A stretch of 55,328 nt of DNA, the filler included, from Sphacelaria rigidula (Eukaryota), in the NCBI GenBank assembly GCA_964200075.2. It is 4 parts of 4 records of this genome, joined end to end, with 100 filler letters (N's around TTAATTAATTAA, not from the genome) between each part and the next. Parts side by side here need not be neighbours in the genome. Positions count along the whole stretch, not along the records: positions 13,861 to 27,617 come from CAXNAA020002685.1; 3 more parts are not named here. One strand, given 5' to 3'. The notes below the pieces were generated by a model. That model did not search any database, had not been told where the DNA came from, and worked only from the letters and a program-made list of their open reading frames with translations. The position numbers and the translations under genes were made by a program. Below, one piece after another: positions 1 through 55,328 of this stretch (its first letter is position 1; each line of letters begins with the position of its first letter).

Positions 1-18
1 TCTATCGTAGGATGGCTC
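1..18. mobile_element. Right terminal inverted repeat of a GAG...CTC MITE, truncated by contig start
   Basis: TCTATCGTAGGATGGCTC matches the end of the copies at 3932-4180 (CTCTATCGTGGCATGACTC) and 7815-8063 (CCTATCGTAGGATGACTC). Confidence 0.7.
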
Positions 19-114
19 CTACGCTCCGATATTTCACTTCGATCCTCTCTTGAATGTGAAATATTTGCCTCCCGAGCAAAAACCCCCTTCATACAACCTC
101 CAACGCTTGTGTTC

Positions 115-371
115 TGTGGTCAAATGATACCAAGCCGTAGGTTTCAGTATAATCGCATGCATGATTGGAGCAGTCGCAGGCGACGGGGGATCCTGGATTG
201 ATTACCCTTCTCTGCGTGTCCCCTTGCTGTCTGGCTGTGATGTGATCTGTTGAGGATCACTCCATGATAATAACAAGTGAGAAGAAAGGGCTTGTCGAGC
301 ACGAGGCCAGTGATACTGGAGGAGTCCCTCGTTGTGAGTCCTCTTGTCCAGATTGTCTGGCAGAGGCTACA
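115..371 (+). repeat. 5' LTR
   Basis: Starts TGTGGT, ends GCTACA. Colinear with 5573-5830 at roughly 85-88% identity by manual count. Confidence 0.92.
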
Positions 372-599
372 ATATATAGATATTATTTTTCCGGCACTCT
401 CTTAGAGGAGTTTGGCTGAGGAGAGAAGTGGGCTGCAGCTGGAGGCTAGTTTAGCCCGCCGACAGAGAGACCAACTTGAAGCGCACAGCAGTGGGGGACG
501 CTCCGCGGGCTGGAGGACGCACAAGTCAGGCAAGAGTCTCTCGGTGAAGTGTTGAATTCTAGTCGACATGGCCCAAGCGGCGGCAGCGCCGCTGGTGTT

Positions 600-1304
600 A
601 GGTGAGCCACTAGAGCCGCCAGAGTATGGCGAAGTTTGGACTGAAGAAGCATAAAGAATTTCTATGCCAAATATCTTGACTACACAGAGAGGTTATATTT
701 GGCCAATGCAACAGGAGTCATGCGGTATCAGAGAGTGGGCATCAGACAACTCATCCCTACCTATATTCACCGGTGCTTCGAAGATATGTACAAGAACCGC
801 CGGGCTATGACCTCCGACGAATTTCTAGACGCTATGAAGCATCATGCCGGGTACACTACAACCGGCGGCAAGCATCATGACACTCCGCGGGCTGCAGAAG
901 ACCTGCGTAGAGTGTTTACTATGCCACAAAGCGGTGGGATATCCGTGAAGGATCGTGCGATGATGGTCAGTTTACCGATGGAAAAAAAATCGCAGAAAAC
1001 CCCACGGCGCAAGCCATGTACCATGCAGAGGACCGGAGTTGGTTGCCAGACCCGGCCGAGTTAGTTTCCATAGCTTTGTTGGACGGAATTTCGCCTCCGG
1101 AATTCAAGGCGTATGTTAGATATGTACTCACGCATGCATGTTGACGGCTGGAAAAAAAACCCAACGGTGGTGTTCAAAAACATATTTAATGCCGCCGACC
1201 AGTGGAAGTTCATGGAGGAGCATAGCCGGCGCGATTCTGCGGCAAGTGCAGGTAGTGCGCGCCGCGAACAGCAACAGCAACAAAAACAGCAACAGAAACA
1301 GTAG
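600..1304 (+). pseudogene. gag-like relic
   Basis: Broken ORFs (699-1064, 1113-1304) between the 5' LTR and the protease; assigned mainly by position. Confidence 0.55.
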
Positions 1305-2656
1305 CCGTCATCGCGAGCGTCGCCCACTCGCGCGTGTTAAAACTGCGGCGACACCAGACTTCTGATCAAGGATTGCCCCAAGCCTCGCGCTCAAGGCGCT
1401 GCTGAAGGAAATGCGCGAGATTCATCAGGATCACGAGGCGGTCGCCACGGTAGACGGGGCCGTGCCAACTAGGGTCGCGGGCGCGGTGGCCGCGGTAGCA
1501 AGCAATCGGCGGCGGGTGGTCGTTCCTCCGTTGCTGGTTCTTCCACAACGTCATCAGGTGGTGACTCTGGACCTTATGGTTCGTCCGTAGCGGGGCGAAC
1601 AGTGTACGTGGGAAATGCAAATACTTCGGTGGGGACTGCTGGAGCGAATAGTTCGCAACCCCTCAGCCAGGCAGGATCCGTGTCTGGTGCATCTCCTACT
1701 GCTACGACGGCTGTAACAGCGCCGTCTGCATATTCGGCGACTTGGTTTGGTTGGACCGACGATTCTCAGTTATCGATGTCAAGTGCTGGAGGGCAGTCCT
1801 CGCGTTAGGTGACTCTCGGTACCGACCAGGGTTCTTCGGCAGGCGTGGTACCTGTCGATCGCAACGCTAAATGCTTACGCGCAGATCTTTCCTTGCATGG
1901 TTCTGTAGGTTTGTTCACGGCCCGCATTACTCTGGATTCTGGGTCCGCGCTCATGTCGATCGGTGTTGGGCTGCTAGAGCAAATGTCTTCGCAGTTTGGC
2001 GGCGCTCAGCTCCAGAATCCGTTCGAACATGGACCACAAACGGCACAGACCGCAACGGGTGCTCCCGTGACGGTCACACATAAATTGGTGCCGATTACTG
2101 TCAGCGTGTGTACGCCGTGGGGGGCTGTGGAGTTGCAGCCCATTACTTTCGCTGTCGTGCCCGGTAGGGACAACGTGGTTATATTTGGGATGGCGACGAT
2201 AAAGGAGCTCGGGATTGATTTGAACCCACTGGTGTTGGATGAGTTACGCCCGTGTGCTGTGCCGGTGCAAAAACTGGCGTGGAGAATCCCAGCTATCTTG
2301 CTGCAAGGCATGCGATCGTATCCATACGGTCATTCCAGAGCGCCAATGAGGAGGAGGCTCCTGCGGATGAAGCGGTGGAGCGCTTGGTCGATCGAAGGCC
2401 CGACATATTCATGGACCCTGTGGAGGAGAGAGGTGCAAGAGAACGTGCGCTGGGGGATAGCATGCAGCAGGCCGAGCAGAAGGACCTGAGCGCCGATGGC
2501 GCATATCGTCTGCGCGATATTTTGGCTCGTCGCGTGGATACATTTTGTCGTGCGCTGCGTGGTGATCCGCCAGCGCACGTGGAGCCGATGAGGGATGCTG
2601 CGAGGGCCAAGCCTCGCCGCTACGATTCGGTGAAGACCGTGTGGCTTGCTTCATGC

Positions 2657-2908
2657 GAGCAATGCTACGGTAGGGGTGCACATTTTTCGCGAATTTTTGT
2701 CTGGTTCAGGGGCCCCTAGCGATTCCAGATGCACAAGAATATGGATCAGGGCATCCCCGTTTGCAAATTCATTCGGGATATCCCCAGCACATTGGAACAG
2801 TAATCGTACTTTCGCATCTTTTCATCAGTCGTGTTTTGGATGAGATATAGGGCTCTCGAACATTCTAGCCTCAGAAAATATTTGTGTACCCCTACCGTAG
2901 CATCACTC
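2657..2908. mobile_element. 252-bp MITE with GAG...CTC termini and 4-bp TSD (Sola-like)
   Basis: TIRs GAGCAATGCTACGGTAGGGGTGCACA / TGTGTACCCCTACCGTAGCATCACTC flanked by ATGC on both sides. Removal restores WLASCIAALVAFG of RT. Confidence 0.9.
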
Positions 2909-3931
2909 ATGCATCGCAGCTTTGGTGGCATTTGGTTTGTTGGTTAGGAACGTTCAAACTGTGTGGGCGAGTCCAGCGATGGCGATGCCGAAGAGGGGCA
3001 CATTCCGTTTGGTCAGCGACTATCAGGTGGTGAACGCGCAAGTGGTACAGTCTCCGGGGGTGATGCCAAGCCAAGAAGACATGCGGGAGTTGCTGGGAGC
3101 CCATTGCTTCGGCAAGTTGGACCTACTACAGGGATATTGGCCGATGCCTCTGGCGTCGGAGGCTCAGGGAATCTTCACGATCGTCACGCCTGACGGTTTG
3201 TTTACGCCGGGTGAAGTTCGCTTGGTGAAGGTTCCTACCGTGCCTGTTCGTTCTGTTGCCGTGTACAGCGCGTATGATATCGATGATTCGCTGCCCTCGT
3301 TAGATGCCATTCGTAACGCGCAGCGCAAAACAGTCGGCGACGGTGTTCATTCTTTTCCTACGAGTTTCAGTCAAGCTGCTTTGGCTGACGATGGTTTGTT
3401 CCGCGTGCGTGTTGGTAGTGGTAATGTTTTATGGATTCCGTCGGATGATAAGGCTCTACAAACGCGCTTGATGGTGTGCGCTCACATACGATCGGCTGGT
3501 CACCGTGGGGTGGCGCCGACTCTGTGTCGTCTAAAAAAATACTGTGTGCGGCCTCACATGGATCCCCACGTTCGCGAGTTCGTTCGCCCGTGATTGCATT
3601 GTGTAGACATTCATGCTGGAGTAACTGTACCTCGTCCATATGACGATACTGTGCACGGTACTGCGCCAGGTGAAGTTGTTCACTTTGATTTCCTGTACGT
3701 CGGAAGTAGCGGACCTGAAGGTGCTAATGGTTTGCCTGATGAAGATGGTTTTCGGTACGTTTAGGACATCATGGACTATTTGCCCAATTTCGCTTTCTTG
3801 GAGCCGACCGAGGCTTGCATCGCCGAGCTTACGGCGAAGCACTTGCTCCATTGGTGCAAGACTTTGGGAGTGCCGCATGTGTGGGTTAGTGATACCACCA
3901 CGCACTTCAAGAATCGAGTGATTGCGCAGCT

Positions 3932-4180
3932 GAGTCATGCTACGATAGGGGGGGGGTGCTCGATTCCACGAAAAAATGGGCTCATAGGTGCTTCAGATGA
4001 CCCAAGACACTCGCGGTACGCTTGTATTCGGGTAAAAGCGATGTCAAACAGTATGAATGGGCGTTATAAGTCGGAAGCAAGCGCGTTCGAACTACCGTTG
4101 CTGCTATCAACGACGATTGCAAGTACAATTTTGTGGAAGAAAACGGCCCAAAATGCCCCCCCTCTATCGTGGCATGACTC
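3932..4180. mobile_element. 249-bp MITE with GAG...CTC termini and 4-bp TSD (Sola-like)
   Basis: TIRs GAGTCATGCTACGATAGGGGG / CCCTCTATCGTGGCATGACTC, TSD AGCT. Removal restores VIAQLSDAL of integrase. Confidence 0.92.
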
Positions 4181-5295
4181 AGCTGAGCGATGCGCTCAAT
4201 GTCTAACACCAATTTGCTGTCGCGTATACCCCTCGGTCGAATGATACTTGTGAACGCATGGTGAAAGAGGATATTCGTGCGTTGCGGTCTGTTTTGTCGA
4301 AACAGAGACGACCGGTATCTGAATGGATTGATGTTTTCCCAGCCGCTCAGGGAGCTATGAATACTTATTTTCGTGAACGCTACCGTAACACTCCGTATTG
4401 TGTTATGTTTGGGCGTGCGCCGCGTACAGCGTTTTCCAGGCTGGCTTTTTGTCACTGGCGGCGAGTGGAACGTCGATGTCATGGATGTTGATTCGCTGCG
4501 TGACAAGGTTCGAGGCGTGGTTGACGAGCAAGCGCGGTTTTGTAACGAAGTGCAAGCTGCTGTCGTGGTGTCTTGCGAAACTAAACGCAGGCTTGCTCAG
4601 GGCCAGGCTGTTTTGCCCAAGTTTGCAGTTGGCGATTTCATATTGTATGCCCGTGTTCGTAGGCAAGGTGTGACGCCAAAGTTGATGTCCACATGCACAG
4701 GTCCGTGGCGAGTGGTCGGAGCCGACCACGCTCACGTGTATTTGATGCAGAACATTGTTTCTGGCGCCGTGCACTCGGCCCATGTCACTCGTTTACGTTT
4801 CTAGGCTGACTCGCAGTTACACATCACTGCGGAACTAAAAGATGTATTTCAGCATTCGTATGCTCAAGGTGAATGTCGGACGAATGCTTTGGTGCACGTC
4901 GCTGAGGATGGTAATGGTGATGTCATTGTTTTGGTCGATTGGGAAGGGTTCGGTGCTGAAGAACGTACGTGGGAGTCTCTTCGCAAGATTCACTCTTCTG
5001 CACCTGAAATGTTTTTGAAGGAACTACTGCACAAAATGCGGTTGACTCGGGCGCTGACCAGTAAATTAGCGTCGGAGTATTAGTCGGTGGCTCTGCGGTG
5101 CCCACTGGTGTGCGTTTATATCTACTCTGCTGCCTTAAATCCCTTGGGCCTTTTCCTTTTTGTTCTCATCGTTATATTGCATTTTATTTTATTTGCTCTG
5201 TACTTCCCTCTTCTTTTCCTTTTTTTTGTTTCAGGTCGGCCATCTCTTTTTGTGCTTTGCTTGTGTTGACCTTTTTTTATCACTTTTTTTTGTTA

Positions 5296-5470
5296 CGACT
5301 TCGTCTGCTATGTCGTTCTGTTCGACCTTTCCCCCCCTGTTCCTTCTTTTCTTCAGAACGTGTTTCAGTCTCGATTTTCTTGGGTACGTCCATGGTAAGA
5401 CCACGGCTGGACCCCTGGGGGGTCAGTTAATGTGCGACAATCAATCGATCGATCAATCTATCAATCAATC
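5296..5470 (+). mobile_element. 3' end of a non-LTR retroelement with (AATC)n tail
   Basis: TTCTTGGGTACGTC...CACGGCTGGACCCCTGGGGGGTCAGTTAA...GTGCGACAA followed by AATC repeats; homologous to 14185-14338 and 42926-43110. 5' boundary approximate. Confidence 0.75.
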
Positions 5471-5572
5471 AGTAGTACGGTATTTCTTTGTGGTATGGCG
5501 CATTCGATTCCGCCTTGGTTGTTTGTTGGTTGTCAAGCTCGTTCGTTTGTGTTGAACTCGCTTTGGGGGTGC

Positions 5573-5830
5573 TGTAGCCAAATGATACAGAGCCGTAGGT
5601 TTCAGTATAACCGCATGCATGATTGGAGTAGTGGCAGAGGACAGGGGATCATGGATTAATTACCCTTATCTGTGTAGCCCCTTGCTGTTGAGCTCTTGAT
5701 GTGGGCTGTAGAGGATCACTCCGTGATAATAACAAGTGAGAAGAAGGAACTTGTCGAGCACGAGGCCAGTGATACTGGAGGAGTCCCTCGTTGAAAGTCC
5801 TCTTGTCCAGATCGTCTGGCAGATGCTATA
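5573..5830 (+). repeat. 3' LTR
   Basis: Starts TGTAGC after a G-rich tract (TTTGGGGGTGC), ends GCTATA; direct repeat of 115-371. Confidence 0.92.
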
Positions 5831-6322
5831 GACGACAACACACACACTATTATGGTACAGTATAATAGTAGTTTTAACCACCTATACGCAACAGTCCACG
5901 ATCGAAGAACCTGAGCAGCAACATGGAACAACCATTTTTTATTCCTCAGCCTGCTTCTCTCGGCATCGTGACACATCAGAGAGCATGCCAAAAGTCTATG
6001 GTAGAGTGTGGTGATGCATCACGATCGGATGGCCACAGTATGTTGTACTACAACATTTTGTCGCGGTAGATGGCGATGCCAAAAGAGAGATGTCAACTCG
6101 TTCAACTCGTTTACACATACAAAAAAACTCTCCGACATGGTTTTAGTGTAGGCACGAATTCTATATTTTTAATGGGAGCTGTGCTCCGAGTGTGCGCAGA
6201 ACGCGTTCCCGTCTAAATCGACGCCGCAGGCGCCGATTTGAGTCGCTGGTGACGCTCACTTTGTCTGGGGAACACTACGCGCGCCCCTTGCCGGAGGGTT
6301 CTCGGTATGCCTTCATTGCATG

Positions 6323-6362
6323 GGGTTAGGGTTAGGGTTGGGGATAGGCATAGGGACAGGGT
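6323..6362 (+). repeat. Short interstitial telomere-like (TTAGGG) tract
   Basis: GGGTTAGGGTTAGGGTTGGGGATAGGCATAGGGACAGGG: 2 perfect units plus degenerate ones. Confidence 0.6.
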
Positions 6363-6939
6363 TTGTGTTACTTGAAATAATGAATTTCCGAAAAAGTTTC
6401 ACACCCACCAAGTGGGTATAAAATAACCTAGAAAAAAGTACGTTATTTATATATTATATCAAGAAACGAGCGGGCGACCTGCATTTTCCCGGAGCACCCA
6501 ACGGAGGGGCTTGGGAGGCACTGGTGCCGGCATCTGTTTTCCCGCGTTCTCTTGGTTCAGAGACATGAACACGCGAAAGAGACGGATGATAATAATAACT
6601 CCGGTCGTGTGAACAGCTCGCCTGGCCTGAATCTTTCAGATGTTAGGCCGCGACGACGTCACCCGTATATCCGCGGCCATGAGCCTCCCGCCTAGGTTAG
6701 CCAACGAGAACGCGCAGCTCCTGTTTTGCGATTCCTACAAATATTATCTAGTGCGCGCGTGGACGTTCACCACGCAGTCGTGCAGCATACTGCTGGGTTT
6801 TTTGACGCGTGCAAGTGAAACGATTTGCTTGTGTATCTCACATATAAACTGTAAACGTTCGACTCCTACTACAACAACGGAGTATAGACGGTCCACAACA
6901 GTGTTATCCCAAGGTTGCACACCTGCGATACTAAGTCTT

Positions 6940-7013
6940 GCATGGTTCCTCCTCGCATGGTTCCTCCTCGCATGGTTCCTCCTCGAATGGTTTCTCCTCG
7001 CATGGTTCCTCCT
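6940..7013. repeat. 15-bp tandem repeat (GCATGGTTCCTCCTC) x5
   Basis: Directly visible; the fourth unit has two substitutions. Confidence 0.95.
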
Positions 7014-7814
7014 GATGAGTTTCACACGCGACTCCTTCAGTTGATGAGATGGTGACCAAGCAAGATATACAATATATTGTTTTCTCCTGAGAAGGTATGG
7101 CTGCACCGCGATGATTGCGTCTGACAAGATGTGACTGCTACATGGTGGGTGGATGGGTAGAGAGACGGAGAGTTGGGAGAGGTGTGACTTATTTGGTTTA
7201 TTTTACACGGAGGCGTTTTTTCAACGCCATTTTTTCCACGCTTGAACAAAATCACCTACGAAGCGATTCTGTACCACTGCTTCTGTCTGTTGTACATACA
7301 TGTACTTTCTGTGCCCATAATTTTAGCTGCGCTGGGAGGTGAACTGTTTTGAGTACTATTTATCGACCCAGTGAACCAACCCGCCCGAATTATACCACCA
7401 AAAATTGAAGCATTTAATCACACTCGTTCATCGAGAACCCAAAGCCACTCAAAATATCGACCCCGCCCGCCCACGTGCCTGAATAATTGCGACTTCATAT
7501 AGCCGCGTGCCTGAGATGACACTGTTATTGAGCAAAACTGAAGAAAGTAGTTGCAGCTTCTTGTCCGGGGTATGCTCGTACCATTGTTGCATTGTTACTG
7601 ACTCCTCGCTAGCTATGGACCATGCTCCATGTGGCAGCCTCTCGCAGATACTGTGTGTGTTGTGTGTGTTGTTGTCCCATTTATTCTGGGCACCAGTCTA
7701 CATCTTTCGGTATATGTGGGCGCATCAGTCGGTGTCACACAGAGGAGGAAGGTCAACACAGGAGCTTTTTTTTTTTTTTAATATACCACCTTCCTTCTGC
7801 GGTGCTTGCCTTTA

Positions 7815-8063
7815 GAGTCATCCTACGAGAGGGGGAGGGTATTTTGGGCCATTTGTTGCTCGAAAATAGGAGTCAGATCGTCGTTGAAAGCAGCAACGGT
7901 TGTTCCAATAAGCTTTTTGTGGATCAATAACGCTCATTCATACTGCCTGACACCGTTCGGAACCAAATACAAGCGCAACACAAGTGTGGAAGGATGTCTG
8001 ACACACTTATGAAACCCTTTTTTTGTGCAACCAAATACCCCCCCCCCTATCGTAGGATGACTC
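7815..8063. mobile_element. 249-bp MITE, same family as 3932-4180, opposite orientation
   Basis: TIRs GAGTCATCCTACGAGAGGGGG / CCCCCTATCGTAGGATGACTC, TSD TTTA. Internal AACGCTCATTCATACTG is the near reverse complement of CAGTATGAATGGGCGTT in the other copy. Confidence 0.92.
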
Positions 8064-8280
8064 TTTATTTGTTTTTTCATCGCGAGAAGAGCGGTTCAGC
8101 AGGCCCTTTCCCTCGTCGACCGTAAAGTCGAATTTTGTGTACCCACGACATAGTCGCTCTCCACTCTTGGGCATGGTGTGAGCAAAGATTCCAGATAACT
8201 CCGGGAACCGAACCCCCCTACTCAACCATCAGAAGAAGGTTATGAGGTAGGTTACCAACTGAGCCACCGGGGCGACCGGT
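8064..8280 (-). mobile_element. tRNA-derived SINE-like element
   Basis: Minus strand begins ACCGGTCGCCCCGGTGGCTCAGTTGGTAA (A box), has GGTTCGGTTCCC (B-box-like) and ends in an A-rich tail; no intact cloverleaf. Confidence 0.65.
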
Positions 8281-8323
8281 TTAGTACTTGTAAAACTCAC
8301 TCTCGATCAACGCAAGACTCTCA

Positions 8324-8509
8324 GGCGGTGTCTTATCAAATTGTTTTCGACTCGAAAACGTACGATGGAATCGAATTCGCTCATTTCTGATTCGTCCACG
8401 CTGTTCATTTTCTCACATGGTTGATTACATGTTGTGGACGTATAAGGTACGAGCAAATTTGATTTCACCGTACGTTTTTGAGTCGAAAACAATTTGGTAA
8501 GACATGGCC
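8324..8509. mobile_element. PIF/Harbinger-type MITE
   Basis: ~55-bp imperfect TIRs (GGCGGTGTCTTATCAAATTGTTTTCGACTC / GAGTCGAAAACAATTTGGTAAGACATGGCC), 3-bp TSD TCA; second copy at 41006-41186. Confidence 0.8.
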
Positions 8510-9100
8510 TCAATCTCACCACGCAGAAATCGTCAAATCGTCGTTCGAAGTTTGATCGTTCTTTGGAATATTCTCAGGATCGGTTCACATTATCGAACGC
8601 AATCATATTTACGAGTATTCCCAACGGTCTTCTTGCGGAGACCGGAACGCAAGCGCCAGCGAAAGGTTATGCAAAAGAGCTGCTCTTTTGTCATAAACTT
8701 CGGCAACAGCAGAGCAGCTTTTCTAGAAGTTTTGACGTCAAAAACCATCACCATACGCTCTCCCAAGGTATGACGGAGCCCATCATCCCCGCATACACGA
8801 CGGACCAAACCGTATGGCAACATAGCGTCCCTTTCAGCGCCCCCACCCCCACCTATCCCATTAGACACAGCTTTCTTGAAAACGAGTACTTTTTTGGACG
8901 CAGAGTTACAGCAGCTTTCTTAGAATTTTCCTTGGGTGCAGGATGACATACACAAAACACGCCTTCGTACCCGCAAATGCCTCGAAAACAGGACCGTCTG
9001 TACGCTACGGTTGTGTGCTGTACTGTCTGCACAAGTTACATCTATTCTGGAGTAGGCAGGAGCAGACGGCAGTGTTGTAAGTAATATAACATTGACACAG

Positions 9101-9239
9101 TGGAGGTGTCGCTATTCATCCCATGGCTACCGCTGGGAAAGGAGTGTCCGGAGGAGGAGGAGGCGGGGGACAGGATGACCAAGCTGTTCCCGTAGCTCGT
9201 GCAATTGGTCAGGTAGAGAGCGACTTGAAATTTGATTGA
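9101..9239 (+). CDS. Possible terminal exon of an unidentified gene
   Basis: ACACAG acceptor, then GGVAIHPMATAGKGVSGGGGGGGQDDQAVPVARAIGQVESDLKFD*; no recognisable domain. Confidence 0.25.
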
Positions 9240-9789
9240 CGGATTATTGTACTGAAGTGTAGATGCCAGACTACAACAACAGTACAGTTCACTTGCACAA
9301 TAAGGTATGGGGGACATGTTTCAGTACAGTACAGTGCGAATAATGTCGCACAAAACAGCTGTGGGTTCACCGACCGTACCGCACAAGCATGGATGCGTGA
9401 CGGCTTAGGGTATAGTCAGCGGTACGTCAGATTTGTAGCGAGTGATAGCCCTGAAGATTGGACATTATTGTTACGAGTATCGTACCTACAAGTAAATGGA
9501 TGCGCTGTTGTCAGCTGAGCGCCATCTTCTTAACACTGGACAGCACATTCAGTGTTACACAGACAGAGGCGGGGTATCGGGCCACACACGCCAGGGTTGA
9601 TTGTCAAGACGCACCCCATCCTGCCTGTCACTTCCTCTCTAATATGCCACCATCGTCGGCGAACGAAGCCAATGTCGTACTTGTCTCGCTTAGTTCGTTG
9701 TCAAGAAAGCTTGGCTTCAGTTTGATAAAAACAAACAGGAGGGCTGCTGTGAGAGGTAAAAATGACGATATCAGAGCACATGTGTTGTC

Positions 9790-10212
9790 CTCCCTCCCGC
9801 CCTGGCCCTCGAGCCGTCGAGGCCGGGCCGGGTGAGCTGAAGGCAGGGACTCCTGGAAGAGTAAATCATTGGACTTGTGTGGAGAATCAGTGACTCCTAC
9901 TGTCAATCTTCTCCGCACCACAGTCGTGCGGAGAGTAGGTGAACTCTTACTGTCGAACTGGCCCGCGCCATACGGTGGATACCACCTGCAACACAGTCGG
10001 ACTCCTCCCCCGGCCGTGGCCCTCGAGCTGCCGAGTCTGGGTTCGACCAGCTGAAGGCAATGGCCCCTGTCAAGGTAGAACATTTAGTTCGTTCAGAGAC
10101 CAAGTGAATCTTACTGCGAAACTGCTCCGCACCACAGTCGTGTGGATACTGAGTGATCCTGCTGCCAAGCTGCACCACGCCATACGGTGAATACCACCCG
10201 TAACACAGTCGT
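9790..10212 (+). repeat. Diverged tandem duplication of a ~215-bp unit
   Basis: Shared blocks TGGCCCTCGAGC, AGCTGAAGGCA, CTCCGCACCACAGTCGTG, CGCCATACGGTG.ATACCACC and AACACAGTCG occur twice in the same order. Confidence 0.8.
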
Positions 10213-10239
10213 TGTTATGTCGTGAAGATGTCAGAACAC

Positions 10240-10616
10240 GCCCTACCCCTGTCAGCTGGGGCCGTTAATCTGAATCATCATCAACCCCGAAAACATCCTA
10301 CCCGTAGCTATAGTAGCAGGCGGCGACGTGCGTCTAAGCGTAAAGTTCAACTAGGTGGAGGTCGACGTGTGCGGGCCCGCTGACCACCGTACCGGAGACC
10401 CAAGGCAGGAACCGGAGTAGGCTAGAGAGTGTGTGGAGACGGAGAGTAGTCCACAAGTGGTGAGTGCCGCACCAAGAGAAGAGAGAAGGAAAAACAGAAG
10501 GAGAGAAAGGCCAGCTCGGTGAGTAGCCAAAGTATAGGCCCGCCTCAATCGTCCTGCTGTGAGGGGGGTGTCACCATCCAAGGAGCTGGTGGTTGCCATC
10601 TGGAACGTACGCACTA
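10240..10616 (+). mobile_element. 5' fragment of an APE-type (RTE-like) LINE
   Basis: Reads KELVVAIWNVRT, the N-terminal WNVRT motif of AP endonucleases, and is then interrupted by the TIR element at 10617. Confidence 0.6.
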
Positions 10617-12288
10617 CCAGTGTTATTCCTTTTCAATGTTATGGAGGCGGTGTTTTTGCAGGTTTGACGCCGAGAAAATCCGCACCTCGAAATGACGCCG
10701 AAACTTCGAAGATGTGTTGATTGGTACTACAGCAAGGTGTCGGAGCGACAGCCGTGGCTGCACAAGGCGGTTCGGGCCCATTCTACCCAGATTCGTTGTT
10801 TTTTTACCACCTCCTGCCTGACGACGAATACAGCATGTACAACTTCGGTCAGGCTCGCAGACCGCACAGATCCTTCAGGCGTCATCGTCAATCTTCGCCC
10901 AGTTAGGAATATACACTCGCAGAAAACCAGAAATAAACAGCATCTAGGCCCCACCACACATGTGAGGGTCTAGGCTGAACGTTTGCCGGTCCAAAAAGCT
11001 CGACACGTCAAGGTTCAGCCTATCTCACGCGACCGCTGCGTTCTGCCATGGACCCTGCCCCACGTACCCGACAAGTGGGCAACACCCCCGTACAGACAGT
11101 AGCAATACTAGCGGATACAAGATCCTGACAGTCTGGCAGCCGACAAGGTAGTTATGATAGTGCCCTTCTAGCGATATCAACTTACAGTGCACTGTTGCAG
11201 AGTTCACAGGTAAATATTTTGGCGATTCCCTCACCTGCAGTTCGCCCACATGTAGTGGATTTTTCCACCATTTCACCGCGCCAGATTATATGTGAAAATG
11301 TATCAGATCCTGCATTATTATATGTTGAAATATCCTAGAATGACTGCTGGACGAAGATTCTACAGTCAGTACGAAGACGGTGTTGAAAGTGTACTGCGCA
11401 CAGTATACAACATATTGCCGACTATAGTTTGTGTAATACTCGTACCTCAAGCAGGTAACTGCAACGCTACCCTTCGAGACAACAGAGTGTAAAAATCTCA
11501 AGGGTATGAAATGCTACAGGCGGCTTTCGCGCCATAGCGGCTGTGTTACCATACAGCTTCGCCCAAGATAAAGGCAGCCATGACAGCAGCAGAGGCGGCC
11601 TTTCACTCCTGCGTGCGCAACCTGGTGCAAACGCACGCTGTAGCTGCAACATGGAGAGCATTACAAAATGTGTCGTAGCGATACAGGGCGTAGCGAAGGT
11701 TCACATCCCGGGTACACGTTGACCGCAGATACAAGTGGTTGCATGCATGATGCGGCGAACTGCATAGGACAGCGTGATTTCAATGCAATACAGGGATAGG
11801 CTCAGGCTAAGGATGTGATGTTCTGTGCTGTGCTTCGTCACCCTGCACCCTGCACCCTGCCGCTGAGCAGTGAGCAGGTAGTACCGCCGAAAGCGTAATG
11901 CCGCGGTTGGTACGCAGTGTCGAGCGCATAGGAGCAAACAGCATATACATTGTGTACGTGTGTTTCAAAAGCGATGCGCACAGAGTGGGACCCGCATCTA
12001 GGGAATCCTGCACCAACTCGCCCTGTTCTAGCGGATACAAGAATATTTTCAGCAAAAGCCGCTTGCGACATGTGCTGTAACGCATCTCATACGTCATCCA
12101 GCTTTCTCCCATGTGCGGCATCGCCCGTGAAGCGAGCTGTTGAAGCTAACAGTGCCCAACCCTCCTCCAACGATGACCTCCTACCTGAGCTCGAGAGAAT
12201 TGAAACTGCGGAACACGACTTCAGCTAAAAGGACGTACACCTCACCGTGATATACCGCCTCCATAACGTCGAAAAGGAATAACACTGC
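10617..12288. mobile_element. 1.67-kb non-autonomous TIR DNA transposon
   Basis: TIRs CAGTGTTATTCCTTTTCAATGTTATGGAGGCGGT / ACCGCCTCCATAACGTCGAAAAGGAATAACACTG. Flanks read either as TA (Tc1/mariner-like, one terminal mismatch) or as CTAC. Homologous copy at 33414-34960. Confidence 0.85.
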
Positions 12289-12404
12289 TACTGTGAGTGA
12301 GGGGAGAACAGATTTTTCTACGCGTAGCCATGCGGAGAATCTTTTTCGCGGTTAGGATGAATCAGAGTTCATACGAGTCGACTCCTCATGGTGTGAAAGC
12401 AGTT

Positions 12405-12880
12405 ATGCTGCATCAACTGTTGGTCCGCTGAGTCGAGGGTGGATAACACATATGCAGCGCAGTCATCTTGGGCGCATTACAGCTGTGAGAAAATCACGCG
12501 TGGTTCCGGGCCCATCGGAAGTGAAGATTCAACCTGTACAACTTGCTGGTCCCGCATTAGCCCAAAGGTGGGAAAAATGCACGGGAGCTCACCTCGAACG
12601 ACTTGGTCAAGCAAGTTGTACATGACGTTCCCGACGCATGATGGTAAAAAGTGCGTGGTATGTACAATCGATGCATTCAAATTTACAGTGCAGGGTTGAC
12701 TATGTGCCCATTATGTACTCCGGTATTCATGGAAGGTAGGAAGCGGGTACCTTTGGGCTATACTGCACGACGCACGAGCTGAGAAGCTGTATGAATTACA
12801 AATGATGTACGAATAGTATGATTTATTCGTTGAAATGATGAATACGAGTTGAATCACGATTTGAGTTTTTCGTCCTAACC
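12405..12880 (+). repeat. Unclassified interspersed repeat
   Basis: Blocks TTGGTCCGCTGAGTCGAGGGTGGATAACAC, CAAGCAAGTTGTACATGACGTTCCC and AATTACAAATGATGTACGA recur at 27718-28040 and/or 28825-29300. Confidence 0.8.
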
Positions 12881-12959
12881 GTGATCTTTTTCTCTTCGTT
12901 TCCAACTACGATCGTGATTTCATCACCCTCGTACAAGAGACCCGTCGCGAAGGAAAAAC

Positions 12960-13300
12960 CAGGGGTCTACACGTTACACGTGCCGCCATGTTACCTGTTA
13001 CGTCCACGTTACGTTTTGGCCGAAACGTAACGTGAACGTTGCCGAAACGTAACGTGAACGTTTAAATTTGTTGTACGTGATGAACGTAACGTGAAATTAA
13101 CGTAAAATTTTCAAACGAAACGTTGACGTATCGTCAAGTTTTTTTTAACCTGCCAAACGCAACGTAACGTGAACGTTAAATTGCCCGAACGTTCAAAACA
13201 CGTTATAAGAAACGTTTCATGGAACGTGTAACGTCTATTACACGTTACACGTGCATTAGACCTGACACGTTCCATGAAACGTCGTGAACACGTTGCATGA
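12960..13300. repeat. ACGT-rich degenerate repeat (AACGTAACGTGAAC motifs)
   Basis: Dense short ACGT palindromic motifs in both orientations; probably MITE-internal. Confidence 0.7.
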
Positions 13301-13760
13301 AGCGGTGCACACTTCAAGTTCGCAATGAATTTTGAAATCCTTGAAAGACGAAGTAACTACGATACAACGGTACAAGTACAGGCCGTGTATTTTGCCAACA
13401 GTACGAGGTTACAATTACAGGCTGTACTTTGCAAACAAAGTACAAGTGGAGGCTGTACTCGACACCTTGTACGACTTTATTCCCTACTACATACAGGCTG
13501 TACTCTCCAAGAACAGCAGTGCAAGGTTGCCTGACCACACGTCGGACGGGTCACTTTTTATAGGACGCAGGTCATACAGCTCGAGTGTAAACACACCTGT
13601 GTACCCGATTCAGATGATACAATTAAAGCCGTGAATGAAGGCCTTACCGACCAAAACTCCGTTACCCACAATAAATCAAATGAATGGGGACGGATATTGA
13701 AGACGTATTGAAGACGTCATAGACTGGTCAGGCCTGTGCCGAAACTGATCTGTGTTGTGG

Positions 13761-13860
13761 NNNNNNNNNNNNNNNNNNNNNNNNNNNNNNNNNNNNNNNN
13801 NNNNTTAATTAATTAANNNNNNNNNNNNNNNNNNNNNNNNNNNNNNNNNNNNNNNNNNNN
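13761..13860. other. Artificial contig linker N44-TTAATTAATTAA-N44
   Basis: 100-bp spacer with stop codons in all six frames. Confidence 0.99.
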
Positions 13861-14184
13861 GGGACGGAGCACGCCGGGTTCTCGCCGGACCAGGCTAAGA
13901 GATGACGGGAGGGGGGGGGGGGGCGTACTCATTTGTTGCTTGCCTTAGTCGTTTGACCATTGACCACGCATCCCTTTCGAGACGGAGCAATATGTATGCT
14001 GAAACATCACCAAGATAAACACCGCCCGGCCCCAGTCACGGGCCACAACAAAAGGTGTACTCCACGCGCCAAAGACCGTCACCTCATCGACGACAACATT
14101 GTTGATATGGTTGATATGCGTGAACGGGTACAAGATGATGGCCATGCAGACGTAAGTGAATCAAAACATGGAAGTCCGAACACA

Positions 14185-14338
14185 TCTGTTCCACCCCCCT
14201 TTTTTTTCTGCTCCTTCGTTTTGTTCAGAGCGCGTTTCAGTTTCGTTTTTCTTGGGTACGTCTAGCATGAGATCACGGCTGGACCCCTGGGGGGTCAGTT
14301 AAAAGTGCGACAACCAATCAAGCAATCAAAATCAATCA
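14185..14338 (+). mobile_element. 3' end of non-LTR retroelement with AATC tail
   Basis: Same GGCTGGACCCCTGGGGGGTCAGTTAA core and AATC tail as 5296-5470. Confidence 0.75.
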
Positions 14339-14381
14339 TCGTTTCACGTGAAAATTGGGACTCGCTCAAGGATCTTCTTGC

Positions 14382-14503
14382 CTGTTTGACAGCGTACTCC
14401 GATCCGGACATTCGATCTCTCACACGAAGAACCGTGGCGAACGAGCCCTTGCCCAGAACTGGCCCGGTGAAATCATACGCCTCATGAATGTCTCTATCCG
14501 TAA
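14382..14503 (-). CDS. Ser/Thr protein kinase (CAMK/CDPK-like) exon 2, subdomains I-II
   Basis: TDRDIHEAYDFTGPVLGKGSFATVLRVRDRMSGSEYAVKQ contains GxGxF and AVK. TAG acceptor after a pyrimidine tract; GC donor (CAG|GCAAG). The rest of the gene is not seen before the contig end. Confidence 0.85.
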
Positions 14504-15477
14504 CTAGTACGAAGAGAGAGAAGGAAACACGGAGTGCAAGGGAGTAGGGGATAGGGAGGAAAAAAACGTAAATAGAAATCACGCAAACACCAGCAGAAAC
14601 TTCGCGCCAACGTTGTGAAGTGTGTGTTACGGCATGGCCCATTTTTTTCATGTAACATTTCCTTATGTTTTGCTGCTCTACTTTCTTCGTTCCTCCTTCT
14701 TGACGTTTTTCCGAAAACGCAAGGAAACTTTTACTTTCTCTCTTTTGCTCGTGGACAACCACCGGTAAAAAAATACGGAGTAGTGAATCAACAATACGAG
14801 GAGCTTACTCGCGGTGAAACCTGGGTCCAGTCAATCAGGTCATCATTAGTCCAGACGTAAAATCAAATATTCAGATTTTCGAAATGGAACAAAAAGCAGG
14901 TGATGACAAACGTAACTGCTTGTGTTGACTCGAGGCGAGCTTACTTCAAGTCATCGCCTCAAATGCATGGTTGAACATACTTTGTTTTCGTCAAATCTCC
15001 AGGGTACTCCTGATCCCAAGCCTACAGTAACCCCAAAGCAGACCGAGTCTCCCTGTCGAAAGGAGGGTGCCGAAGGTCTTCCAGTCAAGAGTTTCGTAGG
15101 CCAAAGTGCGTTTTACCCACCCCGCACTGATACTTAGAACTGTCAGCCTCCGACATATCTGAAGGTAATGGCCCACATTACAACCAAGCGTGCTTCAACC
15201 TTGAATTTACGGTGATGGGTTGAGGTAAACGCTACTGATATATACATCATCACAAATCCTAGCGGTGAGATCGTATAATATAATACCACGTAGGACCCAC
15301 GGGTTCAAGTAGCGTACACCTTGTACATATCGTCAGCCACCCAGAAACCGAAAACCGTTGATACTGGACGATACCGAAAATTCGCACCAAGAGTAGCTGT
15401 TCCGTATTATTCTGTTTGAACTGCTTCAAGTCTCTAATTTGATGCGTACTCCATCAGTCACCCCAAATGTTACTTAC

Positions 15478-15508
15478 TCCCTCTATGTGTTGAAGATTCT
15501 CGGGTCAT
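15478..15508 (-). CDS. Probable first coding exon of the kinase (MTRESSTHRG)
   Basis: CAACAATG start with an in-frame upstream stop, GTAAGT donor; the phase-1 end matches the acceptor at 14503. Confidence 0.55.
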
Positions 15509-17089
15509 TGTTGATATAGCACCCCGTCCTCGCCCCCCCGCGCGTAGTGGGCAAAAATTGAGAGACCCGTTTTACCATCACAGGAGTATTTTCCCGCGTC
15601 CTTGTCCTCACAGACCGTCCAAACTCAACGCTAGTTTTGAACCCTACTTCTAATCCCAACAAAGACAGAACGTGAGCCACTCCTTGGGCAACAGAGGGCC
15701 CATGATGACTGCGCTAGTAAACAACAAACTCTAGGTAATAGATTCCGTTGTAAAAAGCATGTACTGCGTACAGTATGGAAGCCATTGTCTATCGCAGTAG
15801 ACGCAACAGTCGATACTGTACGCCGTACACTTTTTGACAATGTGATCTTTTGTCCAGGGTGTGATGGGCGCACAGTGTGCTGTGCGCTGGTAGACACGTG
15901 CTCTGCCAAAGTGCGTTGCGTACAGCGCTGGGGTACACTGTGAAGATCCGTTTCTGAGAAAACACGCGGCGAGAATACAGGCTTTGGTATCGACACTGCT
16001 GATGAACAAAGATATCCGTTTAAGCGGCCTAAAACGTTTCCTAACTCCTCTCGTGCAAGGAGAGGATGGCAGCCGTCATGCAACTCCGCAAAACAATTTC
16101 GTACCTCTCCCTTTTTTCGCAGTCATCACCTGAGTTTGTTTTTGCCGACCCGTGGTCAACTCACGTCGACTATCTTGGACAAAGTGCATGCCTACTCAAA
16201 AGCAGAGGAACAGCTGCTCATCACTTTTTCCGTGTAAATGTAACTCTGTCTCGGCCTTGCGGGTAAGTGCTTGGATCTCGAGTACCCCCACGCGCGCCCC
16301 ATTCCTCTCCTTCTCTGGCCAAGAACGACAATTTCATGTATGATGCCGCAACTGGAAGAGAAGCGGGCTCCATTATTTTTTTGTACATACCAGCCTCTGC
16401 GCATTTGCGTTCCAGGCTTTGTGTTCATATTCGTTACCAAAAAACAACGAAAACTCCAAGCGTTGAAAACACAGTAACGATCAACCCGAAGACCGAAAAT
16501 ATAAGTGCTATACACTCATTTCTCTTGTTTTTTCCTCTACTACACTGTGCTACCACCACACTGTGCATAGGAATCTCTTGCTTCTCTCTTACCGACGTTT
16601 ACGAGCTGGTGTACCGGTGCAGTCGGGGACAAGGACTTCGACCTGAAGAACCAAGGTGAATCATGGGGGAGTCAGGGAATAGGACACCAAAAAACAAACG
16701 CGGCGGCAGCAGACACAACACACGCGGTCGTGTGGTACGAAGTTTATGATGACAAAATGGCAAAGCAAAGTACTCAGGGGCACGGGGCGGGGGGAGTGGG
16801 GGGGTCTAACATCCACTAGACCCAGCAGTACTGTACTGTACCTTCGCTCCCTTTTGCCTGTTCGAAACATTCGTGTAAACTGCGGGGTACTTGAGTGAGT
16901 GATGCGTCTAGCACGGATCGCCCATCGGGACTTACCAACACTTCATCGTTGGCGGTGCTAGCTTCTGGTAGATATGCAGACTGTAAGGTCCTGAGGAATA
17001 CCATCACCGAGAAAGCGCTCGAGAATTTTGGATACCCAATGGGCTACCGCAAATTACAGGATTGTCATACCCATATACCTTAATGGTAC

Positions 17090-18716
17090 AAAGTTCGAGA
17101 GTACGCATGGATAGGGGAAACGCGGAAGGGACATAACCCCAGACGCACGGGAGCGGGGAAAGTAGGGTTTTTAGTCAAAGACAACCTGTGTGAGATCATA
17201 GAAGTGATCGAAGACACAAGGGTCGACGAGAGCGTGTGGATAAGGGCGCTAGGAGAGCGGGGAACGAAGGACTTCTTCGTAGGGAACATCTATGTGCCCC
17301 CAGAATCGAAGAGTAGGGTGAGCGATATGCAGCGGAGGTTTGGAGAGATAGCAGCAGATGTACAGAATCATCAAAGGCAAGGAGAAGTAATGTTCGTGGG
17401 AGATTGTAATGCAAAGGTTCGAACAGCAGGTCAACCGGATGATATCATTGGGCATCACGAGGAAGTAAAGAAGAACACGAATGAGGTAGAAATGCTAAAG
17501 TTCCTTGAGAAAAACGAGATGGAGACGCTGAACGATACAGCACAAAAGCCAGAGGAGCAATTGACATGGACTACAAAATGCGAAGACAAGAGATAACGCT
17601 CCGCTCTTGACTACATCGTGGTAGAGCAAGGAAATAGTAAGGAAATGGAAGTACATTTACGCGCGGAGGACGTGGGAACTACAGATCATTGCCTAATATG
17701 GACAGAAAGCCGACAGGCGAGAACTATGAAGAATAGGCCGGATACGGATTTGTACACATAGATAAACTAGAAATGGGAGAAGAACAGCACGAGTTCCCAG
17801 AAGATATGACCAAAACTGCAATGAAATTTTTCGAGCTGCTGGAAAGCGTAGGTACAGTAGATACTGAAATGGAAAGGGATCGGGCAGGAGCGACGATTAT
17901 AGGAGGATGGCAGTCCTTGGTCAAGAACAAGGCGAACAAAAGCCATAGGGAAGAAAACAAGTCGTATGCAACAGAGCAGAAAAATGGTGGGATGATGAAG
18001 TAAAAGAGGCTATAAGAGTAAGGAGAAAGGCCGACGCAAAAAAAATATCGAGGAAAACTACGGTAGGATGGAAGAAGTATACTAAAGCTCGAAAGGAAGT
18101 AAAAAATATGGTGGGAAAAGAAGAAGAAGGGAGTATGGGTAGATGTAGTGAACAAGACAAATGGAGATTTCGACGGCGGGATAAAACGAATGTGGGTAGG
18201 GATAAAGGGAACAATGGGAAACCAGGCAGGAAAGATAGACAAGGGGATAACCACATTATGGGCACAGAACGGTAACACGGTTATTAGTCCGAAGGAGGAG
18301 AGGGAAGTGCTACAAGAGCACTACCGTAAACTAGGAACACCAAAACCTAGCAAAAGCTTCGATACGGAATTCGAGGGAGAGACCAACGCATGAGCAGAGG
18401 CAAATATAGAGGTATCAAAGCGGGAGGACAGTGGCTTCACAGGATTGTAGACACTTCACAATAGGTGAAATAAAGTAGTGTGTTGCTAAACTCAAGAGCA
18501 GAAAGGCAGCAGGGGCAGACGAAATAGTGAATGCATTGCTCAAGTACGAGGGAGAGGGAAATGATTTCCATGACAGTTTTTCTGTATACTTAGATCTGGG
18601 AAAGGGGATACACACCCAAGAGGTGGAGAGAAGGAGTAGTAGTAAACCTTTCCAAGAGAGAAGACAAGGCTGACCCAGGAATGTTTAGAGGGGTAACGCT
18701 ACTGAGCACCGTCGGG
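17090..18716 (+). mobile_element. LINE relic: AP endonuclease to start of RT
   Basis: VGFLVK, VGNIYVPP, FVGDCNA, LDYIVV, TDHCLIW, KAAGADEIVN, RGVTLLSTVG; several stops and frameshifts. Confidence 0.9.
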
Positions 18717-18894
18717 ATGAAATTCCATGGTTAGTACGAATAAAATCGTGATTAGACTCGTGTTCAACATTTGAGAGAATCAACCATACGATCCGTACAC
18801 AAGTCGTGACTATATGTTTTGGGTTCGTGATTCGTACGACACCGCTTCGAGTGTACAGATTCCCAGTTCGTGATTCGTGCGGTACACCGTCAAA

Positions 18895-19300
18895 GGTACA
18901 CGTTTCCCACCCTCCATTCGCATTACGTGAATCATAGGTACATGTTTCCCAATGTCCATTCATTCAGCATGAATCTTGGGCACACGTTCTCCACCTTACA
19001 TTCATACAAGGTGAATCAAGCGTACATGTTTCCCAATTTTCGTTTACGCAGCATGAATCACAGGTGCTTGTTCCCTACCTTTCATTCGTACGAGGTGAAT
19101 CAAGCGTACATGTTTCCCAATTTTCGTTCATGCGGCACGCATCATACGTACATGTTCCCTACCTTCCATCCATACAAGAATACTCAAGTGTATATATTTC
19201 CCGCTTTTCAATTATGCAGCGCGAATCATGCGTACATGTTCTCCAGTTTTTGTTCACATGATTTAGATACATCATGTGAACATGTTGTTTCCCACCTGTC
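18895..19300. repeat. 42-bp-period minisatellite, ~9-10 degenerate units with an 84-bp dimer tendency
   Basis: TACATGTT(T/C)CC motif every 42 bp; translation shows 14-aa periodicity (FPNFRLRSMNHRCL / FPTFHSYEVNQAYM). Confidence 0.85.
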
Positions 19301-19627
19301 ATGACATGGGGCGCGACTCTTCGGTGGCGCGGCCCTGTTGCAGGTGGGGTAGGCAAATAAGAGCGTACAGGTTGCGAACCCCTCACGAGCCAAATCCGCA
19401 ATACCCAATTTCGAATTTTATACTTGAACGAAACACATCAACTATGGTAGCACAACACACGCGTCTGTGTGCTCAGAGCGGGTTTTCTAGTTTTTTTTAT
19501 CCCCGAGGTATGCTACTGACAGCCTTCGCGGTTTCATATTGTGTTCTGTGGTACATTTGACCTCAACACACTGAATACAATACCACGAACACTTGCGAAG
19601 AACACAGCATCAGCATGAGTTGTCCTC

Positions 19628-19790
19628 TGTGACGGTTCAAGAGACTACCAACTAGACTACTGACCAAGTCAGCGCTGACTTGTCAGGAGTCTAGTTGGTT
19701 GTCTCGTAGACCAAACCGTCACAAAAGTTAGTCGCTGGTTCGATTCCCGTCGGACGCACTTTCTTTGAAGAACAAAGAGGAGAGAAAACC
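19628..19790 (+). mobile_element. tRNA-like SINE head with an inverted partial copy forming a palindrome
   Basis: A-box-like AGTCTAGTTGG and B box GGTTCGATTCCC (19737-19748); 19628-19723 is an imperfect palindrome centred on AGCGCT. Confidence 0.6.
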
Positions 19791-20099
19791 TCTGGTAAAA
19801 ACCGGCACCATTTCTACTTCGAAAATACTGAAAATGATGCCGATTCACCGAAAGGCCCCTGCGTGCAAACGGCATGTTTTTGGGAGTCCGGTCCCCAAAA
19901 GGTTAGGGCTGCACAGTAAGCCTCATACATTCGTGCACCTGTAAGAAGCCCCAGAGAAAAAAGTGCACCATTACGGTGGCATCATTACTCAGAGATACTT
20001 CACCGAACGTGTCTCTATGAGCGGGTCCAACGAAAGCTCAGAGTCGTGAGATAATTTCTTGTGTGTACGTCCATTGCATACGTCTCGAATCTGCAGTAA

Positions 20100-20865
20100 T
20101 CTTCAACTCCAGACTGCTGGAAACGATCCAAGAATGCCCGAAAAGATCCTCCAGGCATTATTTGATGCTTTACACGCTGTCTGGAGTAGTTCGCTGAAGA
20201 TGCCAAAAAATGAAGTAACTCATTGGACGCTGTCATCCATGTGCAAGATATTCAGTACGCTTCGGGCCAAACAATCTCAGCAGGATGCGGCTGTAGCCTC
20301 CCATACCCTTGATAAGTATTATCGAGGTGTAGCTGTAACCATACGACACTGTTAAAGGCAAAACAACACATTTGAAAAATTCGTCAAGTGAACGCCGGTG
20401 GAACTTACATAAAAACGTGCTGGACACTTCATCCGGCTTAAGGGTTTTTGGAGGCTATTGCAAGATGAACAAGTGCGACGAGTACGAATTGCGCCCGTAC
20501 TTCACCAAACTCGTGCAGGACCGGCTCAAACGGAAGCTCATAGTAACGTAAGGTAGTTTCGATGTGTACGTGTATCGCATAGGCCTCGTGAACCAGCAGA
20601 AAGATTCAATTTCAGACTTCTAGAATTGGTCGATTAACGCCCGAAACCCAATCAATACCGAAACGCCCTCCAGGCGCTATACGATACCTCACACGTTTCA
20701 TGGAGTAGCTGTAACCACACAACACTGTAACAGGAAAAAACGACACACATGTGCGAATTGGTCAAGTAAGGGCGAATATAACTTACACTAAAACCATGTT
20801 TGCCACTCGATCTGGCTAAAAGATTGTTGCAAGATGAACGAGTGTGACGAGTACAAATTGGGCCA
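20100..20865. repeat. Unclassified repeat with internal duplication
   Basis: 20205-20300 matches 32205-32295 and the reverse complement of ~43240-43325; 20325-20495 is duplicated at ~20700-20865. Confidence 0.7.
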
Positions 20866-21216
20866 GTCAGAAAAAGTTGGGAAAATATGAGGATTTAGAC
20901 GTAAAACAGTGGTGTCACCGTTCATCCGACGCCAACTACTACGGTATAATAAATTATGTACTATTGGCCAGTCCTTGACAGACTTTCACTGAAGCACACG
21001 ATCAACGCAAGTACGATAACGGCGCCACGACGAAACAGATGGAATGTGGCGCTGGGATATCAGGACCCCACAGTCTCACGAACTGCTTCGCATGAAGAGA
21101 ATGAAACAACCTATGCCAACCACGTGTCGGTTGATACCGCTGACAAAATACGAGCAGACGCCAACACATGCCGCGGGTAATCGGAGCAACGAGATCGGTA
21201 TAAGGAATTACGTCAT

Positions 21217-24200
21217 CTACAATGTATCATACGCTCGAGGAGAAAGACTAGGCACTCCTAGCTCCAACTTTACGTTCGAATCCTCCTCTGTCTCTTCAAA
21301 GTCTACATGAAATGTGCCCAGGCGTTCACGTACTGTAGCCCGCGAACCACAGAGCCGCCCCGAACTCACACCACCACCGCCGATTCCAATGGCGCTACAA
21401 TGACCTTCGCTGGTCTGACCACTCGAACGGCCAGCCTGCTCGCAACCCTCCCTAGCCCTGTCGCCACTGTGTCTAGCAGAAGGGACTGCCAGCTCTACCT
21501 TCATCACTTCTCCTGCCCTCGCCTCAGACGATATTCCACCAGGCCTTGAAGCTGGGTGTCCTGTCCTGGTACCCGATCTAGGACCGGCGAACGGACTTCG
21601 GCGAGCACCAACACCGTTGTTTGCCACAGAACCCAAGAATCCTGCGCGCTTGCGTTTTGTTCCTCTTTCATCGGCAACGGTTCCTTCACCACTTTTCGTT
21701 GGGCTACGGACGGGGATGCCCCCCCTAGTGTGCAGCTTCACGATGTCGGACACCGCAGCTGTCTTGTGTGCAGAGGTTTCTTGTTGGCCGACCTTTGCCT
21801 CATCAACGGTGTGCTTTTCACGGACAGCCAGTTTGAACCACCCCTCTTCATAGCAAGTGCTGCTCACCTCGTTCACCCTTCCCGCCCTGGCATGAGTGGA
21901 GCAGAACTCCGCCCTCATGCTTTCCACTGCATCAAACACTGGCTTCGTTGAGCAGCCCTCGTATCCGCACTTCTTGGCCACATTCACCATCCCCGCCCTA
22001 GAATGCCTCGAGCAGAACTGCGCCTTCTTGCTTCCCGCTACACCATACGACGGATGCGTGGAGCAGCCCTCGTAGCCGCACTTCTTGTTCACCACATTCA
22101 CCATTTCCGCCATTGCATGCTTGGAGCAGAACTCCGCCTTCTTGCTTCCCGCTACACCGTACGACGGCTTCGTGGAACAGCCCTCGTGGCCGCACTTCTT
22201 GCTTTTCACATCAACCATTGCCGACCTCGCATGCTTGGAGCAGAACTCCGCCTTCTTGCTTCCCGCTACACCATACGACGGCTGCGCGGAGCAGCCCTCG
22301 TAGCCGCACTTCTTGCTTTTCACATCCATCATTCCCTCTCTTGCATGCTTGGAGCAGAACTCCGCCTTCTTGCTTCCCGCTACACCATACGACGGCCTGG
22401 TTGAGCAGCCCTCGTAGCCGCACTTCTTCTCCACCACATTTACCATTTCCGCCGTGGCATGCCGAGAGCAAAACTCCGCCTTCTTGCTTCCCGCTACACC
22501 ATACGACGGATGCGTGGAGCAGCCCTCGTGGCCGCACTTCTTGCTTCTCACATCCACCATCGCCGACCTCGCATGCTTGGAGCAGAACTCCGCCTTCTTG
22601 CTTCCCGCTACACCGTACGACGGCTTCGTGGAACAGTCCTCGTAGCTGCACTTCTTGCTTTTCACATTAACCATCCCCCCTCTCGCATGCTTGGAGCAGA
22701 ACTCGGCCTTCTTGCTTCCCGCTACACCATACGACGGATGCGCGGAGCAGCCCTCGTAGCCGCACTTCTTGCTCACCACATCCACCATCCCCCCTCTTGC
22801 ATGCTTGGAGCAGAACTCCGCCCTCTTGCTTCCCGCTACACCGTACGACGGATGCGTTGAGCAGCCCTCGTAGCCGCACTTCTTAGCCACCACATTTACC
22901 ATTCCCGCCCTCGCATGCTTGGAGCAGAACTCCGCCTTCTTGCTTCCCACTACACCATACGACGGATGCGTGGAACAGCCCTCGTGGCAGCACTTCTTGT
23001 GAAATACATTCACCATTTTCACCCTCGCATGCTTGGAGCAGAACTCCGCCTTCTTGCTCCCCGCTACACCATACGATGGCTGCGTGGAGCAGCCCTCGTA
23101 GCCGCACTTCTTCTCCACCACATTTACCATCCCCGTTATGGCATGCTTGGAGCAGAACTCTGCTTTCTTGCTTCCCGCTACACCGTACGACGGATGCGCG
23201 GAGCAGCCCTCATAGCCGCACTTCTTGGCCACCACATTTACCATCCCCGCCTTCGCATGCTTAGAGCAGAACTCCGCCCTCTTGTTTCCCGCTACACCAT
23301 ACGACGGCTGCGTCAAGCAGCCCTCGTAGCCGCACTTCTTGGCCACCACATTGACCATTACCGCCGTGGCATGCCGAGAGCAAAACTCCGCCTTTTTGCT
23401 TCCCGCTACACCGTACGACGGATGCGCGGAGCAGCCCTCGTAGCCGCACCTCTTGCTCACCACATCCATCATCCCCCCTCTTGCATGCTTGGAGCAGAAC
23501 TCCGCCCTCTTGCTTCCCGCTACACCGTACGACGGATGCGTTGAGCAGCCCTCATAGCCGCACTTCTTGGCCACCACATTTACCATTTCCGCCCTCGCAT
23601 GCTTGGAGCAGAACTCCGCCCTCTTGCTCCCTGCTACACCATACGACGGATGCGTGGAGCAGCCCTCGTAGCCGCACTTCTTGTCCACCACATTCACCAT
23701 TCCCGCCATAGCATGCCGAGAGCAAAACTCCGCCTTCTTGCTTCCCGCTACACCATACGACGACGTCGTTGAACAGCCCTCGTAGCCGCACTTCTTGGTT
23801 TTCACATCTATCATCCCCGTTCTGGCATGCTTGGAGCAGAACTCCGCCTTCTTGCTTCCCGCTACACCATACGACGGATGCGTGGAGCAGCCCTCGTGGC
23901 AGCACTTCTTGTCCACCACATTCACCATTCCCGCTCTGGCATGCCGGGAGCAAAACTCCGCTTTTTTGCTTCCCGCTACACCATACGACGGATACGTTGA
24001 GCAGCCCTCGTGGACGCACTTCTTGTGCACTACATTTACCATCCCCGCACTGGCATGCTTGGAGCAGAACTCCGCCTTCTTGCTTCCCGCTACACCATAC
24101 GACGACGTCGTTGAGCAGCCCTCGTGGACGCACTTCTTGTGCACTACATTTACCATCCCCGAACTGGCATGCTTGGAGCAGAACTCCGCCTTCTTGCTTC

Positions 24201-24663
24201 CCGCTACACCATACGACGGCTGCGCGGAGCAGCCCTCGTAGCCGCACTTCTTGCTTTTCACATCTATCATCCCCGCCCTGGCATGCTTGGAGCAGAACTC
24301 CACCTTCTTGCTTCCCGCTACATCATACGACGGCTGCTTCGAGCAGCAGCCGTTGAAGCTGCACTTCTTGTGCACCACATTTACCATTCCCGCTCTTGCA
24401 TGCTTGGAGCAGAACCCAGCCTTCTCGTCTCCCGCTACACCGTACGACGGCTTCTTCGAGCAGCCCTCGTCGCCGCACGGTTTGTGCACCACATTCACAA
24501 CTCCCGCCCCGGGGTGCTCGGAGCAGAACTCAGCCAAGTAGCCCTGTAAACGGTGAGATGGCGGATTGGAGCAGTCCTCGTTGATGCGCACTTTCGGGCT
24601 AGGTCGACCAGCGGCTCCTTCGTGTCGTGCTCCTTTGAAAACTAACTGCTGACGGTAGCACAA
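21217..24663 (-). CDS. EsV-1-7 family cysteine-rich repeat protein with ~24 tandem 38-aa C-x4-C-x16-C-x2-H-x12 repeats
   Basis: Uninterrupted 1148-codon ORF; consensus CGYEGCSTHPSYGVAGSKKAEFCSKHARAGMVNVVAKK matches the EsV-1-7 motif spacing. The ORF-track start is TTG; the true start may be a spliced ATG-CAG mini-exon at 24777-24782 (GT at 24776, CAG acceptor at 24649, in frame). Confidence 0.93.
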   Translation of the reverse strand: MCYRQQLVFKGARHEGAAGRPSPKVRINEDCSNPPSHRLQGYLAEFCSEHPGAGVVNVVHKPCGDEGCSKKPSYGVAGDEKAGFCSKHARAGMVNVVHKKCSFNGCCSKQPSYDVAGSKKVEFCSKHARAGMIDVKSKKCGYEGCSAQPSYGVAGSKKAEFCSKHASSGMVNVVHKKCVHEGCSTTSSYGVAGSKKAEFCSKHASAGMVNVVHKKCVHEGCSTYPSYGVAGSKKAEFCSRHARAGMVNVVDKKCCHEGCSTHPSYGVAGSKKAEFCSKHARTGMIDVKTKKCGYEGCSTTSSYGVAGSKKAEFCSRHAMAGMVNVVDKKCGYEGCSTHPSYGVAGSKRAEFCSKHARAEMVNVVAKKCGYEGCSTHPSYGVAGSKRAEFCSKHARGGMMDVVSKRCGYEGCSAHPSYGVAGSKKAEFCSRHATAVMVNVVAKKCGYEGCLTQPSYGVAGNKRAEFCSKHAKAGMVNVVAKKCGYEGCSAHPSYGVAGSKKAEFCSKHAITGMVNVVEKKCGYEGCSTQPSYGVAGSKKAEFCSKHARVKMVNVFHKKCCHEGCSTHPSYGVVGSKKAEFCSKHARAGMVNVVAKKCGYEGCSTHPSYGVAGSKRAEFCSKHARGGMVDVVSKKCGYEGCSAHPSYGVAGSKKAEFCSKHARGGMVNVKSKKCSYEDCSTKPSYGVAGSKKAEFCSKHARSAMVDVRSKKCGHEGCSTHPSYGVAGSKKAEFCSRHATAEMVNVVEKKCGYEGCSTRPSYGVAGSKKAEFCSKHAREGMMDVKSKKCGYEGCSAQPSYGVAGSKKAEFCSKHARSAMVDVKSKKCGHEGCSTKPSYGVAGSKKAEFCSKHAMAEMVNVVNKKCGYEGCSTHPSYGVAGSKKAQFCSRHSRAGMVNVAKKCGYEGCSTKPVFDAVESMRAEFCSTHARAGRVNEVSSTCYEEGWFKLAVREKHTVDEAKVGQQETSAHKTAAVSDIVKLHTRGGIPVRSPTKSGEGTVADERGTKRKRAGFLGSVANNGVGARRSPFAGPRSGTRTGHPASRPGGISSEARAGEVMKVELAVPSARHSGDRAREGCEQAGRSSGQTSEGHCSAIGIGGGGVSSGRLCGSRATVRERLGTFHVDFEETEEDSNVKLELGVPSLSPRAYDTL
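21856..24477 (-). repeat. Coding minisatellite, 114-bp unit x23 (plus one degenerate N-terminal unit)
   Basis: Near-identical units visible at DNA level; only indels are one +3-bp and one -3-bp unit, both frame-preserving. Confidence 0.97.
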
Positions 24664-25819
24664 ATATCAAGACGGCAGAAAATACCCCGTCAGCCACGGG
24701 TAGAAGTGAGTTGAAACGCTTTGCACAAAAAGCGAGGTTGCTATTACGGCACATACTACGGAGAAACAGCTGCTACCTGCATTCAACGCAGACTACGCTC
24801 TGAGTAAGCTGATCCCAACAATCACAACGCTACTCGCAAGATCATTCCAGCGAAGGGAGCGTCTTTTACACAATTGAGGAAGGGATCGGGAGCGGATGAA
24901 GTTCCAGTGTAGTACAATAGCAGGATGACTGCACAAAACATGTCAGGCACAAGACCAAAGCTAAACCATGCTCAAGTCATATCAATGATATCTGACACTC
25001 ATGTATAAAAATACAAAACCCAGGGCTTGTACGTCAGACAGGACGAGCCAGCTAGATATTATTGTGCAAAGTGAAGAGCCAGACAACACCGACAGACTGA
25101 GCGATCGCTATGCAGCATTACATGCGCAATTCACGTGGGTACGCGTTGGAACGGCCGCGTGTGGTGGGGAGGGGCAGCGTTCGCTCAACAGCGCCTGCAA
25201 AATGCACGGGTCGTATATGCCTTGTGAGAAGGGCCACGGCGATGTTGAACTCTTGGACGGGACGACTCGAAAACAGACGTGTATCTAATGTGCCGCACGT
25301 GCTTTTGCGGTGGCTCTGTAAGCCTCTACACAATATCAGCTGCTTATCTGTGTTGCAAACTCCGCGATAACGATGGCGATACAAAACAAGGTTTGTATAG
25401 AAATCGGCATCCAAGTCACACCGGCAAGGATGTGGTGAAACGTTATGACCGCATCAGCTTTGGCAAGACCTATAACCGTTGAGCGAAAACCGACCCAGGT
25501 GATTCTGCGCTATCCGCATCACTCTGCGGCCTCTGTGAACGTTTCGGCAGTTCTCGATTTGTGCGACGATTGCGTGTGTTCCTTGCAAGATTTGTGTTTC
25601 TTCCCAGAATATTGGAAGACTTACCACTGCCGTGGAGACCAGAACCGACACAGAGATTATACAGTGAATTTGGAACAAAGAATGTTACAGCGGCAAGGTC
25701 CGCTGTCATCGTTTCGATGCACGGTCTACATGGCATCATATGCTACGACAGCGCCGAAATACACTGCAGGAACACGGTTCTTCATCGCTACCTGCAGGCA
25801 AAGGTTTCATCCGTCGCAC

Positions 25820-26330
25820 AGCTCATGAGCTAGCTCATCTGCGCTCGATCTGTAGCTCGCTTGTAGTCAAACATGTACATGCGAGCTACGTCCGATAGCT
25901 CAACCAAGGTAGACATGCGCTGATGAGCTACAGGGTGGAAGCTCATCCAGGACGGACGCGAGTAGCTCATGTACCTCTCATGGCTTACCCAGGGCACACA
26001 TGCGCGGGTGACGTACGTCCGGTAGCTCATCTAGAGCAATTATGCGTAGCGCACCTAGCTCTTATAGCTCATCGAGGTCAAACATACGTAGCTCATGTAG
26101 CTCTCACCGGTCATCCAGGACGAACACGCGTAGCTCATGCATCTCTCATAGCTCACCGAGGGTGAATATAAGCTGGTGAGCAACGGGTTGGTACCTCACC
26201 TACGGCAAACATGCGTGGCTCATTCAGCTCTCATAGCTCACCCAGGGCGAATATGAGCTGATGAGCTACGAGTTGGTTGCTTTTCCTGGGCAAACATACG
26301 GAGCTCATGTTGCTCTCATAGCTCACTAGG
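25820..26330. repeat. AGCT-rich ~42-bp-period array
   Basis: Units such as TAGCTCATCGAGGTCAAACATACGTAGCTCATGTAGCTCTCA; related arrays at 32730-32950 and 37550-37830. Confidence 0.85.
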
Positions 26331-27617
26331 GAGATACGCTAAACAAGACCTACCTCGAGCTGCAGGGAGCCTCCGACGTGTGGAAGGTTCAGCAGCCTTT
26401 GCGGGAGCATGGCTCGGGTCAGCTTTCAGCATTTACCGTTCTGCTGGACGTTCATGGTTGCCCGAAATAGCAGCAGTGTCCCGAACATCGTCGGCAAACG
26501 TATTGCAGTCACAATGGTACCCTACGTGTATAAAGCGCTTCCGACATGCACCACCGGAACACGGTCGGTGCGTTGGCGGTGTGGTGTACAGAAAAGCGTC
26601 ATTGGCTGCGCTGTGGCATGGACAGGAAGTATTTGGTTCCAGCAACTCCCATCGTCTTCGACCATTTGTACTAAACTTGATTCCTGATTGTATTATATAA
26701 TAGGTTTCACAAGAGCTTGCGGAGATAAAGGCACATGATATTCATCCTCGCGATGATGAGAATGAGCTGCTAAGCTATGCTGTGCCGTGGCTGTCGGTGT
26801 TGATAAGCTTTAGCGGTGAGCCTATACATCGTCGCCACATACGTCGTACTTGACGGGGTACAATGTGACGTCGGCGTGTGTATGCCGTGCTGGCCATGGC
26901 CTGAAATATAACGGAAATGCACAAAGTGACTGTGTGGTGTTGAGTACACAACAGATTACTACGCTGCACCGTAGTCACAGAGCAACTCACGTCGATTTTT
27001 CAGCAAGCGCAAGACCAAAGATCGCGAGACAAATACTTCGACCAGCTGCAGCACCATTGTTGGACGGGCGGCATTGCGTTGGTCACGCTCACTGGTGAAG
27101 CGTACGCTCCCTTGTCTTCACGAAGCTAGCAAGCACAAAGAACGTGCTCATCCACACCGCATGATTCATCCACATACACGACAGAGAAGCACAGTATCTT
27201 TCTCCATCAGATACTTATGCAACAGCTGTTTTGGGCTGGTAAATATCTGATCATTTCCCAATCTCTCCTGCGTTACATTCGGCCACTAGCGATAGAAGAA
27301 GTGTACCATGTGGGCTGGACAGCGGTTCACCTCACCATTTCTTACGGCAACAATGAAAGGGTAGTGGACGGAAATGGGTCGAACCACCCCCGTTGAAAAC
27401 AAAGTGAGGTAGCTGCAAAAACACAGGGACGGTCTCTACCGGTGCTCCCCCGAAATCAATCTAAATTCAATCCCGATGCGAAGGCAACACGACCACGCCC
27501 TAAGTGAAGCACATGAATCAACTTTCAGGAACTTTCGGGCGCACCCAGGGGGGTCTCTGGATTGGAAATGACCAACCCCAACCCCCTACGAGCCCCTTTT
27601 TTGGGCCCGAAAGTTCC

Positions 27618-27717
27618 NNNNNNNNNNNNNNNNNNNNNNNNNNNNNNNNNNNNNNNNNNNNTTAATTAATTAANNNNNNNNNNNNNNNNNNNNNNNNNNN
27701 NNNNNNNNNNNNNNNNN
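27618..27717. other. Artificial contig linker
   Basis: N44-TTAATTAATTAA-N44. Confidence 0.99.
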
Positions 27718-28040
27718 GTATACAACTTGTCAGTCCCGCATTAGCCCGAAGGCGGGAAAAATGTGCGGGCGCCCATCCCCAAAAAGTTGGCCAAGCAAGT
27801 TGTACATGACGTTCCCAACTCATGATAATAAGAAATGTGTGACAAGTACAATATACGCATCCAAATTTTCAGCGCAGAGTTGACTTATGTGCCCATTATT
27901 TACCCCGGAAGTCATGGAAGGTATGAAGCGAGAGCCTTCGGGTTATACTGAGCCACGCACAAGCTAACAAGTTGTATTAATTACAAATGATGTACGACTA
28001 GTATGATCTATTCATTGAAATGATGGCTCTGAGTTGACGA
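27718..28040 (+). repeat. Copy of the 12405-12880 repeat family
   Basis: Colinear with ~12535-12855. Confidence 0.8.
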
Positions 28041-28129
28041 AGAGTCATCATGTCACATCGCCAAACATTCTGAAAGCATCGTGTGCGCAGTCGGTACCTT
28101 TACCGTGCACGGTACGGTAGGGTATCACA

Positions 28130-28340
28130 GTAATGTTCTGTGTTACACTGCACTGCTCTGCGTTGGGCTTGTTCTGTTGTGGTAAGTGTAGTGTAGTGCA
28201 GCGTACAGTGTTGTATTGTGGGAGCACGCAGTACGCTGCCGTGCTGGTTTGTGCGGAACTGTGCCGTGATATGCTGTAGTGTGTATTGTAGTCTAGTCTA
28301 GTGTAGCGTAGCCTAGCCTAGCCCAGCGTAGTGTATCCGT
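28130..28340. repeat. Degenerate pentanucleotide simple repeat (GTGTA/GCCTA-like)
   Basis: AGTGTAGTGTAGTGC...TAGTCTAGTCTAGTGTAGCGTAGCCTAGCCTAGCC. Confidence 0.7.
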
Positions 28341-28824
28341 GTTGCTGTGCTATGCTTTGTTGGGCCCGGACAAGGACACCCCGAGTGGGTTCTGTCAAGG
28401 TCCGTTTTTACACAGCAATTGCCAACTGCGGTAAACCACCGTATACTCAGTGCGCAACTTTGTTCACGATGTGCAATCTACAATATCCTCCATGTTTTTT
28501 TCCCCTACTATGGTACCGGCCACATCCCCTTCGCTGTCGGTTAGTTTGAAGCACAGAGAGGTGAACAGTGCTTCGTGTACCGGCACGGCGGAGCAACTCG
28601 TACAGGTGATTTCAGTACAATATTGCGTGTTTCCTTCCTGTGAGGTCCCAGCACAACAGCGTACGACCACGCCGTCGATGGTTCTTGATTGGAAGAACGC
28701 ATCTTTCCACCATTACGCAGAGGTGCCGCTCGTGCACGGTACTAAACAGCCGCGGCGAATTGCCGCGCCTCCTTGTATCTGCCGGGTGTAGTTTTACGTT
28801 GACTCGCCATGATACGCAAGCAGT

Positions 28825-29300
28825 CATGCTGCATAAACCATTGGTCCGCTGAGTCGAGGGTGGATAACACATATGCAGCGCATTACCCGTGGGAACAAAA
28901 TACGCATGATGCAGGCCCCATAAACATGAAATGGCAGAATTCAACTCTTTGCCGAGTGTTGGTCCCACATTCACTCGAGGGTGGATAACATATTACATAT
29001 TGTCCAGTGCAGGCATCTTGCGCGCATTACAGGTTGGACTAAAGTGTGTGTGGCTCAGGGCCGATGACTTCAGATTATTAAACCTGTATGACTTATGTAG
29101 GTCCAGCATTAATCCGAAGGTGGGAAACATACACGGGCGCTCACGTTGAACTTGTCACACATGGCGTACATGTACAAGCCATTCACGCCTTGAGTCATGA
29201 AGAAGAAATGGCTGTGTGAATTACAAATGATGTACGAACCGTATGATTTATTCGTCGAAACGATGACTCTGAGTTGACTCACGAGTTGATTTGTCCTGAC
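28825..29300 (+). repeat. Rearranged copy of the 12405-12880 repeat family
   Basis: TTGGTCCGCTGAGTCGAGGGTGGATAACACATATGCAGCGCA identical to ~12420-12460; internal duplication of TCGAGGGTGGATAACA. Confidence 0.8.
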
Positions 29301-29689
29301 CGTGAAACTTTCCATCTGTCCGAATACGCTAAGGGGTTGTCCACAACCAGGACCCATAACGTACGAAGATCGATGCCCCCGAACACACAGTAATACATCG
29401 TAAGAGGACGTACACCTTCCTCTGTTGTACACACTTACAGAAGCCTTCTCCCGGGGACGCGGGACAACTCGAGCTTGGCCTTGTACTTACGCCACGGGTG
29501 TCGCATCACCCGTTTGTAGCCTCAAACGGCAACATGTCGATCTGATCTGTTCACTGAGTTGTTTTGGTGGGATTCTTTCCGCTTCCCGCGCACCTTGGCT
29601 TGCAATCTGCTGCACTACAACACAGTTCGTGTACAGCATTGAAATTCGACGACGCCGTTTTCCCCAGGCTTTTCACGTTCAGAGCAAGC

Positions 29690-30135
29690 TCTCACACGAC
29701 CATCTTTGAACCGGACGGCAAAACTGAAAATCTCTCATGAAAATCTCTGAACCGAGCACAAGTCTCACATGGCTGTCTTTGGATCGTACGGCAGGAGATA
29801 TCTTGCATGATTTTTTCTGAACCGAGCCCAAATTTTGCATGACCATCTTGACAAAAGAGACACGTGTAATTCTGCTGCATTCATATGTCAACCGCTGGAT
29901 ATATCCCGGACTGGAGCATCGTCTTCTCCGAAACGTATCAAAATGGTGCTTTGACAGCAACAAAACAGTCGATGAAGTGGTGAATTTGTCTTCGCACCCG
30001 GTTCAGCGGATCCAACCAGGCCGATAGGGAAACACGCGTGATTGGCTCTGCCAGAGAAAAAAATCACACATGATTATCTTTGGACCGGACGGCAAACGTG
30101 AAAACCTCACATGACCATCTTTGAATCGGTTCATG
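29690..30135. repeat. Cluster of short degenerate direct repeats (CATGACCATCTTTGAACCG-like)
   Basis: Motif recurs ~5 times at 29695-29850 and twice at 30068-30130; probably transposon subterminal repeats. Confidence 0.6.
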
Positions 30136-32199
30136 CACATGGACACGTGAGGACACCTACAACGCAGGGCATGTGTAAAGCAATTATTCTTTTTTGTCTA
30201 CTATTTCCGCGACAAGTTGCCCGAATTGGTGCAGAACCATCAGCTGAAGCCTTCAGTGGGCGTTTGCCAAGGCGGGTTTGGGTTGATTCTGACGAAGGTT
30301 ACGTCTATCCCCCCTTTAATTCGAGTGTATTGATTCCATTTCCGGTTTGCTTTGATAGCCTACCTCAAATACCCCGAATCAGTGTCTGGTGTAGAAAATG
30401 GTTATTTTTCATTGAGGGAATTGAACATCAGACTGCGACCCCCCGCCAGATCTCACATCGTCTACGACACAACATGGGTTTGGGATACTTGTATTCAAAA
30501 TACGAAGTACATTAGCACGAACAGGTGATTGTTGGGTATCTATAAAAATAGTGATGCAGGCGGACCCCGAATGGTTTTTGCAAGCACTGTCTACGGTACA
30601 TTTCGGTGTTGCAGCAATTCGTGGACCCATGCGTCGCAAGTGGTACACGCTTGCTCCCCATACCACTGCGATATAGCCGAGCAAGATACTCTGCCTATAC
30701 TTTTGCAGTGTTGGCATCTTGGGGCCGTGCTGGCACCCCTGGAGCATTCTTCAATACTGCAGTGAATGTCACATCACTTCAGCTGTGATGTTCTGCCTGT
30801 GCAGCTGCTGTACTGATCGCATTTGCAGCGACAAAAAATGGACAGTACGGACCACCTCTTTCAACGGTTAAATACAACAGCAGCAATACACATGACCTGT
30901 ATCATCGAGAACCTTTGCAGACGGCAGTGTATACCGCGACTCTCTACGCATAGTGTTATACGGTACAGCGCAACCTGGGTCGGCCAAGAGCTCGTAGGGA
31001 AACGCGAATATCGCCACGCGGAGCTCACCTTTTCCAGTTTGGAGCTGCCATGACACGTGATTCGCGACAGCATCACCGACACATTTCAATGCCACCTGAC
31101 CCTTTTTTTGGCGGAGATATCAGCCAACCGATCGGATTGACCGCTATTCTTGTCGGTTATATCTCGTCGGGAATAAATAAAGTAGGGGGCGTTCGAGAGA
31201 GTTGGGCACATTGCAAATTACGTAAAAAAAATAATGTCTCACCTCGAGAAGTGGGCTTCACGTGGTGATATTTGCACCAAGATGGCTCTGAATATAACCT
31301 CACGTACAATTTTGCAATTCATTTCCGAATGACGGTGAATAACAGAGCGAGACATTCACCGCTTTTCCTTGTGCTTGGGAGGTGCACGCTCAGATAGTTT
31401 GGCAAAATAGGCATGACGGAATGTTATTTGGAAAAGTAGACACAGGGTCTTGATGAAAAGTGCAAAATCCACGGCATCGACGTCGAGAACTCATGAACTG
31501 GACGGCTGCTCGTGAACGCCTCAGCTAGCCGATCTACACTATATTCTCGGCTGTCCTCATGCAGCGCCGTTCATACGATATGGTTATCTGACGCAACGTG
31601 ACTTTCTTCTACGGTACACTTATCGTATGTGTACAGCCACTTGACAAAGCGAAAGGCAAGATAGAAGGGACTTCTCAACAAGCGAAAAAAGCAAGTTAGT
31701 TGATGTGCTCCAAGAGTTGAGTGATACAGTTCATGTGGTGGAGTACGACTAGGCTCAACTGAAGGCGATACGCACATCAATAGATATTCCGTGAGGTAAC
31801 ATTACGACCAAAAAATCAAGCAAAACAAACACACTGGTCAACTTCCTTCCTTCGGGCTTGGTACTCGAATTCGAATTTCCCTATGGAAACTTCTAAATAC
31901 GCATGGATGACTTCATGGGCGTATCGGTTAATATAGAAATGCCTGCCCCCCCCAAGGAGTGGCATCGGGTGGCAACGACGGTGTAAAACATGCCACTTAC
32001 TGCGTGAGCGAGGCAACCAGGTTTCCGTTTTTGTCTTGCTTGCGTATTTTTGCGGTAACCATGATGATCGTCGGGACGGATCATGTTGTGCGGATGGGAG
32101 ATTCCTAACTCTGCGCAAAGAGGATGATCGTCCTACGTTGTGTTTTTATGGTGAAACACCCATGAGGCAGCGTATCCCGTGACTGTCTCTGAAAAGGAC

Positions 32200-32460
32200 G
32201 ATACCAAAAAATGAAGTAACTCATCGGAAGCTGTCATCCATATGCGAGATAACTGGTACGCTTCGGGCCGAACATTTTTTTCAGGATGCAGCTCAACCTT
32301 CATGCGACTCGCCGGACACGTCACGGCGCTTCGCGCTTGGTGATTGATTGCGAGCCTGGTCCGGCGAAAACCCGGTGTGCTCCGTTCCAGCTTTGTAGGG
32401 ATGCGAGGTCAATGGTCTCATGACTGCAGCGTGCAAGATCATGCGCACCCCCTCCCCCAC
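32200..32460 (-). repeat. Interspersed repeat; empty-site counterpart of 42890-43330
   Basis: Reverse complement aligns to 42890-42925 plus 43111-43330, and to 13861-13895. Confidence 0.8.
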
Positions 32461-32729
32461 CCCCACTGTAAGAGCTGTTCCCCGGCCTCCAATTGACCCC
32501 TTGATGTAACCTGAATGATCAGCCCTCGATCTGAGACCCTTTTTTCGATGAACGGCAAACTGGCTTCATGCCCAACTTGACACTCCCCTGGAAACACGAA
32601 TGGTCGATTTGAGAAGCCTTTGTCGACGATTTAGGAACCCACAAACTCTTCCGGTGGAAATCCTGGGAAATCAGTCGGTAACATTACACCGAAAGGAGGC
32701 TCTCAGTCTACGGGTTTCACACCTGGACA

Positions 32730-32950
32730 GACCATGAGCTACACCACCTATCGTGTACAGATAATGCTTGCAAAATATGTGTAGATGGGCTACCCTCCTA
32801 TAGCTCATCACGGGGACAAGTGAGCTAGCCCACTCAGCTCCCGACAGCTCACTTCGGGCAAAAATGTGCAGATGAACTATCCTCTTATAGCTGAAGCTTT
32901 GAAAATATGTGCAGCTCATGCAGCTCCTACAGCTTACTCTTGGCAAAATT
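32730..32950. repeat. AGCT-rich ~42-bp array
   Basis: GATGGGCTACCCTCCTATAGCTCA and ATATGTGCAGCTCATGCAGCTCCTACAGCT units. Confidence 0.75.
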
Positions 32951-33413
32951 ATGTATTCTTGATGATTTCCTTCAGCGCCGGGCCTCGTTTCGGTACAAGT
33001 ATCGGTTATCTCGTTTGGCAGTCCCGTGGGACATGTGCAACCATGTACTGCACTACGGTAGAGAAGACTTGACCAACGTGTAGCACAGGCAGTACAGAAA
33101 TGTCTATACTGCCTGCATACCGTAGGACGTAAAACAAGTGAGCAACGTCAGCACGAACAGTGCAGTACTCGTTGTCCTTACTGAACACAGTAGGACGTGA
33201 AACAGATTTGAGCTACGTGCAATACAGGCAGCCCAGTACTGTCTGCACTGTGTACAGTAGGATGGATTGCGTCGCTCGTAGAGTCGACAATTATATAAGG
33301 ATTATGCGTCGCTTGCTGCTCGCTTCCAGCCTAATCTACGGCCGAAACACAGCTGAAGCTGCTGCCCCAGGTTGCGGGCAGGCTAAGCGTGTTATGTGGT
33401 GTTGTTTAGTGTG

Positions 33414-34960
33414 CCGGTGTCGTTCCTTTTCGATAATATGGAGTCGGTGCTTTTTAAGGTTAGGCGTGAAGAAAATCCGAACCTCGCTTGTGATGACGCC
33501 GAAACTTAGAGGACGTGTTAATTGGCACTACAGCAAGGTCTCACAGTCGCAGCCGCGGCGGCGCAAGGCGGTGAGGGCCCGGTCTGCATTGAAACGGCAA
33601 GTACCAGGCTCACCATTACTTTTGTCACTTAGCACTTGCTGTCTGATGACGATTGTACTGAGTACGGGATCGGTCGAGCTCGCGGGCCGGAACGCATCCT
33701 GTCGACGTTATCGTCCATCTTCACCCAGTTAGGGACGAAAACTCGAAGAAACCACGCAAAGAAGCAGCATCTAGGCCCCCTCATTTACATTAGGGGACTG
33801 AATATTTCCCATCCGAAAGGATCGACATGTCAAGGTTAAGCTTCTCTCGCGCGACCACTGCGTGCCGCCACGGACCCTTGCCAGCGCACCCGACAAGGGG
33901 GCAACATACCCGTACAGAAAGTAGCAATGCTAGCGTATCTGAAGTGCTTACAGTCGGGGGGCCAGGAAGGTGGTTATAGTAGTGTTCTTCTAGCAACATC
34001 AACTTTCAGTGCCCTGGCGCAGAGTTTGCATGTGAATATTCTGGCGATTGCCCCACTTGCACTTTGCCCATATATTGCGGATTTTTACAAGATCTCATCG
34101 CGCCAATTTCTATGTGAAATGTACTACGCCCTTTGCAAAGATTTCGTCAGCACGTACATAATGTTAAAAGTGTACCGCGCACAGTATGGAACATATTGCT
34201 TGCTGTATTTTGTGAAATACTCGTACTTGTAGTCGGCAACTGCACCCTATATATAAATACCAGCGGGTAGGAATATTCAAAATGTGAAATGCCACAAGCG
34301 GATTTCGCGCCATAGCGGCTGTTATTACGCAGCTTCGCCTGAGATACGGGCTGCCCCTTCAGCGACGGAGGTGGTCTTTCACTGCTGCGTGCGCCACCTG
34401 GGGCAAACGCACGCTTAGCTGCAAGACGGGCAGCTGTACAAAAATATGGCGTAGCGTATTGTCTACCCTTTTCCCAAAAAATAATATTCCATGCCAAAAA
34501 TAATCATCCAACCCCACTCCCAACCCACAAATAAAAACTATATCCCAGCAAACATTAATGAATTACAATACACATCATTCATGAATTAATCAAAGGTTGT
34601 GTGGCGCGTCGCGAGGGGTGATACCGTAATATCCCACGTACACGTTGGCCGCAGCACAAGCGTCTGCGTTCATGTCGTCGCAAACTGAATAAGACAGCGC
34701 GGAATCAATTCTGCACAGGGATAGGCTAAGGATGTAACATTCTGTGGTGTGCTGTCAACCTGCACCCTGCCGCTGTACAGTGAGCAGGTAGTACCCCCCA
34801 AGACGTCACTGCCGCGGTTGGTACGCAGCAGCAAACACAGACAGCAAGCAGTAAATTGGTATATTCGTATACTACAACTGTATATATGCGTTTCAAGAGG
34901 GATGTACACGGGGTGGGGCCCGCATCTGGAGAAACCTGCACCAACTTCACGTTTACAAAT
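33414..34960. mobile_element. Second, truncated copy of the 10617-12288 TIR element
   Basis: Begins CCGGTGTCGTTCCTTTTCGATAATATGGAGTCGGT; colinear blocks GAAAATCCG..ATGACGCCGAAACTT, CAGCATCTAGGCCCC, TTTCGCGCCATAGCGGCTGT, AGTGAGCAGGTAGTACC; right TIR not found. Confidence 0.85.
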
Positions 34961-35589
34961 CAAAGAGGAATATTCAGAACAGAAAACAAGATCGATCTCA
35001 TATCATATGACATACAGCAGTACAGGTATCTCAAACTGGAGGTTTCTGACATTTGTAAATTACTGTTTCATCTACGGGGAATCTAGAGTTTGGGATACCT
35101 CTAGCAATACGCTACGCAAATTTATTAACTCTTTCGGAACCGGGCCTCCAGAACGACCAATGGGGCTGGTTAGGAATGAATGACGTGTCCGGCGTCTGCA
35201 CGAAACAGACAGTGGCGTGTGAAAACCCGTGTATGTAGCCGCAGGGTTATGACGAAGACCGAATTTTTCATCCAATATATCTTCAGGTGCAGGGTGCGCA
35301 TTAAATAGTGTACATCTGATGCAGCAAGCAGTATGGATCGCGGTAGAGAGCTATCAACAGTATGCAGCGACCGGCGGCCCCACCAGTTGTGGCTTTGGAT
35401 GATACTTTTGTCCTCATCACCTTGCCACACAGCTCTTTGCGGTCGGGGTGGGCCGCCATTTCCCTCTTGTTGCATGCGGCATGTTCTCTTCGAAGGGTAT
35501 CGGCGTTGCGGCGCGCATGCATATAGTATAGTACGGTACAGTGTAGTACGCCTCCCCGATCGCCGTCGCAGCTGCAGCAGCATACTCAC

Positions 35590-35680
35590 GCGCACGTTTT
35601 GGGCAGTTTTCAGCTCCCGAGATCAACTGCCTACATACAGCTTCTTCATCCCCATCCACTACATACTTCTTTAATGCACA
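35590..35680 (-). CDS. Candidate internal exon (CALKKYVVDGDEEAVCRQLISGAENCPKRA), possibly of the GRK gene
   Basis: TTGCAG acceptor, GTGAGT donor, open frame; same strand and downstream of GRK exons; no recognised motif. Confidence 0.3.
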
Positions 35681-36452
35681 CTGCAAGTCATTGGCAGAGG
35701 GATAAGCAAAAGTCATGACGGTAGTTCCTTTTGTCTTTCCACGGCCCACCTGGGTCTAGTACCTCGTGAAAATGACCACATTGTGGCATGTACACTCCTT
35801 CCCAGTTTTTTCCGCTCCACCCTGTGTGTTATTAGTATGTTTTAGTGTAGAATTGTTACAAAAAAAACTCCGGAAAACCTCGGGAATGCTATACTGAATG
35901 TAAGTAATACCATAAAACCAAGTTCGGACCACCCTGCACTTGGAAACCTGGGAAGGCCATCTGGGCCAGGGATAGAGCCCCCACACGATCTTTGCAGTGG
36001 CATCACAATCGCTGATAATCCCCCAGCTGGTCGTTCGGGTCTGGTCGATAATTTCGCCTCGCCGAAGAGTTTTGTAAAATTATTTCATCAACACAGGGTC
36101 AAGCCTGTGTTAGAGCGGGGGTCTGTCCCAAAAGGGTTAATAGTAATAGTTGTTCATGACATCGTTCGGGTACGTGGTGTGTTTTACGTGCGTGCGAGGA
36201 CTTAGATCATGTCATTGTATTCAGCTCGTGAGCAAGCTCATCTGTCCTATTCCAGCGTAAGCTCAAGCTTTGCAGTCTTGCGCCAAAAATTAAAAAATAA
36301 AGTCAAATGTATGCCGATTTTCGCGTACAGGACTCATCATATAAAGTATCAGCTTAGAGGATCCCGAAAGTAGGTATAATTCACACGAGCCAGGAGCTCC
36401 TTGGGAAGGGCCTACGGCCCAAGACTCGGCATATCCGAAAAGCTATGTTTAA

Positions 36453-36551
36453 CCCTTAGACCGCGAGATTAATCTTCTGTTAAATCGGCGTCAATTTCAA
36501 GTGAAAAAAAAGTATGCATGATCCAGAAAGACTAATCTCGCGGTCCAAGGG
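36453..36551. mobile_element. 99-bp piggyBac-type MITE
   Basis: TTAA|CCCTTAGACCGCGAGATTA ... TAATCTCGCGGTCCAAGGG|TTAA (18/19 TIR match). Confidence 0.9.
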
Positions 36552-37549
36552 TTAAGGACGGATCGTTGGCGCAAGTTGTGGGCTGAAAACGAGACCATGT
36601 CTCGCGTTTGGTGGTGTGCATGGTGTTGCTCTGTAGGGGTGCCATGGTGCGCCGATAGTTGGCGGTCACGGTTTGCGTTCCCACCCGTCACCACGCCTAG
36701 GGTGTAGTATGTGGACTGTGCAATCCGTCTGAAGAAGCAGCATCTCAAATGCTTTCAGCACAAATGAGAAGGGCATGATCGTTTGCATGCATGCCTGGCG
36801 GCGCAGCTGGTGGCTTTCAAAGTTGAAAACTCTGTCTCGACCATGATAAAGTGCACTGCAGTATAACTGCTGATGCAATGTACTGTCTGCACTGCATTTG
36901 ACGGTGCCGTAATACTGCGCAACCGCATCTCGTGTTTACTTGGATACTTCCCTGCGGTAAACTCCCAATGTTCAGAGTTGTGGATTTCTCGCCTGCGCCT
37001 TCGCGTTCCTTCATGAAACATTGCGCACGAGTTGGGCACAACACAGGCAACATATGCGCCAAGCGTCCGCACGATTGGGCCCCGCACAAATTACTGACAC
37101 GACCAAAGGCAATTTCGGGGAGTGCCGTCGATGCGCCCTCAAAGCGGATCTCCCGCAGTCCAGACTTCGTGCACTAGAGATTAATGCGTACATGCACGCG
37201 CACATCCACTAACTTCGACATCTTAAGCGGCTGGGCGGCCGATATTGTAGCAAACTGACACCGGTGACCCTTTCTGGATCATGACCATCGGTAGTGTACC
37301 GATCGGCATTTTGCCTGCAGAGGTGCGCCCTTCATGACGCACGGCCCTTGGCGCGCTGTAGACGCTGAAAGGTGCTGTAATACGGTTATATGTAATGAGA
37401 ACCACAGTCAACAGTTCGACATCACCATCTCTCGTGCTGTGCGTCGCAGCAGTGCGCACAACGGGGGAAATCGGTCAAATTCTATTTTAAAAAAATGTTT
37501 TTTTCTTTTGGCGCAACCCTATTTGAAAACATGTGCAGATGCGCGACCT

Positions 37550-37860
37550 TAATAGCTCAAGTTTTGAGATCATGATCATGTGCAGATGAGCTACCCTCCT
37601 GTAGCTCAAGGTGCGGGAAACATGTGCTACTCTGTAGCTCCTGCAGCTCATCCCGGGGATGGATGAGCTAGCTCGTGTAGTTTTCTACAGCTAGCTCACT
37701 CTGGGCAATTATGTGCTCATGAGCTACCTTCCTGTATCAAACCGGGGAAAAGTGTGCATCTCACGTAGCTCACGTAGCTAATAGCTCACCGGCAAGCAAT
37801 CCTCGAAAAGATCAAGCTCGAGCTATGGTCTGCATATCTGTCTCGCGCGTGAAGGGTTAA
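37550..37860. repeat. AGCT-rich ~42-bp array ending at a piggyBac-like terminus
   Basis: Array followed by CGCGCGTGAAGGG|TTAA. Confidence 0.7.
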
Positions 37861-38299
37861 TATCAAAAAGGACATCTCGGACCCGGTTTCTCCATCGGAT
37901 TTCCTGTCCGAACCATGTAGTACTTCCTAGTTTAACCATTATATTTATGGGCTCCACGAGACATCAGCGGGGGCGAGCGCGGGAGTACCCTTGGTATCAT
38001 GTTACACGGGACAAACATCAAGATGCGAGCAGCAGCGGTCGACTGCCGTCAGCTGCTGCCCAGTAATGGCATAATATTCATATATTTCCCGTACCGCAAC
38101 GTTCCAACGAAGCGGCGAACTTGCGGGAGCAAATAAGGGTTGACAGAAACCAGTTCAAATATTACATCGAAGCCGCCGCCGGCCAGGGCGAACATCAACG
38201 AGCGCGGAACCTTCACGTCCGCGTGTCTTACAGGACTGCGAATACCCCAGCTTATCACCGATCACCGACCATCACTAAGTAGCGATAAACAAGACCCAC

Positions 38300-38386
38300 C
38301 TCTTCCTCCGTAAAATCGATATCGACCAAGAACTTCCGAATCATCCGCTGGGCAAACTTTTCTCGCTGACCTGCCGTTCGCAACCG
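38300..38386 (-). CDS. GRK: GRK coding exon 3 (RGS-homology domain)
   Basis: GTGCAG|RLRTAGQREKFAQRMIRKFLVDIDFTEEE|GTGGGT, 87 nt, phase 0/0; resembles GRK2 KLETEEERVARSREIFDSYI. Confidence 0.75.
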
Positions 38387-39307
38387 CTGCACGGACAAGT
38401 GGCAGAGAGCACCGCGGAGTTACATCGATACATCGTTTGAAGGGGTTCAAGAATAGAACTTGAGCTCAAGTACTGGAGCTGAAGCATATATCCTGAAGCA
38501 ACTACGCCGGAGCGCGTGGACACAGCGACACACACATAGCGGAAACGTTATAATACAGGGTTGCACTTTTCAAACAGAGCGACCCGCATCTCTGTCACGG
38601 ATGCTACACAAGTAGAGGCAAGCTCCGGGAAGACTTCGGATGTGTTCATACGATAATAGTAATAGCATGAGGAACATCTGTGCAGCGGAACCATCAAGTG
38701 CAAACAGAAACAGTAGTTAATACGTGTAAGATCCGTTACACAATTTCACGTGGTCGATCATGAGGGCAACAACCCAGCTAGGCTGATTCGTTCATAAATA
38801 CATGAGGCTTCGATGTAATCGAGGAAAAAAAATATAAGTCGCCTGGCCCGCGCTACTGACCGAATGAAATTTCGCGGTCTTGTACGAGTGCGGTAATGCG
38901 GTGTTACCTCTTTTACAACAGTCAACAACAGTTGGTATATAGAGCAGTTAAAACATACACTGGACAGATCACAAGCAGTGCAGAGAGTACTGTATAAAGT
39001 ATATTACAGTACAGCAGCTGACAAGTTCCAAGTAAAGCTGCTGTACAGACAACTAACTGCCTGTAGTACAGCACAGTACAGTACAGTACAGTAGTGCAAC
39101 AGTTGATGTACTTGACCGCAGGCAGTATGAGCGAGAGATGGCGTGAAAACGAACAGTCGAGGGAAATCGAAAATCGTCGCGCGCCGTCGCGCGAATGCCC
39201 AGGTGAGGCGAGCAATATATGGAACATAATACGCCCTCCTCAGTTTAAAAAAGATAAGAGAGAGGCATTGTCTACGCAACCCAAGCTATCACCCTATCGA
39301 TGCTTAC

Positions 39308-39379
39308 CCGATATCGGATGACGTCCTGCGTGAACTCGTACTTGCTGAGCTCGTTGCTCTCGGAACAAAATCTGCCGAA
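39308..39379 (-). CDS. GRK: GRK coding exon 2 (RGS-homology domain)
   Basis: TCACAG|FGRFCSESNELSKYEFTQDVIRYR|GTAAG, 72 nt, phase 0/0; resembles GRK2 FRDFC...VEFYEEIKKY. Confidence 0.85.
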
Positions 39380-39523
39380 CTGTGAAGGATGCAGGAAAGA
39401 CCAAAAAAGGGCATACACACAACAGAAGTTCGTTTGTCATTTTCTTTGATTTGACATTGCTGAGCTTGTTCCTTGTTAGCAAACCCGATCGCTTGGGAAA
39501 TAGCGAGTAGATGAAATACCCAC

Positions 39524-39724
39524 CAGATGTAATCCGAGGATCCCGCAGCAAATGTTCTCGAGGGAATAGAATTGTTCGTCTAGCTGGAGGCGCTCCGCGT
39601 TGAATTCCTCCAAAGCCTTTTCGCTCGGGAAAGGCCATGGCTCCGTCGGGCTTGGTCCGCTGTCCTTTGAGTTCACCGCTTGGAGATATTGCACGTCCTC
39701 GATCGCGTCCTGCAGCTCTTCCAT
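39524..39724 (-). CDS. GRK: G-protein-coupled receptor kinase, coding exon 1
   Basis: MEELQDAIEDVQYLQAV resembles the GRK2 N-terminal helix MADLEAVLADVSYLMAM; SLENICCGILGLHL resembles TFEKIFSQKLGYLL. In-frame stop upstream; GTGGGT donor, phase 0. Confidence 0.85.
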
Positions 39725-40287
39725 ACTCTACGGCACTTGCATCACACTCCGTTATATCTCCTTCTCGAACAGAACCCTGGGGATAAAAACAGGTGATACA
39801 GTGTAGTGGATGGGCAACACTCGCAGGGACGCTAGGCGGGCGGCAGCACAGAGCAACGCGAAGTTTTACGCTGACCTTGTTTTGGCCACATTGGTCTGAA
39901 AACGTGTCAATCGGACCCGTTGACACTCCCCTCACCACGAGTACCGTATGCCAGTATTTTCCCGCGGAGCATCTAACTCCTACGATCATGCAGCACCGCG
40001 ATCAATTTCGGCGTCACATGATGTACTTCAGGTGGACGGAAGGAATTTCTCACATGAAAACCTCCGTTAACTTGCACACGAACCCCTAGCGGTGCGTGTC
40101 CTCGTCCAAGCCGCCAGTCTTCCCCTCTTTCGTATAGTTGATACGGTAGCAACCAGCCTGATGCGGGGAAATATGGCGAAAACCCGCATTACAGGAGGGA
40201 CATGGAACATGGTGAGTTGCAGTGCGGTGTTCGTGCTCCTTGGTTCAAAATAGGACAAGGGAAGGGATATTGTAGTAGTGCCAAGAA

Positions 40288-40288
<1 letters not shown>

Positions 40289-40336
<48 letters not shown>
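40289..40336. repeat. (TG)24 microsatellite
   Basis: Directly visible. Confidence 0.99.
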
Positions 40337-40338
<2 letters not shown>

Positions 40339-40339
40339 A

Positions 40340-40720
40340 CGTACATCGTGGTGGCATGGCGCACACCTCCGGAAGCAAGGACACGCTGCGCCCCTGTCGA
40401 CTGTCACCATTACGGTGGAGAGAACGTGGGTTCGATTTCCGCCAGATGCGTTGGGTTTCTTCTAATTCTATGTCTGTAATACTGTACCGCCGTCGAAAGC
40501 ATGAGGACGTTGGTTAACAAGAGTGGTGGACTCAGTTGGTTGGACGAGACTTGACGCGTTGCAGTAGTGCTGACCTAATCCGCGAGGCCAAAATCCAAGG
40601 CATTTACCGTGGAGAGATTGGTTCAATCTTGATTCCTCAGACCATCGACTCGTCCCGAGGAAGGGAGGGGTTCTACATGCGATAAAAGGAGAAAGAACAC
40701 GCTGACCCCTGGCCGCCCCG
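40340..40720 (+). mobile_element. Two adjacent SINE-like heads
   Basis: B-box-like GGGTTCGATTTCC (~40430); second unit with A-box-like GGACTCAGTTGG (~40530) and GGTTCAATC (~40620). Confidence 0.45.
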
Positions 40721-41005
40721 AATTTTTGTCTGTCAATGTTTTCTCAATGCATGCAGTACAGCCCTGATTATAGTGAAGGCAACGTGTGAGATTCCTTAGT
40801 GTGTAAGGCACAAATGGCGTGCCTTCTTTTTAAGTGATGGGCCGTGATTGGGTGCTATGGGTGTGCGGAACAGGTGATCTCAGCCTGAATAGGATATAGT
40901 GACGGTGAATCTCCGAAAACAGTTACCCCGCCGTTTTGGGGTTGTGTTCTCGTAGATGCGCCGCAGTGTTTATACTCGGTGTGCACCTGGGCTTTAGCTT
41001 CGTAA

Positions 41006-41186
41006 GGCGGTATCTTATCGAATTGTTTTCGTGTCGAAAACGTGCGGTCGAATCGAATTCGCTCGTTTCTGATTGGTCCACGCTTCTAGTTTTCTCAGAC
41101 GGTTGAGACCATGAATGCCGTGGACGCGAGCAAATTCGATTCCACCGTACGTTTTCGAGTCAAAAACAAGTTGATAAGACACGGCC
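41006..41186. mobile_element. PIF/Harbinger-type MITE (family of 8324-8509)
   Basis: Same long TIRs; flanks TAA / AAA. Confidence 0.8.
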
Positions 41187-41199
41187 AAAGGTCGCTTAA

Positions 41200-41386
41200 C
41201 TCTTAGACAGCAAGAGTAGTTCATGTGTGGACTTGGCATCAATTTCACTTAAAAAAAGTGTGCATCATCCAGATAGACTACCCTCGCGGTATAAGAGTTG
41301 ACCTGCTGAATCGGCATCAATTTTCACTTGAAAAAGGATGCACGATCCAGATGGACTACCCGCACCGCCGTACCGCGGTCCAAGGG
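41200..41386. mobile_element. piggyBac-type MITE with internal duplication (family of 36453-36551)
   Basis: TTAA|CTCTTAGAC ... CCGCGGTCCAAGGG|TTAA; the GGCATCAATTT..ATCCAGAT.GACTACCC core is present twice. Another TTAA|CCCTTAGAC end starts at 41403. Confidence 0.8.
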
Positions 41387-41474
41387 TTAAGGTTTAGCTT
41401 AACCCTTAGACGACGAGCGTCGCCTCGGAACAGTTGTACAGGCGGACAGTCCCGAGGCATCCAGGGGTTTCCAG

Positions 41475-41574
41475 NNNNNNNNNNNNNNNNNNNNNNNNNN
41501 NNNNNNNNNNNNNNNNNNTTAATTAATTAANNNNNNNNNNNNNNNNNNNNNNNNNNNNNNNNNNNNNNNNNNNN
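41475..41574. other. Artificial contig linker
   Basis: N44-TTAATTAATTAA-N44. Confidence 0.99.
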
Positions 41575-42925
41575 AACATCGGGGTATAAGTGGACCCAAA
41601 AGGGCCAAAATGGGGTATATTTTGATATGATTTTAGTATTGAAAACAACTTTTTTTTTCTTTTTCTTTTTCTCAGTCAGCTTCGTCTGTACGTTATCTCT
41701 CTAACGAGCCCAACTGTAGCATGATCGTGAGCATTGTAATATCCACACGATTCAACGTCCATAACGATACAGACTTACGGGGCAGAGGAAGTATTTAGCA
41801 CACTGTCCTTTTATAAATACTATGGCTATGGGCTAGAGGAGTTAAACTCGTAGTTCAAACTGCAGCTGGAATGAAGGTGGAAGTGGCGACGAGGACGCCA
41901 ATTATTCAGTTTATTTGGGTTTCGCCGTTATCGGCTGTAGTTTCTATCAATTTCGTATGGCGGCAAAGACGCTTGTGCCATTAATAACAATTCTACTGTA
42001 CAATTAAACTGCACTCTACATCCGTATGAGCAATACACAATTTTCAACGCCACGTCCCATCACAGCCCTTGTTTTTGCGTCTTTTGATAATCGCCTGTAG
42101 ATCGACGGCTGGTCAGTCCAAGAAGGAAAAAAATCGAAGAGAGGCAAGGAACTATATTCATAATAATGGTTTATATACGGGGGGACGCTTGATGTAGAAC
42201 TGCCAAACGCCAAAACCCTATTGCCAATCACCAAGTGCGTGCGTGGTGCAAATCGTTCTGAACGTGATCCAGCACATGCTCATCACACCAAGTGGTGGAG
42301 CGGATACATGCCAAGGTTTGTCGTTTCATTGCACGAAAACAGAAGAAACAAGCGCTAACCCGCACGCAAAAATGAAGAAATACACCATGGCTTGCTGTTC
42401 AGGTTCATGCGTGTTTTTCTGTTCGGACGTGGAGAATTTTGCGCTCGTATCCCTACGTGCTGCCGGCCTTGGCTTACTTGTTCACACCCTCCACTCCTCA
42501 TTGAAAGTCTCTGCTGCTGCATACTACAGATATATGCTGTTCGAATCATACTGCCATCCAAGCCTCTTGGCTCCCGCATTTGAGGGCTCACGTGTTTGAC
42601 AGGTATGCACGATTTTTTAGGGTAAAACACGAAAAGTATCAGCGCGGGGGGGGGGGAACCATTGAAGCATTGAAGCTCGCGGCTTTGCCGTTCGCCGTCG
42701 ATGTTTTCCCAGTTTGCCGATTCACTGGAAAAACATCGGATAAACTGGAAAAACATCGATTAACTGGCCGCTAGCGTAGCCAGTAAAAACCTGACTGACC
42801 AGAGCCGCCAGTTCATGGGCTTAATTAATACCTCACCTACGCATGGCGGACAACATGTCTAGATTCACGTGAGGTAAAAGATCGAGGTGGGGGATGTACT
42901 CATGATCTTGCATGCCGCAGTCATT

Positions 42926-43110
42926 CTTTTTTTGTTATGCCTTAGTCTACTATGTCGTCCTGTTCGACTTGTGTTTCTCCTTCTGTTCCTTCTTTTCTTC
43001 AGCGAGTGTTTTAAGTTTTTTTTTTTTTGGGTACGTCTATCATGAGACCACGGGTGGAACCCTGGGCGGTCGGTTAAAGTGCGACAACCAATCCATCAAA
43101 TCAATCAATG
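42926..43110 (+). mobile_element. 5'-truncated non-LTR retroelement 3' end with AATC tail and 7-bp TSD
   Basis: Flanked by AGTCATT on both sides; the empty site is visible in the paralogous repeat at ~32400-32450. Confidence 0.85.
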
Positions 43111-44703
43111 AGTCATTGGACTATTGGCCTCGCATCGCGACGAAGCCGGGACGGAGCACGCCGCGTCTTCGCCGGATCAGGGTCGCAATCATCAAGTGCG
43201 AAGCGCCGTGATGTGTCCGGCGAGTCGCATGAGGAGTGAGCCGCATCCTGTTACGATTGTTCGCCCGAAGCCTATCGATTATCTTGCATTTGGATGACAG
43301 CCTCTGATGACTTGAATTATTTTCTGGTACCGCCACTTCCAGAGACAGCCACGTCTTTCACACTGCCTCATGGGTGTGTCACCATTTGAACGGTGAATTG
43401 GGTGAAGGCTCGGCACGTGCCCTGGTTTTGGCGGGGGGAAATTCTCCGACTTCTCATTCGTAGATGCCGGTGCGGACTTCGATGCAAAGTTGAGGATTGA
43501 AGCGTAGCGCAATCTGATGTTTCACCGATCGGGATTGAATTATATTAATCGGAAAGGGATAGTTCGGAGATCAATCGTGTGGGCGGGGGGAAGACATGTA
43601 GACGTTAACTTTGGGGAAGACGTGTGGGCAATCTTTACGGCGATTCAGCAGGATATTAAATAATAACACTGCATGCGGTTAGGATCGATCTGTCGGTGAA
43701 TCACCGTTTTGCAAGGCCAGTGAAGGTCAGAGCCGGCAGAAGGAGTATCCCTCCAACGGTAACGTGCACGCATTAAAATACCATTGATATGGGCGATTTC
43801 GTTGTATTCATGAGTGGGTGATGGGAGATGTGTTCGTTGTGCCTGTGCTCGTGTACATTACATGGCACTTTTTAATGTTTCAGGCGTCTGAATTGGTTAT
43901 ATGCAGGGAGTGGAATTACCGGCACACACACGCACACATAGACGTACCAGGATTTCAGTTTTTGTCCCAAACGGATAGTTATCGCCTTTAAGCGCGACGG
44001 AATTTAACCTCGCGACCTCAACGACTGGCAAGTAGCCAACACTGTCGGGACCCACAAGCGAGACCAAAGAGCGCTTAGGGGCAGTGTTGTCAATAGCGCG
44101 CTTTTCGAAAACCCAGTGAAGAACGAAATCCGACAAAAAAGATGATTTGTTTGACACCTGTAGAGGAGGGTTTGGAGCCATCACTGCTTGTTCCCTTCGA
44201 GGCGTGAAGGTTTTCTCGGGAAAATATGGCCCGTTCTCAGGTTGGTTATTAGCATTAGTTTGAAAGTATAATCAAGATAAGGAAATCATCAGATACTTGA
44301 CGCAAAGTCCCAAGGCCCAAAACAACACTACTGTAGACCCTGAAAATCCGGGCAAGTGCGTGTGTGTAGGGATACGATTTCGAATTCTCCGATGCATCTT
44401 AGTCGTACGTTTTCCCGATCCCGGGGTCATGTAATGTGACGTTGTGAATGATGCGGAGCAACGTTAGTTGTCACGCATTCCCGTTCGGTAGACGTTCTGC
44501 GGTCGATCTGTGGCATATCTCGCTCAAAAAATTGAAAACAAGGACTGCAGGTGATCTGATTGTCGGCGGTACCTTCATGCCTTCGAACCACGTTCTGCGC
44601 GCCATCTGCACGGAGCCCTTCAATCTGCAGCCGGGATCATAGCCCAAACCTGATGCTGTTCCGCTGCCTGTTTACTGTGCTTTGTCTGCGTATTTTGGGA
44701 CAG

Positions 44704-44804
44704 CCGGTGCTGACATCAAAGAGATGGCAAACTTGACGTTCGCAGAGGCATACGGCCAGGACAAATTCAGCGAGTGGGCACGGCTCGGCAAAATTAGAAA
44801 ACCG
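44704..44804 (+). CDS. ECHS1: Enoyl-CoA hydratase (crotonase) exon
   Basis: CAG|(A)GADIKEMANLTFAEAYGQDKFSEWARLGKIRKP|GTGAGT; upstream exons not found in this contig. Confidence 0.93.
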
Positions 44805-46599
44805 GTGAGTCTCGAAACTGAAAAGCTCTCTCTCTCGCTCGCTCTCTCCCGTTCTCTGTAGGGCCATACCTCTGTTCGCATATTTATTCCGCTGGGCCAG
44901 CAGAGCCGATCGAGGGATGCCGTTTCCTTGCCTGTCGGGATTCGCGCAGGTCGTGATAAGGGATCTTCGATTGATCCGCATATTGCCTTTTGTGGTGCTT
45001 GTGCACTGCAACGATTTATATATGTGGCAGGTACAGTAGCGTGCAGAGTTCATATGTGTCGAAGTACAGCCTTGAAACAATCCCATGGTCCCTGCACCCG
45101 GAGAGGCCTGCACCCGGAGAGGGTGCCACCACTGAAATGCTGGCAGCGTCCTAGAGCTTCCCACCCTTGATGGGTATCCTGATGTCGTCTCGCTGGGTCT
45201 GTCTCTCCGCACAAGGGCTACGCTCCACGACCCCATTTGCGTTTTCTGTGCCGCGGTTTCCTCTCGTGTTGTTCTGGTGTAGGCATGGGGCACGAGTCTG
45301 CCAGGGTTATTTTTGCTGACCCTAGCAGAATGTAAATAGGCATCGGTATGTGACACCTGAAGTGTGCTCAGAAGCTTATTTTCAATTACCCATCCAGCTG
45401 CCAACAGAGCTCTGTCTCTCGTTGCTGACCTGGTCATGTCTTACACGGTCAGACGTTGGAGGCACGGACGAGGAGGCTTCGTAAGTTGTACTTCGCACTT
45501 CATGGCGTGCAGGAACCGGACAGACTTCGTGAAGTCATGTGCGCCACCTCGTTGGCATCGCACCGAGACCCCAAGAATCTGAGAAAGTAAAGACTCCTCC
45601 ACATGAAGAGTCAGTACAGGCGGGGCCACACGAGACGCATGACGCCGGGGTTCATGGGAGCAGAAAAACAAGGGACGAGACACATGTCATCCCCATCTGT
45701 CTCGCAAATGCCAGCCGCAAAACTCATGGGCGTGTCGTTTGTGAGGGCCCCATAGACGTTTCGTTAGTGCGGAAGTCATGCCCGTAGGCGTATCGTTTGT
45801 GCGAAACTCACGGGCGTACCGTTCGTGACGCCACGTAGCACCCGCGCGTGACAAGTTATTCAAGGGTCGGACGAATCGATGCTTCGTCTGGAAATGACTT
45901 AATTTTAGTGTCATTGATTCATACCGTACGGATCAATCCTCAGGCTTTGTTTTCAGCGTCGCAACCCAGGTACGCGCAGCCCAGGCACGTGGAACGGCGC
46001 AAAAATTGCGTGGGGATGTTTTTGACCAGAGGTTATTTTTTGTTCTCTCTTTTTTGAGCAATCGTGCCTGAAAAATCGTGGATTTGGTGATTCGCACCGG
46101 CGATGATTCGTCCGAACCGTGACGTTATTGAAAGTCTGAGAAGTAATCACCCGGGATTAGGCATTCAGGAGGGGTGGTGACGACCGAACACCGGGGCAGT
46201 ACCGTAGGTGCTGGTATTGTGCCAAGCTAATCGGGCCCGGTGAACTCATCACCCAGGGGTGCTCGTGCACGAGGGTGGTAGTTCCGTGCTGATGTCCTAC
46301 TGTACCACATACGCTACAGCTAGATGTGTGGAAACTTTGATACAGCATAACTCAGGTTGAGCATAACTCGGCACGACGCGCTGCGCACCTAAACTACTAT
46401 CGATGCCATTTCATGTATAAGAGGCAGGGAACTGTGGGGTTGGTTCCTCGGGGGTTTGGCGGATTTCGAAAAAGTGAAGAAGAAATAATTACATCATCTT
46501 TTGGAGAGTATTTTACTCCCGGCTTGAACCGCTCCGCCGGAGCACACATCGGATATCGCACATCCCTAGAGGAGGTTTAGGTGAAACTACAAGTTATCT

Positions 46600-47200
46600 T
46601 GCAGCTCCGCAAAAGTCGAAGCAGTCACCGAGACGTAGTTGTCCGAAATGACGGCGTCGTTCAGGGCACATGGGAAAAATGTATTGCGATGTGGTATAGG
46701 TGCTCATATTGCTGTTCCGAAACCAAGAAACCACTGAAAACAACCATGATGATTGTCACACCGGAACACTTCATTCCCATGGAATACCGTTTGCCACGTG
46801 CGCTATGTCGGTCATGCTTGTAAAGTTCAGGTTTGTGGATCTAGCGAAGCACATGAAGGTTGCTAGTCTTATAGGGTTTCCCGCTCGGGACAAGACAGCT
46901 AGCAAGCCGTTAGTCGTGGGAAATAACCGCTCATAGATGTTGTCTAGGGGACGGGAAATACGGGACCCCCGAATGTCAGGACTGTTCTCTCCGCATTGCC
47001 GAAGTCTCCTATCGAGATATGGTGCCTCGAAGCTTTCTTGACCAGGTGCCGCTTGCTTGCGTAAAGCGGCTTCTGTTTGTGCAGGTCAGTCACCCCGTGT
47101 CTCCGCTTGTTGATGGCATTTAGCGCTTCGTTGATCTGCCCTGTGGACCAGGTGTCCCCTGTCTTGCCGCTGCTCTTCTTGCCTAGAACGAGGGCCCACG
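46600..47200 (-). pseudogene. Possible pogo/CENP-B-type transposase N-terminal relic
   Basis: TWSTGQINEALNAI resembles the psq-type HTH start; downstream IAHVANGIPW..SW resembles a CENP-B HTH; heavily degraded. Confidence 0.35.
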
Positions 47201-48089
47201 TGCCGCTTGGCTGCTTTAGTAAGACGTTAGTCACCTCTCCGACGGATGACCTGTTTGTTGTGGTTTTGCGAGTCTGTCGCATTTGTGTCGTTGTCGCGAA
47301 ACTTTCTCGTTTTCTTTTTGTCGGGTGTGCTCCCACACCGCACCTCGAATCACCTGCGGTTGACGCCGAAGGAGGATGCTACGAGCATGCTATTCAAGGA
47401 AGACCAGTTACTGTGGACGCTGTTTCGGTGCCCTACTCGTAGTGCGTAGCCTTTCGGATGTGTGGATGGAGCACACACAAGATGCCGGTCCCAGAGAGGG
47501 ATTTTACTCCTTGAGACCAGATCGCTAGCCTGCTCTTGGCCGTGGGAAATGATATTTTGTGGGAATTGTCTAGGGGACGGTACACACGGAACTCCAGGGA
47601 CGTCAGAGACATGCTCTTCCTGTCGGTGGTCTCACGTCTGCTTTTCCGTGAGGCGCTTTTTGGGTGCCCTGCGTGTTCAATGAGTCGGTACAACGGATAG
47701 AACACGTGTTGACAGTCGACGCGACCAGTACAATGACGCCCGCCTTCTCACCAGATGCTGCCGCACACTTAACGACATTGGTCACGTATTATTCGGTTTC
47801 GTGCATGTGGATCAGTCAACGTGCATAAGATGCCATGAGCGATGTGCCGTGTACTCGAAACAGCAGTAGATACGGTACCGTGCGGCCATTCTTCTTCGCA
47901 AGTGTGAGGCGCATGTGACACATGAGACTGTGTGGCATCGATTCAGCCGCGTTCACAGCATGTGGACGCGGAACGCCACGCGGACTCCTTTTTTAAACCG
48001 TACTGCGGTTGTCGTTTCAACACCAATCGTTTTCATTGGGACTTGTAGCAGTATCGTCAGCGCAGGCAGTGCCGCGAAGCCCCAATGCT

Positions 48090-49441
48090 CCTTCATCCCT
48101 TCTAGACTATTCCAGCCTGCCCTTTCGTTACGTTCTTCCATACAGCCCTATCAATTAGGGTCGCCTATCCTTTTTTTTGCATGTTCCTTGCGCTATATTG
48201 CCATGTTCAGTTTCTCGTGTATGTACTTGTTGTAGGTGGGTACATACACAATTCTGCCGTCAATGGTGTATTGCTCGTCGTTTTGAAGCCTCGAAGGATT
48301 TTCGTAGCTGCTGTCATCCGTGCTGTTTCCAGCTGCTTGCACGAACTTCCCGCTCCCTTCCCATACTTGTGCGTGTGTGAGCTTCGGTACAATCACATTC
48401 GTCAGAATTCATGTCTTAATCGTAGTGTCGACATGCGATTCTCTTGAGATCACGCCCATCTTGCCTATCTGTGCCTTACTCTTCCCCATTACTTTACCCG
48501 TGTGTCCATCCCAAGAACTGTTTTTTATATATCTACGCCAAGGTATGCTTACAGGTCTACGATCGGTAGCTTATACCCTTTCTCCACTTCCATTCGAACT
48601 ATACCGGGTTCTCATCTTCAATATATGAAACTATAGCGCATTTGTTGACGTTCGCCGTCACTCTCCGTTTCCTAGTGTATTCTAGTGACTTCTCTACTTA
48701 TTTCTGCGATCCTTCTGGTGTTTCTGATATCCCCACGACCGCGAACATCATTCCCGACACCGTATCTTCCCCCACCTTGACTCCTCACGTTGCTGCCTCT
48801 ACTTCTACTATCATGTCATCATTGAATTCCCTAAACAAGGTGGGTGATGACGTACATCCTTGCGCAACTCCTCGTGAGGTATCAACATATTTCGACTTTT
48901 CCCCGTCTAGCATCAAAGCACTTCTCGCACATTCTGTCATCCTTTTCACCGTTGTCCACATGTTTCCTCTGATCCCAGTTTTCCACATATATTTCTATAG
49001 TTCATTTCTCCATACTGTTTCACAGGCCTTCCGTACGCCTAGAAAAACACCGTACGTTGTTAAGCCCTCGTCTTTCCTACCTCGAATAATCATACTTGAT
49101 GTGTGCACATAGTCTACGCAGCTGCGATCTGGTCTAAACCCTGCTTGTCCGTGCTGTTTTTTCTTCCTTCTCCAGCATCGTTCCCGCTCTACTCTTCAGA
49201 ATCTTACAGAATGGGTTTCCCACGGTGGTCAGAAACGTGATCCCTCTGTGATTCCCCTGGGTCAGCCTTGTTCCCCATCTTGAAAGATTTACTGCTACTC
49301 CTTCCTCCCACCTCTTGGGCGTGTACCCGTTTTCCCAGATCCAGTTATACAACATAGTCATCACGGTAATCACTCCCTCGCCCCCGTGCTTCGTACATTC
49401 GTTCACTAGTTCGTCTGCCCCTGCTGCCTTTCTATTCTTTC
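48090..49441 (-). mobile_element. LINE reverse transcriptase relic (related to 17090-18716)
   Basis: RKAAGADELVNE, RGITFLTTVG, GIRGNMW, GVAQGCTSSPTLF, KLETARMTAATKILR; inside an ECH intron. Confidence 0.92.
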
Positions 49442-49920
49442 GGGGGGGATGGGAAGGGTGTACTCATGATATTGCATGCCGTAGTCGTGAAATCGTTGAC
49501 CTCACGGATGGCGAGGGGGATGGGGGGGGGGATACCGCTGTGTAATCGACCCTACGAGTGGATTGCGTTCTCGGTTGTTGTAGGTGAAGAAAGCCGGTTG
49601 TCAAACATGAACAGTCATCTCTTTCTTCAAACTAGGACATCCATTACGCAACGCACATAACCTTCACCGATGCTCATGTATCTTGGGAGTCGATCCACGG
49701 AGCCGTGGCGGCGTAAGCCGCCGGGACCCTCAACTTGTAAGCCGCCGAAACCCTTGGATAAACATGTCTGTCTATAGACGCGTTTACCTGGTCGACTCCC
49801 CAAAGTACTTCGTAAAAACAACACACAACCACTTACTCGTATTGCCGTGTACTGTTCATGTTCAAACTCTAGGGAATTTTCGCATGCCGCTCGATGTCGC
49901 TCCTCTATTGCTTGCCGTAG

Positions 49921-50047
49921 CTCATCGCAGCGGTCAACGGGTACGCGCTCGGCGGGGGTTGTGAGCTCGCGATGATGTGCGATATTATCCTGGCGGGGGA
50001 AAAGGCCACATTCGTGCAGCCCGAGATCAAGGTCGGAGTTATTCCCG
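49921..50047 (+). CDS. ECHS1: Enoyl-CoA hydratase exon with both catalytic glutamates
   Basis: [50 protein letters not shown]. Confidence 0.96.
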
Positions 50048-50453
50048 GTGAGAACTTCCATGCCCTAGACGTGAGTGGAAGCAAGTTGTGGAGATGTTTT
50101 GTTGGTGTGATGATTGGTCACGGCGACGCCGAGTGTTGTACTGCGGCTTGCGCTTCTGGCGTCGATTGCTGTGTCCCTAATGTGTTCTCGTGGGCGTTCA
50201 ACATATTCTTCCTCTCGCTTGGTTCTGAGGGAAAGGTTGAGAATATTAGAAACCAGCCGAAGGCGCGTGCGTGTTTTTTTCTTCGTTTTCAAGGGATCGT
50301 TTATAACTCCATGAAACCCCAATATAAGATTCATGTGGTATCCCTTCCCTATTTCTCACACCGTGGTATATCTTCCCGTATTATTTCCCCCCGTTTTGTC
50401 GATGTTTCCCAACCCATTTGTTTTACTGCTTTTACAACACACAAAACAAAAAG

Positions 50454-50558
50454 GCTGGGGAGGTACCCAACGGCTGACTCGAACAATCGGAAAATCGAAG
50501 GCGATGGAAATGATTCTCACCGGGAACGAAATGGATGCACACCAAGCGGAAAAGGATG
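50454..50558 (+). CDS. ECHS1: Enoyl-CoA hydratase exon
   Basis: AAG|(G)[39 protein letters not shown]; phases consistent. Confidence 0.95.
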
Positions 50559-50914
50559 GTGAGGTGCTGCAATCACAGTGCTGGACTATCCAGAGATTAT
50601 GATTTGTCAATGTTTCGGGTGCGGGGCGGGGGGGACGGCGAGGATGGGCTTCGACTTTGAGTTCAGGGCTTCTCCCGAGATAGGAATAATGTTACGCGAC
50701 AAACATTAATCCACTAACATTGGTTACTGAACGATGTGCGCCGTAGTGAGGGTATGGGCATGCTGCGCATTTTGATGCGCTTGTCAACTCCCCATGTGTT
50801 GCAGTCGGTTGTAATGGTAGTCGGCTCTTTTTCCATGGACGCGCGGGCATAGACGTGGCGAGTGAGGATGCCCAGCAGGTCACCGGCTTTTTGTCATTGT
50901 TTGCTCAACTTCAG

Positions 50915-51102
50915 GGTTGGTGTCAAGAGTCTACCCGGTAGAGGAGCTTGTAGAAGCGGCCGTGGAGATGGCGGGAAAGATTTCGTCCATGTCCTTGCCA
51001 GTTTCTATTATGGCCAAGGAAGCAGTGAACGCAGCGTTTGAAGGGAGTCTGGCGGAGGGTGTCCGTCTCGAGCGTCGGATGTTCCACAGCTCCTTTGCGT
51101 TG
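50915..51102 (+). CDS. ECHS1: Enoyl-CoA hydratase exon
   Basis: CAG|(G)LVSRVYPVEELVEAAVEMAGKISSMSLPVSIMAKEAVNAAFEGSLAEGVRLERRMFHSSFAL|GTGAG. Confidence 0.95.
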
Positions 51103-51514
51103 GTGAGAGTGAATGCTGTTGTTCACACTGAGATATTCTGTTCAGTTTCTACTCCTGTGTTGGTTTTTAGGTGTGATGCCCTTCGTTCATGAGGCAAGAA
51201 ATGTCGGAGTAGCCAAATGAACCTGGGTTCAGGTAGCTTCTTGCGAGTGCAGTCAAAGCTAGATACCACGTTTGTGGAAGGTAGTGGATAGTTCGTAATT
51301 TTCAAAGTCTGATATGAGGACATTTCTACTGAAACATTTGATAGCTGGCACCGCAATCGCCCCCTTTGCTTGTGGGACCTAAATCGGTTTTCGTAGGCTA
51401 TGGTCCGAAACGGCGACTATGTCTCCTTGGGCATCGTCCGGGAGTTTTTCAGCTAACCCTTTTTCTGGCATTGTGGTTCGAGTACTCTACACTGGGACCA
51501 GTGCATGTTAACCA

Positions 51515-52820
51515 CCGTGAGTTGCTCTGTGATCGCACAGGGCGTGAATTTCGCACAGGGGTCGTGAGAACGTACCTCTGTACGATCAAAAACACGGTTT
51601 GAAATGATTCAATTGGTGTTTCGCACAGGGGGCGTTGTTTTCACACAGGGGTGCGATCTCAAGGATGCAACGCGTCTCAGCCATCTTCCGGGATTGAGGA
51701 CGCGTGCGCGCGGATGGGTCTTTGGGGCGGACAGCCTGAGTTGCCACGATTTTTGTCTTTATTCCCCTGGTCGTCATGGGGCTTGTCTGGACTACGACGC
51801 ACTGCGGTATGGCCGTGCAGACACAAAAAAACATACGGAGTGTTTTTTTTTTCAATTTATTTTATTCAAGTTCTCGTCGTGCACCTTGGATGAAACCACC
51901 AAAGCCGAACCTTTCACCAAACGCCAACACCGACGAAAAGAACGAAGCCCGAAAGCAAACGCGTACTGGCACCGAACGATATATCTTGCAATTAACCTCT
52001 TCTCTCTCTTCGACATTTCGTGTAAAGGTATACCGGTACCACGACAACTACCGTAGACTCTCACGCTGCGGCACTCACTACCTTAGGCATAAATTATTCC
52101 ATCACCGAGTCTACCCGTACTCCTACTTTGCGTGCAGTAGACAAGCGGTACACGCATTTCCCCACCCTCGATGCCCATTGTGGTTTGGCACACAAATACA
52201 GATAGAGCTGCGCCACTGCTCGAGGCTGCAACCTCGGCGCCGTTTCTCTCTGACATCGCACAAGCGTCTCTGCGTGAGAAGCTTCTCACAACCGCCAGCT
52301 GATCACCAGACAACAGTAGGTGGCTTGTGGCGGCCGGGGAATTCCCGCGTATTTCGCCGCTTTTCCCGTAATTCGCCGCCTCGTCGGGTTTTGAAAATCC
52401 CGCCGCGTGTTTCTTGGCTTGTGCGGTGTGCTTGATGCTGTCGAGCTGTGGCTGTGTGCCCGTGTGTACTTGCTATGTTTCAGGCATCTTCAGACCTTGT
52501 TCCTACGGCAGTACCGTTGCAGATTGTTCCTTTACACCGGCGAAGATTTACACAGTATCGCGCATGGCGGGGTTATCGCACAGGGTGTGTGTTCAAAGAC
52601 CCTGGTGTCATCGAAACTATTTACTCAATATCGCACATGTCGTTGAGATGACACAGGGGTAAGCGATGGAAAGGCAGTACCAGATGATTTAATTCGATTT
52701 TCGCACAGGGGGCGCGGTGTTTGCACAGGGGTCGTGAGAACGCACCCCTGTGCGAAAAAAAAGGTTCGAAAACATTTATAAACCGATCGCACCACTGTGC
52801 GATCACCGAGCAACTTACGG
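51515..52820. mobile_element. 1.3-kb Tc1/mariner-pogo-type non-autonomous element in ECH intron
   Basis: TIRs CCGTGAGTTGCTCTGTGATCGCACAG / CTGTGCGATCACCGAGCAACTTACGG|TA; subterminal CGCACAGGGG repeats; left flank reads CA rather than TA. Confidence 0.82.
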
Positions 52821-53002
52821 TACCTTTCCAGTCACACGTGAGTTGATTTATGCCATCTATACGCATAGAACCTGAAATATGCTTCGAGACAGGACGCGTC
52901 TGCACAGTTGTGCCATCCGCCTGATGAGTCAAGCAGCTGACCCGTCCTCTCCCTGTGTCTTCTGTCTCGTACTCTTGTCTTGTCCTTTATTCTGAATCGC
53001 AG

Positions 53003-53068
53003 GACGATCAAAAGGAGGGGATGGCAGCGTTTACAGAGAAACGCAAGCCGGAGTGGAGCCACAAGTAG
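53003..53068 (+). CDS. ECHS1: Enoyl-CoA hydratase terminal exon
   Basis: CGCAG|DDQKEGMAAFTEKRKPEWSHK*. Confidence 0.95.
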   Translation, partial: DDQKEGMAAFTEKRKPEWSHK

Positions 53069-54087
53069 AGTAGTAGCGAGCACCAGTTGCATGCTGTGTG
53101 TGGGAGTAATCGTGTTAGCACCTTTCATGGGTATTCCAATCATCATATAGTGCGGGCGGTATGTCTGAAATACAAGAACGTAGCATGGTCGTTGATGGAC
53201 GTGTAATCCATGCAGTGTAATCTTTCATAGGCTTCGTCGTCCCCGACCATGTTCAAGCCGAACAGAGCAGCTGGTGATTCCAAGTGAAGTGCGAAGTGCG
53301 GGCGCCTCTAAAATGGCGGTATTTTCCTCTCGAGCATGTATGAGCGGCCCATTGCAATGCGCTGCCCAAAAATACTGTTTTGTGAAGCCGAGGGTGGCTC
53401 GTTCTACTTCGAGATTGACAAGATCCGCATGAAAAAGAGGCTAATGCCGACGACACAAGAAACGACGAGGGTACTGAACAGCCTCTACGTATGGGCTATG
53501 AGGAAGTATGGCCCATGGGATTGGAAGACAATGCCACCTCCATCCCCTCCCCCCACCTCCCCCCTACTATTTTTCATTCATTATAATTAGTGTGTGCTGC
53601 GCTGGTACATCGTGCGGAGTGCCCGCGTAGTATTCGTAGTGGCCATGTACAGAAGCCATACTCAGCAGCGACCCGCTGATGAGACACTCACTTCTACAAG
53701 AATCCGTTTTTTTACACGACCTTCCCAGATTTGCTTTTTCGAAACTCGCTTACTTCGTTAACCTCCCTACTGCACTGTGGGGCCAGTTTTTTTACTGCCC
53801 TTCCTGTATCGTTATATTTATCATGAATCGGGGGGTTGGACGTTTCTTAGGTCGCTTGTTCTACATGTGGTGGGAACAGTTTCTGGAAATTGCCTACTTC
53901 AACGGTTCGACGCTGATTTTTGACCGAAGAAGGAGCTTGGCGGATGTACCACCTCAGAAAGATTTGCGATAGTCGCCGAGGGGAACCCAGTGCGCTTTTC
54001 TACTCTCACGCACGCCCACTTTTTACTTGGCCGACTGTGATGTGCTTTGTGCGTTCTCACAACGCTCAGAGAAGCTCAGCTCACCAC

Positions 54088-54395
54088 GTTAACTAGCATA
54101 GAGAACATCTGAGCCATCGTGTGATTAACTCTCTCAATACCAAAGCTGCCATGTGGGTGGTGGATTCTCGTTGCGATCTTGCAAATGGCCAACAGCTTGT
54201 ATAGTTCACCAGAGTCGGAGCAAAAAAGCCGGGCAGTGTTTGAGAGGAGTCTTCATGGGAAACCACAGTGCTCAATGTAGTCGTGAACGAGAATATCATG
54301 GGTACCAGCAGCTGTGAAATCGCCAGCCGTTACGGCGTACACAGACATGTGGCGATGGAAACGGTCGGTGGAGTGTAAAATGTAGGCATTACGAT
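54088..54395 (-). pseudogene. Ty3/Gypsy integrase core relic
   Basis: AYILHSTDRFHRHMSVYAVTAGDFTAAGTHDILVHDYIEHCGFP*RLLSNT...HHPHGSFGIERVNHTMAQM follows the rve D..D..E layout, with a stop codon. Confidence 0.8.
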
Positions 54396-55328
54396 GAGCC
54401 GTGGTAAATAAAGCTACCTTTACGGCGGCGGTGTCGACGGCGGCGGTGGCATCAGGGGTTGGTGGAGCTACCATGATCGGCTTGGACGACGGAGACGGGG
54501 ATGAGACCATTGTTCGTGTTGAATGTAATTATCAACGAAAATCTGCTCTTTGGCGTTCAACAGCACCAACGGTTGCGGCATCGGGCCAGGCGGAGCATCG
54601 CAGTCAGTATGAGCACGGCGGTGGTGAGGCTGTGACTCCGTGCAGTAGTCAGCGTGGCTATCTAGATGTTTTGGCGATTGCCGGCGAGCAACAGTGGGGT
54701 TCGGTGGCAAAACAGAGTCATGAGACAGCTGATCGTGGAATCAATATATCGAGGACCCCGGGGGCACCGACAAAATCGGAAATATATTCCCACGTCTTAA
54801 GCGTCGGTGGTAACGTGTATTCGTGAATCATGGCGTCGAGGCGAAGACGAAACAGAGATGACGCGAGCGGTCTCGTGGCCGGCCTCAGTAAAACTCTCGG
54901 AACCGTGTGTCGGATAAAGGCTGCGCCGAAGACAGCTGTCGTTATTGGTGCGAGTAAAATCTGCACTGGCGGGATGATCGTCGTGGACTACCGATGGGTG
55001 ATGTCGTCCTGAGGCGCGTACCGAACTTTCGCATATCGTGAGAGAAGAACGGATGATATGATGATCATATCTCTCTTCCAAATTGTAGTGGGGCACTGGT
55101 TGCAATCCGGGGCGCAGTACAGGCGGATGCGGAGTGCGGATGCCCAGCGGGGTCCTCGAATTGCACATGAAACAGCCGATTTTCGAAAATGGGGCTGAAG
55201 AAAAAAAATGAGGTTCAACTCAAAAGCCGTGCTTGCCCTGACCTGAATTCATGACAAATGATTTTCATATGAACCACCCTATCCCTCCCGACCTCCTTGA
55301 AACTATTTCGCGGGATTTCTAGCCTTCC

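Follow-up and report, generated by a model that had tools for sequence, protein, structure and literature searches.

A locus of the brown alga Sphacelaria rigidula raises the question of whether tandem EsV-1-7 repeats read nucleic acids unit by unit. A first-pass annotation of the window (the whole stretch of DNA analysed here, 55,328 nucleotides with filler, from assembly GCA_964200075.2) had described an EsV-1-7 array whose scaffold is constant while few residues are hypervariable, and had likened it to the arrays of TALE and PRDM9 proteins. In the accessible parts of the literature, the EsV-1-7 domain is termed 'a protein of unknown function' or possibly a new type of zinc finger, and zinc binding by the motif is a proposal. 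Neither a function nor a recognition code for the repeat was found in those parts, in line with the annotation, which knew of no described code. On balance, we favour a nuclear, basic EsV-1-7 array that is likely to bind polyanions multivalently, has no demonstrated unit-to-base code and does not evolve in a PRDM9- or TALE-like manner.

Architecture of the array-bearing exon

The array is contained in a reading frame of 1148 codons (Table 1), more than fourfold longer than the runner-up in the 55-kb window (266 codons). Within this frame, which most likely represents the large final exon of a gene, no ATG was found upstream of the array. TRF reported a period of 114 bp with 23.4 copies, 83% matches and a score of 3375 at 21864-24535, the Pfam family PF19114 (EsV_1_7_cys) matched in 24 stretches with 1197 bits (cut-off 25), and anchoring on C-x4-C...C-x2-H resolved units of 38 aa, with the exception of unit 2 (39 aa) and unit 22 (37 aa). 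The anchored units agree with the annotation in number (23) and lie in a single unbroken frame, its span proved exact when units were anchored at C1, and the Pfam score bears out its family assignment. The canonical spacing is found in 22 units, and unit 2 has one additional residue.

Table 1 Features of the array-bearing frame, in positions of the window
Feature	Position	Strand	Basis
Array-bearing ORF, 1148 codons plus stop (21217-21219)	21217..24663	-	ORF scan
23 tandem EsV-1-7 units, C-x4-C-x16-C-x2-H	21856..24477	-	TRF, Pfam, anchoring
Degenerate leading unit (C31...P62), without the C-x4-C knuckle; 24th Pfam stretch	24478..24573	-	Pfam, anchoring
212-aa C-terminal tail, common to a paralogue family	21220..21855	-	Exhaustive sequence search
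GTKRKRA basic motif	21643..21663	-	20 aligned tails: K67, K69 and R70 at least 90%, R68 invariant
MKVEL motif	21490..21504	-	20 aligned tails: K119 and V120 at least 90%, E121 invariant
NVKLELGV, second conserved psi-K-x-E-like motif near the C-terminus	21253..21276	-	Tail alignment
Possible 3' splice site (cag/cag)	24645..24650	-	Contig from a guessed RNA run, and sequence

At the residue level, the scaffold is as constant as had been described. C1, C6, F22, C23, S24 and H26 are kept in all 23 units, all 92 codons for the predicted zinc ligands (C1, C6, C23 and H26) are intact, and positions 11-21 show 0-5 exceptions each. The units are joined by linkers of the form x-x-K-K, in which K-K is conserved, and the array has a net charge of +75 and a pI of 9.3, with 22 of the 23 units net positive. 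Beyond PF19114, the Pfam scan of the ORF product revealed no KRAB-like or other domain; a marginal Phe_ZIP match (29.9 bits, without a separate stretch) was set aside as spurious.

Exhaustive searching with the C-terminal tail detected 33 representatives at E ≤ 0.001, seven of them at E ≤ 1e-30, and the tail was C-terminal in all; a word-index search, confined to proteins of 631-2009 aa, had returned no relatives. All 10 relatives that were looked up are from Sphacelaria rigidula, and the tail appears to be a lineage-specific family, so far of this species alone among the members looked up. This tail family, with its conserved KRKR, is a further new finding. The ORF ends in SPRAYDTL*, matching the end of the paralogue P0052, and the alignment of 20 tails indicated conservation to the final residues. 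The KRKR-containing motif is presumably a nuclear-localisation signal, and MKVEL, as we take it, fits the SUMOylation consensus psi-K-x-E. An Atlas search with the tail gave no usable match.

A contig of run X5 (guessed to be RNA) fits the window down from 24647 and has 28 unmatched letters upstream, which have no match in the window, not even as 11-12-mers, and a half-unit regex revealed nothing convincing within 11 kb upstream. The upstream exon may be in masked N runs or beyond the window, or the X5 contig may be chimeric; a signal peptide or a further N-terminal domain may be encoded there. Read coverage was examined at the flank 24364-25930, with no source run recorded as RNA. The 5' end of the exon is covered by contigs of X5 and X6 (both guessed RNA), of which one stops at the splice-like site, which DNA runs cross unbroken; this stop is a weak hint of a spliced transcript. 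Stretches of the flank that X5 and X6 leave uncovered carry no evidential weight. The window also contains a repeat of very high copy number and a fragment of a retrotransposon integrase.

The array is a member of a family of nuclear genes in brown algae that, according to the parts of the literature available, expands in tandem and by lineage and comprises 2018 EsV-1-7 proteins in 31 genomes. It shares the 38-aa period and the C-x4-C-x16-C-x2-H pattern of this family (PF19114/IPR043822), which includes Ectocarpus IMMEDIATE UPRIGHT (IMM) and EsV-1 gene 7, and 38-aa spacing was the commonest in most of 50 homologues. None of these homologues has more than 15 canonical units, whereas the array here has 23. 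IMM, in the available description, has 5 units and a unique domain at its N-terminus, in contrast to the C-terminal tail here; as far as can be judged from that description and without the N-terminus of our protein, the gene is not an IMM orthologue. In four of the five viral EsV-1-7 loci that were fetched (giant-virus loci L002-L004 from IMG/VR and L001 from JGI), the array is likewise followed by a C-terminal module, after 5-12 Pfam stretches. This conserved viral domain (E-x-D-E..H, RWNPD) shows no relationship to the tail of the algal protein (hhalign probability 0.05%) and received no name from Pfam, NCBIfam, PHROGs or PDB sequence and profile searches; an Atlas lead pointed to DUF559 (score 0.84).

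Variable positions and selection within the units

Entropies across the units were highest at the positions that had been singled out, i.e., 36 (2.46 bits), 9 (2.14), 29 (1.93), 28 (1.71), 35 (1.47) and 30 (1.45). Positions 2, 3, 8 and 25, which the annotation did not mention, reached 1.0-1.3 bits. Its residue list for position 9 was exact; that for position 36 was exact in content, and its numbering corresponds to units 1-21 in the C1-first register, not 2-22.

The same positions vary beyond this array. Within 18 other arrays, the mean entropy ranks (of 38) were 6.1 for position 35 and 8.3 for both 36 and 9, the three were the top positions in the 7 most homogeneous of these arrays, and positions 36 and 9 were the two most variable in 37 paralogue units. 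That other arrays likewise vary most at positions 9, 35 and 36 is new here, and shows a family-wide tendency for these to be the least constrained positions within arrays, a pattern that a programmable reader would also produce. The recurrence is a hint of a binding surface.

Position 9 carries polar or basic residues and hardly ever an acidic one, which is likewise new here: the counts were H10 Q5 K4 T2 Y1 R1 in the 23 units and K11 R7 H5 Q5 S3 in the 37 paralogue units, and among 155 units of other arrays D was absent and E occurred four times. None of the 14 inferred replacements at this position had an acidic or hydrophobic outcome (residue-class test, p = 0.0024, with classes picked after seeing the data). 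For position 36, where Ala does occur, the same kind of test is invalid, and a test of whether replacements stay in the observed residue set was discarded as circular. Because its frequent changes avoid acidic and hydrophobic residues, position 9 is an instance of constrained diversity rather than free drift. Mutual information between positions 9 and 36 was not significant within a unit (p = 0.27) or between neighbours (p = 0.45), as would suit free positions of a code. Positions 33, 35 and 36 are correlated and define two unit subtypes (VNVVx and xDVKS), therefore offering fewer independent states, which argues against such a code. Overall, the variable residues have the look of exposed positions under weak constraint.

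At the DNA level, the units are well diverged. Their pairwise identity averaged 0.839 (range 0.68-0.97), no higher-order period was detected within the array, and pairwise synonymous diversity (piS) was 0.27 overall and 0.21 at positions 10-26. A total of 77.8 synonymous changes on 24.4 synonymous sites were placed on the unit tree; 5 of the 18 fourfold sites had no change and others had 7-10. With these values, the description of the scaffold as nearly invariant even in DNA does not hold, and only some scaffold codons are fixed. The global omega was 0.32-0.48, with omega = 0 at C1, C6, F22, C23, S24 and H26 and values of 0.08-0.3 across most of the scaffold, showing that the metal ligands and core are under strong purifying selection. 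The best match of a unit within the array averaged 32.9 of 38 residues, the corresponding value among the 37 paralogue units was 31.9 of 38, and 5 of 22 units were closer to a paralogue unit than to any in their own array. Array-specific homogenisation is absent, and these are old units that have diverged at their synonymous sites. Given units that are 84% identical with a piS of 0.27, and paralogue units that are about equally similar, the scaffold is kept by purifying selection and not by homogenisation, so the PRDM9-like evolution that had been suggested is not supported.

For the variable codons, the ratio of piN to global piS was 1.69 at position 9, 1.38 at 29, 1.79 at 35 and 2.16 at 36, and about 1.0 at 28 and 30. 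Tree counting gave an omega of 1.69 at position 9 (p = 0.043) and 1.62 at 36 (p = 0.065), uncorrected for 38 codons, and codon 9 showed no significant excess in a site-wise binomial test (p = 0.38) or against a null allowing for the spread of rates among the 18 fourfold sites (p = 0.17). Site-wise likelihood with a single global synonymous rate yielded an omega of 3.68 at position 9 (p = 0.0002; Bonferroni 0.008) and of 1.34, not significant, at position 36 on the full tree. When trees were built without the variable codons, omega rose to 5.4-6.4 at position 9 and 2.0-5.2 at 36. The variable codons run about neutral, and codon 9 alone exceeds this, in some tests (omega 1.7-6.4, tree-dependent). 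Diversifying selection may act at position 9, given the global-rate likelihood test and the trees without variable codons. The expectation of the annotation was thus borne out for entropy, which peaks at the positions it named; an excess over neutrality was confined to codon 9 and depended on the test. A DNA replicate of the codon test was sought with P0002, which retrieved one 5-unit locus, 30% identical, from a metagenome collection and nothing from a viral collection; P0010 retrieved four viral loci, whose units were too few and too diverged for the test.

Predicted structure and comparison with sequence-reading arrays

Structure models were built for six units and for two units (mean pLDDT 71.6 and 73.4; pTM 0.30 and 0.48). 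Confidence in them is middling, and the fold and metal site are suggested by the ligand pattern. Within a unit, both models place strands at positions 12-14, 22 and 31-33, and neither contains a helix of four or more residues. Positions 35/36 fall within the inter-unit linker (35-38) of the 2-unit model, which weakens the case for base reading by these residues. A pairing of position 36 of one unit with position 9 of the next was considered but found no support, as strand 31-33 pairs within its own unit and the two positions do not covary between neighbours.

Foldseek against the PDB returned nothing at E ≤ 0.001 for either model; the rows listed (E 1.5-10, far from significance) were small zinc modules, among them PHD-C5HCH, LIM and ArfGAP fingers. 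With VIA wide, the 6-unit model reached Z 2.0 at best and the 2-unit model had no match at Z ≥ 2, and a PDB sequence search had 0 matches. These nulls do not prove that the fold is new, nor that a known one is absent.

The array resembles the C2H2 arrays of PRDM9 and KRAB proteins in its tandem small zinc modules, its single exon and its few far more variable positions. It differs from them in having no Pfam matches to zf-C2H2, KRAB, SET or SSXRD, and in models free of helices, unlike the beta-beta-alpha C2H2 finger. Array units of both PRDM9 and TALE are near-identical in DNA, whereas those here are 84% identical, and a robust omega above 1 is absent here except perhaps at one codon. TALE and other one-repeat-one-base readers likewise combine a constant scaffold with few variable residues per unit, and the TALE unit (33-35 aa) is similar in length. 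TALE, PPR and PUF units are helical, whereas the modelled units here are beta-rich, and would be Cys3His and metal-dependent. The adjacent pair of variable residues of TALE units is also absent; variation is spread over about ten positions, and positions 9 and 36 are uncorrelated and 27 residues apart within the unit. The evolution of the array is not that of a PRDM9 or TALE array.

Possible roles of the array

The reading that we favour is that of a nuclear brown-algal gene, of which the main exon is seen here, encoding a long member of the known EsV-1-7 family. Its product would be a string of 23 small Cys3His modules, presumably with one zinc ion each, followed by the lineage-specific tail. 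The protein is probably nuclear, and its basic zinc modules would bind a polyanion multivalently, most likely DNA or RNA. The likeliest tuners of binding would be position 9, in the loop after the Cys knuckle, and the 28-30 loop after C-x2-H, with positions 35/36 serving mainly as flexible linker. Nucleic-acid binding is plausible because the array is strongly basic (+75, pI 9.3), and further circumstantial indications come from the conserved KRKR and from an Ectocarpus Tc1/mariner transposase, which is reported in PMC12477816 to have gained an EsV-1-7 domain at its N-terminus.

Alternatively, the units may be structural zinc beads, as in LIM, B-box or PHD-like modules, that recruit protein partners or other ligands such as sulphated or carboxylated algal polysaccharides, with variable residues that tune partner choice or are unconstrained. 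We consider this unlikely, as the charge and the conserved K-K linkers are more typical of polyanion binding and the KRKR of the tail, as we read it, suggests the nucleus. A Cys3His site with an invariant His is also more usual inside cells than in disulphide-bonded secreted repeats. The unseen N-terminal exon makes secretion possible, the Foldseek rows, though far from significance, all consist of small zinc modules that in several cases bind histone tails or proteins, and the function of IMM is not established in the accessible literature, all of which suit such a scaffold; the transposase fusion does not.

The programmable reader of the annotation, which would contact one or a few bases per unit through positions 9 and 35/36 (with 28-30), diversify under selection and perhaps target transposons or integrated virus, is in our judgement distinctly improbable. 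The omega of 3.7-6.4 at position 9 in likelihood tests, the richness of this position in R, Q, H and K without D and E, its independence from position 36, the recurrence of the variable positions in paralogues and other arrays, the transposase fusion and the viral arrays joined to a conserved domain with a DUF559 lead all point towards it. Against it stand the diverged unit DNA, the codon-9 excess that is lost in counting and under the rate-spread null, the linker location and non-significant omega of position 36, the correlated subtypes, and the absence from the Pfam scan of an effector domain of known repressor type. We are similarly sceptical of the broader proposal that the EsV-1-7 arrays of algae and giant viruses are modular nucleic-acid readers whose specificity would be set by position 9, three residues past the Cys knuckle, together with 35/36 and 28-30. 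Finally, a decaying or functionless product of runaway repeat and gene-family expansion, possibly carried with mobile elements, is very hard to credit: the large lineage-specific and wider families, the integrase fragment and high-copy repeat, and the missing start codon or first exon would fit it, but the frame is unbroken over 1148 codons, the global omega is low, every metal-ligand codon is intact, conservation of the tail extends right to its end, and the guessed-RNA contigs at the 5' end of the exon give a weak hint of expression.

EsV-1-7 ranks with the largest expansions of a gene family in brown algae (up to 335 genes in a genome, according to the available part of the source), and includes a developmental regulator. 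The 23 paralogous module copies carried by one frame suffice to tell the constrained core from the free positions, of which 9, 35 and 36 are free in unrelated arrays as well. If unit-wise nucleic-acid logic did exist, the repeat would be a new programmable scaffold, long arrays would address long specific sequences, and Sphacelaria would have a lineage-specific repertoire of readers on a common nuclear effector tail. If not, the variation would still mark out the exposed surface of this module, of which no solved structure was found in the PDB searches. The results point to residues for mutation and to a construct for a first study of binding and structure.

Anatomy of the array, its gene and its surroundings

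The array is genuine and stands out by its length among members of the known EsV-1-7 family (Pfam PF19114). Anchoring on its zinc-ligand pattern (C1/C6/C23/H26) recovered 23 units over exactly the span reported by the first-pass annotation, whose description of the repeat anatomy was correct. Two units depart from 38 aa, i.e., unit 2 (39 aa) and unit 22 (37 aa). No other ORF in the 55-kb window reaches a quarter of the length of the one that carries the array; the runner-up has 266 codons. On the plus strand opposite the array (22003-24549), several long ORFs (≤209 aa) show a 38-aa periodicity of their own; we attribute them to the G+C richness of the repeat and do not regard them as genes.

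C1, C6, F22, C23, S24 and H26 are invariant in 23/23 units, and each position of the block 11-21 has 0-5 exceptions. Entropy is highest at positions 36 (2.46 bits) and 9 (2.14 bits), followed by 29, 28, 35 and 30 (1.93-1.45 bits), with 1.0-1.3 bits at 2, 3, 8 and 25. Variation is thus concentrated, as had been claimed, although it extends over about ten positions rather than two or three. The residues listed for position 9 read as reported; those for position 36 were also right, but they belong to units 1-21 in the C1-first register, not to units 2-22.

Features of the window and of the viral relatives
Feature	Position	Strand	Details
Retrotransposon integrase fragment	2922-3593	plus	Integrase_H2C2 24.6 bits, just below the 25.5 cut-off
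ORF containing the whole coding repeat	21217-24663	minus	1148 codons
NVKLELGV	21253-21276	minus	conserved tail motif, form hydrophobic-K-x-E
MKVEL	21490-21504	minus	conserved tail motif, form hydrophobic-K-x-E
EsV-1-7 units (n = 23)	21856-24477	minus	Cys/His-pattern anchoring
Tandem repeat	21864-24535		114-bp period, 23.4 copies, 83% matches, score 3375 (Tandem Repeats Finder, TRF)
Degenerate unit ahead of the 23 units	24478-24573	minus	lacks first Cys pair
Enoyl-CoA hydratase gene piece	49972-50562	plus	first 27 residues of the ORF, ECH_1 23 bits, sub-cut-off
Viral C-terminal domain	L001:3805-4332, L002:3504-4034, L003:2805-3344, L004:3258-3767		loci from JGI (L001) and IMG/VR (L002-L004)

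The window has few long ORFs and resembles ordinary nuclear DNA of a eukaryote, not a gene-dense viral insert. The ORF with the integrase match is probably a retrotransposon remnant, and that with the enoyl-CoA hydratase match probably represents a single host-gene exon. At 25795-25930, the summed contig depth is about 52,000 in the public sequencing run X1 and about 16,800 in X3, versus about 50-70 in adjoining bins, which indicates that a repeat of very high copy number lies just ahead of the gene; tandem repeats of 42 and 85 bp adjoin it at 25940-26326 (TRF). Over the 1.5-kb flank (24702-25664), 11 differences separate the window from run X3, which comes from another study; nine of these are absent from X1, indicating at least two haplotypes or strains of the locus in public data.

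The array is strongly basic (net charge +75, pI 9.3), with 22 of the 23 units net positive, and is followed by a 212-aa tail. A search of 1.84 billion representatives returned 33 relatives of the tail at E ≤ 0.001, seven of them at E ≤ 1e-30, in which it is always C-terminal, behind 0 to about 7 units; the ten relatives whose source was looked up are all unnamed Sphacelaria rigidula proteins. The tail alignment conserves GTKRKRA, a possible nuclear-localisation signal, together with MKVEL and NVKLELGV, which we take to fit the psi-K-x-E SUMO consensus. This SUMOylation consensus is common in transcriptional regulators.

No ATG is present in the ORF ahead of the array. A contig from a run guessed to be RNA matches the window up to position 24647, where, at a cag/cag site, it passes into 28 unmatched letters; two DNA runs extend upstream across this site, and the break is a weak hint of splicing. 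Neither a donor exon nor the 28 letters were found in the window. At the joins between the window's parts (13761-13860, 27618-27717 and 41475-41574), where the filler is not from the genome, three pairs of N runs (44 N each, 12 bases between) recur at a spacing of exactly 13857 bases; they look like deliberate masking rather than assembly gaps. The first exon could be hidden in the pair at 27618-27717, some 3 kb upstream of the gene.

Rates of change and divergence of the units

Above-neutral change at the variable codons had been suggested, and four approaches bear on it, i.e., pairwise Nei-Gojobori, parsimony counts, site-wise likelihood and a null from the array's own fourfold sites. With the pairwise method, global piN/piS was 0.48, and per-codon piN relative to global piS was 1.69 at position 9, 1.38 at 29, 1.79 at 35, 2.16 at 36 and ~1.0 at 28 and 30. 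When the regional piS of positions 27-36 was used (0.43, twice the 0.21 of positions 10-26), codons 35 and 36 dropped to about 1.1-1.35. Parsimony on a FastTree unit tree gave 14 replacements and one silent change at position 9 (omega 1.69, Poisson p = 0.043), and 13 and two at position 36 (omega 1.62, p = 0.065); neither stays significant after correction for 38 codons, and a within-site binomial test found no excess (p = 0.38 and 0.55, respectively).

In the likelihood analysis (GY94, fixed tree, single global synonymous rate), omega was 0.32 globally, 0-0.3 in the scaffold and 3.68 at position 9 (p = 0.0002), with non-significant values of 1.2-1.4 at positions 36, 3 and 30. Trees built without the variable codons raised omega to 5.4-6.4 at position 9 and 2.0-5.2 at position 36, so the test is strongly tree-dependent, as expected if units exchanged segments. 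Per-nucleotide changes in codons 9 (6, 3, 5) and 36 (3, 5, 3) fall within the range of fourfold sites (0-10, mean 2.8). When those sites supplied the null, by negative binomial or by resampling, p for codon 9 was 0.17 on the full tree; it fell to 0.015-0.027 on the tree excluding the variable codons, a tree with a bias against these. In agreement, single-site heterozygosity was 0.68 and 0.66 in codon 36 and 0.50 in codon 9 (fourfold maximum 0.73, mean 0.25). The scaffold is under strong purifying selection and the variable codons evolve at roughly the neutral rate, not above it as proposed; codon 9 alone may exceed that rate, an excess seen only in some tests and not robust.

The scaffold had been described as nearly invariant even in DNA, which is contradicted by a mean unit-to-unit identity of 83.9% (range 68-97%) and a pairwise synonymous diversity of 0.27 overall. 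On the unit tree, 24.4 synonymous sites carry 77.8 synonymous changes. These are overdispersed over the 18 fourfold sites (variance 11.1 vs mean 2.8), five having none and four having 7-10, which could reflect patchy gene conversion or nucleotide-level selection. Comparison of unit DNA found no higher-order period within the array.

PRDM9 and TALE arrays consist of units almost identical in DNA save at contact codons, whereas the units of the Sphacelaria array are old. The best match of a unit averages 32.9/38 residues within the array and 31.9/38 among 37 units of paralogue proteins, and 5 of the 22 canonical units are closer to a paralogue unit than to any array unit. Since paralogue units are about as similar as own-array units, the constant scaffold is a subfamily property, maintained by selection on the protein and not by array homogenisation. 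The PRDM9/TALE-like mode of evolution originally envisaged is therefore not supported: the units have diverged, and their resemblance to one another is no closer than that to units of other genes.

Variable positions, predicted module and putative function

In most of 50 homologues, 38 aa is the most frequent unit spacing. Ranking entropy within the 18 of these with at least seven canonical units placed positions 35, 36 and 9 best (mean ranks 6.1, 8.3 and 8.3 of 38), and they are the top three in the seven most homogeneous arrays. This family-wide pattern is new relative to the original finding. Position 9 is H, Q, K, T, Y or R in all 23 units; it is K (n = 11), R (n = 7), H (n = 5), Q (n = 5), S (n = 3) or another residue (n = 6) in the 37 paralogue units, and most often R (n = 34), Q (n = 32), I (n = 17), H (n = 15) or L (n = 11) in 155 units of other arrays, with E in four and D in none. 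Position 9 is not free: it changes frequently but avoids acidic residues (residue-class test, p = 0.0024, with classes picked after the data were seen). This avoidance fits a residue facing a polyanion and equally fits closeness to the negatively charged metal site.

AlphaFold models of six units (20 alignment rows; pLDDT 71.6, pTM 0.30) and of two units in a shifted register (40 rows; pLDDT 73.4, pTM 0.48) agree on a small beta-rich module that lacks helices and has its strands at unit positions 12-14, 22 and 31-33. The leading M31-V34 of the shifted model is disordered, whereas a strand forms at the equivalent residues of the unit after it. Residues 31-33 are thus part of their own unit, and x35-x36-K37-K38 is predicted to link it to the Cys knuckle that follows. 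Position 9 comes three residues past the second Cys, and 28-30 come after C-x2-H. Correlations among positions 33, 35 and 36 (p = 0.0065 and 0.0125, uncorrected, 78 pairs tested) divide the units into two subtypes, VNVVx and xDVKS; no correlation links positions 9 and 36, either inside a unit or between neighbours.

Published passages put the EsV-1-7 family at 234-335 genes in some brown algae and describe IMMEDIATE UPRIGHT as a developmental regulator. No paper describing an EsV-1-7 recognition code appeared among the literature retrieved. At four of five giant-virus or metagenome loci, the array is joined to one conserved ~170-aa C-terminal domain with an E-x-D-E..H motif (invariant D51, E64, D66, E67, H70 and R98-x-N100-P101-D102), unrelated to the algal tail. 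Sequence searches of Pfam, NCBIfam, PHROGs and PDB returned no match that would name it; the Atlas assigned it to clusters of Nucleocytoviricota and offered DUF559 as a weak lead (score 0.84). This fusion and that of an Ectocarpus Tc1/mariner transposase with an N-terminal EsV-1-7 domain, reported in PMC12477816, point towards DNA.

On balance, we lean towards a putative nuclear, zinc-dependent, multivalent nucleic-acid binder, in which a string of zinc modules would make the contact, binding would most likely be tuned by position 9 and the 28-30 loop, and 35/36 would serve mainly as inter-unit linker. A scaffold for protein or another ligand is unlikely. Still less probable is a recognition code, which the recurrent variability of positions 9 and 36 would suit; the diverged units and the roughly neutral variable codons speak against it. 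That the array is a functionless product of expansion is very improbable given the purifying selection on its scaffold. The functional idea first attached to the array is a testable hypothesis, for which the analysis names candidate residues.
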